From Bryobacterales bacterium (GTDB taxonomy: Bacteria; Acidobacteriota; Terriglobia; Bryobacterales; Bryobacteraceae), in contig JBBQQS010000001.1 in NCBI GenBank assembly GCA_038215525.1, positions 1-43,250 on the forward strand: 43,250 nucleotides of DNA. Direction: 5' to 3'. Position numbers and translations under genes: made by a program. Below, in pieces: positions 1 through 43,250 of the stretch. Numbering within the stretch: the stretch's first letter is position 1; each line of letters starts with the position of its first letter. The notes beneath the pieces are model-generated. The model made no database searches. It was not told the DNA's origin and worked only from the letters and a program-made list of their open reading frames with translations.

Positions 1-544
1 CCACCGCCGTCGTCGCGTGGCGCTTGTGCATGGAGTAAGTGTCCATAATCCACGCCATCATCCGCTCGTTGGTGCCCAGGTCCGGCGCCGGAATGTCGAT
101 TTCCGGCCCAATCATCTCGATAATCGCCGACGTGTAGCGCCGCGTCAGCCGCTCGAGCTCGCCATCGGACAGAATCGTCGGGTCGCAGATCACCCCGCCC
201 TTGGCGCCGCCGTACGGGATATTCACCACCGCACACTTCCACGTCATCCAGCTCGAGAGCGCCCGCACTTCGTCGAGACTCACATCCGGCGCAAAGCGAA
301 TGCCGCCCTTGGCCGGGCCGCGCGCAATCGAATGCTGGACTCGGTAACCGGTAAACACTTCGAGCCGCCCATCGTCCAGCATGATCGGGATCGCCACCGT
401 CACTTCGCGCGTCGGAGTCGACAGCATCTTGCGCATGCCGTCATCGATGCCGAGCAAGGTCGCCGCCTGGTTGAAACGCGTTTCCGCTGAAATCCAGGGG
501 TTCAGTTCACTCGCGGGCACCACGCTCAAAGCTTCTGCGATCAT
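1..544 (-). CDS. gdh: Glutamate dehydrogenase (Glu/Leu/Phe/Val dehydrogenase family), N-terminal part; the 3' end lies beyond the window edge
   Basis: Absent from the ORF track because it runs off the edge. The reverse-strand translation from the ATG (complement of 542-544) reads [17 protein letters not shown]...[57 protein letters not shown]... The GPxKGGIRF and PYGGAKGG (catalytic Lys) motifs are diagnostic of GDH. Confidence 0.9.
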
Positions 545-565
545 GGAGATTACCTCATCATCATT

Positions 566-1300
566 ATGTCATCGAGACCCGAATCCTTTACCCGTCGTGC
601 CACGCTCGCCGGATTCCTGCCCTTCTGGCCCTTCCGTTCGCGCCACCACAAGATCGCCGGCATCAAATTCGACATCATCCGCCACGGCCGCAGCACCCAC
701 CGTTACTTCCACGTCCACGGCAACGAAACTACCGCTCGCGAGTTGCTGCACGACCACATGAAGAAGTTCAAGGGCACCGGCTTCACCGTCCAAAGCCTCG
801 AGCGCCAAGTGCCCGTCGGCGCCCTCTCCATTGACCCGAATCGCATGTTCTCCCGCGAAGGCGCTGGCCGCAATCTCCGCCGTGTCAACCCCGGCCTCTC
901 CGAAGCCGCCCTCCAAAACGCCCTCATCTATCTGGAGCGCAACCGCCGCAAATTCGTCAAAGGCATCCTGCCTCCCGCAGGCGGACTCCTCATCGCCCTC
1001 CACAACAACGGCCCCGGCTATTCCGTCCACACCGAAGTCCCCATCTCCGACCAAGTCTCGCTCGCCGACCCCGAAAACCCTCGCGAATTCATGCTCGCCG
1101 TCAACCGCACCGACTTCGACATTCTGAAGACCTCGCCCTTCAACGTCGTCCTGCAGGACAAAGCCCCGCCCGACGACGATGGCTCGCTCTCCCGCCTCTG
1201 CACGGTGATGGGCGTCCGCTACGTCAACATCGAAGCCCGCCTCGGCAACCTCGAAGGCCAACGCCGCATGCTCGAATTTATCGAAGCCAAACTCCCTTAG
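566..1300 (+). CDS. Exported hypothetical protein with a Tat-like signal; the HGNE motif weakly recalls M14/AstE-AspA-type zinc hydrolases
   Basis: 244-aa ORF. The N-terminus [14 protein letters not shown] looks like a twin-arginine signal. Motifs HVHGNETTA and IALHNNGPG are present. Function cannot be assigned by eye. Confidence 0.6.
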
Positions 1301-1360
1301 CCCTCCCGAGTGTGGGACCGGCGTCTTCGCCGGTCGGAAGAAACCTGATACTTTAGCCAG

Positions 1361-2305
1361 ATGCGTTTCTTGCCCCTCGCTCTTTCCCTCTGCCTCGCCC
1401 AGGCGGCCACGATCCAGGTCCTCGGCAAAGATGGCCAACTCCGCGAAGTCACCACCAACTTGAAGGCCATCAAGGTCGACGCCCGCTCCATCCCCCTGGC
1501 CCAGATTCTCTCCATCCACTCCGCCGAACCAGCTAGCCCCGGCGAGCAGGCCCGCATCGAAAAAGCCTTACCCCTGCTGATCGCCGCCGGTCAAAAGACC
1601 AGCGCCCAAAACACCAGTGACCGGGCCCAACGCGACGCCGCCACCGCTGACCTGGTCTCCATTGGACTGCCCGTCCTAACGCCGCTCCTGCTTACCTACA
1701 AAGACACCGACCAGCACGAGCCTAAGCCCCTTTACCGCCTCTTCGAACGCATCATCCCCAGCCACGCCGACGGGCCTGACCGTACACTCAGCCTCATCCG
1801 CCTCACTAACGGCGAGAGCCTCCGCGGCAAGGTAGAAGCCTTCAGCGACGGGCCCCTCAACTGGGCCGAGATCCGCCGCCTGGCCGTCAAACAGAAGCAA
1901 GTCACCCGCCAAGTGGACGTCCACTCGCTCTTTCACTGCACGAAGATCGAGTTCTTCGATACCGGCATCGGCCTCGCCGAAGGCTCCAAGCTCGATTCCA
2001 AAGCCACCGGCTTCACCCGCCTCTCCTGGGAAACCGACGGCTGGGCCACCGACCCCAACGGCCTGCAAAAGCCCGGCCCCAACTACAAGACGAACCTCGT
2101 CGACGGCCAACCCTTCGGTGCCCTAGTCGGACGCGTCAATAGTGGCGAGAACTTCCTGCTGGGCAAGATGGCCCTGAAACAAGGCCTGGGCATTGGCCGA
2201 CTGATGCTCGCCGTCAACGACAACGCCCACTGGCAAAACAACCTCGGCCACTACCGCGTCCGCCTCACCGCCACCGACGCCTACGACCTGGGCGATCCCC
2301 AATAA
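1361..2305 (+). CDS. Secreted hypothetical protein with a C-terminal PA-IL/LecA-like (lectin-fold) domain
   Basis: Sec signal peptide MRFLPLALSLCLAQAAT. The C-terminus GWATDPNG...PFGALVGRVNSGENFLLG...GRLMLAVNDNAHWQNNLGHYRVRL follows the pattern of PA-IL (GWASYGP...FCGALVMKIG...ITLIYND...NNSGSFSV), which I recalled from memory. Confidence 0.6.
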   Translation: MRFLPLALSLCLAQAATIQVLGKDGQLREVTTNLKAIKVDARSIPLAQILSIHSAEPASPGEQARIEKALPLLIAAGQKTSAQNTSDRAQRDAATADLVSIGLPVLTPLLLTYKDTDQHEPKPLYRLFERIIPSHADGPDRTLSLIRLTNGESLRGKVEAFSDGPLNWAEIRRLAVKQKQVTRQVDVHSLFHCTKIEFFDTGIGLAEGSKLDSKATGFTRLSWETDGWATDPNGLQKPGPNYKTNLVDGQPFGALVGRVNSGENFLLGKMALKQGLGIGRLMLAVNDNAHWQNNLGHYRVRLTATDAYDLGDPQ

Positions 2306-2330
2306 CCCCTGCCTCCTCTGGCCTCCCTAG

Positions 2331-2351
2331 CCCCGACCGTGAGGTCGGGGG
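2331..2351 (+). terminator. GC-rich hairpin downstream of the 1361-2305 gene (CCCCGACC-GTGA-GGTCGGGG); candidate terminator or REP-like palindrome
   Basis: Perfect 8-bp stem and 4-nt loop, 26 nt after the stop codon, followed by GTTCCTTCTC. A near-identical palindrome recurs at 2467-2486. Confidence 0.4.
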
Positions 2352-2410
2352 TTCCTTCTCAAGTTGTTCAATTCGTGATTACGGGACCGCCGCAAATTGC
2401 TCGGGCCTCG

Positions 2411-2435
2411 ATTGTGCGACAAGCTGTTGCACAAT
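2411..2435. promoter_or_regulatory. Inverted repeat ATTGTGCGACA-AGC-TGTTGCACAAT upstream of fdnG; candidate operator
   Basis: 11-nt arms with one mismatch, about 75 nt upstream of the fdnG start. The TGTGC...GCACA half-sites look like dimeric-regulator sites. No regulator can be assigned. Confidence 0.3.
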
Positions 2436-2510
2436 TCCGCTGGGCCAGTCGAGCATCGGCCCAAACCCCCGACCTTACGGTCAGGGCTAGGAGTATGATC
2501 TACTCGTACC

Positions 2511-5500
2511 GTGATCACTAGGCGCGACTTCGGCACCACCAGCGCCGTGGCCCTCACCACGGCCTTTGGCTTCTCGCTCGCCCCGGCCCAGGCCGCGGTG
2601 CGCGAACTGAAAATCTCCCGCACCACCCAATCCCGCAGCGTCTGCCCTTATTGCGCCGTCGGCTGCAGCGTCATCGTCCATTCGCTCGGCGACAAAGCCC
2701 GCAACGTCCGCTCCTCCGTCGTCCACATCGAAGGCGATACCGACTCACCCGTCAACCGCGGCACCCTCTGCTCCAAGGGCATCTCGCTCAAGCAATTCGT
2801 CAATTCTGACCGTCGCCTTACCAAGCCACTCTACCGCGCGCCCGGCGCCAAACAGTGGCAGGCCATCTCCTGGGATCAGGCCTTTGAGAAGATGGCGCGC
2901 CGCATCAAAGACTCGCGCGACCGCGGCTTCCTCGAGCAAGACGACCAGGGCCGCACCGTCAATCGCCTCGAAAACATCGTCATGATGGGCGGCTGCACCG
3001 ACACCAACGAAATCAATTACTTGATCTCCAAGTTCCGCTTCGGCCTCGGCCTGTTGCCCTACGAGAACCAAAGCCGGCTTTGACACGGTCCCACGGTGGC
3101 CAGTTTGGCCGCCACCTTCGGACGCGGCGCCATGACCAACGGCTGGACCGACGTCGCCAATGCCGACGTCATCCTCGTCATGGGCGGCAACCCCGCCGAA
3201 AATCACCCCGTCGGCTTCCGCTTTGTGATGGAAGCGCGCCTCAAGCGCAAAGCCAAGCTCGTCTGCGTCGACCCCCGCTTCACCCGCACCGCCGCCGTCG
3301 CCGACTATTACGTCCCCATCCGCTCCGGCAGCGACATCGCCTTCCTCGGCGGCCTCATCCACCGCGCTGTCTCCACCGGCAAGTACCAAGCCAACTACGT
3401 TCGCGAACACACTAACGCTGGCTTCCTCATTCAAGAGGGCTTCGGCTTCGAAGGCGGCCACTTCACCGGTTGGAACGCCGAGAAGAAGGCCTACGACAAG
3501 TCCACGTGGCAGTATGAGATGGGCCCCGATGGCTTCGCCAAAGTCGACCCTACGCTCGAACATCCCCGCTGCGTCTTCCAACTCATGCGCCAGCACTATG
3601 CGCGCTACACGCCGGAAAAGGTCTCCGAAATTTGCGGCTGCACGGTAGTGGAATTCGAACGCGCCGCTGACATGATCCTGGTCGCGCACGCCGAGAATAA
3701 GAGCGGCACCGTACTCTATGCTTTGGGTTGGACGCAGCACTCCCACGCCGTCCAACTCATCCACGCCGCCGCCATGGTCCAGTTACTCATGGGCAACATC
3801 GGCATGCCCGGCGGCGGAGTCAACGCCCAACGCGGCCACGCCAATATCCAAGGCTCCACCGACATGGGTGCCTGGAATATGCTCCCCGGCTATCTAAAAA
3901 TCCCGCGCGCTAACTGGACCTCGCTCGACGAATATCTGAAGGCCAACACTCCCAAGGCACTAAGACCCAATTCCATGAACTACTGGGGCAACACGCCTAA
4001 GTTCATGACCAGTTTATTGAAGGCTTACTACGGCGCCGATGCGACGCCGGAAAATCAATATGGCTATCAGTGGCTGCCGAAAATTGCCGAAGCAGCCAAT
4101 CATAGCTGGGCTTACTTCTTTGACGGCATGACCGAAGGCAAAGTGGAGGGCCTCATCAGTTGGGGCATGAACCCGGTCGCCAACGGCCCCAATACTAAGA
4201 AGATGCTGATGGGCTTATCCAAGCTCAAGTGGATGATCGTCGCCGAGGTCTTTGAAACCGAAACCGCCGGCTTCTGGAAGGCCAAAGAGTTAGCCGAAAA
4301 GTATTATCCCCAAGCCGGGGACGCCGCCAGTATCGAAACCGAAGTCTTCTTACTCCCCGCCTCTTGCTTTGCCGAAAAGGACGGGGCCTTCGTGAATTCT
4401 TCCCGCTGGTTACAATGGAAAGAAACCAATATCGAGCCCCCCGGCGACGCCAAGCGCGACCAGGAGATTATGTCGCGCCTCTTCCTCAAAGTCCGCGAAC
4501 TCTACGAGCAAGAAGGCGGTAGGTCCCCTGAGCCCCTCACTAAAATGAAGTGGGACTATGCCACGCCGCACTCGCCATCGCTCACCGAAGTCACCCGCGA
4601 GATCAGCGGCCGCGACCTCACTACCGGCAAACAACTCAATGGCTTCGGCGAACTCAAAGACGATGGCAGCACCGTCTCCGGCTGCTGGATTTACTCGGGC
4701 TCCTACACCGAAGCCGGCAACCAGATGGCCCGCAAAGGTCAGGAAGACCCCACCGGCCTGGGCCTTTATCCCAATTACTCCTGGAGTTGGCCCGCCAACC
4801 GCCGTATTCTTTATAACCGCGCTTCGCTCAGCACCGCCGGCAAACCCTGGGACGAAACCCGCGCCCCGTTGCGCTGGGATGGCCAACGCTGGAAGGGCGA
4901 CATCCCCGATTACAAGTCCGACGCCAAGCCCGAACAATACGGCTCTTTTACGATGCTCCCCGAAGGCGTTGCCCGGCTCTTTGCGCCGGAGTTAGTTGAG
5001 GGTCCTTTCCCGGAGCACTACGAGCCCGCCGAATCGCCGGTTGAGAATTCCCTTCATCCCTTAGTCAGCTTCAACCCCGCCGCCTGGGTCATCCAAGGCC
5101 TCGGCGATCAACTCGGCACTGCCAAGGATTATCCTTATGTCGGCATCTCCTATCGCCTCACCGAACACTTTCATTACTGGACTAAGAACGTATCCGCCAG
5201 CAGCCAATTACAAAGTAACTTCTTCGTTGAATTACCCGAGGCTTTGGCCAAAGAGAAAGGCATTGTAAGCGGCGACTTAGTGCGAGTTACTTCGGCCCGC
5301 GGCAAAGTAGAAGGCCCCGCCTTAGTCACCAAGCGTCTGCGCCCGCTTCAGATCTCCGGCCGCACCGTCTATCACGTCGGCCTGCCCATCCATTGGGGCT
5401 TCATCGGCCGCATCAACGGCCCGCTGATCAACAACCTCACCGCCTCCGTCTACGACCCCAACTCCGGCACCCCCGAGTATAAAGGCTTCCTTGTGAACCT

Positions 5501-5513
5501 GGAGAAGCTATGA
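2511..5513 (+). CDS. fdnG: Formate dehydrogenase-N/O type catalytic alpha subunit, molybdopterin enzyme, Tat-exported, selenocysteine-containing (TGA at 3081-3083 read as Sec)
   Basis: ORFs 2511-3083 and 3096-5513 are in the same frame (offset 585 nt). Read-through gives ...YENQSRL-U-HGPTVASLAATFGRGAMTNGW, which matches the E. coli FdnG Sec region RVUHGPTVASLAPTFGRGAMTNHW. Tat signal MITRRDFGTTSAVALTTAFGFSLAPAQA. N-terminal 4Fe-4S motif CPYCAVGCS...C. Total 1000 aa, against about 1015 aa for E. coli FdnG. Confidence 0.95.
3084..3113 (+). other. SECIS-like hairpin immediately 3' of the Sec UGA
   Basis: GGUGGCC-AGUUU-GGCCGCC (3095-3113) forms a 7-bp stem including one U-G wobble. It starts 11 nt after the UGA, and the apical loop contains GU, as in bacterial SECIS elements. 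Confidence 0.6.
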
Positions 5514-6310
5514 CCCAAACCGTCGTCAAACTCATCGACACCACCCTCTGCATCGGCTGCAAGGCCTGCGAAGTCGCCTGCCAGGAATGGAGCGACCAGG
5601 AGTTCACCCTCGGCACCTTCGGCGGCACCTACCAAACCATGCCGGACCTCGCCCCCAACTTCTGGAACCTCATCAAGTTCAACGAGCGCGAAGTCGACGG
5701 CGGCATCTCCTGGCTCATGTCCAAGTACCAGTGCATGCACTGTGCCGACCCCGGATGCCTCCGCGCCTGCCCCGCCCCCGGCGCCATCGTCCAGGCCAAA
5801 AACGGCATCGTCGACTTTGTCTCCGACAACTGCATCGGCTGCGGCTACTGCATCACCGGCTGCCCCTTCGACGTGCCGCGCCTCTCGCCCGAATCGAAGA
5901 AGGTCTACAAGTGCACCCTCTGTTCAGACCGTGTCGCCGTCGGCCTCGAGCCCGCCTGCATCAAGAGCTGCCCGACGAACTGCCTCACCTTCGGCGAACG
6001 CACCGAAATGCTCCGCGTCGCTGACCAGCGGGCCAATGTCCTGAAGGAAGACGGCCACGCCCAAGCCGGTGTCTATAATCCAGCCGGTGTCGGTGGCACC
6101 AACGTCCTCTACGTCTTGAAAGACGCCTCCGACCCCACCGCCTACGGCCTCCCCAAGGACCCGACGATCCCGCTCAGCGTCATCCTCTGGAAAGGACCCA
6201 TCAAATGGCTCGGCACCTTCCTCTTCGCCGGCGGCATCCTGGGAGCCTTCTTCCACTACCTCAAATTCGGCCCCAAGCACGAGGAGGCCCCCGATGATGA
6301 ACCGCTATGA
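5510..6310 (+). CDS. fdnH: Formate dehydrogenase iron-sulfur beta subunit (4x 4Fe-4S, C-terminal TM anchor)
   Basis: ATGA start/stop overlap with fdnG. Cys clusters CIGCKACEVAC, CMHCADPGCLRAC, CIGCGYCITGC and CTLCSDR...C. Hydrophobic helix WLGTFLFAGGILGAFFHY near the C-terminus. Confidence 0.92.
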   Translation: MTQTVVKLIDTTLCIGCKACEVACQEWSDQEFTLGTFGGTYQTMPDLAPNFWNLIKFNEREVDGGISWLMSKYQCMHCADPGCLRACPAPGAIVQAKNGIVDFVSDNCIGCGYCITGCPFDVPRLSPESKKVYKCTLCSDRVAVGLEPACIKSCPTNCLTFGERTEMLRVADQRANVLKEDGHAQAGVYNPAGVGGTNVLYVLKDASDPTAYGLPKDPTIPLSVILWKGPIKWLGTFLFAGGILGAFFHYLKFGPKHEEAPDDEPL

Positions 6311-6899
6311 CTTCGCCGAGCGCGCTATCCACTGGCTTTCCGCCCTCAGCTTCGCCTATGCCACGTTTACCGGGCTAGCCCTCTGGTCGCACAAGCTCTA
6401 CTGGCTCGCCGCCGTCTTCGGAGGCGGCAACGCCACTCGCTTCGCCCACCCCTGGGCCGGAATCGGTTTCGCCCTGGCGCTCGGCTTCATGTTCCGCCGC
6501 TGGGCTGGCCAAATGCGGCTCGACCGTGACGACCAAATCTGGCTCCGCAAATCCACCCAATACGCCATGAACCAGGACGAAGGCCTCCCCGAAGCCGGGC
6601 GCTTCAATGCCGGACAGAAGATGCTCTTCTGGCTCCAGTCCTTGGCTTCGTTTGGTCTGCTCGCCACCGGCCTCGTCCTCTGGTTCCCAGAGTGGATGCC
6701 TCGCGCCCTGCGACTCTGGGCCATCTCACTGCACCCCTTCATCGCGATATTAGCCATCTCTCTCATCATCTTGCATGTCTATATGGGAACCGCAGCCATT
6801 CCTGGGGCATTTCGAGCAATGATCCAGGGAAGTGTCACTCATGGTTGGGCCAAGGCGCATCACCCAAAGTGGCTCAAACAGAAATCTCTTGCCAAATAA
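6294..6899 (+). CDS. fdnI: Formate dehydrogenase cytochrome b556 gamma subunit
   Basis: 201 aa with four predicted TM helices and conserved His residues (AIHWL, HPW, SLHPF, LHVYMG). Overlaps the fdnH end by 17 nt. The position is canonical after fdnH. Confidence 0.85.
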   Translation: MMNRYDFAERAIHWLSALSFAYATFTGLALWSHKLYWLAAVFGGGNATRFAHPWAGIGFALALGFMFRRWAGQMRLDRDDQIWLRKSTQYAMNQDEGLPEAGRFNAGQKMLFWLQSLASFGLLATGLVLWFPEWMPRALRLWAISLHPFIAILAISLIILHVYMGTAAIPGAFRAMIQGSVTHGWAKAHHPKWLKQKSLAK

Positions 6900-6923
6900 A
6901 CGAATCCATGGCATAAAATACCT

Positions 6924-7169
6924 ATGGGTGCTACCGGAACAGCGATGGTCGATACCGCCGGGAGAGTTGTCATACCCTCCAGAATGCGGCAGGAGATGGG
7001 GATCGAGAGCGGCTCGGAGTTAGTCATGGCCCTCGAGAATGGCGTGTTAACGCTGGTCTCGAAGAAGTCCGCACGGCAGGCGGCGCGGGCGGCGGTAAGA
7101 AAACTGGTTCCTGCCGGGGTCTCCCTTAGCGAACAGCTCCTGGTGGAACGGCGGCAGGATGGCGATTAA
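6924..7169 (+). CDS. vapB: AbrB/SpoVT-fold antitoxin (VapB-type)
   Basis: 81 aa. The sequence VDTAGRVVIPSRMRQEMGIESGSELVMALENGVLTL is a typical SpoVT/AbrB swapped-hairpin domain. Overlaps the following PIN gene by 11 nt. The start could instead be at 6945. Confidence 0.8.
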   Translation: MGATGTAMVDTAGRVVIPSRMRQEMGIESGSELVMALENGVLTLVSKKSARQAARAAVRKLVPAGVSLSEQLLVERRQDGD

Positions 7170-7548
7170 GTGGCTGCTTGACGCTTCGGCCGTCCTGGCC
7201 TGGCTCCAGGAGGAGCGCGGGTCGGAGGTGGTAGATGAGGTGATGGACGAGAGCGCCATCGCCAGCATCAACGCGGCCGAGGTGATCCACAAGCTGGTTG
7301 GCCAAGGCGCGACGCCGGAGCATGCCATCGAAATCGTTGACCGCATGGCGATCCCCATAATCGAATTCTCCTCCGAACATCTGCGCGGCATGGCCAAGCT
7401 CTCAGGCGTTAAAGGCCTTTCGCTCGGCGACCGGGCTTGTCTTGCCATCGCCCAAAAGCTGGACGTCCCGGCCGTCACTTCAGACCAGGTTTGGGCGACG
7501 CTCAGTCCCAAAGTCCGGCTGATTCGCGAAGCCGCCAGCCATGGTTGA
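7159..7548 (+). CDS. vapC: PIN-domain ribonuclease toxin (VapC-type)
   Basis: 129 aa. WLLDASAVLAWL (first acidic residue), INAAEV, and SLGDRACLAIAQKLDVPAVTSD (C-terminal acidic residues) match the PIN pattern. Paired with the upstream AbrB antitoxin. Confidence 0.85.
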   Translation: MAIKWLLDASAVLAWLQEERGSEVVDEVMDESAIASINAAEVIHKLVGQGATPEHAIEIVDRMAIPIIEFSSEHLRGMAKLSGVKGLSLGDRACLAIAQKLDVPAVTSDQVWATLSPKVRLIREAASHG

Positions 7549-8176
7549 GGCGCGGGCCCGGGCACTGGCCGAGCGGTACCCGGCATCCAAAGAAGTCCTC
7601 GAATACTACGTGCGATTGGCAGCATTCTCGGGCGAGGTGCACGATCTGCCGGCACTCGCCAAACAAGCCCCGGCCCCTTTGAGACAAGCCGTCAAGGGCT
7701 TCGATGCCAAGGACGCCACGACGGCTTACCTCGAGGGCGAGACCAAGACCCCCCGTAGCTTATTTGCGCGGCTGCTGCTGCGTCAAGCCTTGCCGGAGCC
7801 GCCCAAATCGCCTTTGCCGAATCAGTGCCCGAAGTGCGGCCAGGCTCCGCTATGCGGTGTGCTCGACACCGAAGGCGACGGGACGGCGCTCTCGCTGGTC
7901 TGTTCGCTCTGCCTGCACGAGTGGGGCTTTCGCCGCGGACGCTGCCCGTCGTGTGCCAACGACGACCCGGAGCAGGTCTACTGCTACCACGCCGAAGAGA
8001 TCCCGCAGGTGGAAACCCAGGTCTGCGACGCCTGCCAGCGCTATATGCACCTGGTCCGGCGGGACCGGGAGCCACAGGCGATTCCGGAACTTGATGAGCT
8101 GGTCGCCTTGCCGCTCGACGTGATGTGCCTCGACTACGGCTTCGTCAAAATCCACCCCAACCTCGCCGGCGTTTGA
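7541..8176 (+). CDS. fdhE: Formate dehydrogenase accessory/maturation protein FdhE
   Basis: Four CxxC pairs: CPKCGQ, CSLCLHEW, CPSCAN and CDACQRYMH, in the rubredoxin-like arrangement of FdhE. At 211 aa it is shorter than E. coli FdhE. Its start overlaps the vapC stop by 8 nt. Confidence 0.85.
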   Translation: MVEARARALAERYPASKEVLEYYVRLAAFSGEVHDLPALAKQAPAPLRQAVKGFDAKDATTAYLEGETKTPRSLFARLLLRQALPEPPKSPLPNQCPKCGQAPLCGVLDTEGDGTALSLVCSLCLHEWGFRRGRCPSCANDDPEQVYCYHAEEIPQVETQVCDACQRYMHLVRRDREPQAIPELDELVALPLDVMCLDYGFVKIHPNLAGV

Positions 8177-8200
8177 CGAACCCAGTACACTGGGAAGCTG

Positions 8201-8872
8201 GTGGAACTTCAGAAACAACTTGAGAAAATGCAGGCCGACTGGGATGCCCGGGCCAAAGAGAACGCGCGCTACTACGTGCAGACGGCCCAGGAAAACTGGA
8301 GCGACGAAGACTTCTTCGCTTCCGGCGAGCAGACCGTCCGGGAGGAGATCCTCACGGACATGATTAATATTTGCCAAGGTAAGCCGCCCAAGGAAATGCG
8401 CGTCCTCGAAATCGGCTGCGGCGCCGGGCGAGTTACCCGGGCTTTGGCCAACATCTTCGGCGAAGTCCACGCCGTCGACGTTTCGGGCGAGATGATCCGC
8501 ATGGCGCAGAGTGCACTTACTAGTCATCCGAACGCCCATGTCTATCAGAACAACGGCATGGATCTGGCGGTGTTAACCGAGGACCATTCTTTCGACTTTG
8601 CCTTCTCCAGCATCGTCTTTCAACATATCCCCAGCCGGGAAGTGATCGAAAACTATGTCCGCGAAGTAGGCCGTTTACTGAGGCCGGGCGCGTTGTTCAA
8701 GTTCCAGGTACAAGGCGATGCGTCGTTAGAAACCCACCCGGACGATACCTGGTTGGGCGTGCCTTTCTCCGACGAGCAGGCCGTCGAAATGGGCGAACGC
8801 TGTGGCTTTGAACCGCGTCATCGGCACGGTGCCGGCGAACAATACTTCTGGCTATGGTTCTTTAAGCGCTAG
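8201..8872 (+). CDS. Class I SAM-dependent methyltransferase
   Basis: Motif I VLEIGCGAGRVTRALA. Acidic post-I residue in VHAVDVSGEM. Motif-like FDFAFSSIVFQH. GTG start at 8201, with an alternative ATG at 8228. Confidence 0.8.
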   Translation: MELQKQLEKMQADWDARAKENARYYVQTAQENWSDEDFFASGEQTVREEILTDMINICQGKPPKEMRVLEIGCGAGRVTRALANIFGEVHAVDVSGEMIRMAQSALTSHPNAHVYQNNGMDLAVLTEDHSFDFAFSSIVFQHIPSREVIENYVREVGRLLRPGALFKFQVQGDASLETHPDDTWLGVPFSDEQAVEMGERCGFEPRHRHGAGEQYFWLWFFKR

Positions 8873-9089
8873 CTTGCGGCTTCGCTTTCCGGCGCTCTTC
8901 CCAATATTGGCGCATGCGGTTCGACACTTCGGCCCGCTCCGCTTCGGACATACCCTTGCGTCCCCGTTGCTTTTGACGGCGTACGGGGGCGTCGCCCCGA
9001 TGTTTTTCCATTTGCTCCAGTTGCAGAATGATCCCGCTGATGCGGTCGCGTTCGTCAACTAAGTCGCGGATGGCTTTTTCTAGGTCCAT
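8862..9089 (-). CDS. Small basic coiled-coil hypothetical protein
   Basis: 75-aa ORF with plausible composition (MDLEKAIRDLVDERDRISGIILQLEQ..RRQKQRGRKGMSEAERAEVSNRMRQYWEERRK). The convergent 11-nt overlap with the methyltransferase end is acceptable. No recognisable family. Confidence 0.5.
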   Translation of the reverse strand: MDLEKAIRDLVDERDRISGIILQLEQMEKHRGDAPVRRQKQRGRKGMSEAERAEVSNRMRQYWEERRKAKPQASA

Positions 9090-9148
9090 TACACATCCCC
9101 AGACCTACTACCATACCTGAATTGTTAATGAAATAGAATATTAAGCGT

Positions 9149-10207
9149 CTATTTTGCCAGGAATGGCCACTGCGATAGGAGGCGATAGCCGAACTTGACG
9201 ACCATCAGCCAGACGGTGATTCCACCAGTCAAGACCAGGGGCAGGCCGATGAAGAGGATGATTTTGCCCCAGGGGAAACTCTTGCCTTCGCGCTTCAGGG
9301 TAAGGATCCAACCCGCGAAGATACCCACGAAATAAAGCAATATCATGGGCAGCGAGAAGATCATTAGGTTGACCACGTCGGGCGTGGGAGTGACGACTGC
9401 GGCGAGGACGACGATGGCGAGGATGGCGTAGCGTGAGTGTTCGATCAGGAACCGGGGCGTCGTAATTCTCAGCATGATCAGGAAAAAGATCAGGATGGGA
9501 ATTTCAAAAACGATACCCACGCCGAGGGTAACATTGATGAATAGATCTAGATATTCAACGATGGAGATTAATGGCTCGATCTTGATATCCTTGCCGACAC
9601 CCAGGAGAAACTTGAGGCCGAAGCGGAAGGCAACGAAGTAGGCGAAGAGGCCGCCACTGATGAAGAGGCCGGCGGAAGTAAGGACGAAGGGGGCGGCAAA
9701 ACGGCGCTCGCGTTGGTAGAGCCCTGGGGCGACGAAGCTCCAGATTTGCCAAAGGATCCAGGGCGAGGCGATGAAGATTGACGCCAAAAGGGGCAGCTTC
9801 ACGTAAATCGTCATGAATCCGTCGATGGGACTTTGTTGGATCAGGCGCGGCGCGAAACCTAACTCGCTAAGTGCGGTGGTGGCGGGTTGCTGCACCAGGA
9901 TCCACATTTGCGGGGCAAAGAAAAGAGCCAGCATGAAGGCGACGCCCAAACCGGCCAAGCACTTGAGTAAGCGGCTGCGAAGCTCTTCGAGATGTTCGAG
10001 AAACGACATGCGGAGCATGCCGTCGTCGTCATCGTCGTCGTCAGCGCGGGAGCCGGAAGAGCCTGAGGGAGGTGGAGCGTTGCCGCCAACCACCGCGGGT
10101 AAATTGACGCCGGCCGAATGATCGACCGGCGTCGCAATGACAGCATGATGATCGTCGTGATAAGCGTCGACGTCAGGAACAATAGACGGCTTGATTTCTT
10201 CCGGCAT
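9149..10207 (-). CDS. tatC: Twin-arginine translocase subunit TatC (with a possible ~63-aa acidic N-terminal extension)
   Basis: Canonical TatC start motif MSFLEHLEELRSRLLK followed by six TM helices. The longest ORF adds an N-terminal region ending in a DDDDDDD run. Alternative starts exist at 10018 and 10009. Confidence 0.9.
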   Translation of the reverse strand: MPEEIKPSIVPDVDAYHDDHHAVIATPVDHSAGVNLPAVVGGNAPPPSGSSGSRADDDDDDDGMLRMSFLEHLEELRSRLLKCLAGLGVAFMLALFFAPQMWILVQQPATTALSELGFAPRLIQQSPIDGFMTIYVKLPLLASIFIASPWILWQIWSFVAPGLYQRERRFAAPFVLTSAGLFISGGLFAYFVAFRFGLKFLLGVGKDIKIEPLISIVEYLDLFINVTLGVGIVFEIPILIFFLIMLRITTPRFLIEHSRYAILAIVVLAAVVTPTPDVVNLMIFSLPMILLYFVGIFAGWILTLKREGKSFPWGKIILFIGLPLVLTGGITVWLMVVKFGYRLLSQWPFLAK

Positions 10208-10242
10208 AAATAACCCAGCGCTTTACGAAGCCCGATTTCCGC

Positions 10243-10773
10243 CTAAGCTACCACCGCCGGCCCGCGTGGTTTACGCGGAGCGGGCTCGCCTTCAGGAGTG
10301 GCGGATCCCACGGGAACCGTCCCTTCGAGGGGAGCAGGCGAAGCAGCATCGGAAGCGGCAATCGAGTTATCAGCGCCCTGGGTTGCGGAAGCGCTTACGG
10401 TGTCAGCGGTCGTTTCGGGAGCAGCGATTTCCGCTTTAGCGACGGATTCCGCGCCGTACGTGTAACTGTCGTAGTTATCGTAGTAGGCGTCATTGCCATA
10501 GCCACTATTGTGGTAATGGTCATGAGGTAAGTCGTTGGTCGAGGTGTTGATCTCGTCCACGTGCTTCTGGACTTCGTTCTTAACGGAAGAGCTCTCCCGT
10601 TCGATCGCCTGCATTTCGCGGTCGAACGTGTATTTCAGCTCGTCTCGAGCGCGGCGGAATTCGGTGAGCGCTTTACCGACGGTCTTGCCGAGTTCGGGTA
10701 ACTTTTTAGGTCCGAAAACGACAAGGGCAACGATAAAGATGACAATCATCTCTTGAACGCCAATGGGGCCCAT
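10243..10773 (-). CDS. tatA: Twin-arginine translocase TatA/TatB-family protein (176 aa, long low-complexity tail)
   Basis: MGPIGVQEMIVIFIVALVVFGPKKLPELGKTVGKALTEFRRARDE is a canonical TatA/E N-terminus. GGAGG lies 7 nt upstream of the ATG (complement of 10771-10773). The track's 508-aa ORF is an artefactual upstream extension. Confidence 0.9.
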   Translation of the reverse strand: MGPIGVQEMIVIFIVALVVFGPKKLPELGKTVGKALTEFRRARDELKYTFDREMQAIERESSSVKNEVQKHVDEINTSTNDLPHDHYHNSGYGNDAYYDNYDSYTYGAESVAKAEIAAPETTADTVSASATQGADNSIAASDAASPAPLEGTVPVGSATPEGEPAPRKPRGPAVVA

Positions 10774-10833
10774 CGAATACCTCCTTCGCTCCTGATTGTA
10801 GCGCAGGCTCGCGCCTGATATGATGCCCTCGCG

Positions 10834-12219
10834 ATGACACGTGAATTCTCGAGGCGACGTTTCCTGTTCGAAGCTGGGGGTGGGCTGGGCGGATTGGCCC
10901 TGGGGCAGATGATGGCGGCCGACCATCAGCCGGGGCCGCACTTTGCGCCGCGGGCGAAAGCGGTGATCTCGCTTTTCATGATGGGCGGCGTGTCGCAGGT
11001 GGATACGTTCGACCGCAAGCCGATGCTCGAAAAGTACGCGGGCCAGCCGCTGTCGGGCAAAGGCGACGTCGTCGTGCGGCAGGGCCATCCGGGGCCGCTG
11101 ATGCCGAGCCCGTTTACGTTCCAGCGCTACGGCCAGAGTGGCCTCGAAGTGTCGGAGCTGTTTCCCAAAATCGGCGCGCGGGCCGATGATTTGGCTTTGA
11201 TCCGCTCGGTGGTGTCGAAGTCGAACGACCATGTGCAGGCGGCTTACGCTTTGTCGAGCGGCGTGATTCGGATGGGGCATCCGAGCCTGGGCTCCTGGGT
11301 GACTTATGGGTTGGGCTCGGAGTCGCGGAATCTGCCGGGCTTCGTGGTGATCTACGATGCGCGGGGCGGCCCGTTCGGTGGGCCTTCGAACTGGTCGGCC
11401 GGATTCATGCCCGCGGCTTACCAGGGCACAGTGTTTCGCTCGGCGGCGGACCCCATCTTCGACCTGCGCCCAAACGCCGGTGTGTCGACAGAAGAGCAGC
11501 GGGCGCGCTTGACGCTGCTGGGCAAGCTGAACGGCTTGGACGCGGCGCAGCGGGCCTCCGATAGCGAGTTGGCGGCGCGGATTGAGAGCTATGAGCTGGC
11601 ATTCCGGATGCAAGCGACGGCGCCCGAAGCCGTCGACATTACGGCCGAGACGCCGGCGACGCGCAAGCTCTATGGGATGGACGATGCGATTACCGAGCCT
11701 TTTGGACGGCAGTGCCTGATGGCGCGGCGGATGGTGGAGCGCGGGGTGCGCTTCGTGCAGCTTTATCACGGGGGCCTAGGCAATCAGAACACCGATACGT
11801 GGGACGCGCATGAGGACGTCCGGACGAACCACACGAAGCATGCGGCCGAGGTGGATACGCCGATTGCCGGTTTGCTCGATGACCTGAAGGCGCGCGGCTT
11901 GCTCGACTCGACCTTGGTGACCTGGCACGGCGAGTTTGGGCGGATGCCGATTTCGCAGCGCGGCCTGGGGAGGGATCATAACCCGGGGGCGATGTCGATG
12001 TGGATGGCGGGGGCGAAGATCAAGGGGGGGCAAGTGATTGGGTCCACCGATGAGTTCGGGTATAAGGCTGAGGAGCAGCCGGTTTCGGTACACGATCTGC
12101 ATGCGACGATCCTCCATTTGATGGGCCTCGATCACACGAGGCTGACGTATCGGCAGAGCGGCCGGGATATGCGCTTGACGGATGTCTACGGCGAGGTGGT
12201 TAAGCAAATTGTTAGTTAA
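10834..12219 (+). CDS. DUF1501 domain protein (sulfatase/alkaline-phosphatase-like fold), Tat signal
   Basis: Tat signal SRRRFLFEAGGGLGGLALG. Also AVISLFMMGGVSQVDTFD, TWDAHED, WHGEFGRMP and GRDHNPGAMSMWMAG, which are typical DUF1501 blocks. Confidence 0.85.
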   Translation: MTREFSRRRFLFEAGGGLGGLALGQMMAADHQPGPHFAPRAKAVISLFMMGGVSQVDTFDRKPMLEKYAGQPLSGKGDVVVRQGHPGPLMPSPFTFQRYGQSGLEVSELFPKIGARADDLALIRSVVSKSNDHVQAAYALSSGVIRMGHPSLGSWVTYGLGSESRNLPGFVVIYDARGGPFGGPSNWSAGFMPAAYQGTVFRSAADPIFDLRPNAGVSTEEQRARLTLLGKLNGLDAAQRASDSELAARIESYELAFRMQATAPEAVDITAETPATRKLYGMDDAITEPFGRQCLMARRMVERGVRFVQLYHGGLGNQNTDTWDAHEDVRTNHTKHAAEVDTPIAGLLDDLKARGLLDSTLVTWHGEFGRMPISQRGLGRDHNPGAMSMWMAGAKIKGGQVIGSTDEFGYKAEEQPVSVHDLHATILHLMGLDHTRLTYRQSGRDMRLTDVYGEVVKQIVS

Positions 12220-12273
12220 CTTTTCATAAAAATCACGAGTCCTAGGGGCGGGTCGATACGTCCTAGCAGATTC

Positions 12274-13212
12274 ATGCCTTTTCTAACCTTTCTTCTACTC
12301 GTGGCGTTGTGGGCCGTTCCGATGGCTTTCGGGGAGTCGATCAGCGGAAGGCTGGTGGACGTACAAGGCGTCGCGGTGTCCGGCGCGCAAGTGAAGCTAC
12401 TTGAGCGGATCGCGGTGTCAGAGGACAACGGGGCGTTCAGCTTATCCGAGGTGGCGACGGGGCCGTTTCGGCTGGAGTTCACCGCGAAAGGCTTCGCCGC
12501 AAAGACCATCATCGGCGAACTCAGTGCGGGGCAAAGCTTGACGCTGCCCGACACAGTGCTGATCGTGGACAAGTTCACCACCTCGGTAAATGTGACCCAG
12601 ACGCAGGTGGAGATCGCGCAGGAGCAGATCCGGGAGGCGGAGAAGCAGCGGATTGGCGGCCTGGTGCCGAACTTTTTCGCGAACTACAATCCGGACGCGG
12701 CGCCGCTGACGACGAAACAGAAGTTCGAGCTGACCTGGAAGACGCTGCTGGACCCTTCGACGTTCGTCATTACCGGCATCGCGGCCGGGGTGGACCAGGC
12801 GCGCAATACGCGCAAAGGCTTTGGCCAAGGGGCGCAAGGCTACGCCAAACGCTACGGGGCGTCGTACCTGGACTTCGCGACGACCTTGGCGATCGAAAAG
12901 GTGATCATGACGACGGTGTTTAAGCAGGACCCGCGCTATTTTGCCAAGTCGACCGGCAGCAAATGGTCACGGGTGGGTTGGGCGGTGAGCCGGAGCGTGA
13001 TCTGCCAAGGCGATAACCGGAAGGCGCAGTTTTGTTACTCGACCATCGGCAGCCGCTTTGCGTCGGGCTTTCTGACGAACCGGTATTACCCGGCGGATTC
13101 CCGGAATAGCTCGAGCGTGATTGTCCAGAATTCGTTGATCGGCATTGGCGCGGAGGCCGCGGGAAATCTGTTTCAGGAGTTTTTGGCACGGAAGCTGATG
13201 CGGAAGAAGTGA
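12274..13212 (+). CDS. Carboxypeptidase-regulatory-like domain protein, exported, function unknown
   Basis: Signal peptide, then ISGRLVDVQGVAVSGAQVKLL...SEDNGAFSLSEVATGPFRLEFTAKGF, a CarboxypepD_reg-like beta-sandwich. Confidence 0.7.
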   Translation: MPFLTFLLLVALWAVPMAFGESISGRLVDVQGVAVSGAQVKLLERIAVSEDNGAFSLSEVATGPFRLEFTAKGFAAKTIIGELSAGQSLTLPDTVLIVDKFTTSVNVTQTQVEIAQEQIREAEKQRIGGLVPNFFANYNPDAAPLTTKQKFELTWKTLLDPSTFVITGIAAGVDQARNTRKGFGQGAQGYAKRYGASYLDFATTLAIEKVIMTTVFKQDPRYFAKSTGSKWSRVGWAVSRSVICQGDNRKAQFCYSTIGSRFASGFLTNRYYPADSRNSSSVIVQNSLIGIGAEAAGNLFQEFLARKLMRKK

Positions 13213-13307
13213 ATTGACGAAACGAACCCGGGAGTTGTTGATTCTAAAGCACCTCCGAAATTGACAGAACCCCCCCGATTGACAGAACCCCCGATTGGAA
13301 TCGGGGG
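13212..13307. repeat. Three imperfect direct copies of ATTGAC(A/G)(A)AAC..CCC, ending in the palindrome CCCCCGATT-GG-AATCGGGGG
   Basis: aattgacgaaacgaaccc at 13212-13229, aattgacagaaccccccc at 13259-13276, and gattgacagaaccccc at 13277-13292. The palindrome is at 13288-13307. Confidence 0.7.
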
Positions 13308-13397
13308 CTGTTGGAGAAAATAAGGGGGGATAGTTATAGGTTAGCATCCCGGAAAAAACGGATTGGCGGATGTATTTGATTCGATTGGGTTAATGGG

Positions 13398-14450
13398 TTG
13401 GGAATAGATAATCCACCCGTTCGGCTGCGGGTTCCATCCTTAGAAGGGATGACTTATGCTCGGGCGCGGTTGTGTTTGGGGATTGTGGGGGTGGGGCTGT
13501 GGGTGACGGTGTCGGCCGTGGGCCTGTGGATGGGTTCGTTTGGGCTTTGGGAATTGCTGGGGGTGTACTTGCTGGGGCAGGTGCCGCTGGACTATCTTGG
13601 GGGGTACTGGCTGCCTTTGCGGTACGGGCGGCGGAACGAGGGCAAGTTTTGGCGGCCGTATTTGCGGGGCGTGGCGGTGCAAACCGGGTTGCTGGTGTTT
13701 TTTGGCGGGTTGATCTTGGGATTGGGGGAGTACGGCGGGCGGGGGGCGGTGGTGCTGGGGCAGTTAACCTTGATGCTCGCGCTGCTGGAGTGGCAGTATC
13801 GATTGGCTTGGGGCGTCGCCGGCGTATTGGGGCTGGATTTGGGATATACGGGTGGCATTGCCGGAGTGCCGGGCCGGGAGCAGATGGTGGTGCCTCTTAC
13901 CTGGGATGCCGGGGTACAGGAGGTGGTGTACCTGCGGCGACGGGCGGCGATTGCGAGTGGGAGCCGGACGCGGGGGGTGGGGGTAGCAATCGTCTGGAAT
14001 TTGGTGGGATTTCAGCTGGCGTCGTTCCTGCCGGGGGCGGGGGTGGCCGGGGCAGAGGAGTTGGCGCGGACGGTGTTAGGTTTTGGGCTGTGGAGCTTTC
14101 TAGGAGTGCTGGTGCTGCCGACGGTGAGCCGGTGGGGAGTCTTTGAGGTGGATCAGGCGGCGAAGAGCTTAGGTCTTGAGGAGCCGGCGTTTTCGATGAC
14201 GGCGCGAGACTTGGACCGGCGGCAGGACTTTGAGCCGCAGCGGTCGCCTGGGGTGGAGGCGATCTTTCATCCGCTGCCGAGTGTGGAGAGCCGGATTGAG
14301 CGGTTTCGGGACGAGCGGGCGGGGCCGGGGGCGTGGAATGCGGCGCGGTATGCGTTGTATCTGGCTTGGCCGTGTTTGGGTTTGCTGAGCCGGGCGGTGC
14401 ATTGCAACGTGGGCCGGCCGGATTTATGGGTGTTTTTGCCGGTTGAGTAG
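13398..14450 (+). CDS. Polytopic membrane protein; the C-terminal part resembles M48 (HtpX/Ste24) peptidases but lacks HExxH
   Basis: Multiple hydrophobic helices. SRWGVFEVDQAAKSLG ... IFHPLPSVESRIERF parallels SRTREFSADYAAAKF ... STHPPTQDRIARL of the genuine HtpX at 15793-16674. No HExxH is present anywhere. TTG start at 13398, with an alternative ATG at 13449. Confidence 0.6.
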   Translation: MGIDNPPVRLRVPSLEGMTYARARLCLGIVGVGLWVTVSAVGLWMGSFGLWELLGVYLLGQVPLDYLGGYWLPLRYGRRNEGKFWRPYLRGVAVQTGLLVFFGGLILGLGEYGGRGAVVLGQLTLMLALLEWQYRLAWGVAGVLGLDLGYTGGIAGVPGREQMVVPLTWDAGVQEVVYLRRRAAIASGSRTRGVGVAIVWNLVGFQLASFLPGAGVAGAEELARTVLGFGLWSFLGVLVLPTVSRWGVFEVDQAAKSLGLEEPAFSMTARDLDRRQDFEPQRSPGVEAIFHPLPSVESRIERFRDERAGPGAWNAARYALYLAWPCLGLLSRAVHCNVGRPDLWVFLPVE

Positions 14451-14459
14451 GGGCGCTGG

Positions 14460-15149
14460 CTAGCGGCCGGTGCGGGCGGAGGTGACGCGGTCGACGAGCT
14501 GTTTGAAGGCGGCAGGGTCCATGCCGCTGCCTTCGAGTTTGAACTTGTAGGTGTCGCCTTCAAAGGGTCGCACTTCGAGCTGGTAGGGGTTGGGCAGGCG
14601 GATCTCTTTGATGGAACGGTATTCCCAGCGACGCGAGGCTTTGACGTCGCTAATGGACTCGTAGCTGACCATGTCGTCGCCGACGAGGAGGCGGCCCTCG
14701 GTGCTGCCAAGGCGCTTATCGTGCACCACTTGGTAGGAGGCGGCTTCTTTGGCGGTCTTGGCCAAGGTGGCTTTGGGTGCGGCGGTGGACAGGTCGGCGG
14801 TGGCGGTGGTAGAGGCGTACCAACTGGTGACCGGCGCGGTCTCTACCCCGGCGGGTACGCGGAAGCTCAACTGCCGAACCTCGCCAGAACGGTTGCGGAC
14901 GGTCTCCCGCGTCTGGACGGTGATGGTGGGGCCTTCGGCGGTGAGCGATTGGACGGCGGAGCGGGCGATGACAAAGGAACTCTCCGGTTGCTGATCGTCG
15001 TAGAAGACGAGGGAGTTGCCGAGCAGGAGCAGCTTGCCGGTGGCGGTGCCGAAGGGGACCGCGTGTTCGACGACGAGGGCTTTGTTAGGGGTGGGCGCTT
15101 GGGCGCAGAGAGAGAGGGCAAGGCAGGTGAGCAAGAGGGGGTATCGCAA
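14460..15149 (-). CDS. Secreted hypothetical protein
   Basis: Signal peptide MRYPLLLTCLALSLCAQAP. 229 aa with two similar halves (LLLLGNSLVFYDD... and GRLLVGDDMVSYES...). Confidence 0.6.
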   Translation of the reverse strand: MRYPLLLTCLALSLCAQAPTPNKALVVEHAVPFGTATGKLLLLGNSLVFYDDQQPESSFVIARSAVQSLTAEGPTITVQTRETVRNRSGEVRQLSFRVPAGVETAPVTSWYASTTATADLSTAAPKATLAKTAKEAASYQVVHDKRLGSTEGRLLVGDDMVSYESISDVKASRRWEYRSIKEIRLPNPYQLEVRPFEGDTYKFKLEGSGMDPAAFKQLVDRVTSARTGR

Positions 15150-15221
15150 ACGGGTCTCCTTGGTTTCATCTTAGCGGAGTAATGCGGCGACTGGGTTACG
15201 GGAATTTGCCAGCGGTGGAGG

Positions 15222-15791
15222 TTGAGCGAGAATTCTTCTATGGATATTTCGGTTCGATTGGTGAATGCGGTACAGGCCCGGGAGTTGGCGCGAGGGTTGG
15301 CTGGGGTGTTGATGGACTGTGTGGAGGGTGGCGCGTCGGTGAGCTTTATGGCGCCGCTCTACCAGGAGAAAGCGGAGGCATTTTGGCTGGGGGTGGCCGA
15401 CGGGGTGGCGGCAGGGGAGCGGATGTTGCTGGTGGCGGAGGACGACGAGGGGCGCGTGGTGGGGACCGTGCAGATCGTGCTGCGGCAGCCGGAGAATCAG
15501 CCCCACCGGGCCGATGTGACAAAGATGCTGGTGCATCGGGCGGCCCGGCGGCAGGGCATTGGCGAGAAGCTGATGCGGATGGCCGAGGATGCGGCGTTCT
15601 TGGCCCGCAAGACCTTGTTGGTGCTGGATACCGCCAGCGGTGACGCGGAGCGGTTATATGAGCGGTTGGACTGGGTGCGCGTGGGTGTGGTGCCTGGGTT
15701 CGCTCTGCTGCCCAATGGCGAGCCTTGCGACACGTGTTTCTACTATAAAGCCCTATCCAAGACTAATTGCCAGGAGCGCTTGATGGGTTAG
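15222..15791 (+). CDS. GNAT family N-acetyltransferase
   Basis: VHRAARRQGIGEKLMRMAE is the acetyl-CoA binding motif (R/Q-x-x-G-x-G/A). The length is typical. Confidence 0.8.
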   Translation: MSENSSMDISVRLVNAVQARELARGLAGVLMDCVEGGASVSFMAPLYQEKAEAFWLGVADGVAAGERMLLVAEDDEGRVVGTVQIVLRQPENQPHRADVTKMLVHRAARRQGIGEKLMRMAEDAAFLARKTLLVLDTASGDAERLYERLDWVRVGVVPGFALLPNGEPCDTCFYYKALSKTNCQERLMG

Positions 15792-15792
15792 T

Positions 15793-16674
15793 CTACAGCG
15801 CTTGACCGCGATAGCTGGCGAGGCGGGCGATGCGATCCTGGGTTGGCGGATGGGTGGAGAAGAGTTTGGAGAACCAGGCGGTGGCCACGGGCGGGATGAT
15901 GTACATGTGCGACATGGCCGGGGTGGACGACTCCATCGGAATGCGCTGGCTCCACGTTTCGAGCTTACCCAAACCGGAGATCAGGCCTTCGGGCGAGCCG
16001 GTGAACTTGGCCGCCGCGTAGTCCGCGCTGAATTCGCGCGTGCGGGAGATAGCCATCTGGATCACTCCGGCGGCCATGGGGGCCAGGATCATCATGGCCA
16101 ACGCGCCCACCATGCCACCGCCGCCCGAGTCCTCGTCGTCGTCATGACGGCGGGGGCCCATAAACATCAGCATATTGCCCATAAAGGAGATCGCCGTGGC
16201 GACCGTGGCGGCGATGGAACTGATGAGGATATCGCGGTTCTTAATGTGGCCCAGTTCGTGGGCGATAACGGCCTCCACCTCGCGGTCGCTCATCAGGTCG
16301 AGCAGCCCGGCGGAGACGGCGACAGAAGAGTGCGCCGGGTTACGGCCGGTGGCGAAGGCGTTGGGCGAAGCCTCGGGCAGCACCCAGAGCTTCGGCATCG
16401 GGAGGCCCATGCGCTGGCAAAGCTGCGAGGTCATGGGGCCGATGCGGGAAAAGATATCAGCGTTCTCAGATTCGCTCACCCGGACGGCGCCGCTTGAGCG
16501 GAGGGCCATTTTCTCCGAAAAGAAATAGCTAAAGAAATTCATGCCCACGGCGATAACCAACGCGATGGCCATGCCTTGTTGTCCGCCGGCCAAACGTCCA
16601 GCGAAAATCAGCAAACCACTCAGGGCACCAAGCAGGAGGGCGGTCTTAATTGCGTTCATGGGTCTCTCTTCCAC
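15793..16674 (-). CDS. htpX: Zinc metalloprotease HtpX (M48 family)
   Basis: HELGHIKNRD zinc motif, downstream SRTREFSAD, C-terminal STHPPTQDRIARL, and four TM segments. Confidence 0.9.
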   Translation of the reverse strand: MEERPMNAIKTALLLGALSGLLIFAGRLAGGQQGMAIALVIAVGMNFFSYFFSEKMALRSSGAVRVSESENADIFSRIGPMTSQLCQRMGLPMPKLWVLPEASPNAFATGRNPAHSSVAVSAGLLDLMSDREVEAVIAHELGHIKNRDILISSIAATVATAISFMGNMLMFMGPRRHDDDEDSGGGGMVGALAMMILAPMAAGVIQMAISRTREFSADYAAAKFTGSPEGLISGLGKLETWSQRIPMESSTPAMSHMYIIPPVATAWFSKLFSTHPPTQDRIARLASYRGQAL

Positions 16675-16794
16675 CTAGTATGACGGATTCTTCATGAGTT
16701 AGGTTCCCCCAAGAAAAGTAAGGCGGACGGGCAATGGGACGCAGGTCTTTTGCCGATGGGCTTTCTTCACCGTACGGGCTAGACTTCTAACTGG

Positions 16795-17310
16795 ATGCAG
16801 TACTTGCGATCAGGAGTGCGGGAAGCTTTCGGGATGGGATGGGCGTTTGTCACGCTCAACCTGCCGCTATCGATCGTCTATCTGTACCATCCGGAGTCGC
16901 GCCAATGGTCGTTGATGGCGCTGCTGGCGATCCCGGGGCTGGTGTTGCCGGCGCTATGCGCGATGACGCGGCTTCATCGGCAACTCGCGGGCCCGGGGCT
17001 GTTGGGGAGCGTGTGCTTGCTGGGCGCCACGCTCGCCGCCTTAGGCCATCACGCCCTGTTGATGGCGCTGGCCCATGTGGGGATCTATCTAGGGGACCAT
17101 GCGGGCTTCACGCGCCTGCCGGCGGCCTTGCAAACCGACTTGAATTTCTGGAAGAAGCATTTTGCCGAGCAGCCGGGCTATTGGCTGCCGCCGATGAAGG
17201 ATATTGTGGACCTGGTAATGCTGTTCGGCATGGTCGCCGCGGTCACCACCGGTTGGCTCATCACCCGGCAGCGGATGACCCGGCCTGCCAACGGCTCGCG
17301 AATCGCTTAA
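16795..17310 (+). CDS. Hypothetical membrane protein
   Basis: 171-aa ORF with about 4 hydrophobic helices. No recognisable family. Confidence 0.5.
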   Translation: MQYLRSGVREAFGMGWAFVTLNLPLSIVYLYHPESRQWSLMALLAIPGLVLPALCAMTRLHRQLAGPGLLGSVCLLGATLAALGHHALLMALAHVGIYLGDHAGFTRLPAALQTDLNFWKKHFAEQPGYWLPPMKDIVDLVMLFGMVAAVTTGWLITRQRMTRPANGSRIA

Positions 17311-17319
17311 GATGCCTGA

Positions 17320-18582
17320 GTGAGCTCTCATTTCCATCGCCGCCATTTTTTAGTCGCCGCCGCTACCGCCCAACAGACCTGGGCCCAAGCCAATGACCGT
17401 TTACGGGTCGCCATCGTGGGCTTAGGGGGCCGGGGCACCGCGCACATCAAAGAGATGCTGCCGGTGCCGAATCTGGAGATTGCCGCGCTCGTCGAAGTGG
17501 ACGGAGCACGCGCCGAAGCGGCTTCTCAACTGATCTTTCAGAAGACCGGCAAGCGGCCGATTATCGAAAGCGACATGCGGCGGGCGTTCGACAACAAGTC
17601 GATTGACGCGGTGACGGTCGCGACCACCAATCATTGGCACTCGCTGACGGCGATTTGGGCCATGCAAGCCGGCAAGGACGTCTACGTCGAGAAGCCGGTC
17701 TCGCACAACATCTTCGAGGGGATCCAGTTGGTGGCCACGGCGCGGAAGTACAACCGCATCGCGGCCGGGGGGACGCAGCGCCGCTGGTGGGGCCGCTTTC
17801 GCGCGGCGGTCGATTTGCTGCATGCCGGCGTGATTGGCGAGGTCTATCAGGGTAACTTTATGTTCCCGGGTAATCGGGAGCCGATCGGGTTTAAGCCGAT
17901 TGAGCAGCCGCCGGCCAATTTGAATTGGGATTTGTGGCTGGGTCCGGCGCCGATGCAGCCTTATCACGCCAATCTGGTCCATTACAACTGGCACTGGTTC
18001 TGGGATTTCGGCAACGGCGAATTGGGCAACAACGGTATCCACATGATCGACGTGCTGCGTTGGGGCATGAAGAAGACCCTGCCCGTGGGCGTGCGCTCAA
18101 CGGGCGGCCGCTTTGGCGAAAAGGATCAAGGGCAGACGCCGAATACGCAAAATGTCACCTGGACCTTCGCCGATGGCAGCAGCATCGTTGGCGGTCTGCG
18201 CGGCTTGCCCACCGCGGAGCCCATGGCCTGGGACTTCTACGGCACCAAGGGTCACTTGCACCTGATGGCCGATGGGCGGCATCGGCTGACCCTCGGGCGC
18301 AAGAAGCAGTTGGAGCCCGAGCCGGCCGTGTATCCCAAAGACCTGGACCATTTCGCCAACTTCGCCGATGCCGTGCGCGCGCGGGATCGCAAGCTGCTGC
18401 ACGCCGAGGTGGAGGAGACGGCGATTTCGACGGCCTATTGCCACTTGGGCAACATCTCCCATCGATTGGGCCGGGAGCTGAAGTTCGACCCTGCGGCGAT
18501 GAAGTTTGTGGGGGACCCGGAAGCGAACGCAATGCTGACGCGGAAGTACCGGGCGCCGTATGTGGTGCCGGAGCGGATTTAG
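17320..18582 (+). CDS. Gfo/Idh/MocA family oxidoreductase with Tat signal
   Basis: Tat signal HRRHFLVAAATAQQTWA. Rossmann motif VAIVGLGGRGTAH. EKP motif (VYVEKPVSHN). GTG start. Confidence 0.85.
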   Translation: MSSHFHRRHFLVAAATAQQTWAQANDRLRVAIVGLGGRGTAHIKEMLPVPNLEIAALVEVDGARAEAASQLIFQKTGKRPIIESDMRRAFDNKSIDAVTVATTNHWHSLTAIWAMQAGKDVYVEKPVSHNIFEGIQLVATARKYNRIAAGGTQRRWWGRFRAAVDLLHAGVIGEVYQGNFMFPGNREPIGFKPIEQPPANLNWDLWLGPAPMQPYHANLVHYNWHWFWDFGNGELGNNGIHMIDVLRWGMKKTLPVGVRSTGGRFGEKDQGQTPNTQNVTWTFADGSSIVGGLRGLPTAEPMAWDFYGTKGHLHLMADGRHRLTLGRKKQLEPEPAVYPKDLDHFANFADAVRARDRKLLHAEVEETAISTAYCHLGNISHRLGRELKFDPAAMKFVGDPEANAMLTRKYRAPYVVPERI

Positions 18583-18591
18583 GAACCCTTG

Positions 18592-21500
18592 TCAATCCCC
18601 CGCTGCGATTACTGCTTCCGGATGGCGACGAGTTACCAGTGCGCCTAAGTCGTCAAAGAGTGAGTAAGCTACCGGCGTCACGATCAGGGTGAGTAACAAC
18701 GACAGCGACTGCCCGCCAATGACGATAATGGCGATTGACCGGCGTTCCTCCGCTCCGGGGCCATTGCCCAGCGCGAGAGGCAACATGCCCGCTACCAGGG
18801 TGACGGTGGTCATCAGGATGGGCCGCAGGCGGTCGCGGTTGGCTTGGAGGATGGCTTGCAGGCGCGGGAGGCCTTCGCGGCGGAGGTTATTCGTGTGGTC
18901 AATCTGGAGAATCGAGTTCTTTTTGACGACGCCAAACAACACGAGAATTCCGAGTGCCGAATAGAGGTTGAGTGTCTCGCGAAAGAGCCATAAGGAAAGG
19001 AAGCCAAATGGCACGGCCAGCGGTAAGCTGAGCAGGATCGTCACCGGGTGCAGCAGGCTTTCGAATTGGCTGGCGAGAATCATATACATGAAGACCACCG
19101 AGAGGGCGAAGGCCAGCAGAAATTCGTTGAGGGTACGTTCGAACTCCTTGCCGCGGCCGATGACGGTGGTGGAGTAAGCGGCGGGCATGTTCAATTCTTC
19201 GGCCGCTTTGAACATCTCCGGCAGACGGTCGCCGAGGCCGAAGCCGGGTAGGATATTGGCGCGGATGCCGACTTGGCGTTGACGGTCGAGCCCTTCGATG
19301 CGGTAGGCCGACATGGATTCTTTCAGCTTCACGACATTGTCCAGGCGCTGCAGTCCGCTTTTTGCCGACGGCACGTAGAGCTTGGAGATATTGGCGAGCG
19401 AATTCCGGTCGCCGCCTTTGAGACGGACTTCGACGTCATACTCTTCGGCGATCTTTTCGTCGCGGAAGCGGGAAACTTCGTCGTCGCCGCCCACCATCAG
19501 GCGCAAGGAAGTGGCAATGTCGGAGGCGTCGACGCCGAGGTCGGCGGCGCGGTCGCGGTCGATGGCGACGCGGAGTTCGGGTTTGTTGAGGCGCAGGGTG
19601 GTGTCGACGTCGGTGAGGCCGGGGGTCTTCAAGGCGCGGGCGCGCATGGCTTCGCTGTAGCGGCTCAATTCGAGTAAGTCCGGCCCGCGGATGGAAAAGT
19701 CGATGTCGTAGGGCGCGGAGCCCTGATTCAAAGTTTGTAAGTTGCCGACGCGGGTGCGTAAGTCGGGAATCTTTTTGAGGCGGGCGCGGACGGCGGCCAT
19801 GACGTCGCGCTGGGAGTAGAGATTTTTGAAGGCGCCCATGGGGTCGCCTTCCAGGGTTTTCCGCCAGATCCGCGGCAGCGACAGGACCCGGTTTTCGACG
19901 TCCTCGAGGCGAACATACACGCGGCCATTATTCACTTGCTGTAAGTAGCCCGTGCCTACAATCGAAACGACGTGCTTCACACCCGGTAAGGGCCGAATGG
20001 CGTCCTCAATGCGCTGCAAAACCTCTTTCATCGACTCGAGGTTGGCCCCTTCCGGCGCGTTGGCACTCATCTCAAACTCGCCCTCGTCGACATTGGTGGG
20101 GAGATACTCCTGCTTCAATAGGCTGAACAGGGGAAAGGTGCAAAGCATGGTGGCAACGCCCAGGAAGGCAATCACCGGGCGATGGCCCATGCTCCACGCG
20201 AGTAACTTCATGTAAGTCTTTTCGATCCACCCATAGAAGCCGCCGCGCGAGTCATGTTCGATGGCCACCTGCTTGATCATGCGCGAGCACATCATGGGTG
20301 TGAGGCTAAAGCTGACGATGAGCGAAACCAGGATGGCCACGGTGGCCGTGACGCCGAAGGAGAAGAGAAAGCGTCCGGAAACGGAGGACATAAACGACAC
20401 GGGCAGGAAGACGACGATGAGACTAAACGTAGTAGCGGTGACGGCTAGGCCAATGTCCTTAGTGGCTTCAATCGCCGCCTGGCGGGCCGACATTTGTTTC
20501 TCTTCGATAAAGCGGAAGATATTTTCGAGCACGACAATGGCGTCGTCGATGACTACGCCGACCATTAGCACGAGCGCGAGCATGGTGATGTTATTGAGCG
20601 TGAAGTTAAATAGCCGCATCGCGCCGAAGGTAGCGATGATGGAAGCCGGAATGGCGACGGCGGCAATCACCGTGGCGCGCCAGTTGCGCATAAAAAGCAG
20701 TACAACGAGCGAGGCCAGGATGGAGCCCAGAATCAAATGTAACTGCACTTCGTGGAAGGCGGCGTTGATGTAGCGTGCCTGATCCTGCACGATTTCGAGT
20801 TGCATGCCCGGCGGCAGTAACTGCTGCACGCGGCTGAGTTTGACTTTAACGGCATTGATGACGTCGATGGTATTGGCGCCCGATTGCCGGCGTACCTCAA
20901 TGGCCACGGCTTCCTTGCCGTCGTAGCGCGCGTAGGAGCGTTGCTCTTTATGGCCATCCTCGGCATAGCCGATGTCGCCCACGCGGATGGGGGTGTTGCG
21001 AATATTGGCGACCACTAAGTCATTAAATTGTTTCGGATCCGGAAAACGCCCCAACGTGCGCAGGACTAACTCGCGGCGTCCTTCATCCACCCGGCCGCCG
21101 GGGATGTCGGCATTCTGTCGTGCGATAGCGTTGCGCACACTCAGGATCGGGATCTTATAGGCGGCCAGCCGGTCGGCATCGAGCCAGATATTGATGGCCC
21201 GCTTTTGTCCGCCCACGGCTAAGACTTGGCCGACACCGCCGACGCTCTCGATGGCGTCCTTCACATTGCGGTCAGCGATTTCGTAGAGCTCGCGGCCCGT
21301 GCGATCGCCGGTAAGCACCATGGTCATGATGGGCGAGGCATCGGTGTCGAGCTTCTTGATTAACGGCGGCTTCGCGTCAGGCGGCAATTGGGAGATGATG
21401 CCGGCGACGGCGTCGCGCACGTCCTGCGCCGCCACATCGATGTTGCGGTTCAGGTTGAAGGTGACGGTGACGATCGAGATGGACTCGGTGGAGGTGGAGC

Positions 21501-21744
21501 GAATATTGTCGATGCCTTCGACGGTCGCCACCGAGTCCTCAATAAAGCGCGTGATGGTGCTCTCCACCTCTTCAGGCGAGGCGCCGAGCAAGGCGGTGCG
21601 GATGTTGATGATGGGCATGTCGACGTCGGGGAAGCGGTCGACGCCGAGTTTCGAATAAGATACTGCGCCGACGACCACGAGCGCCAGGATGAGCATGACG
21701 GCAAAGACGGGCCGCGCGACACAGACTTGGGCGAGCTTTTGCAT
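18592..21744 (-). CDS. RND efflux transporter permease (AcrB/HAE family)
   Basis: 1050 aa with a typical N-terminus ARPVFAVMLILALVVVGAVSYSKLGVDRFPDVDMP and a 12-TM/two-large-loop architecture. Confidence 0.92.
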   Translation of the reverse strand: MQKLAQVCVARPVFAVMLILALVVVGAVSYSKLGVDRFPDVDMPIINIRTALLGASPEEVESTITRFIEDSVATVEGIDNIRSTSTESISIVTVTFNLNRNIDVAAQDVRDAVAGIISQLPPDAKPPLIKKLDTDASPIMTMVLTGDRTGRELYEIADRNVKDAIESVGGVGQVLAVGGQKRAINIWLDADRLAAYKIPILSVRNAIARQNADIPGGRVDEGRRELVLRTLGRFPDPKQFNDLVVANIRNTPIRVGDIGYAEDGHKEQRSYARYDGKEAVAIEVRRQSGANTIDVINAVKVKLSRVQQLLPPGMQLEIVQDQARYINAAFHEVQLHLILGSILASLVVLLFMRNWRATVIAAVAIPASIIATFGAMRLFNFTLNNITMLALVLMVGVVIDDAIVVLENIFRFIEEKQMSARQAAIEATKDIGLAVTATTFSLIVVFLPVSFMSSVSGRFLFSFGVTATVAILVSLIVSFSLTPMMCSRMIKQVAIEHDSRGGFYGWIEKTYMKLLAWSMGHRPVIAFLGVATMLCTFPLFSLLKQEYLPTNVDEGEFEMSANAPEGANLESMKEVLQRIEDAIRPLPGVKHVVSIVGTGYLQQVNNGRVYVRLEDVENRVLSLPRIWRKTLEGDPMGAFKNLYSQRDVMAAVRARLKKIPDLRTRVGNLQTLNQGSAPYDIDFSIRGPDLLELSRYSEAMRARALKTPGLTDVDTTLRLNKPELRVAIDRDRAADLGVDASDIATSLRLMVGGDDEVSRFRDEKIAEEYDVEVRLKGGDRNSLANISKLYVPSAKSGLQRLDNVVKLKESMSAYRIEGLDRQRQVGIRANILPGFGLGDRLPEMFKAAEELNMPAAYSTTVIGRGKEFERTLNEFLLAFALSVVFMYMILASQFESLLHPVTILLSLPLAVPFGFLSLWLFRETLNLYSALGILVLFGVVKKNSILQIDHTNNLRREGLPRLQAILQANRDRLRPILMTTVTLVAGMLPLALGNGPGAEERRSIAIIVIGGQSLSLLLTLIVTPVAYSLFDDLGALVTRRHPEAVIAAGD

Positions 21745-22958
21745 TAGGGCTTCACCCGGACCTTCTGGCCTTTGGCCATCTTCTCGTTGGCCTTAACGAC
21801 AACGAGGTCGCCGTCCTTTAAGCCTTCCAGCACTTCGACGCGTTCACCGGGGAGGCGCCGGCCGCTTTTGACGATGCGGTCGTCGAGTTGACTGTTCTTC
21901 ACCAAAAAGACGCGGTCGATACCGGCGAAGCTGACTACTGACGTTGCCGGCACGGTGATTCCGGTGGCCTGCGAGTTTACCGTGATGGAGCCTTCGACAA
22001 AGCTCCCTGGCCGCAGGCGGCCGTCGGAATTCGGGATCTCGCCCTCAATCGTGAGCGAGCGGTTCTGTGCTTCAATGCTGGGGCTTAAGCGCATGACGCG
22101 GCCGGTGCGGGTAAGCGTAGAGCCTTCGAGCCGGATGTCGATGGCCTGGCCGCTGAGGATCTGGCCGGCGAAGCGTTCGGGCACTTCGAGGCGCACGCGG
22201 AGCGGATGCTGGCGCACCAGCGTCACCACCGGCGCGTTGGTGGCCAGATACTCGCCCACGGAAGCGATGCGCTTGGTGATGGCGCCGGCGAAGGGCGCGC
22301 GGATGACGGTGTCGGTGAGTTGCTGGCGCGAGAGGTCCAACTGCGCGCGGCGCTCAGAAAGCTGCGAGCCCATCTGCAGCACTTCGCTTAAGGCCGACTG
22401 GACTCGCGCTTCGAGGCCTTGTTTGCGGGCGCGGGCACGCTCAAACTCAATACGCGAGACGACGCCTTCTTGGGCCAAACGCTCGGTGGTCTCGTAGACG
22501 ATGCGGCTCTCTTCGAGGTTGGCGCGGGCTTCCTTCACCATGGCGGTGCGCTCCGGGTCGACGACGTCGGTGTTCAAGTTGGCGAGCGCGAGGCGGGCGC
22601 GAATCTGCTCCACCTGGGCTTCGGCTTGGCGGAGACGGTATTGGTAGTCGTCTTTTTCGAGCTCAGCCAGCACATCGCCGGGCTTTACCAGGCTGCCGAG
22701 GTCGACGTTCAACTTGGTGACGCGGCCGGGCACCTTGGTGCTGATGTTGGCCAGTTCTTCGGCGAAAAGTTCGCCATTCGCGTTCACCACCGTGGGCAGG
22801 GAAATGGACTCCACGCGCAGCGTGTCGACGGCCAACGACGGGGCTTCGCCCTTGGCGGAGGCCTTCTGTTCGGAGTAGGGGCCGCTACAGGCGGTGAGGA
22901 GAATGAGGACGATCGCGACGAAGAAAGGCATACAGGGCTTCGGCGAGCATTTTCTCAC
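21744..22958 (-). CDS. RND efflux periplasmic adaptor (membrane fusion protein, HlyD family), lipoprotein
   Basis: Lipobox LLTAC. Lipoyl/hairpin/beta-barrel pattern (GRVTKLNVDLGSLVKPGDVLAELE, coiled-coil QAEAQVEQIRARL). TAATG overlap with the pump gene. Confidence 0.9.
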   Translation of the reverse strand: MRKCSPKPCMPFFVAIVLILLTACSGPYSEQKASAKGEAPSLAVDTLRVESISLPTVVNANGELFAEELANISTKVPGRVTKLNVDLGSLVKPGDVLAELEKDDYQYRLRQAEAQVEQIRARLALANLNTDVVDPERTAMVKEARANLEESRIVYETTERLAQEGVVSRIEFERARARKQGLEARVQSALSEVLQMGSQLSERRAQLDLSRQQLTDTVIRAPFAGAITKRIASVGEYLATNAPVVTLVRQHPLRVRLEVPERFAGQILSGQAIDIRLEGSTLTRTGRVMRLSPSIEAQNRSLTIEGEIPNSDGRLRPGSFVEGSITVNSQATGITVPATSVVSFAGIDRVFLVKNSQLDDRIVKSGRRLPGERVEVLEGLKDGDLVVVKANEKMAKGQKVRVKP

Positions 22959-22963
22959 ATTGG

Positions 22964-23497
22964 TTACCGCTTATATTTTTGGGCGACGATGAAACGATCG
23001 AAAACGCTCTTTTCGGCGTTCCAACGGATGACGTGCAGGTTCACCTCAATGCCTTCGGAGTGAGCGCGGTCGACGAGGGAGAGAACCTCGAGTTCGCGGG
23101 CGATGGCGCCGTCGATTTGGGGCAGATAATCATGTGGTTGGAGTCTGGCGCGGGCGGCGAGCGAGTGGGGCTCAACGCCGGTGACGAGGAAGCCGAAGTC
23201 GCCGCCGACGCCGAGCTTGCGCTCCTCGGCTGCGCGGAACTTGAGCTCGAGGTCTTCGCGGATGTAGGCGGCCTGGGCCGGGTCGAAACGAAAGACGGGG
23301 ATGGGGGCCTTGGCTTTAATAGCGGCGCTGACGCCCCCAGCATCGACCAGAAGGTCGCCTACCTTCAAGCCGGCACGTTCGGCCGGGCAGTCCTTCGGGA
23401 CGGTAGTGAGGCGAAAGCCAATCTGGCCTTTCACCCAGCTTTGCGCGGATAGCGAGCTCACTAGCAAGAAAGCCAGCATCCATCGAGAAAGGTTCAT
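22964..23497 (-). CDS. Secreted protein with two degenerate PDZ-like segments, first gene of the RND operon
   Basis: Signal peptide MNLSRWMLAFLLVSSLSAQS. CPAERAGLKVGDLLVDAGG and VTGVEPHSLAARARLQPHDYLPQIDG resemble PDZ ligand-binding cores. Only 5 nt separate its stop from the MFP start. Confidence 0.55.
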   Translation of the reverse strand: MNLSRWMLAFLLVSSLSAQSWVKGQIGFRLTTVPKDCPAERAGLKVGDLLVDAGGVSAAIKAKAPIPVFRFDPAQAAYIREDLELKFRAAEERKLGVGGDFGFLVTGVEPHSLAARARLQPHDYLPQIDGAIARELEVLSLVDRAHSEGIEVNLHVIRWNAEKSVFDRFIVAQKYKR

Positions 23498-23516
23498 GAC
23501 TATACTTTAGATCGAT

Positions 23517-25661
23517 ATGCCGATTACGAGAAGAGAGCTAATGTTGGCGACACCCCTGGCTTGGGCCCAGGACCAAAGTCCTAGTGGCGGTTGGTTTGAC
23601 CGGCCAATGCGCTGGGCCCAGGTCGCCTTCACCGAAGACGACCCCGGCAACTATGACCTTGCCATGTGGTTGCGGTACTTCAAGCAAATCCACGCCGATG
23701 CGGCGTGTTTGAGCGCCGGCGGCTGTGTGGCGTTCTATCCGACGAAGGTGCCCTATCACTACCGCAGTAAGTACTTGGGCGAGCGCGACGCCTTCGGCGA
23801 GTTCGCCGCCGGCTGCCGGGATTTGGGGATGAATGTCGTCGCCCGCACCGATCCCCATGCTTGTAACGAAGAGGCCTTTCGCGCGCATCCGGAGTGGGTC
23901 GCGCGAACGGCGGATGGCAAGCCTCGTCGCCATTGGGCCGCGCCGGACCTTTATGTTACTTGCGCGCTGGGGCCCTATAACTTCGATTTTATGACGCAGG
24001 TGACCCGCGAAATTGTCACCAATTACAAAGTGGACGGGGTCTTCTCGAATCGCTGGCATGGCAGCGGACAATGTTACTGCGAAAGCTGTAAGAAGTTATT
24101 CAGAGCCTTTAGCGGTTTTGACTTACCCACAACGTTGAGTCCCGCCGACCCGGCCCGGCGAAAGTACATCGAATGGAATGAGCACCGGCTATTCGAGTTA
24201 TGGGCACTTTGGGATTCCACCATTCGCGCCGTAAATCCAGCGGCGACGTTTATCGCGAATTCGGGCGGCGGGGCATTGTCGGAGCTAGATATGAAGAAAG
24301 TGGGTGAGCTATCGCAGACTTTGTTTGCCGATAAGCAAGCCCGCCGCGGCACTTTGCCGCCTTGGGCCAATGGCAAAAACGGCAAAGAGTACCGGGCGAC
24401 GTTGGGCCGCAAGCCGATCGGCGGCATCTTCAGCGTGGGCGTGGAAGAGCCTTACCGCTGGAAGGACTCGGTGCAGACCGGCGCCGAGATCCGCCTGTGG
24501 GCCCACGACGGCATCGCGCACGGCTTGCGGCCCTGGTTTACGAAGTTCAATGCCAAACCGCTCGACGAGCGCTGGATGCCGGTAGTCTCCGACATCTTCA
24601 ATTGGCACTGGAAGAACGAGAAGTTCTTGCGCAATGAGGAGAACCTGGCGCGGGTGGCCATTGTTTATTCGCAGCAGACGGCCCATTATTACGGTGGCCC
24701 GCAAGCGAGGGAACGGGTAGAGGATCCGCAGTTGGGTTTCTATCAAGCCTTGGTGGAGTCCCGCATTCCTTTTGAGATGGCGCACGATGGCTTACTCGAC
24801 GCGGCGCATGTCGATCGCTTTGCGGTGTTGATCTTGCCCAATATTGCGGCTCTTTCCAGCGCCCAGTGCCGGCAGTTAGAAGAGTATGTGGCGCGCGGCG
24901 GCGCCATTGTCGCCACGCAGGAGACATCGCTCTATGACGAGTGGGGCCAACGGCGTGCGGACTTTGGCTTGGCCAAGTTGTTTGGCTGCTCCTTTGCGGG
25001 CAAGGTCGACGAGCGGGTGCAGAATTCGTATCTGACGATCGAACACCAGTTACCCGGAAATCCCCTGCGGATGGGCCTGGAAGGAACGCCGCGGGTGATT
25101 AATGGCGTCCGCCAAGTGCAAGTGCGGCCAGCCGATGCGGGTTATCGCGCGCCACTTACGCTCATTCCCAGTTACCCCGACCTACCCATGGAAAGCGTCT
25201 ATACGACGACGCCCCATACGGACATTCCGGCGGCTTACTTTCGGCAGCATGGCAAAGGCCGGGTGGTTTACTTCCCAATGGATATCGATCGTACTTTCTG
25301 GGAGGTGCTGAGTGCTGACCACTTGGCTTTGCTTAGAAATGCTGTTCTTTGGGCGGCGCCCCAAGCGAGCGCAGTGCGGATTACCGGCGCCGGCGTGCTC
25401 GACTTAGCTTACTGGCGGCAGAAGGATTCGCTCACTCTGCACCTAGTCAACCTCACCAATCCGATGATGATGAAAGGCCCGATCCGCGAGGTGTTTCCTA
25501 CCGGGCGCTTAAGCGTGGAGATCGACCTGCCGGTCGGCGTCACCGCGAAGCAAGTGCGCCTGCTGACCGCCGGGGCCGCCGCCGCCTGGCAGCCGAGACC
25601 CGGTGGCATTCGCGTGGAAGTGCCGGGTGTGGAAGTACATGAAGTAATTGCCATAACGTGA
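23517..25661 (+). CDS. Putative glycoside hydrolase-like protein (GHL6-type TIM barrel plus a beta-galactosidase-trimerisation-like domain), Tat signal
   Basis: Tat signal PITRRELMLATPLAWA. PMRWAQVAFTEDDPGNYD...SAGGCVAFYPTKVPYH...RDAFGEFAAGCRDLGMNVVARTDPH...HPEW is GHL6-like. RFAVLILPNIAALSSAQCRQLEEYVARGGAIVAT resembles the GH42 middle domain. Confidence 0.65.
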   Translation: MPITRRELMLATPLAWAQDQSPSGGWFDRPMRWAQVAFTEDDPGNYDLAMWLRYFKQIHADAACLSAGGCVAFYPTKVPYHYRSKYLGERDAFGEFAAGCRDLGMNVVARTDPHACNEEAFRAHPEWVARTADGKPRRHWAAPDLYVTCALGPYNFDFMTQVTREIVTNYKVDGVFSNRWHGSGQCYCESCKKLFRAFSGFDLPTTLSPADPARRKYIEWNEHRLFELWALWDSTIRAVNPAATFIANSGGGALSELDMKKVGELSQTLFADKQARRGTLPPWANGKNGKEYRATLGRKPIGGIFSVGVEEPYRWKDSVQTGAEIRLWAHDGIAHGLRPWFTKFNAKPLDERWMPVVSDIFNWHWKNEKFLRNEENLARVAIVYSQQTAHYYGGPQARERVEDPQLGFYQALVESRIPFEMAHDGLLDAAHVDRFAVLILPNIAALSSAQCRQLEEYVARGGAIVATQETSLYDEWGQRRADFGLAKLFGCSFAGKVDERVQNSYLTIEHQLPGNPLRMGLEGTPRVINGVRQVQVRPADAGYRAPLTLIPSYPDLPMESVYTTTPHTDIPAAYFRQHGKGRVVYFPMDIDRTFWEVLSADHLALLRNAVLWAAPQASAVRITGAGVLDLAYWRQKDSLTLHLVNLTNPMMMKGPIREVFPTGRLSVEIDLPVGVTAKQVRLLTAGAAAAWQPRPGGIRVEVPGVEVHEVIAIT

Positions 25662-25724
25662 ATGTAATGGTTTTGTTATATTTTACGGTTCCTACTGAAA
25701 CATGCGCTTGCTAACCTAGCGGGC

Positions 25725-28700
25725 ATGAAATGGCTTTTGCTTCTTGGTTCGGTAGGCTCGGCGTTGTTTGCCCAAACGGATTCCGCATCGCTGCGGGTAT
25801 TGGTGGAAGACGCTTCGCAAGCGTCGGTAGTGGGGGCGAAGGTAAACTTATCGAACCGCAATACGGGGGCGCTGATCAGCGTCACCACTTCGTCCGACGG
25901 CTATGCCTTATTTAGCCCGATCGTCCGCGGCTCGTACGTCGTGGACGTGGCGCAGGCCGGCTTCAAGTCGGTGAAGCTGAATGACGTGCAGATCAACATC
26001 GACGAGCGGCGTTTGCTGCGCATTAAGCTCGAGGTGTCGAGCATCGTCGAGACCGTGGAAGTGTCGGCGGCGGTGGCCTCGATCCAGACCGAGCAGGGCG
26101 CTTTGGGGCAAGTGATCAGCGGGCGCACGGCCGTAGAACTCCCGTTGGCCGGACGACGTTATACGGAACTGGCCTTGCTTTCGCCCGGGGTGGCAGCGAG
26201 CACGCTGAACCCGACGACGCGGGGGCCGGGCTGGTTTGTCGCCAATGGCAATTACCACACGCAAAACAATTTTCTTCTTGACGGCATCGATAATAACCAG
26301 GGCACGCAGAACGCGCAGAGTTTGAGCGCGCAGGTGGTGCAGCCGAATCCGGATGCGATCGCCGAATTTAAGGTGCAGACGAATTCCTTCTCGGCTGAAT
26401 TTGGCCGCAGCGCCGGCGCGGTGATTAACGTTTCGATCAAGGGTGGCACCAACGCCCTGCACGGCACGGGTTATTACTTCAATCGCGATTCGGCCCTAGC
26501 TGCGGCGGGTTGGACGAATAACAATCAGAACCTGCCCAAGAGTAACCTGAAGTGGCAGCAATATGGCGGCACCGTTGGCGGGCCGATCCAGAAAGACAAG
26601 CTTTTCTACTTTGGCGCTTACGAAGGCTTCCGGCAGAATTTCGCCGATAGCTTCCTAGTGACCGTGCCCACCGCCGCCCAGAAGCGGGGCGAATTTGGGG
26701 CGCTGAACATTGTCGACCCCGCGACCAACACACCCTTCCCGAACAACATCATCCCGGCCTCGCGCTTCGATGCGCTAGGTAAAAAGGTGTTGGACCTCTG
26801 GCCGGAAAACAACTTACCCGGGAATTTCCAGAACGGACGCCCGTCGAATAATTACAGTGCTTTGCGCGACGGCACGGAAAATACGCATAAGTTCGACACC
26901 CGCGCGGACTATGCGCTGAACAGCAAGAACCAGTTGATGGGCCGGTTTAGCTACCTGCGGCAGAGGTTCTTCCGGGTGCAGTTGTTCCCGGGCATCGCCG
27001 ATGGTGAAGGCAACCAGGGCGGCCAATTTAACGAGAATCGGAGCTTGGCCGTGGCCTGGACCAGCACGATCTCGCCCCGCGTAGTGAACACCCTACGGTA
27101 CGGCAATAATAATACTTTCGCCGAGTTTGCGCACGCCACGGTGGATGGGCCGAAAGCCGATACCTTCGGATTTCGGGGCTTCCCGGCCGAAATGCTACAA
27201 GTGGGCGGGTTGCCCTTGATCGCGCCAACTAATTATCGGCAGATCGGTACGCGCAACTTCCGTCCCCAGTATCAGACGCCGAAGTTGAACCAGATCGTCG
27301 ACGCCCTGTCGATCCAGGCGGGCAATCACTTTCTGCGCACCGGCTTTGAAATGCGCCTGAAAGACAACACCTTCGTCGACGTCACCCGCCGCAGCCCGGC
27401 TTACTCCTTCCAGGGGCGCTTCACCAACGATGGCATTGGCGACTTATTGCTGGGCTTCCCGGAAGCCGTGCAGTTGAATACGGTACCGGCCGTGCAGCAG
27501 TTACAGCAGGCTTTCAGCGGCTTCTTGCAGGACGACTGGAAAGTCACCCGCACGCTGACCTTGAACCTGGGGCTGCGCTATGAATACACGACACCGTTCT
27601 ATGGCAATGGCACTAACAAAAACATTAACTTCGACCCCGCGACCGGCGGCCTGATTCTTTCGACCGACAAAGACAAGTACCTGACCACTCCAGACCGCAA
27701 TAACTTCGGCCCGCGACTCGGATTCGCCTGGCAAGCGCGACCGGACCGTTTGGTGATCCGCGGCGGCTATGGCATCTTCTACAACACTGAAGACATCTAC
27801 GGCTCCGAAGCCAGCCTCGCCCTGAATCCGCCCCAACTTATCCAGCCAACCTTGCTGCGCGTGGGCACGGGCCCGGCGCCGGTGCGCTTGAGCGATCCGC
27901 TGCCGGCCAATGTGCTTTCGAACTTCGACAGCCGCAATGTGGGCTTGCGGACGCGCGAGAGGGATCAGCGCTCGGGACGGATTCAACAGTTCAATTTGGC
28001 GATGCAGTATCGAGTGAACAAAGCGAGCACCTTCGAAGTGGCCTATGCCGGCAACCGCGGCACGAACCTCTTTGGGCTTTACGAGCGGAACCAGACCAAC
28101 TTCGGCGTCGACGGCTCCGTGCCGGCCAACCGGCCTTTTCCGCAGTGGCAAGGGATTCAGACCGGGGCTAGCCGCGCCAAGAGCTGGTACAACTCCTTGC
28201 AGACTAAGTTCGAGCACAACTTCAGCGGCGGCCTGTACGCCTTGGCCAGCTTTACCTGGGCGAGCGCGATTGACCAGGCCGGTACCTGGGACGCGGGCGC
28301 CTCGCCCCAGTTCCTGGATCGCTTCGACCTGGAGAATGGCCGCATGACCCAGACGCCCCGGTTGCAGTACACGACCGCCGTCACATACGAACTCCCCTTC
28401 GGCCGCGGCCGCAAGATGGGGAGTAGCTGGAATCGCGCGACCGACGCCGTATTGGGCGGGTGGCGCACGGCGTTCATCGTCAGCTGGCGCACCGGCCTGC
28501 CGATCAATGTCGGTTTGAATGCCAACGGCATCGAGCCGCGCACGGGCCAGGCTTACCGCTTCTTCGGCCGGAACGGCGGCGGTTTGCGGCCCAACCGGGT
28601 GGGCGAAGCTAACAGCGGCATCGACCCCAAGACGGATCGCTTCAAGTTCCTCGATCCGGCAGCGTATAACATCCAGGCCGTCAACACGCCCGGCAACGCG

Positions 28701-28931
28701 GCGCGCAATTCGGCTTACGGGCCGAGGTTCTTCAACACCGACTTCAACCTCTCGAAGGGCTTCAGGATTACCGAGCGGCAATCGGTGGACATTCGCTGGG
28801 AAGCGTTTAACCTTTTCAACACCGTCAACTTCCAAAACCCGCAGACCACGGTGGGGAATACCAACTTCGGTTGGATCACCGCGGCCCGCGATCCCCGCAT
28901 TATGCAACTGGCGATCCGGTACCGGTTCTAA
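25725..28931 (+). CDS. TonB-dependent outer-membrane receptor with an N-terminal carboxypeptidase-regulatory-like domain
   Basis: Signal peptide, then LRVLVEDASQASVVGAKVNLSN...DGYALFSPIVRGSYVVDVAQAGFKS (CarboxypepD_reg). Plug region and a 1068-aa beta-barrel ending in an aromatic residue (LAIRYRF). Confidence 0.88.
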   Translation: MKWLLLLGSVGSALFAQTDSASLRVLVEDASQASVVGAKVNLSNRNTGALISVTTSSDGYALFSPIVRGSYVVDVAQAGFKSVKLNDVQINIDERRLLRIKLEVSSIVETVEVSAAVASIQTEQGALGQVISGRTAVELPLAGRRYTELALLSPGVAASTLNPTTRGPGWFVANGNYHTQNNFLLDGIDNNQGTQNAQSLSAQVVQPNPDAIAEFKVQTNSFSAEFGRSAGAVINVSIKGGTNALHGTGYYFNRDSALAAAGWTNNNQNLPKSNLKWQQYGGTVGGPIQKDKLFYFGAYEGFRQNFADSFLVTVPTAAQKRGEFGALNIVDPATNTPFPNNIIPASRFDALGKKVLDLWPENNLPGNFQNGRPSNNYSALRDGTENTHKFDTRADYALNSKNQLMGRFSYLRQRFFRVQLFPGIADGEGNQGGQFNENRSLAVAWTSTISPRVVNTLRYGNNNTFAEFAHATVDGPKADTFGFRGFPAEMLQVGGLPLIAPTNYRQIGTRNFRPQYQTPKLNQIVDALSIQAGNHFLRTGFEMRLKDNTFVDVTRRSPAYSFQGRFTNDGIGDLLLGFPEAVQLNTVPAVQQLQQAFSGFLQDDWKVTRTLTLNLGLRYEYTTPFYGNGTNKNINFDPATGGLILSTDKDKYLTTPDRNNFGPRLGFAWQARPDRLVIRGGYGIFYNTEDIYGSEASLALNPPQLIQPTLLRVGTGPAPVRLSDPLPANVLSNFDSRNVGLRTRERDQRSGRIQQFNLAMQYRVNKASTFEVAYAGNRGTNLFGLYERNQTNFGVDGSVPANRPFPQWQGIQTGASRAKSWYNSLQTKFEHNFSGGLYALASFTWASAIDQAGTWDAGASPQFLDRFDLENGRMTQTPRLQYTTAVTYELPFGRGRKMGSSWNRATDAVLGGWRTAFIVSWRTGLPINVGLNANGIEPRTGQAYRFFGRNGGGLRPNRVGEANSGIDPKTDRFKFLDPAAYNIQAVNTPGNAARNSAYGPRFFNTDFNLSKGFRITERQSVDIRWEAFNLFNTVNFQNPQTTVGNTNFGWITAARDPRIMQLAIRYRF

Positions 28932-28959
28932 CGCTCGCGAGTAGTTTCGCAGCGCCGAA

Positions 28960-30312
28960 CTAAACGGCCAGATACTGAAAACCGCTGGCCTTGAGCCTTG
29001 CCGCATCGAGAAAGTGGCGGCCATCAAGGACCAGCGGGTTGCGCATCCGGCCGGCGAGCACCGCCCAATCGAGTTCGCGATATTCGGCCCAGTCGGTAAC
29101 TAACACCAGCGCATCGGCCTCTTCGGCGGTCTCTTCCGCGCTGGCACACCAAGTTACCGCCAAATCTCCGTAGAGTTTCTGGGCCAGCGGCACGGCCACC
29201 GGATCGTGCGCGCGGACCCGGGCTCCGCGTTCGATTAAGCGGCGTGCAATATCGAGTGCCGGGGCATCGCGTAAGTCGTCGGTGTTGGGCTTAAATGCCA
29301 AGCCCAACAGCCCGACGGTTTTTCCTTTGAGTAACTTCATCGCGCCGAGTAAACGCTCCACCACTAACTCGCGTTGGCGCGAATTGATCTTCCGCGCCGC
29401 CTGCACGATGGGCATTTCGAGCTGATACTCGGCCGCCGTCGAAATCAGCGCCGCGGTATCTTTGCCGAAGCAGGAACCACCCCAGCCGATGCCGGCTTGT
29501 AGGAATCGGGTGCCGATGCGCGCATCGAGCCCCATGCCCCTCGCCACTAACTGCACGTCGGCGCCCACTCGCTGCGCCAGTTGGCCCACTTCATTGATGT
29601 AAGAAATCTTGAGCGCGAGAAAGGCGTTGGCCGCGTACTTGATCAGTTCGGCGGAAGCGAGGTCGGCAGAGATCAGGGGCACAGCGCCGAAGCCATCGGG
29701 CCGGGCCAGAAAGGGCGGGGCGGCGAAGCTTTGGTCCAGCAGCGGACGGTAGAGCGAATAGAGGCGTTCGAGCGCCTGCTGTTGGTCAGCGCCGATCACC
29801 ACGCGATCCGGGAAAAGGCTATCGTGAATCGCCGAACCTTCGCGCAGAAACTCCGGGTTCGACGCGACGGCAAAGTTCTCCGGACGATGGCCATGATTTC
29901 CGCGACGGAACGCGTCGCGGACAATCGACTCTACCCAATTGCCGCTGCCGATCGGCACAGTGGACTTATTCACCACCACCGTATAGTTCGGCCCCAGGTT
30001 TTCGCCAATCGAGCTAGCCGCCGATTCCAAATACTCAAGATTCGGACTGCCATTCGGGCGCGAAGGCGTGCCCACCGCGATGAAGATCACTTCGGCTTCG
30101 GGAATCGCCTGCGCGTAGTCCGTCGTGTACTTCACCTTCACCAGCCGCATCATCTCTGACAAGTAAGGCTCGTGAAACGGCGCTGTGCCGGACTTCAGTG
30201 TTTCCACCCGCCCCGGATCCACGTCAATGCAAGTCACCTCGTGCCCGACAAAGGAAAGGCAGATACCCGTGGTTAAACCCACGTAGCCCGAACCAATGAT
30301 TGCCACCTTCAT
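28960..30312 (-). CDS. ugd: UDP-glucose 6-dehydrogenase
   Basis: MKVAIIGSGYVGLTTG Rossmann motif. Catalytic Cys motif GWGGSCFGKD. 450 aa. Confidence 0.92.
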   Translation of the reverse strand: MKVAIIGSGYVGLTTGICLSFVGHEVTCIDVDPGRVETLKSGTAPFHEPYLSEMMRLVKVKYTTDYAQAIPEAEVIFIAVGTPSRPNGSPNLEYLESAASSIGENLGPNYTVVVNKSTVPIGSGNWVESIVRDAFRRGNHGHRPENFAVASNPEFLREGSAIHDSLFPDRVVIGADQQQALERLYSLYRPLLDQSFAAPPFLARPDGFGAVPLISADLASAELIKYAANAFLALKISYINEVGQLAQRVGADVQLVARGMGLDARIGTRFLQAGIGWGGSCFGKDTAALISTAAEYQLEMPIVQAARKINSRQRELVVERLLGAMKLLKGKTVGLLGLAFKPNTDDLRDAPALDIARRLIERGARVRAHDPVAVPLAQKLYGDLAVTWCASAEETAEEADALVLVTDWAEYRELDWAVLAGRMRNPLVLDGRHFLDAARLKASGFQYLAV

Positions 30313-30487
30313 CTTCGATGCTGCCCTCCTGATTTAGTGTAGCTACATGGGGGGTGCCGAAAGTATTACTTTTGTACTAGAACCTTAGCTCTGCGATACT
30401 GGAGGATCTACGCGGGCAGCGTCCCAAACCAGTAGGTCCAATGGGCGGCATTCGTGGGGGCAAAAATCTGATAAAGTTGAACGCGAA

Positions 30488-31648
30488 ATGAACAATCAGC
30501 GTCTCATCCTGGCCGCCATAAGCGGCGTATTTACCTACGGTTGCGTGGCCGCCATGTTGGGCACCATCATGCCGACCTTCAAACTGAGCGAAGCCGAAAA
30601 CGGCACCATCGCCCTGATGCAGGCCATCGGCCTGATGGTGGCTTCCATCTCGGTGGGCCCCTTGGTGGATCGCTTCGGGAAGAAGCCCGCCCTGGTGGTG
30701 TCGCTGCTGATTATTTCCGGCGCCTTGTTTGCCTTGCCCAGCACGGGCGGCGAGTTTGGCGCGGTACGGATGGCGTTGTTCATGCTGGGCTTCGGCGGCG
30801 GCATTCTCGTCACGGCGGCCAACGCCCTGGCCAGCGACATCAACGTGGAGCAGCGCGCCTCCACCTTAAACTTTCTGAATCTCTTCTTCGGCGTCGGCAC
30901 CATGGCCACGCCACTGGTGAGCGCCAATATCCTGGGCAACAACGCGACCACGCTATGCTACGTGGTGGCTGTCGTCTCGGCCATTGCCCTGGCGATGAAC
31001 GGCACCACGGCCATCCCCGGCCCAAAGAAAGAGGGCGCGTTTTCCATGGCCGACGCCGGCACGATGCTGGGCCGGCCGGCCCTGTGGCTACTGGCGCTGA
31101 TGCTCTTCGTCTATGTGGCCTGCGAAGTGGGCATCTTCAATTGGGAAGTGAAGTATCTGATGACGCAAGGCGTCAGTCAAACCACGGCCACGAATATCCT
31201 CGGCTTTGGCTTCGCCGGCGCGCTCACCGTCGGCCGTCTGATGGTTTCGAAGATGCTGAAGGACACGCCGCCCCAACTGGTTACCCTCGGCGCCGCGGTC
31301 ATGATGGCCGTGACGACGTTCCTGATGCTGCAGACTTCGAACCCGGTGGTCACGATTGGCTGCCTGGTGCTGGCCGGCTTGGCGATGGCGCCCGTCTTCC
31401 CCACCACATTGGCGATGGTGGGTGACGCTTTCCCGCGTGGTACGGCGACAGCCATGGGCATCGTCATCACCGCTGGCTGGGCGGGCCTCGCGCTCAGCTC
31501 GCAGATCATCGGCAGCATCGCCTCCAGCTCCGGCTTGCGCGCCGCGCTGATGGTGTTGCCCGTCGCCGCCGTCCTGATGGCGCTGGCGAATCTGGCCCTG
31601 CGCGGCTCGATGGCCGCCACGAAGGCCAAGGCCGCCGCGGCGCGTTAA
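30488..31648 (+). CDS. MFS transporter
   Basis: 386 aa with about 12 TM helices. The loop motif VGPLVDRFGKKP between TM2 and TM3 is typical of the MFS. Confidence 0.85.
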   Translation: MNNQRLILAAISGVFTYGCVAAMLGTIMPTFKLSEAENGTIALMQAIGLMVASISVGPLVDRFGKKPALVVSLLIISGALFALPSTGGEFGAVRMALFMLGFGGGILVTAANALASDINVEQRASTLNFLNLFFGVGTMATPLVSANILGNNATTLCYVVAVVSAIALAMNGTTAIPGPKKEGAFSMADAGTMLGRPALWLLALMLFVYVACEVGIFNWEVKYLMTQGVSQTTATNILGFGFAGALTVGRLMVSKMLKDTPPQLVTLGAAVMMAVTTFLMLQTSNPVVTIGCLVLAGLAMAPVFPTTLAMVGDAFPRGTATAMGIVITAGWAGLALSSQIIGSIASSSGLRAALMVLPVAAVLMALANLALRGSMAATKAKAAAAR

Positions 31649-31857
31649 GTGGACTCACGCCGCAGCTTCGCGTCAAACCAAAACGGACCGAGGGGAATCA
31701 CCGCCGCCACCAGCGCCAGGATCAACAGCGTGGGCCGCCAATGGAACTTGCGCGCCGCCAGCAACGCCATCAGGATGTAGATGACGAAGAGTCCGCCGTG
31801 GAGGCTGCCCATGATGCGGACGGCCTCCGGCTTCCCGGCCAGGTACTTGAGCGGCAT
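31645..31857 (-). CDS. DUF3817 family membrane protein (start unresolved; similarity continues upstream to about 31962 without an in-frame ATG/GTG/TTG)
   Basis: MPLKYLAGKPEAVRIMGSLHGGLFVIYILMAL... is the DUF3817 core. The in-frame upstream sequence encodes YRRLRWAGLAEAISFLVLVGIA, the expected first TM helix. Confidence 0.7.
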   Translation of the reverse strand: MPLKYLAGKPEAVRIMGSLHGGLFVIYILMALLAARKFHWRPTLLILALVAAVIPLGPFWFDAKLRREST

Positions 31858-31974
31858 GGCAATGCCGACGAGAACCAGAAACGAAATGGCCTCGGCCAGG
31901 CCGGCCCAGCGGAGGCGTCGATAGGTAGGTGAATTTTCGAGTGCGATCTCTCGATTGTCCCATCAAAGCGCCGC

Positions 31975-32013
31975 ATCACAGCGCCCGATCACAGCGCCCG
32001 ATCACAGCGTACG
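31975..32013. repeat. 13-bp tandem repeat, 3 copies (ATCACAGCGCCCG x2 plus ATCACAGCGTACG), overlapping the esterase stop codon
   Basis: Direct reading of 31975-31987, 31988-32000 and 32001-32013. The third copy matches at 11 of 13 positions. Confidence 0.85.
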
Positions 32014-32823
32014 GCGCAGCCAATCGAGCATCGGCTGCTTATACGTGTGGAAGCGTATGTCCTTTTCCCAATTCATCACGCCATGCACACCGTCCTCGAC
32101 GGTGATCAACTCCACGGGAATGCCGCGCTTTTTAAAGAGCGCCACGTGCTGGGTGGCCTGGTCATAGGGAACGGAGGCATCCTTGGTGCCATGAATGATG
32201 AGAAATGCCGGCGTCTTTTTGTTGACGTAAGTATCGGGCGAAGCGACGCGCAGCTTGGCGTTCGACGCCTCGCTCAAATCCTCGATTTGGAAGAAACCCT
32301 TTATATTGCCGTCGACCGGTTTGCCCTCGAAGCGGCTCTTGGCAAAGCTCACCATGTCGATCGGCCCGTAGAAACAGACTACTGCCTTCACGCCCACGTC
32401 ATTCTTCGTGCCCACCAGATTCACCAAGTGCCCGCCCGCGGATTCGCCCATCAGCGCCAAGCGCTTCGGGTCCACCTTGTACTGCTTGGCGTTGTTCTTC
32501 ACCCAGCGCACCGCTGCTTCGACGTCGAGCTTGGCGGCCGGAAAGGGATGCTGGGGCGCCAGCCGGTAATCGATGGTGAACCAGGCCATGCCCGTTTGGT
32601 CCAACAGCGGGAACAAGGCATGCACAAAGTTCACGGTCTTATGGCCCGCGGTCCAGCCGCCGCCATGCACTAGGATCACGGCCGGAAAGGGTCCAGGCCC
32701 CTGGGGAATGTGGGCGTCGAGCTTGAGGCTTTCGCCGCCGGGGGCGGAGTAGACGAGGTCCGGCGTAACCTGATAATCAGCGGCGAGGGCGAGGCCGGCA
32801 AGGAAGAAGGAGAGGAGTCGCAT
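32002..32823 (-). CDS. Secreted alpha/beta hydrolase (esterase/lipase, HGGG type)
   Basis: Start taken at MRLLSFFLAGLALAADY (signal peptide). VILVHGGGW oxyanion-hole motif. GESAGG nucleophile elbow. The track's 337-aa ORF has an Arg/Pro-rich upstream extension that is probably not translated. Confidence 0.85.
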   Translation of the reverse strand: MRLLSFFLAGLALAADYQVTPDLVYSAPGGESLKLDAHIPQGPGPFPAVILVHGGGWTAGHKTVNFVHALFPLLDQTGMAWFTIDYRLAPQHPFPAAKLDVEAAVRWVKNNAKQYKVDPKRLALMGESAGGHLVNLVGTKNDVGVKAVVCFYGPIDMVSFAKSRFEGKPVDGNIKGFFQIEDLSEASNAKLRVASPDTYVNKKTPAFLIIHGTKDASVPYDQATQHVALFKKRGIPVELITVEDGVHGVMNWEKDIRFHTYKQPMLDWLRRTL

Positions 32824-32831
32824 AGGCGCGA

Positions 32832-35120
32832 TTATTGTATCGCTTCTTGGGGAACCGTCAACCGTTCCAGGCAGTCGAGCAGCTCCTGGCCGCGGATCGG
32901 CTTGGTGAGGTAATCGTTCATGCCGGCCTCGAGGCACCGCTCGCGGTCGCCCGAAAGCGCATGGGCGGTCAGCGCGACAATCGGCACATGCGCCAGTCCG
33001 CGTTTGGTCTGCCACTGCCGAATCTCCCGCGCCGCCGACAAACCATCGAGCACCGGCATTTGCACGTCCATCAAGATCAGGTCGAACGTGTCACGCTTGG
33101 CGAAGTAGACCGCCTCGCGCCCGTTGTTCGCCACCGTCACCTGATGGTGAAAGCGTTCGAGAAGCTTCGTGGCGACCTTCTGGTTGACCAGATTGTCCTC
33201 GGCCAGCAGCAGCTTCAATGGCCGCCCGGCAACCAACGGCGGCGAAGCCTTTGCCGACATCGCCCGGGCCGCGAAGCCGATGGCCGATTGCACGGCGCGG
33301 ATCAGCGCGCGCCGCGAAACGGGCTTCACCAAATAGCCCGCCACGCCCATCTCGCGGCTGCGCTGCGCTCGACCCGCCAAATCCACCGAGGTCACCATCA
33401 ACACCACCGATGAGTGCGCCAAGCCGTGCGCCTGCAACTGCGCGACAAACTCAAAGCCATCCATCCCCGGCATCTCCACGTCAGCGATGATCACCGGGAA
33501 GGCCTCTTGCTCCGGCAGTCCCTTCAGCAGTTCGAGCGCCGCCCATCCACTTTCCGCCAACGTGGCCACCAAGCCCGATTCCTCCAGGTGCGCCTGCATA
33601 ATGCGCCGGTTCACGGCACTATCGTCTACCACCAGGACGCGCATTCCCCGCAGTTCCGGAGCCGCCGCGCTCGCCGGGGCGGCCGCGTCGCGCAACTTCA
33701 GCGTCACCCGGAACGTACTACCGCGGCCATGCTCGCTCTCAAGACGAATGTCGCCTCCCATCATCTCCGAGAGGCTTTTGCAGATCGATAGGCCCAAACC
33801 CGTGCCGCCGTAATTGCGGGTGGTGGAGCCGTCGGCCTGGACAAAGGCCTGGAAGATCTTTTTCTGCTGCTCCTCGCTCACCCCAATACCGGTGTCGCGT
33901 ACTGTCAGTTCCACCAGTAATTCGTCGCCCCTCCGCTCGAGCAGCGCCAGTTGCACGTCGATTTCGCCGTCGTGGGTGAACTTAACCGCATTGCCCAACA
34001 GGTTGGTGAGAATCTGCCGCAGGCGCGTCGGATCGCCAATCACCAGATGCGGCAGCGAGGGCGCGCAGCACCAAACCAGCTCCAACCCTTTCTGATGCGC
34101 CGCCAGCGCGATCAACCGGTGCACGTCCTCCACCAGCGCCGGCAGGTCGAACTCCGTCGCTTCCATGATCAGCTTGCCCGCGTCGATCTTCGACAGGTCG
34201 AGAATGCCGTCCAGCAGGGCCAGCAGCGAATCGGCGGAGTTACGTACCGTGTTCAGATACTCGCGCTGCTCCGGGTTCAAATCGGTTTCGAGCGCCAGAC
34301 CCGTCATGCCAATGATGCCGTTCATCGGGGTGCGGATCTCGTGGCTCATGTTGGCGAGAAACTCGGCCTTCACCCGCGCGCCATCGTCGGCGTTTCTTCG
34401 CGCCACCTCCAGGTCATGGTTGATGTCCAGCAGACTCTGCGTTTGCGCCGATACCTGAGTCACCATCTCGTTGAAGGCGTCAGTGAGCACGCCGATCTCG
34501 TCGTCGGTGTATTTGGTGGCCCGCACCGTGTAATCGCGCTGGCTCAGCCGGTGCGCCGCTTCCGCCAAATGGAGCAAGGGCGCCGAGACGAACTGCTGCG
34601 AGCGCGCAGTAATGGCCAGCACCAGCAGTTGCACCGCCAGAATCAAGCACCCCAGCAAAAGCCCCAAGGTGATCAATCGGCCATCGAGCCCTTGCAGAAC
34701 GGCATCCAGCCGTAGTGTGCCGACCGTCTGGCCATGGGCTACAATCGGCCGCTCCACCCGAAGTTTCCTCCAGGAAGATAGCCAGAGAGAACTCGCCCGG
34801 TCCGCCGCGCGATAGGTGGCAAACTCGCGGCGTTCCCGGGTGAAGATCGAAGCGCTGCGCACGGCCGGGATAGCCCGCAAGGCCCGCAGGCATTCCTCCG
34901 CCCGGCCCCCGTCCTGAAACAACAAAGCGGCTTGGCTATTGGCCCCAACCACCTCGCCCAGGATCACCAACTCTGCCTGCTTGGCTTCGCGATAGGTCAC
35001 GAAGTCGATCACCAATACCCCGAACGACAGCAGCAAAAGGGCGCAGACACTGGTGGAGCTGATTAACAGCGCCAACTTGCGCGCGATCGGCTGCCGGCGA
35101 AACCAGCTCTCTAACGCCAT
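32832..35120 (-). CDS. Hybrid sensor histidine kinase with two receiver domains (N-terminal CHASE8-like sensor, HAMP, HisKA, HATPase_c, REC, REC)
   Basis: H-box [13 protein letters not shown]-box [10 protein letters not shown], and G-boxes DTGIGV and [12 protein letters not shown]1 [13 protein letters not shown]...[13 protein letters not shown]2 [13 protein letters not shown]...[11 protein letters not shown]. Confidence 0.9.
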
Positions 35121-35203
35121 GCGGCGCTCCTCGCGAACTTGATACGGCCGGCGTCCTGATGAATACGCTTCACCTGAGGCTTATCGGCAAATTCGACCTA
35201 ATC

Positions 35204-36403
35204 TTAGTTTCGCCAGGCTTTCTGGTACAGCTCCACAATCTCCTCGGCCGCGGGCACCCGCGGATTATTCCCTGGGCTACCCGAAGCCAGTGCATCGCCG
35301 GCCATTTTCTCCAGGTGCGGCCGGAACGCGCCGTGATCCTGCTTCAGGCACTCGGCCAAGGTCGGCACGGCGAGGTCCTGGTTCAGTTGCTCAAGGCCAG
35401 CCACCAGCGCCTCGCCCGCCGCTTCGTCGGAATCATCAGTCCCGGCCAGCTTCATCATCCGGGCGACATCCGCATAGCGCGCCGGCGCCCCGGAGAGCGA
35501 ATACCGCGTCACCGTCGGCAGCAGCACCGCGTTCGAAAGCCCGTGCGGAATGTGAAACAGCGCTCCCAACGGCCGGCTCATTCCGTGCACCAAACATAGG
35601 CCGCTATTGGTGAATGCCATGCCGCCATGCAACGCCGCAATCGCCATCCCCTCGCGCGCCGGGCGGTTCCCCGGCTCGCTCCACGCGCTGCGCAGATGCC
35701 GCGCGGTGAGCTCAATGCAGGATTGCGCCAAAGGGTCGGTGAGCGCGTTGGCCTTGCGCGACACATAGGCTTCGAGGCCAGGCGTCAAAGTATCGACGCC
35801 CACATGCGCCGTGAGCGCCGGAGGCATCGAGAGGCTGAGTTCGTAGTCGACAATCGCGATGCGCGGCATCAGCTTCGCGTCCAGCATCATCATCTTCACC
35901 TGCCGCCCGGTATCGGTGATCACGGCGGCCTTGGTGGCCTCGCTACCGGTACCGGCGGTGGTCGGCAAAACGATCACCGGCGGCCCAACCTTTTCCACTT
36001 GGTGATAGCCCTGAAACTGCGAGAGCGGCCCGGGATTGGTGAGCGAGACGGCGATCACTTTGGCCGCGTCAATCGGGCTGCCGCCGCCAATGGCGATCAG
36101 TCCCTCGGCATTCGCCTGTCGATAGGCCGCCACACCGGCGGCAACGTTCGCGTCGGTGGGGTCCGGCTGCACGGCGTCAAAGACCGCCGCCGCGATCCCG
36201 GCCGCCGCCAGCGCATCGACGAAGGGCTGGATGACGCCGCTCCGCACCAGGAACTCATCGGTGACGATCAACACTTGGCGCAGCCCCAAGACGGCCGCGC
36301 AGCCTGGCAATTCGGCCCGGCATCCGGCACCGGTGTGGATGGCATGGGGGGCATGAAATAGGTGGTTCATAATCTTGGATGATGCGCTAAAAATCTGCGT
36401 CAC
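35204..36403 (-). CDS. Iron-containing (group III) alcohol dehydrogenase
   Basis: GGGSPIDAAK motif, conserved metal-binding His-containing blocks, about 390 aa. The start is either GTG at 36403 or ATG at 36370 (MNHLFHAP...). Confidence 0.85.
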   Translation of the reverse strand: MTQIFSASSKIMNHLFHAPHAIHTGAGCRAELPGCAAVLGLRQVLIVTDEFLVRSGVIQPFVDALAAAGIAAAVFDAVQPDPTDANVAAGVAAYRQANAEGLIAIGGGSPIDAAKVIAVSLTNPGPLSQFQGYHQVEKVGPPVIVLPTTAGTGSEATKAAVITDTGRQVKMMMLDAKLMPRIAIVDYELSLSMPPALTAHVGVDTLTPGLEAYVSRKANALTDPLAQSCIELTARHLRSAWSEPGNRPAREGMAIAALHGGMAFTNSGLCLVHGMSRPLGALFHIPHGLSNAVLLPTVTRYSLSGAPARYADVARMMKLAGTDDSDEAAGEALVAGLEQLNQDLAVPTLAECLKQDHGAFRPHLEKMAGDALASGSPGNNPRVPAAEEIVELYQKAWRN

Positions 36404-36460
36404 GCAGTCTAGAAGGAATGGGCGCTTTGGACCCTGGAGCGAGCACCAGGATAGCGCAGT

Positions 36461-37276
36461 TCATTCTACGGACACGGCCCCCACGCCTGCGTCCCATCCT
36501 GGCCGCGCGATGCCCCGCTGGCTTCCTCGAATAAACGCCGCCACTTCTCCGCCTAAGGGCATCGTCGACAATCGCTCCACCGCTTCATCCCGCGTCAAGC
36601 CGCTCTGATACAGCAGCGAATACGCCAGCTTCAGTTCCCGCAGCTGCTCCTTCGTAAATCCCGCGCGACGCAAACCCACGGCATTCAGGCCCGTCGGCCG
36701 GGCATCGAAGCCCGCGTATAAGAAGAAGGGTGGCAGGTCCAGATTCACGCGGCTATTGCCCCCCACCATCACATTCCGCCCGATCCGCGAATGCTGATGC
36801 ACCACTACGCCGCCCGACAGAAACGCCTGATCGCCCACGTGGACGTAGCCCGCCACCAGCGTATTGCTCGCGATCACCACCCCATCGCCAATCACACAAT
36901 CATGCGCGATATGCCCAGAGCCCATGATGTAGTTGTCATCGCCCACCCACGTCGTCGACCCCGGCTTCGTCCCCCGCGATATCGTCCAGTGCTCGCGAAT
37001 CCGGTTGCGATTCCCGATCTGGAGGTAACTCGGCTCGCCGGTAAAGACCTTGTCGAAAGGATCGGTGCCGAACACCGCCCCGGCCGAAATCTCGTTCTCG
37101 TCGCCCATCGTCGTGAAACGCTTCACGAAGACGTAAGGCTCCATTCGATTCGCGCGCCCCAACCGCACGTCGCTCTCGATCACACAGTACTCGCCGATCA
37201 CGCACTGGGGCCCGATCACCGCGTCAGGGTGGATGCGCGCCGTGGACGCCACTTGCGCCGAAGGATCGATGGCCAT
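36461..37276 (-). CDS. lpxA: Acyl-ACP--UDP-N-acetylglucosamine O-acyltransferase
   Basis: Start taken at MAIDPSAQVASTARIHPDAVIGPQCVIGEYCVIESDVRLG. Left-handed beta-helix hexapeptide repeats, and the LpxA C-terminal helical domain (NAVGLRRAGFTKEQLRELKLAYSLLY). Confidence 0.88.
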   Translation of the reverse strand: MAIDPSAQVASTARIHPDAVIGPQCVIGEYCVIESDVRLGRANRMEPYVFVKRFTTMGDENEISAGAVFGTDPFDKVFTGEPSYLQIGNRNRIREHWTISRGTKPGSTTWVGDDNYIMGSGHIAHDCVIGDGVVIASNTLVAGYVHVGDQAFLSGGVVVHQHSRIGRNVMVGGNSRVNLDLPPFFLYAGFDARPTGLNAVGLRRAGFTKEQLRELKLAYSLLYQSGLTRDEAVERLSTMPLGGEVAAFIRGSQRGIARPGWDAGVGAVSVE

Positions 37277-37277
37277 T

Positions 37278-37307
37278 CCCTCTATGATAGAGCCCTCTAT
37301 GATGAAG
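37278..37307. repeat. 2 x 15-bp tandem direct repeat (CCCTCTATGATAGAG / CCCTCTATGATGAAG) filling the lpxA-lpxD divergent spacer
   Basis: Read directly, with 13 of 15 positions identical. Each copy carries TATGAT, a -10-like hexamer on the + strand. Confidence 0.8.
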
Positions 37308-37313
37308 AGACAC

Positions 37314-38264
37314 ATGCGCATTGACGAGATCGCCGCCCGCCTCGGCGCACCTTACGAAGGCCCCGCCGACTGGGCTCCCACCGGAGCCGCGACTCTCGAC
37401 GAAGCCGGCCCCACCGAAATCGCCTTCTCTGCCACCGCAGCTTTCACCAGCCAGGCCGGCTGCGTCCTCGCTCCACTCGATGGCCCTGCGCAGCCAAACA
37501 CCCTCATCCGTGTGCCCCAACCACGCACCGCCTTCGCCCAAGTGCTCACCTGGCTCTACCCCTTGCCCACGCCGGCCCCCGGCATTCACCCCACCGCCCA
37601 GATCGGTGCCAGCGCCCACCTCGGCGAGCGAGTCAGCATCGGCCCTTATACGATTGTGGAAGCCCATGCCCACATTGGCGACGACGCCGTCATCGGCCCA
37701 CATTGCCGCATCGGCGCTCACGTGCGCCTGGGTGCCGCGGCCAAGCTGCACTCGAACGTCACCCTTTACCACGATGTCCGCATCGGCCAACGCGCCATCC
37801 TTCATTCGGGCGTAGTCGTCGGCGCCGATGGCTTCGGCTTTGTCTTCGCCGGCGACCACTACGAGAAATTCCCTCAAGTAGGCACCGTCGAACTCGGCGA
37901 CGATGTCGAACTCGGCGCCAACACCTGCGTTGACCGTGCGGCCCTCGGCGTCACCCGCATCGGCGACGGCACCAAGCTCGACAATATGGTCCACATCGCC
38001 CACAATTGCCAAATCGGTAAGCACGTCGTCATCGCCGCCCAAACCGGCTTCGCGGGCGGCGTCACCGTCGGCGATTATGCGGTCATCGGCGGACAAGTGG
38101 GCGTGGGCGATCGCGCCCGCATTGAGTCTCGCGCCATCATCGGCTCCGGCGCCGGCATCCTCAGCAAGAAAGTGGTCCGCGCCGGCGAACCCGTCTGGGG
38201 CACTCCCGCCCGCCCATTGCGCCAATACTTGAGGCAACTGGCGAGCCTCGGGCGCCTCAAATAA
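37314..38264 (+). CDS. lpxD: UDP-3-O-acylglucosamine N-acyltransferase
   Basis: MRIDEIAARLGAPYEG... N-terminal LpxD domain, then hexapeptide repeats (IHPTAQIGASAHLGERVSIGPYTIVEAHAHIGDDAVIG...). GFGF motif (GADGFGFV). Alternative ATG at 37299. Confidence 0.88.
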   Translation: MRIDEIAARLGAPYEGPADWAPTGAATLDEAGPTEIAFSATAAFTSQAGCVLAPLDGPAQPNTLIRVPQPRTAFAQVLTWLYPLPTPAPGIHPTAQIGASAHLGERVSIGPYTIVEAHAHIGDDAVIGPHCRIGAHVRLGAAAKLHSNVTLYHDVRIGQRAILHSGVVVGADGFGFVFAGDHYEKFPQVGTVELGDDVELGANTCVDRAALGVTRIGDGTKLDNMVHIAHNCQIGKHVVIAAQTGFAGGVTVGDYAVIGGQVGVGDRARIESRAIIGSGAGILSKKVVRAGEPVWGTPARPLRQYLRQLASLGRLK

Positions 38265-39336
38265 CGGGCTTCTTGACCTTCAAAATCGCGGCAATCGTCT
38301 TCTCGCGCTCATCGGCCGCCCAGGTGCGCTCAATCTCCGTCTCAGCCATCCCAAACGCTCGCCCGAGCAAGACATAAGCCGGCAGCGCATGCGGCAAGTG
38401 CTTCCAGCGCGCCATCTCGACGAGCGTGTCCCGAGAACGCTCGCGCAGCAGCACCATCAGCTTCGGATCGCGAACCTCCGACAGCGTCAACAACACCTGG
38501 ATCGCCTGCTGCCGATCGCTAAAGTCGAGCGAATGCAGCATCTCCACCATCCAGGTCGGCAGCACCTGCATCTCGGTCGATGGATCGCGCCGCGCCAGGA
38601 CACTAAACGCCGCCAGTGACCGCAGCGCGTTCTCCCGCACCTTCGCCCCGGGGTCCCGCATGGCGAGTTGCAGATCGTCGATCACGGCCCGTTTATCGGT
38701 CACGTAGCCGATCGTATAGGCGGCAATGGCCCGCTCGTCTTCATCGCCTTCTTTTAAGGCCGCGCGCAGGGCGTCCAGGTTGGGGTCCGCCAGTTGGAGC
38801 AGGCGAAGCTGCCAGCCCCGGCTGGTCTCATCCACCAACAACGAATGCCCCCGGCTCCAATCCTCCGCCGACTCACCGCTCCGCACCGCCCCCGTCATCG
38901 CCTCAATCAACTGCCGGTAGGCGCTCGTTATATCGGCCGGCAACAGCGGCACCCCCGATCCGTCAAACGGCGGCCGCACCTCGAAGTGCACCCCGCCCTT
39001 CTCTTCAATCCCCACATACAAAATCGGCCGCCCCGGGCTCGCACAGCAAACCGCCTCCACCCGCGCGGCCACCACCCCGTCAATGTCTTCGAGCTTCTCT
39101 TCGAGGTCCACCCGCGACCCCGGCAGCAGATCGCCCTCCTTCAGCTTGAGCTCGCGCAGCAACCGCTCGGCGCTCAGTTTGCGAACGCCATAGAAGTCAA
39201 TCGCCCCAATCCGCGGCACGGCCAACACGGTCTCCGCCACCTTGGGCGCAGCCACGCCGGGCGACAAGTCCTGAGCCAGCAAGAGCAGTAAGGCAAGCAC
39301 CCCCCCATTATCCGCCCTGCGCCCCTCGCCGCACAC
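38257..39336 (-). CDS. Hypothetical exported protein with a POTRA-like N-terminal segment and HEAT/ARM-like repeats
   Basis: IDFYGVRKLSAERLLRELKLKEGDLL resembles a POTRA domain. DERAIAAYTIGYVTDKRAVIDDLQLAMRDPGAKVRENALRSLAAF is HEAT-like. Convergent 8-nt overlap with the lpxD end. Confidence 0.55.
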   Translation of the reverse strand: MCGEGRRADNGGVLALLLLLAQDLSPGVAAPKVAETVLAVPRIGAIDFYGVRKLSAERLLRELKLKEGDLLPGSRVDLEEKLEDIDGVVAARVEAVCCASPGRPILYVGIEEKGGVHFEVRPPFDGSGVPLLPADITSAYRQLIEAMTGAVRSGESAEDWSRGHSLLVDETSRGWQLRLLQLADPNLDALRAALKEGDEDERAIAAYTIGYVTDKRAVIDDLQLAMRDPGAKVRENALRSLAAFSVLARRDPSTEMQVLPTWMVEMLHSLDFSDRQQAIQVLLTLSEVRDPKLMVLLRERSRDTLVEMARWKHLPHALPAYVLLGRAFGMAETEIERTWAADEREKTIAAILKVKKPVI

Positions 39337-39528
39337 CGGCCTGCCGGGAAGTTAACGGCGTCATAGCGATTTGGCCACAGATGGGCAGTTTCGGACCGGC
39401 TTCCAAAATCTCCCACTCAAAGAGCAGAAATCATCCCTGTAGCATGTTGTTAGGGAAGCACTTAAGGGTAAAACTCCGAGGTATACTGTGAAAAACAGCG
39501 AACTGTGCGAGTTTTTACTTGCACTTTA

Positions 39529-39544
39529 TTAACATATACGTTAA
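39529..39544. promoter_or_regulatory. Inverted repeat TTAAC-ATATAC-GTTAA 14 nt upstream of the toxin start; candidate operator inside an AT-rich promoter region
   Basis: Perfect 5-bp arms with a 6-bp AT-rich spacer. TTGCAC (39519-39524) and TAACTT (39542-47) are spaced 17 bp apart as a weak -35/-10 pair. Confidence 0.35.
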
Positions 39545-39557
39545 CTTGGAAGCGTGA

Positions 39558-39941
39558 ATGCACTCACACATCGCCTACTCTGGCGCCGCGGCGGATGTCG
39601 AATTCGCCATTTGCCTCAACCAGTCCCGCCCGGGACTTGAGTTCTACAATGGCCTCAGCCCCCGCGATCAGGCCAAGGTTCTGAAGCTCTTTCAGTGGCT
39701 GGGCGAGCACGGCTGGATCAAGAACAATGAAAAGTGGAAACCCATTGCGGAAACCGAGTTTTTCGAGTTTAAGAGCTTCCAAGTTCGCCTCCCTTGTTTC
39801 CGGTCGGGAAGTAGAAGATTTGTTATCACCCATGGCTTCATCAAAAAGCAGGACGCCATTGCGCCCAGCGAGATCGAAAGAGCCCAACGAATCAAAAGTG
39901 AGCACGAGCGCATCTCAAAAGCCGCTGGTTTTCATCGATAA
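39558..39941 (+). CDS. higB: HigB/Gp49-like (RelE-superfamily, DUF891/PF05973-type) toxin of the TAC cassette
   Basis: 127 aa. EFYNGLSPRDQAKVLKLFQWL...FFEFKSFQVRLPCFRSGSRRFVITHGFIKKQDAIAPSEIERAQRI follows the Gp49/HigB pattern (ElR..yRi.yf...vllhgF.KK..k.P..ei..A). The toxin-first gene order is typical of higBA. Confidence 0.75.
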   Translation: MHSHIAYSGAAADVEFAICLNQSRPGLEFYNGLSPRDQAKVLKLFQWLGEHGWIKNNEKWKPIAETEFFEFKSFQVRLPCFRSGSRRFVITHGFIKKQDAIAPSEIERAQRIKSEHERISKAAGFHR

Positions 39942-39961
39942 GCATCACGGAGAGCACCCAA

Positions 39962-40402
39962 ATGAAGAATCAGTTTGAACAGTTTAACCAAGACCCTGAG
40001 CGGCAACGGGTATACGAGCAGGAGTCCCTCGCTTTCGAGGCCACCGAAGTGATCTCCGATTTGATGTTGCGGCAAAACGTTAATAAATCGGAGTTGGCGA
40101 AGCGGATCGGCAGGAGCAAAGCTTATGTCACGCAATTGTTGAGCGGTAGTCGCAACATGACTCTGCACACCTTTGCCGATTTGGCTTTTGCCCTGGGCCA
40201 CCGCATTGAGATGTCGCCCGCGTCGCTCAATTCGGTTCGGGCACCGCGGGAAGAAGAGCTTCCGGCGCCGCGGTCTCAACTCGCCCTCGCCCAAGTCTGG
40301 GTCACCGTGGGCCAGAGCCAAGTTGCGACGCCGCAGTGGAAAAGCCAGGGCACCCGTTTTTCGCCGATTCTTCCGCGCTACTCAATCAACGGCGTAGCCT
40401 GA
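39962..40402 (+). CDS. higA: XRE-family HTH antitoxin (HigA-like) with a ~60-aa C-terminal extension
   Basis: The HTH is NKSELAKRIGRSKAYVTQLLSGSRNMTLHTFADLAFALG. GGAG lies 9 nt upstream of the ATG. Residues 85-146 lie beyond the HTH domain. Confidence 0.8.
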   Translation: MKNQFEQFNQDPERQRVYEQESLAFEATEVISDLMLRQNVNKSELAKRIGRSKAYVTQLLSGSRNMTLHTFADLAFALGHRIEMSPASLNSVRAPREEELPAPRSQLALAQVWVTVGQSQVATPQWKSQGTRFSPILPRYSINGVA

Positions 40403-40405
40403 CCC

Positions 40406-40912
40406 ATGATCATCGAACAAGACGCCCAGGAGACCAAGGACTCCTTTGCCTTTCACGCCAATGCAGCCATGCGCGATCTGCGCCTAGCAGAAGGCACTAT
40501 TTGGAGCGCCGGACCTTTCACCGCCGACCTCGCGGAAGCCGGACTGCTCAGCGAGATTCAATTTCGGCCCGGCGAAGCAAAGGCCGCCACGGGATCTGTC
40601 ACGCTCTGCATCGAGTTTCAGTATCGCGCGCTCAACGGCGCGGCGAACGAAGTGGAAGTACTCAAGCTTGGCTGCCGCTTCGAGGTGGAATATGCGCTGC
40701 GGGATGATTTTCATCCCACGCCCGCCCAGGTCCAGGCCTTCCATCGCGGTAACGCCGTCTTCAATTGCTGGCCCTTCTTTCGCGAGTTTGTGCTGAACAC
40801 CACGGTTCGCCTGGCCTATCCGCCGTCATTGATCCCATTTCTGCGCCTGGTGCCCAAACCTACGGCCTCCGCGCCAATCCCCAAGAAGCGGAAAAACCCC
40901 TCCAAGAGTTGA
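40406..40912 (+). CDS. SecB-like chaperone (third component of the toxin-antitoxin-chaperone system)
   Basis: 168 aa, starting 3 nt after the antitoxin stop. LKLGCRFEVEYAL...NAVFNCWPFFREFVLNTTVRLAYPPSLIPFLRL parallels the conserved SecB segment ...[32 protein letters not shown] (E. coli SecB, recalled from memory). Confidence 0.7.
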   Translation: MIIEQDAQETKDSFAFHANAAMRDLRLAEGTIWSAGPFTADLAEAGLLSEIQFRPGEAKAATGSVTLCIEFQYRALNGAANEVEVLKLGCRFEVEYALRDDFHPTPAQVQAFHRGNAVFNCWPFFREFVLNTTVRLAYPPSLIPFLRLVPKPTASAPIPKKRKNPSKS

Positions 40913-41071
40913 CCCCACTGGCCCGCTCCTCGACGGCATATCTTTCCTGGCACTGGATCCGCTACCGGCGCGTAACGGGCGTCAGTATGGCGAAGGCGTG
41001 GCTCGTGCTGCCACCCGTCTTCGTTACTTCCACAAAATCGACGGCCCACCGAGTGCGCTTTTGAACGATGT

Positions 41072-41281
41072 CTACTTCTTGAACAGGTCCAGCTTGCCGA
41101 ATTTCTCGGCCAGTAGGTAATATACGGTCACCCGGCTCTTGTTGTGTTCCGCCTTCATGGCGGTCATGACAGCGACGACCGCGGCGTCGAGATCGGCGTC
41201 GCTCTCGGTGAGGGCGAGTTTTTTCTTGAGGAAACTGCGGCGCGATGCGCTGATAAGATCAGAGATAAGGCCGTAAACTCT
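41072..41281 (-). pseudogene. Truncated DUF2853-like gene (C-terminal half only, no start codon)
   Basis: The open frame RVYGLISDLISASRRSFLKKKLALTESDADLDAAVVAVMTAMKAEHNKSRVTVYYLLAEKFGKLDLFKK is bounded upstream by TGA (complement of 41282-41284). It resembles the second half of ~100-aa DUF2853 proteins (..FLxKKLGL...LDAAI....M.....NK.R...YYLLA..FGK), as I recall them. There is no ATG/GTG/TTG before the internal Met. Confidence 0.45.
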
Positions 41282-41310
41282 TCAGCGATTACTCAACGAC
41301 AAAAAGGACT

Positions 41311-42612
41311 TTGTCTGGGACATCCACACTCGTGGACAGACCAAAGGAACCCGCTATCCGCAAACTTCGTTCCCCCACGCCCGGCCTGCTCGCAGGGCTC
41401 GCCGTTACGCTGTTGGCCGTCATCCTCTATGCGGCGTTCACCATCCGGCAGATCCATACCGTCCAGCAACTCCAAACCGAACTCGTCGAGAGCAACCGTC
41501 GCGATTCGCTGCAATTGTTGCGGATTCAGGACAATCTGCACTCGCTCGGTCTGGTGATTCGCGACCTGCTCGACCAGTCCGAGCCCTATCCCTTAACCGC
41601 TTGGGCCCCGCAGTTCAACCGCATTCGCGAGGACTTGAACGATGCCCTCGCGCGGGCGCGGAAGCCTGCCCAAGCTGAGTATCTCGATCGCTCCGCCCGG
41701 CAATTCTGGATTGCCGTCGATCAGGCCTTTGCTGAGCCTAATGAGGCCCGGGCCCGGCAGCAGTTCCGCGATTCGATCGAGGCCCGCCGGGCGTCGCTTT
41801 CGAACATCGTGGCCCGGCTGCTGGTGCGCAACAACGAGCGCGAGCAGCAGGCCGGCGCGCAAATCAGCGCCATTTACGCGCGGGTCGAGCGCAACGTCTA
41901 TATCTTCCTGGCAGCGATGTTGGCGCTGCTGCTGGCTAGCGGACTCTGGCTCATCGACGCCAACCGCCGGCTTTTCGCCGGCATTACCGATCTCTCGGCA
42001 CAGCGCAGCGAACTCGCCCGCCGGCTGATCGGGACCCAGGAAGACACATTGCGGCACGTGTCCCGGGAACTGCACGACGAGTTCGGCCAAGTGCTCACCG
42101 CGATCGGCGTGATGCTGCAACGCCTGGCGCGGCGCGGTGTCACTCCCGATGACGGCCTGGTGGAGGCGCGGCAGATTACGCAGAATGCCTTGCAGTCGAT
42201 CCGCACCCTGTCGCAGACCTTGCAGCCGGTGCTGCTGCAGGAGCAAGGTTTGCTACCGACCATTGCCTGGTATCTGCCCACCGTGCAAAGGCAGACCGGC
42301 CTCACGATTCACTATCAGCCGCCCCCAGCCTTTGACGTCGACCCGCAGCGCGCCATCCACATCTTCCGCATCCTGCAAGAGGCGCTCAACAACATCGTCC
42401 GCCATGCCGGCGTCGAAGAGGCCTTTGTGCGCATCACCGGAGATCCGTTTACGCTTGAGATAGAGGACCATGGCCGGGGCCTTGCGCCTTCGAAGGCCCC
42501 GGGGATGGGGCTTACGGCGATGCGGGAACGGGCTCAGTTGATCGACGGTAGAATCGAATTCGTAAGCCGTCCACAAGGTGGCACGATCGTCAGACTGCAG
42601 GCTCCTCAATGA
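41311..42612 (+). CDS. Sensor histidine kinase, HisKA_3 (NarX/LiaS/DesK) type
   Basis: Two TM helices flank a ~150-aa extracytoplasmic helical region. H-box LHDEFGQVLTAIG, N-box QEALNNIVRHAG, and G-box GMGLTAMRERA. TTG start with AGGA upstream. Confidence 0.88.
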   Translation: MSGTSTLVDRPKEPAIRKLRSPTPGLLAGLAVTLLAVILYAAFTIRQIHTVQQLQTELVESNRRDSLQLLRIQDNLHSLGLVIRDLLDQSEPYPLTAWAPQFNRIREDLNDALARARKPAQAEYLDRSARQFWIAVDQAFAEPNEARARQQFRDSIEARRASLSNIVARLLVRNNEREQQAGAQISAIYARVERNVYIFLAAMLALLLASGLWLIDANRRLFAGITDLSAQRSELARRLIGTQEDTLRHVSRELHDEFGQVLTAIGVMLQRLARRGVTPDDGLVEARQITQNALQSIRTLSQTLQPVLLQEQGLLPTIAWYLPTVQRQTGLTIHYQPPPAFDVDPQRAIHIFRILQEALNNIVRHAGVEEAFVRITGDPFTLEIEDHGRGLAPSKAPGMGLTAMRERAQLIDGRIEFVSRPQGGTIVRLQAPQ

Positions 42613-43217
42613 TTACCATTCTCCTCGTCGATGACCACGCCCTCGTTCGCCGCGGCTTCCGCCGTTTGATTGAAGACGAGGCCGACTTACGGGTGATCGG
42701 CGAAGCGGGAGATGGCATAGAAGCGGTCGCTTTGGCGACGAGCTTAAAGCCGCAAGTGGTCGTGATGGACTATGCCTTGCCGGGCATTAACGGAGTGTTA
42801 GCGACCCGCCAGATTCTCTCCTCGCAGCCCGATGCGGCGATCCTGATTCTGAGTATGCACACCGAACCGCAGTACGTCGAAAACTCGATCGACGCCGGGG
42901 CGCGCGGGTATTTGATGAAGAACGCGCTGGACCTCGAGTTAGTCGACGCCATCCGCCGATTGGCGAAGGGCGAAAGCCTGATTGACCCGAAACTCACCCC
43001 CGCAGAAGGCAAGCGGCGGGGGCTTACGACGCGCGAGCTCGAAGTATTGCAGCATATCGTCGCCGGTCGCTCGAACAAGGAGATTGCGTACGAACTCGCC
43101 TTGAGCGTCCACACCATCGCGGTCCATCGGGCACACATCATGGACCAGTTAGGCTTGCACAACGCCGCCGAGTTAGTCGCTTACGCCATCCGCAATGGCC
43201 TGGTGACCAATACATGA
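42609..43217 (+). CDS. NarL/LuxR-family response regulator
   Basis: REC domain (ILLVDDHALVRRG...VVVMDYALPGINGV...SMH) plus a LuxR HTH (LTTRELEVLQHIVAGRSNKEIAYELALSVHTIAVHRAHIMDQLG). 4-nt overlap with the kinase gene. Confidence 0.92.
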   Translation: MITILLVDDHALVRRGFRRLIEDEADLRVIGEAGDGIEAVALATSLKPQVVVMDYALPGINGVLATRQILSSQPDAAILILSMHTEPQYVENSIDAGARGYLMKNALDLELVDAIRRLAKGESLIDPKLTPAEGKRRGLTTRELEVLQHIVAGRSNKEIAYELALSVHTIAVHRAHIMDQLGLHNAAELVAYAIRNGLVTNT

Positions 43218-43250
43218 CTCGCCGGCAGTTGTTATTAGCCGCCGCCGCTC
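43214..43250 (+). CDS. 5' end of a gene encoding a protein with a Tat-like signal (partial, continues beyond the window)
   Basis: ATGA overlap with the regulator stop. The first residues are MTRRQLLLAAAA. Confidence 0.4.
   Translation, partial: MTRRQLLLAAAA

Follow-up and report, generated by a model that had tools for sequence, protein, structure and literature searches.

Organization and base composition of the cassette

The window, by which we mean the whole analyzed stretch of 43,250 nt, contains three open reading frames on the + strand at 39558-39941, 39962-40402, and 40406-40912. They encode proteins of 127, 146, and 168 aa, respectively, and are referred to below as genes 1, 2, and 3. 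The first-pass annotation had described three co-directional frames with spacings of 20 and 3 nt; this layout was reproduced exactly, together with the coordinates and lengths, and every peptide string quoted there was found in the translations. Gene 3 begins 3 nt past the stop codon of gene 2 in the same reading frame, and such a short gap implies translational coupling of the two genes. In at least six metagenome contigs, independent gene callers returned the identical three genes in an unchanged context, and the cassette proteins were 99 to 100% identical between several independent metagenomes. The features assigned to the locus, with the basis of each assignment, are as follows.

39519..39545, + strand: conserved upstream element, presumed to have a control function, made up of the -35-like TTGCAC (39519-39524) and the palindrome ATTAAC-ATATAC-GTTAAC (39528-39545)
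39558..39941, + strand: gene 1, predicted HigB/Gp49-type toxin of the RelE superfamily, 127 aa (Pfam, profile, AF2 model, Foldseek)
39948..39953, + strand: GGAGAG ribosome-binding site of gene 2, 8 nt ahead of the ATG (read from the sequence)
39962..40216, + strand: gene 2 residues 1-85, predicted XRE-type helix-turn-helix (HTH) antitoxin domain, HTH at about 31-82 (Pfam HTH_26)
40217..40399, + strand: gene 2 residues 86-146, C-terminal extension, candidate chaperone-addiction (ChAD) region (tail features set against chaperone presence in the family)
40394-40399, + strand: Val145-Ala146, candidate ClpXP degron of gene 2 (C-terminal residues)
40406..40912, + strand: gene 3, predicted SecB-like TA chaperone, 168 aa (PDB sequence match to Rv1957, AF2 and Foldseek)

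The GC content rises along the cassette from 0.531 in gene 1 through 0.569 in gene 2 to 0.594 in gene 3, as compared to a mean of 0.611 for the window and 0.63 to 0.66 for the flanking genes. The 384-nt segment with the lowest GC content of the whole contig starts at 39401. The dip reported in the first-pass annotation is real, but it is modest, and the value for gene 1 is 53% rather than the approximately 50% given there. Several other patches of the contig are almost as low in GC. The same annotation had read this composition as pointing to an acquired module; we regard it as only suggestive of horizontal acquisition.

Gene 1 is predicted to encode a HigB-type toxin

With a score of 27.1 bits, the product of gene 1 exceeded the gathering threshold of Pfam Gp49 (PF05973), which is 23.9, and the alignment covered profile positions 4 to 88 of 90. 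When the family profile was searched against the PDB, the sole significant match was HigB of S. pneumoniae (6af3, E 6.1e-8), and Mtb HigB1 was not recovered by sequence. The AF2 model (pLDDT 91.1) contains a helix at residues 103 to 123, and a long C-terminal helix is typical of Gp49-like HigB toxins (PMC9098466). Foldseek placed 6af4 and 6af3 first (TM 0.75 to 0.80) and also aligned the model with HigB1, the toxin of the Mtb TAC (7nbu_Y/7awk, TM 0.65 to 0.70, TMt 0.68 to 0.70). In the HMM alignment, K72, R77, and K96 show the same spacing (5 and 19 residues) as R68, R73, and K92, the catalytic residues of S. pneumoniae HigB, which are equivalent to R68, R77, and K95 of Mtb HigB1 (PMC9098466). 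All three positions are invariant among 15 homologues of gene 1, with lysine standing in for S. pneumoniae R68. By sequence and model, gene 1 thus is a Gp49/HigB toxin of the RelE fold, predicted to act as a ribosome-dependent mRNA endonuclease, and this agrees with the Gp49/HigB pattern noted at first reading.

Gene 2 combines an XRE domain with a long aromatic tail

Residues 31 to 82 of gene 2 matched Pfam HTH_26 (PF13443) with 24.0 bits, above the cutoff of 22, while the scores for HTH_3 and HTH_31 fell slightly under their cutoffs. This bears out the initial assignment of the 146-aa protein to the XRE HTH class and adds to it a long C-terminal extension. The HigA equivalog model of NCBIfam (TIGR02607) gave 13.5 bits, well under its cutoff of 47.7. 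Membership in that equivalog is ruled out by the score, and we describe the protein as an antitoxin of the XRE HTH class that occupies the position of HigA. Many of its 91 homologues carry the names XRE regulator or HigA antitoxin. The antitoxin family profile retrieved nothing from the PDB at E ≤ 0.01, and matches to HigA and HipB antitoxins of the PDB were weak (E 0.011 to 0.2).

The tail comprises the 61 residues past the HTH domain (86 to 146). It contains four aromatic residues (W113, W126, F133, and Y140) and a hydrophobic patch, LALAQVWVTV, and the protein ends with INGVA, that is, with Val-Ala. Val-Ala has been reported to serve Mtb HigA1 as its ClpXP degron (cited in bioRxiv 10.1101/2024.02.24.581848). 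In sequence, the tail does not resemble WHRLSSYR, the Mtb ChAD motif; the likeness is confined to general traits, namely the aromatic content, the length, and the terminal Val-Ala. We treat residues 86 to 146 as a candidate ChAD region and Val145-Ala146 as a candidate ClpXP degron.

Gene 3 resembles the SecB-like chaperone Rv1957

A phmmer search of gene 3 against the PDB gave a single significant match, Rv1957 (5mtw_C, E 9.6e-5), and a profile built from 39 sequences again retrieved Rv1957 as the sole match (E 2.4e-10). The AF2 monomer model (pLDDT 94.7) adopts a SecB fold; in Foldseek, chains A to D of 5mtw ranked first (E 1.5e-11, TM 0.84 to 0.87, TMt 0.80 to 0.87), followed by canonical SecB (1ozb/1fx3/1qyn, E ~1e-5). 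D24, R26, E127, and R135 are the equivalents of D27, R29, E143, and R151 of Rv1957, so that only one of the five named Rv1957 residues differs, namely D147, which is replaced by asparagine. The Rv1957 block YPYIREYV.DLTGRLALPPLTL, quoted at first reading, is correct and aligns with the conserved block of gene 3. The SecB-like nature proposed for this gene in the first-pass annotation is therefore upheld by profile and structure alike.

The Pfam SecB model (PF02556), which had been named there as a check, returned no match to gene 3 at E ≤ 1, and NCBIfam gave no match at all. Within the gene 3 family, PF02556 detected only 7 of 39 members, all weakly (best E 0.0037). We accordingly dropped the option of filing gene 3 directly under PF02556, as the link runs only via Rv1957 and structure. 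PADLOC reported a weak match to PD-T4-9_C, the CmdC model (E 0.001). Annotation pipelines have left the gene unannotated, just as had been anticipated. Judged from sequence and model, gene 3 is a SecB-fold protein whose nearest solved relative is the TA-dedicated Rv1957.

A conserved palindrome precedes the cassette

Comparison of upstream regions revealed the consensus cTTGc-N5-GTTnAcaTaTATGTTAACtTgagg-N2-GtgaATG in 49 of the 51 non-identical regions of family loci. The element emerged only from this comparison: a repeat search did not pick up the short palindrome, and a generic sigma-70 scan found no promoter match. The pattern TTAAC-N6-GTTAA occurs once in the entire window. We presume that 39519..39545 comprises the promoter and the antitoxin operator. 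A terminator-like hairpin at 39505-39524 was set aside because it overlaps the conserved TTGC motif and no + strand gene lies upstream that it could terminate.

The antitoxin tail co-occurs with the chaperone gene

Conservation of the three-gene order, which had been proposed as a check, was examined in 61 assessable loci of one antitoxin family; these statistics come from metagenome contigs, and the correction for the tree is crude. The chaperone gene directly follows the antitoxin gene in 44 of the 61 loci, with a median gap of approximately 10 nt. The antitoxin ends with [AVGI]A in 38 of the 44 loci with a chaperone and in none of the 17 loci without (Fisher p 1.9e-10). Likewise, the median tail is 56.5 aa long in the presence of the chaperone gene as compared to 34 aa in its absence, and the median number of aromatic residues in the tail is 5 versus 0. 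A tree of the antitoxin N-domains indicated at least nine independent changes of chaperone presence. The [AVGI]A end is missing from six of the antitoxins linked to a chaperone gene, and four of these have short tails and a long gap to the chaperone gene, which suggests truncation.

Other antitoxin families located upstream of members of the gene 3 chaperone clade (MqsA-like, HI1420-like, and others) end with VA, AA, YA, or IA. At 16 genome loci, the gene 3 family was always found right behind an antitoxin gene or a C-terminal fragment of one. Decayed forms include L015, in which only a tail fragment of the antitoxin is left beside the chaperone gene, and L022 and L084-L086, which have shortened antitoxins. 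The clade comprises 3,471 representative clusters at E ≤ 1e-3 and 1,115 at E ≤ 1e-10, and among the sampled genome records it is concentrated in Acidobacteriota.

Genomic surroundings

In the window, the neighbors of the cassette are LpxA, LpxD, and a two-component system, and a DUF2853 pseudogene fragment lies immediately downstream. A search around the cassette for tRNA genes, Rfam elements, integrases, and flanking repeats found none. The context of the cassette differs from genome to genome, which suggests mobility. The assignment of the host to an acidobacterial type is drawn from the labeled homologues of the cassette genes, a weak indicator in the case of a mobile module. A homologue on a D. 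radiodurans plasmid adjoins an McrB-family gene and a DNA methyltransferase gene. Among 106 ORFs flanking 46 chaperone-bearing loci, PADLOC matched only two, both with generic Ser/Thr-kinase-type models, and support for a defense island from the neighborhood was rejected on this basis. No homologue of gene 3 was present in the collection of phage records searched.

A probable tripartite toxin-antitoxin-chaperone operon

Together, these data led us to interpret the cassette as an operon of the HigBA-SecB type, a three-part toxin-antitoxin-chaperone (TAC) system, with a probability of roughly 85%. The interpretation builds on how the genes are ordered, on homology and fold, on conserved catalytic and pocket residues, on the strict co-occurrence of the tail and degron features with the chaperone gene, and on the upstream palindrome. 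Every element of the original proposal (TAC architecture, a described family, and no new mechanism) that could be checked held, and the cassette is a divergent addition to the known class. The accompanying statement that TACs have been characterized almost only in mycobacteria is outdated, as experiments have also covered TACs of Geobacter, Vibrio, Methylomonas, and E. coli (PMC5105189, PMC9519451, PMC11618068, bioRxiv 10.1101/2024.02.24.581848).

In the mechanism that we propose, the three genes would be co-transcribed from a promoter that overlaps the conserved GTTAAC-type palindrome. Autorepression of the operon probably occurs through binding of the XRE antitoxin, either by itself or complexed with the toxin, to this site. 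The gene 1 toxin would cleave ribosome-bound mRNA and stop translation unless neutralized by the N-terminal HTH domain of gene 2. The presumably disordered 61-residue tail, which is rich in aromatic residues and ends with VA, would render the antitoxin aggregation-prone and a substrate of ClpXP. The SecB-fold chaperone, presumably a tetramer, would bind the aromatic motifs of the tail and keep the antitoxin soluble and protected. Titration of the chaperone by other unfolded clients, generated by export or proteotoxic stress or supplied as a phage structural protein, may then cause loss of the antitoxin, and the freed toxin would arrest growth or infection. E. coli HigBAC functions independently of ClpXP, so that the degron step may be dispensable. 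Experiments have demonstrated this logic of chaperone-controlled toxin release for the Mtb TAC, E. coli HigBAC, and CmdTAC (PMC5105189, PMC6377645, PMC11618068, bioRxiv 10.1101/2024.02.24.581848).

The locus could instead be a plain two-gene HigBA module, with an antitoxin independent of gene 3 and gene 3 being an unrelated neighbor, a SecB of general or export function. Gene 3 does have a SecB fold, Rv1957 can substitute for E. coli SecB (PMC3581621), and 17 of the 61 family loci work without a chaperone gene. However, gene 3 is closest to the TA-specialized Rv1957 and not to canonical SecB, whose Pfam model it does not match, and its family sits right behind an antitoxin gene or fragment at the 16 genome loci. 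The translational coupling implied by the 3-nt gap and the restriction of the tail features to chaperone-bearing loci likewise speak against this explanation, which we consider very improbable. We give equally little credence to the idea that the cassette is a decaying, inactive remnant. Decayed relatives are known (L015, L022, and L084-L086), and a pseudogene fragment lies just downstream, but here the three ORFs are intact and of full length compared with their homologues, conservation extends to the catalytic and pocket positions, and the palindrome and the ribosome-binding site are undamaged. The near-identity of the proteins in several independent metagenomes also argues against decay.

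If the TAC reading is correct, its biological role can be seen in two ways. The module may serve as a growth brake under stress, or as a selfish addiction or stabilization element, with chaperone overload as the trigger and no part in defense; this corresponds to the original model of the Mtb TAC (PMC3581621, PMC5105189). The chromosomal site among housekeeping genes fits such a role, as does the retention of the same position in at least six metagenome contigs of the same organism. Stress functions of type II TA systems are, however, generally disputed, and we put the chance of this role at somewhat below even. Alternatively, the same mechanism could provide anti-phage defense by abortive infection, in which the chaperone is a sensor titrated by newly made phage capsid or tail protein. 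Lambda gpV is the trigger of E. coli HigBAC and the T4 capsid protein that of CmdTAC, and protection against T2 is conferred by MqsRAC. The weak match of gene 3 to the PADLOC CmdC model, the McrB-family and DNA methyltransferase neighbors of the D. radiodurans homologue, and the variable context, with the mobility it suggests, are consistent with this role. Against it stand the scarcity of PADLOC matches in the flanking ORFs (2 of 106 at the 46 loci, kinase-type), the LpxA, LpxD, and two-component neighbors in the window, and the absence of gene 3 homologues from the phage records searched. We regard a defensive role as speculative and rather unlikely.

A broader and more speculative proposal, which we regard as unlikely, is that the large and mostly unannotated clade of SecB-like TA chaperones represents a portable sensor. 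This sensor would have joined one kind of TA pair after another (Gp49-XRE, MqsRA-like, HI1419/HI1420-like, and HicAB), and every such event would have provided the antitoxin with a tail of aromatic residues and a terminal [A/V]-Ala degron. In soil Acidobacteriota, the sensor would respond to phage structural proteins and lead to abortive infection.

Significance

Nowhere is the use of a chaperone as the switch of a toxin-antitoxin module clearer than in TAC systems, and E. coli TACs were recently shown to sense phage proteins. The cassette would extend the class to an uncultured lineage of acidobacterial type. It also exposes a gap in annotation: because Pfam SecB misses gene 3 and reaches few of its relatives, and those only marginally, operons of this kind are recorded as simple HigBA pairs with a hypothetical protein. 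The nine or more gains and losses of the chaperone inside one antitoxin family constitute a natural experiment. The comparison of these loci speaks for chaperone addiction as a general model and points to a simple rule, based on sequence, by which TACs may be found.

Comparison with known systems

Canonical SecB (PF02556; 1qyn, 1fx3, and 1ozb) shares its fold with the gene 3 model (Foldseek E ~1e-5, TMt 0.63 to 0.77) and the helix-1 motif FxxWPFFRE...R...PP (PMC3581621). The two differ in that gene 3 is only 7 to 10% identical to canonical SecB, does not match PF02556, and belongs to a family whose genes are always TA-linked. The C-terminal tail of gene 3 is basic (KKRKNPSKS), whereas that of canonical SecB is acidic and binds SecA. 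The nearest solved relative of gene 1 is the toxin of S. pneumoniae HigBA (6af3 and 6af4; profile E 6.1e-8, TM 0.75 to 0.80), at approximately 20% identity; this system has two components and no chaperone.

CmdTAC (PD-T4-9) of E. coli ECOR22 also contains a SecB-like chaperone, to which the weak PD-T4-9_C match of gene 3 refers (E 0.001), and its antitoxin carries a ClpXP-type Ala-Ala degron and is stabilized by the chaperone, as compared to the Val-Ala end found here. Its toxin CmdT, however, is an mRNA ADP-ribosyltransferase and its antitoxin is unrelated, while gene 1 has the predicted Gp49/HigB fold; an assignment of the cassette to CmdTAC was therefore rejected. HigBAC of E. coli NT1F31 (Mets et al., bioRxiv 10.1101/2024.02.24.581848) resembles the cassette in its components, with a HigB-type toxin, a HigA that bears an aromatic, unstructured ChAD, and a SecB(TA). 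The four spaced aromatic residues of the gene 2 tail (W113, W126, F133, and Y140) fit the multi-aromatic recognition pattern described for HigBAC. The ChAD of HigBAC is 96 residues long with aromatic residues about 30 apart, whereas the tail of gene 2 has 61 residues and spacings of 13, 7, and 7. HigBAC is independent of ClpXP, in contrast to what the VA end of gene 2 would predict.

The Mtb TAC (HigB1-HigA1-SecB(TA), Rv1955-Rv1956-Rv1957) differs from the cassette in sequence, with identities of only 20 to 23% for gene 3 and approximately 18 to 21% for the toxin. The cassette tail is without a WHRLSSYR-type repeat, and D147 of Rv1957 corresponds to asparagine in gene 3. The hosts differ as well: Mtb is an actinobacterium, while the cassette belongs to an acidobacterial-type organism. 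The two systems nevertheless share the order of toxin, antitoxin, and chaperone; a toxin of the Gp49-like HigB fold whose C-terminal helix is long (Foldseek 7nbu_Y and 7awk); and an XRE HTH antitoxin whose C-terminal extension of approximately 45 to 60 residues includes Trp, Tyr, and Phe and terminates with Val-Ala. Last, Rv1957 is the best match of gene 3 in both sequence and structure, with the equivalents of D27, R29, E143, and R151 retained.

Architecture of the cassette

The first-pass annotation had described three tandem open reading frames as a toxin-antitoxin-chaperone (TAC) cassette, and we found their coordinates, lengths, strand and gaps to be exact. The peptide strings it quoted were likewise correct, including the block of Mycobacterium tuberculosis Rv1957.

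Features of the cassette
39519-39524, 5' of gene 1: TTGCAC, window copy of a conserved element
39528-39545, 13 nt before the gene 1 ATG: ATTAAC-ATATAC-GTTAAC, window copy of the same element
39558-39941, + strand: gene 1, toxin, 127 aa
5' of gene 2, + strand: GGAGAG ribosome-binding site, read in the sequence
39962-40402, + strand: gene 2, antitoxin, 146 aa
40406-40912, + strand: gene 3, chaperone, 168 aa

The gap between genes 1 and 2 is 20 nt, while that between genes 2 and 3 is 3 nt (GTA GCC TGA ccc ATG) and leaves gene 3 in frame with gene 2; such a 3-base, same-frame junction is typical of translational coupling. At least six metagenome contigs with the exact chaperone sequence gave the identical three genes and context under independent pipelines. 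Precomputed Pfam annotation of those contigs gave a weak Gp49 match for gene 1 and none for genes 2 and 3. As had been anticipated, nearly all members of the gene 3 family are labeled hypothetical.

Comparison of upstream regions revealed the element cTTGc-N5-GTTnAcaTaTATGTTAACtTgagg-N2-GtgaATG in 49 of 51 non-identical family loci. We infer that it is a promoter overlapped by an operator to which the HTH antitoxin would bind; a generic sigma-70 scan gave no match. The conserved TTGC motif is overlapped by an imperfect hairpin on the + strand (39505-39524, GTGCGAGT-TTTT-ACTTGCAC, then a T-rich run), which was flagged as terminator-like. The + strand carries no upstream gene whose transcription it could end, and a role as a second operator is possible.

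Toxin and chaperone

Gene 1 scored 27.1 bits against Gp49 (PF05973), above the curated cutoff of 23.9. A word-indexed search gave 11 homologs and further ones were taken from related loci; a 15-sequence profile found one significant match in the PDB, Streptococcus pneumoniae HigB (6af3, E 6.1e-8). The confident AlphaFold model (pLDDT 91.1) matched the same protein first (TM 0.75-0.80), followed by the M. tuberculosis TAC toxin HigB1 (7nbu_Y, 7awk) and then by RelE toxins. Thus, the Gp49/HigB identity proposed for the 127-aa protein was upheld by both the domain score and the fold. The model also shows the long C-terminal helix that is a feature of Gp49-like toxins (Mansour et al., PMC9098466). 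In S. pneumoniae HigB, catalysis involves R68, R73, and K92, the counterparts of R68, R77, and K95 of HigB1 (PMC9098466). K72, R77, and K96 of gene 1, all invariant in the toxin family, have the same spacing of 5 and 19 residues as the S. pneumoniae triad in an HMM alignment. Gene 1 is therefore probably an active, ribosome-dependent mRNA endonuclease.

No SecB match for gene 3 was found in Pfam or NCBIfam, and PF02556 was matched weakly by 7 of the 39 members of its family. In the PDB, however, phmmer returned a single significant match, Rv1957, the SecB-like chaperone of the M. tuberculosis TAC (E 9.6e-5), which was again the sole match of the 39-sequence profile (E 2.4e-10). Foldseek with the very confident model (pLDDT 94.7, pTM 0.83) placed four Rv1957 chains on top (E 1.5e-11, TMt 0.80-0.87), with canonical SecB of Escherichia coli and Haemophilus influenzae following at E about 1e-5. 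The SecB-like assignment of the 168-aa protein thus holds through Rv1957 and the fold, but not through PF02556. Guillet et al. name D27, R29, E143, D147, and R151 of Rv1957 in the surroundings of the pocket for the tryptophan of the chaperone-addiction (ChAD) region and of a charged patch. With PDB chain numbering taken as Rv1957 plus 3, these map to D24, R26, E127, N131, and R135 of gene 3; R26, E127, and R135 show no variation across the chaperone family. PADLOC gave a weak match (E 0.001) to PD-T4-9_C, the model of the CmdTAC SecB-like chaperone CmdC. The family is large, with 3471 representative clusters at E≤1e-3 and 1115 at E≤1e-10. The C terminus of gene 3 is basic and Pro/Lys-rich (KPTASAPIPKKRKNPSKS, window 40856-40909, residues 151-168), and variable basic tails are also present on its homologs; canonical SecB tails are generally acidic.

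The antitoxin tail and probable chaperone addiction

Residues 31-82 of gene 2 matched XRE-type HTH models, with HTH_26 above cutoff, in agreement with the XRE identity given to the 146-aa protein. The cutoff of the NCBIfam HigA equivalog was not reached, and HigA and HipB antitoxins in the PDB were matched below significance. Beyond the HTH domain, a Pro-, Ser-, and Gln-rich tail of 61 residues (86-146) carries a hydrophobic patch (LALAQVWVTV), four aromatics (W113, W126, F133, and Y140), and a C-terminal Val-Ala. ChAD regions are variable, unstructured C-terminal extensions whose aromatics fit pockets of SecB-type chaperones, and Val-Ala, the end of M. tuberculosis HigA1, is a reported ClpXP degron (PMC5105189, PMC6377645, PMC11618068, bioRxiv 10.1101/2024.02.24.581848). 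The candidate degron of gene 2 is the HigA1 dipeptide. The ClpXP degron reported for CmdA is Ala-Ala. Two 99% identical copies (L017 and L018) differ from the window antitoxin only by E99V and R132C (codons at 40256-40258 and 40355-40357); both lie in the tail, R132 adjoins F133, and the chaperone is 99-100% identical in these populations.

Scanning metagenome contigs with the antitoxin-family alignment yielded 80 loci, and genome contigs scanned with the chaperone alignment gave 16, of which 15 are labeled Acidobacteriota (mostly Bryobacterales or Solibacteraceae) and one Myxococcales. An acidobacterial host for the cassette is suggested by such labels on homologs of its genes. We compared 61 non-redundant loci with a complete antitoxin gene and sufficient downstream DNA. 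The three-gene neighborhood recurred in relatives, as the TAC proposal had predicted: a chaperone gene followed the antitoxin in 44 loci and was absent in 17. Where present, it lies directly 3' of the antitoxin, separated from it by a median of about 10 nt.

Antitoxin tails with and without a chaperone gene
Feature: with chaperone (n=44); without chaperone (n=17)
[A/V/G/I]-Ala end: 38/44; 0/17
Median tail length: 56.5 aa; 34 aa
Median tail aromatics: 5; 0

Both the terminal dipeptide (Fisher's exact p 1.9e-10) and the aromatic count (Mann-Whitney p 1e-7) were associated with the chaperone in tests that ignore relatedness; Lys and Arg are abundant in chaperone-free tails. A neighbor-joining tree of antitoxin N-terminal domains requires at least nine changes in chaperone presence, and the Ala terminus is missing from every chaperone-free lineage, so the association does not reflect one inherited event. 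The locus L025 has a chaperone and an antitoxin ending ...SVAA, whereas in L029 and L023 the tail begins alike but is without that ending, and no chaperone gene is seen in the available downstream DNA, which looks like recent loss. In L022, L084, L085, L086, and L094, the chaperone gene lies 123-329 nt downstream. Four of the six chaperone-linked exceptions to the Ala end (L022 and L084-L086) combine these long gaps with tails of 13-23 aa, and their antitoxins are probably truncated by premature stops or frameshifts in the tail, or by assembly errors.

The gene 3 chaperone clade also occurs behind MqsA-like (PF15731) and HI1420-like (PF21716) antitoxins and behind other XRE proteins that follow Gp49 toxins; with the window type, it has at least four antitoxin types. 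These partners end in ...GLVA, ...GMVA, ...SYAA, ...EMAA, ...GAYA, ...NIAA, ...CYIA, and ...ELVA. Just upstream of the chaperone match in ten loci (L003, L004, L005, L006, L007, L008, L010, L011, L014, and L016), nearly all antitoxins end in VA, AA, YA, or IA. This suggests that an Ala-terminal dipeptide is a general requirement for partners of the clade. Together, the comparison of 44 with 17 loci and the other antitoxin types provide the strongest computational evidence from this analysis that the window antitoxin would depend on gene 3.

In a Bryobacteraceae MAG (JBGPKH010000050.1, L015:3800-4010), a chaperone homolog directly follows a dnaE-like gene with no toxin-antitoxin pair; the short spacer encodes ...YQGGMVA*, close to the C terminus of the L006 MqsA-like antitoxin, and the locus looks like a decayed TAC keeping only the chaperone and the tail end. 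On plasmid MP1 of Deinococcus radiodurans R1 (NC_000958.1, 170205-171565, L097), DR_RS16170, a 30.8%-identical homolog annotated as hypothetical, is preceded by a HicA toxin gene, and a gap with no listed gene occupies the expected HicB position. Its surroundings also include a McrB-family gene, a DNA methyltransferase, and an IS630 transposase.

Genomic context and possible role

Upstream of the cassette lie LpxA, LpxD, and a HEAT-like protein, and downstream a HisKA_3 kinase and a LuxR-type response regulator; no tRNA genes, Rfam elements, or recombinase genes were found nearby. GC content is 0.466 in the upstream spacer, 0.531 in gene 1, and 0.569 in gene 2, as compared to 0.611 (sd 0.037) in the window overall and 0.63-0.66 in the flanks. 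The toxin gene is thus lower in GC than its surroundings, as first claimed, but not as low as about 50%. GC3 is 0.65-0.70 in the cassette and 0.75-0.81 in the flanks. The flanking genes were shared by none of 94 loci from other organisms, so the cassette is sited differently in different genomes. Together with the low GC and GC3, this fits an accessory, horizontally moving module, the conclusion that Sala et al. reached for TACs overall (PMC3581621). For the proposed acquisition these points are suggestive, but a recent event is not proven. Patches of equally low GC (0.50-0.54) occur in the window at 3841-4041, 8781-9481, 10361-10481, and 13001-13201. Between gene 3 and the histidine kinase gene, a 398-nt spacer in which gene callers give only a 31-aa ORF holds a DUF2853 fragment (41072-41278, - strand) that lacks a start and covers the C-terminal half of the PF11015 profile (positions 50-100 of 101, E 6e-15), probably a pseudogene remnant.

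The cassette may serve in anti-phage defense, which the first-pass annotation had raised as a speculative option next to a stress response. By analogy, this has a precedent in E. coli TACs, which protect against phages and whose chaperone senses a tail or capsid protein, and the MP1 homolog adjoins a McrB-family gene and a methyltransferase. However, PADLOC matched only 2 of 106 flanking ORFs at 46 chaperone-bearing loci, both generic kinase-type, and a gene 3 homolog was found in no phage record. The physiological role may thus be either defense or a stress-linked or addiction function.

Comparison with known TAC systems

All sequence-level features of a TAC that we tested, namely the operon architecture, a SecB-fold chaperone, an antitoxin extension, and a candidate degron, were found, and both the original observation and its TAC interpretation were borne out. 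In practice, the cassette draws attention to a chaperone family that is under-annotated, and it offers a simple rule, the tail combined with the degron, by which TACs may be spotted. These data support its assignment as a HigBA-type TAC system, a further instance of an already known class, with Rv1955-Rv1956-Rv1957 of M. tuberculosis as its closest characterized relative.
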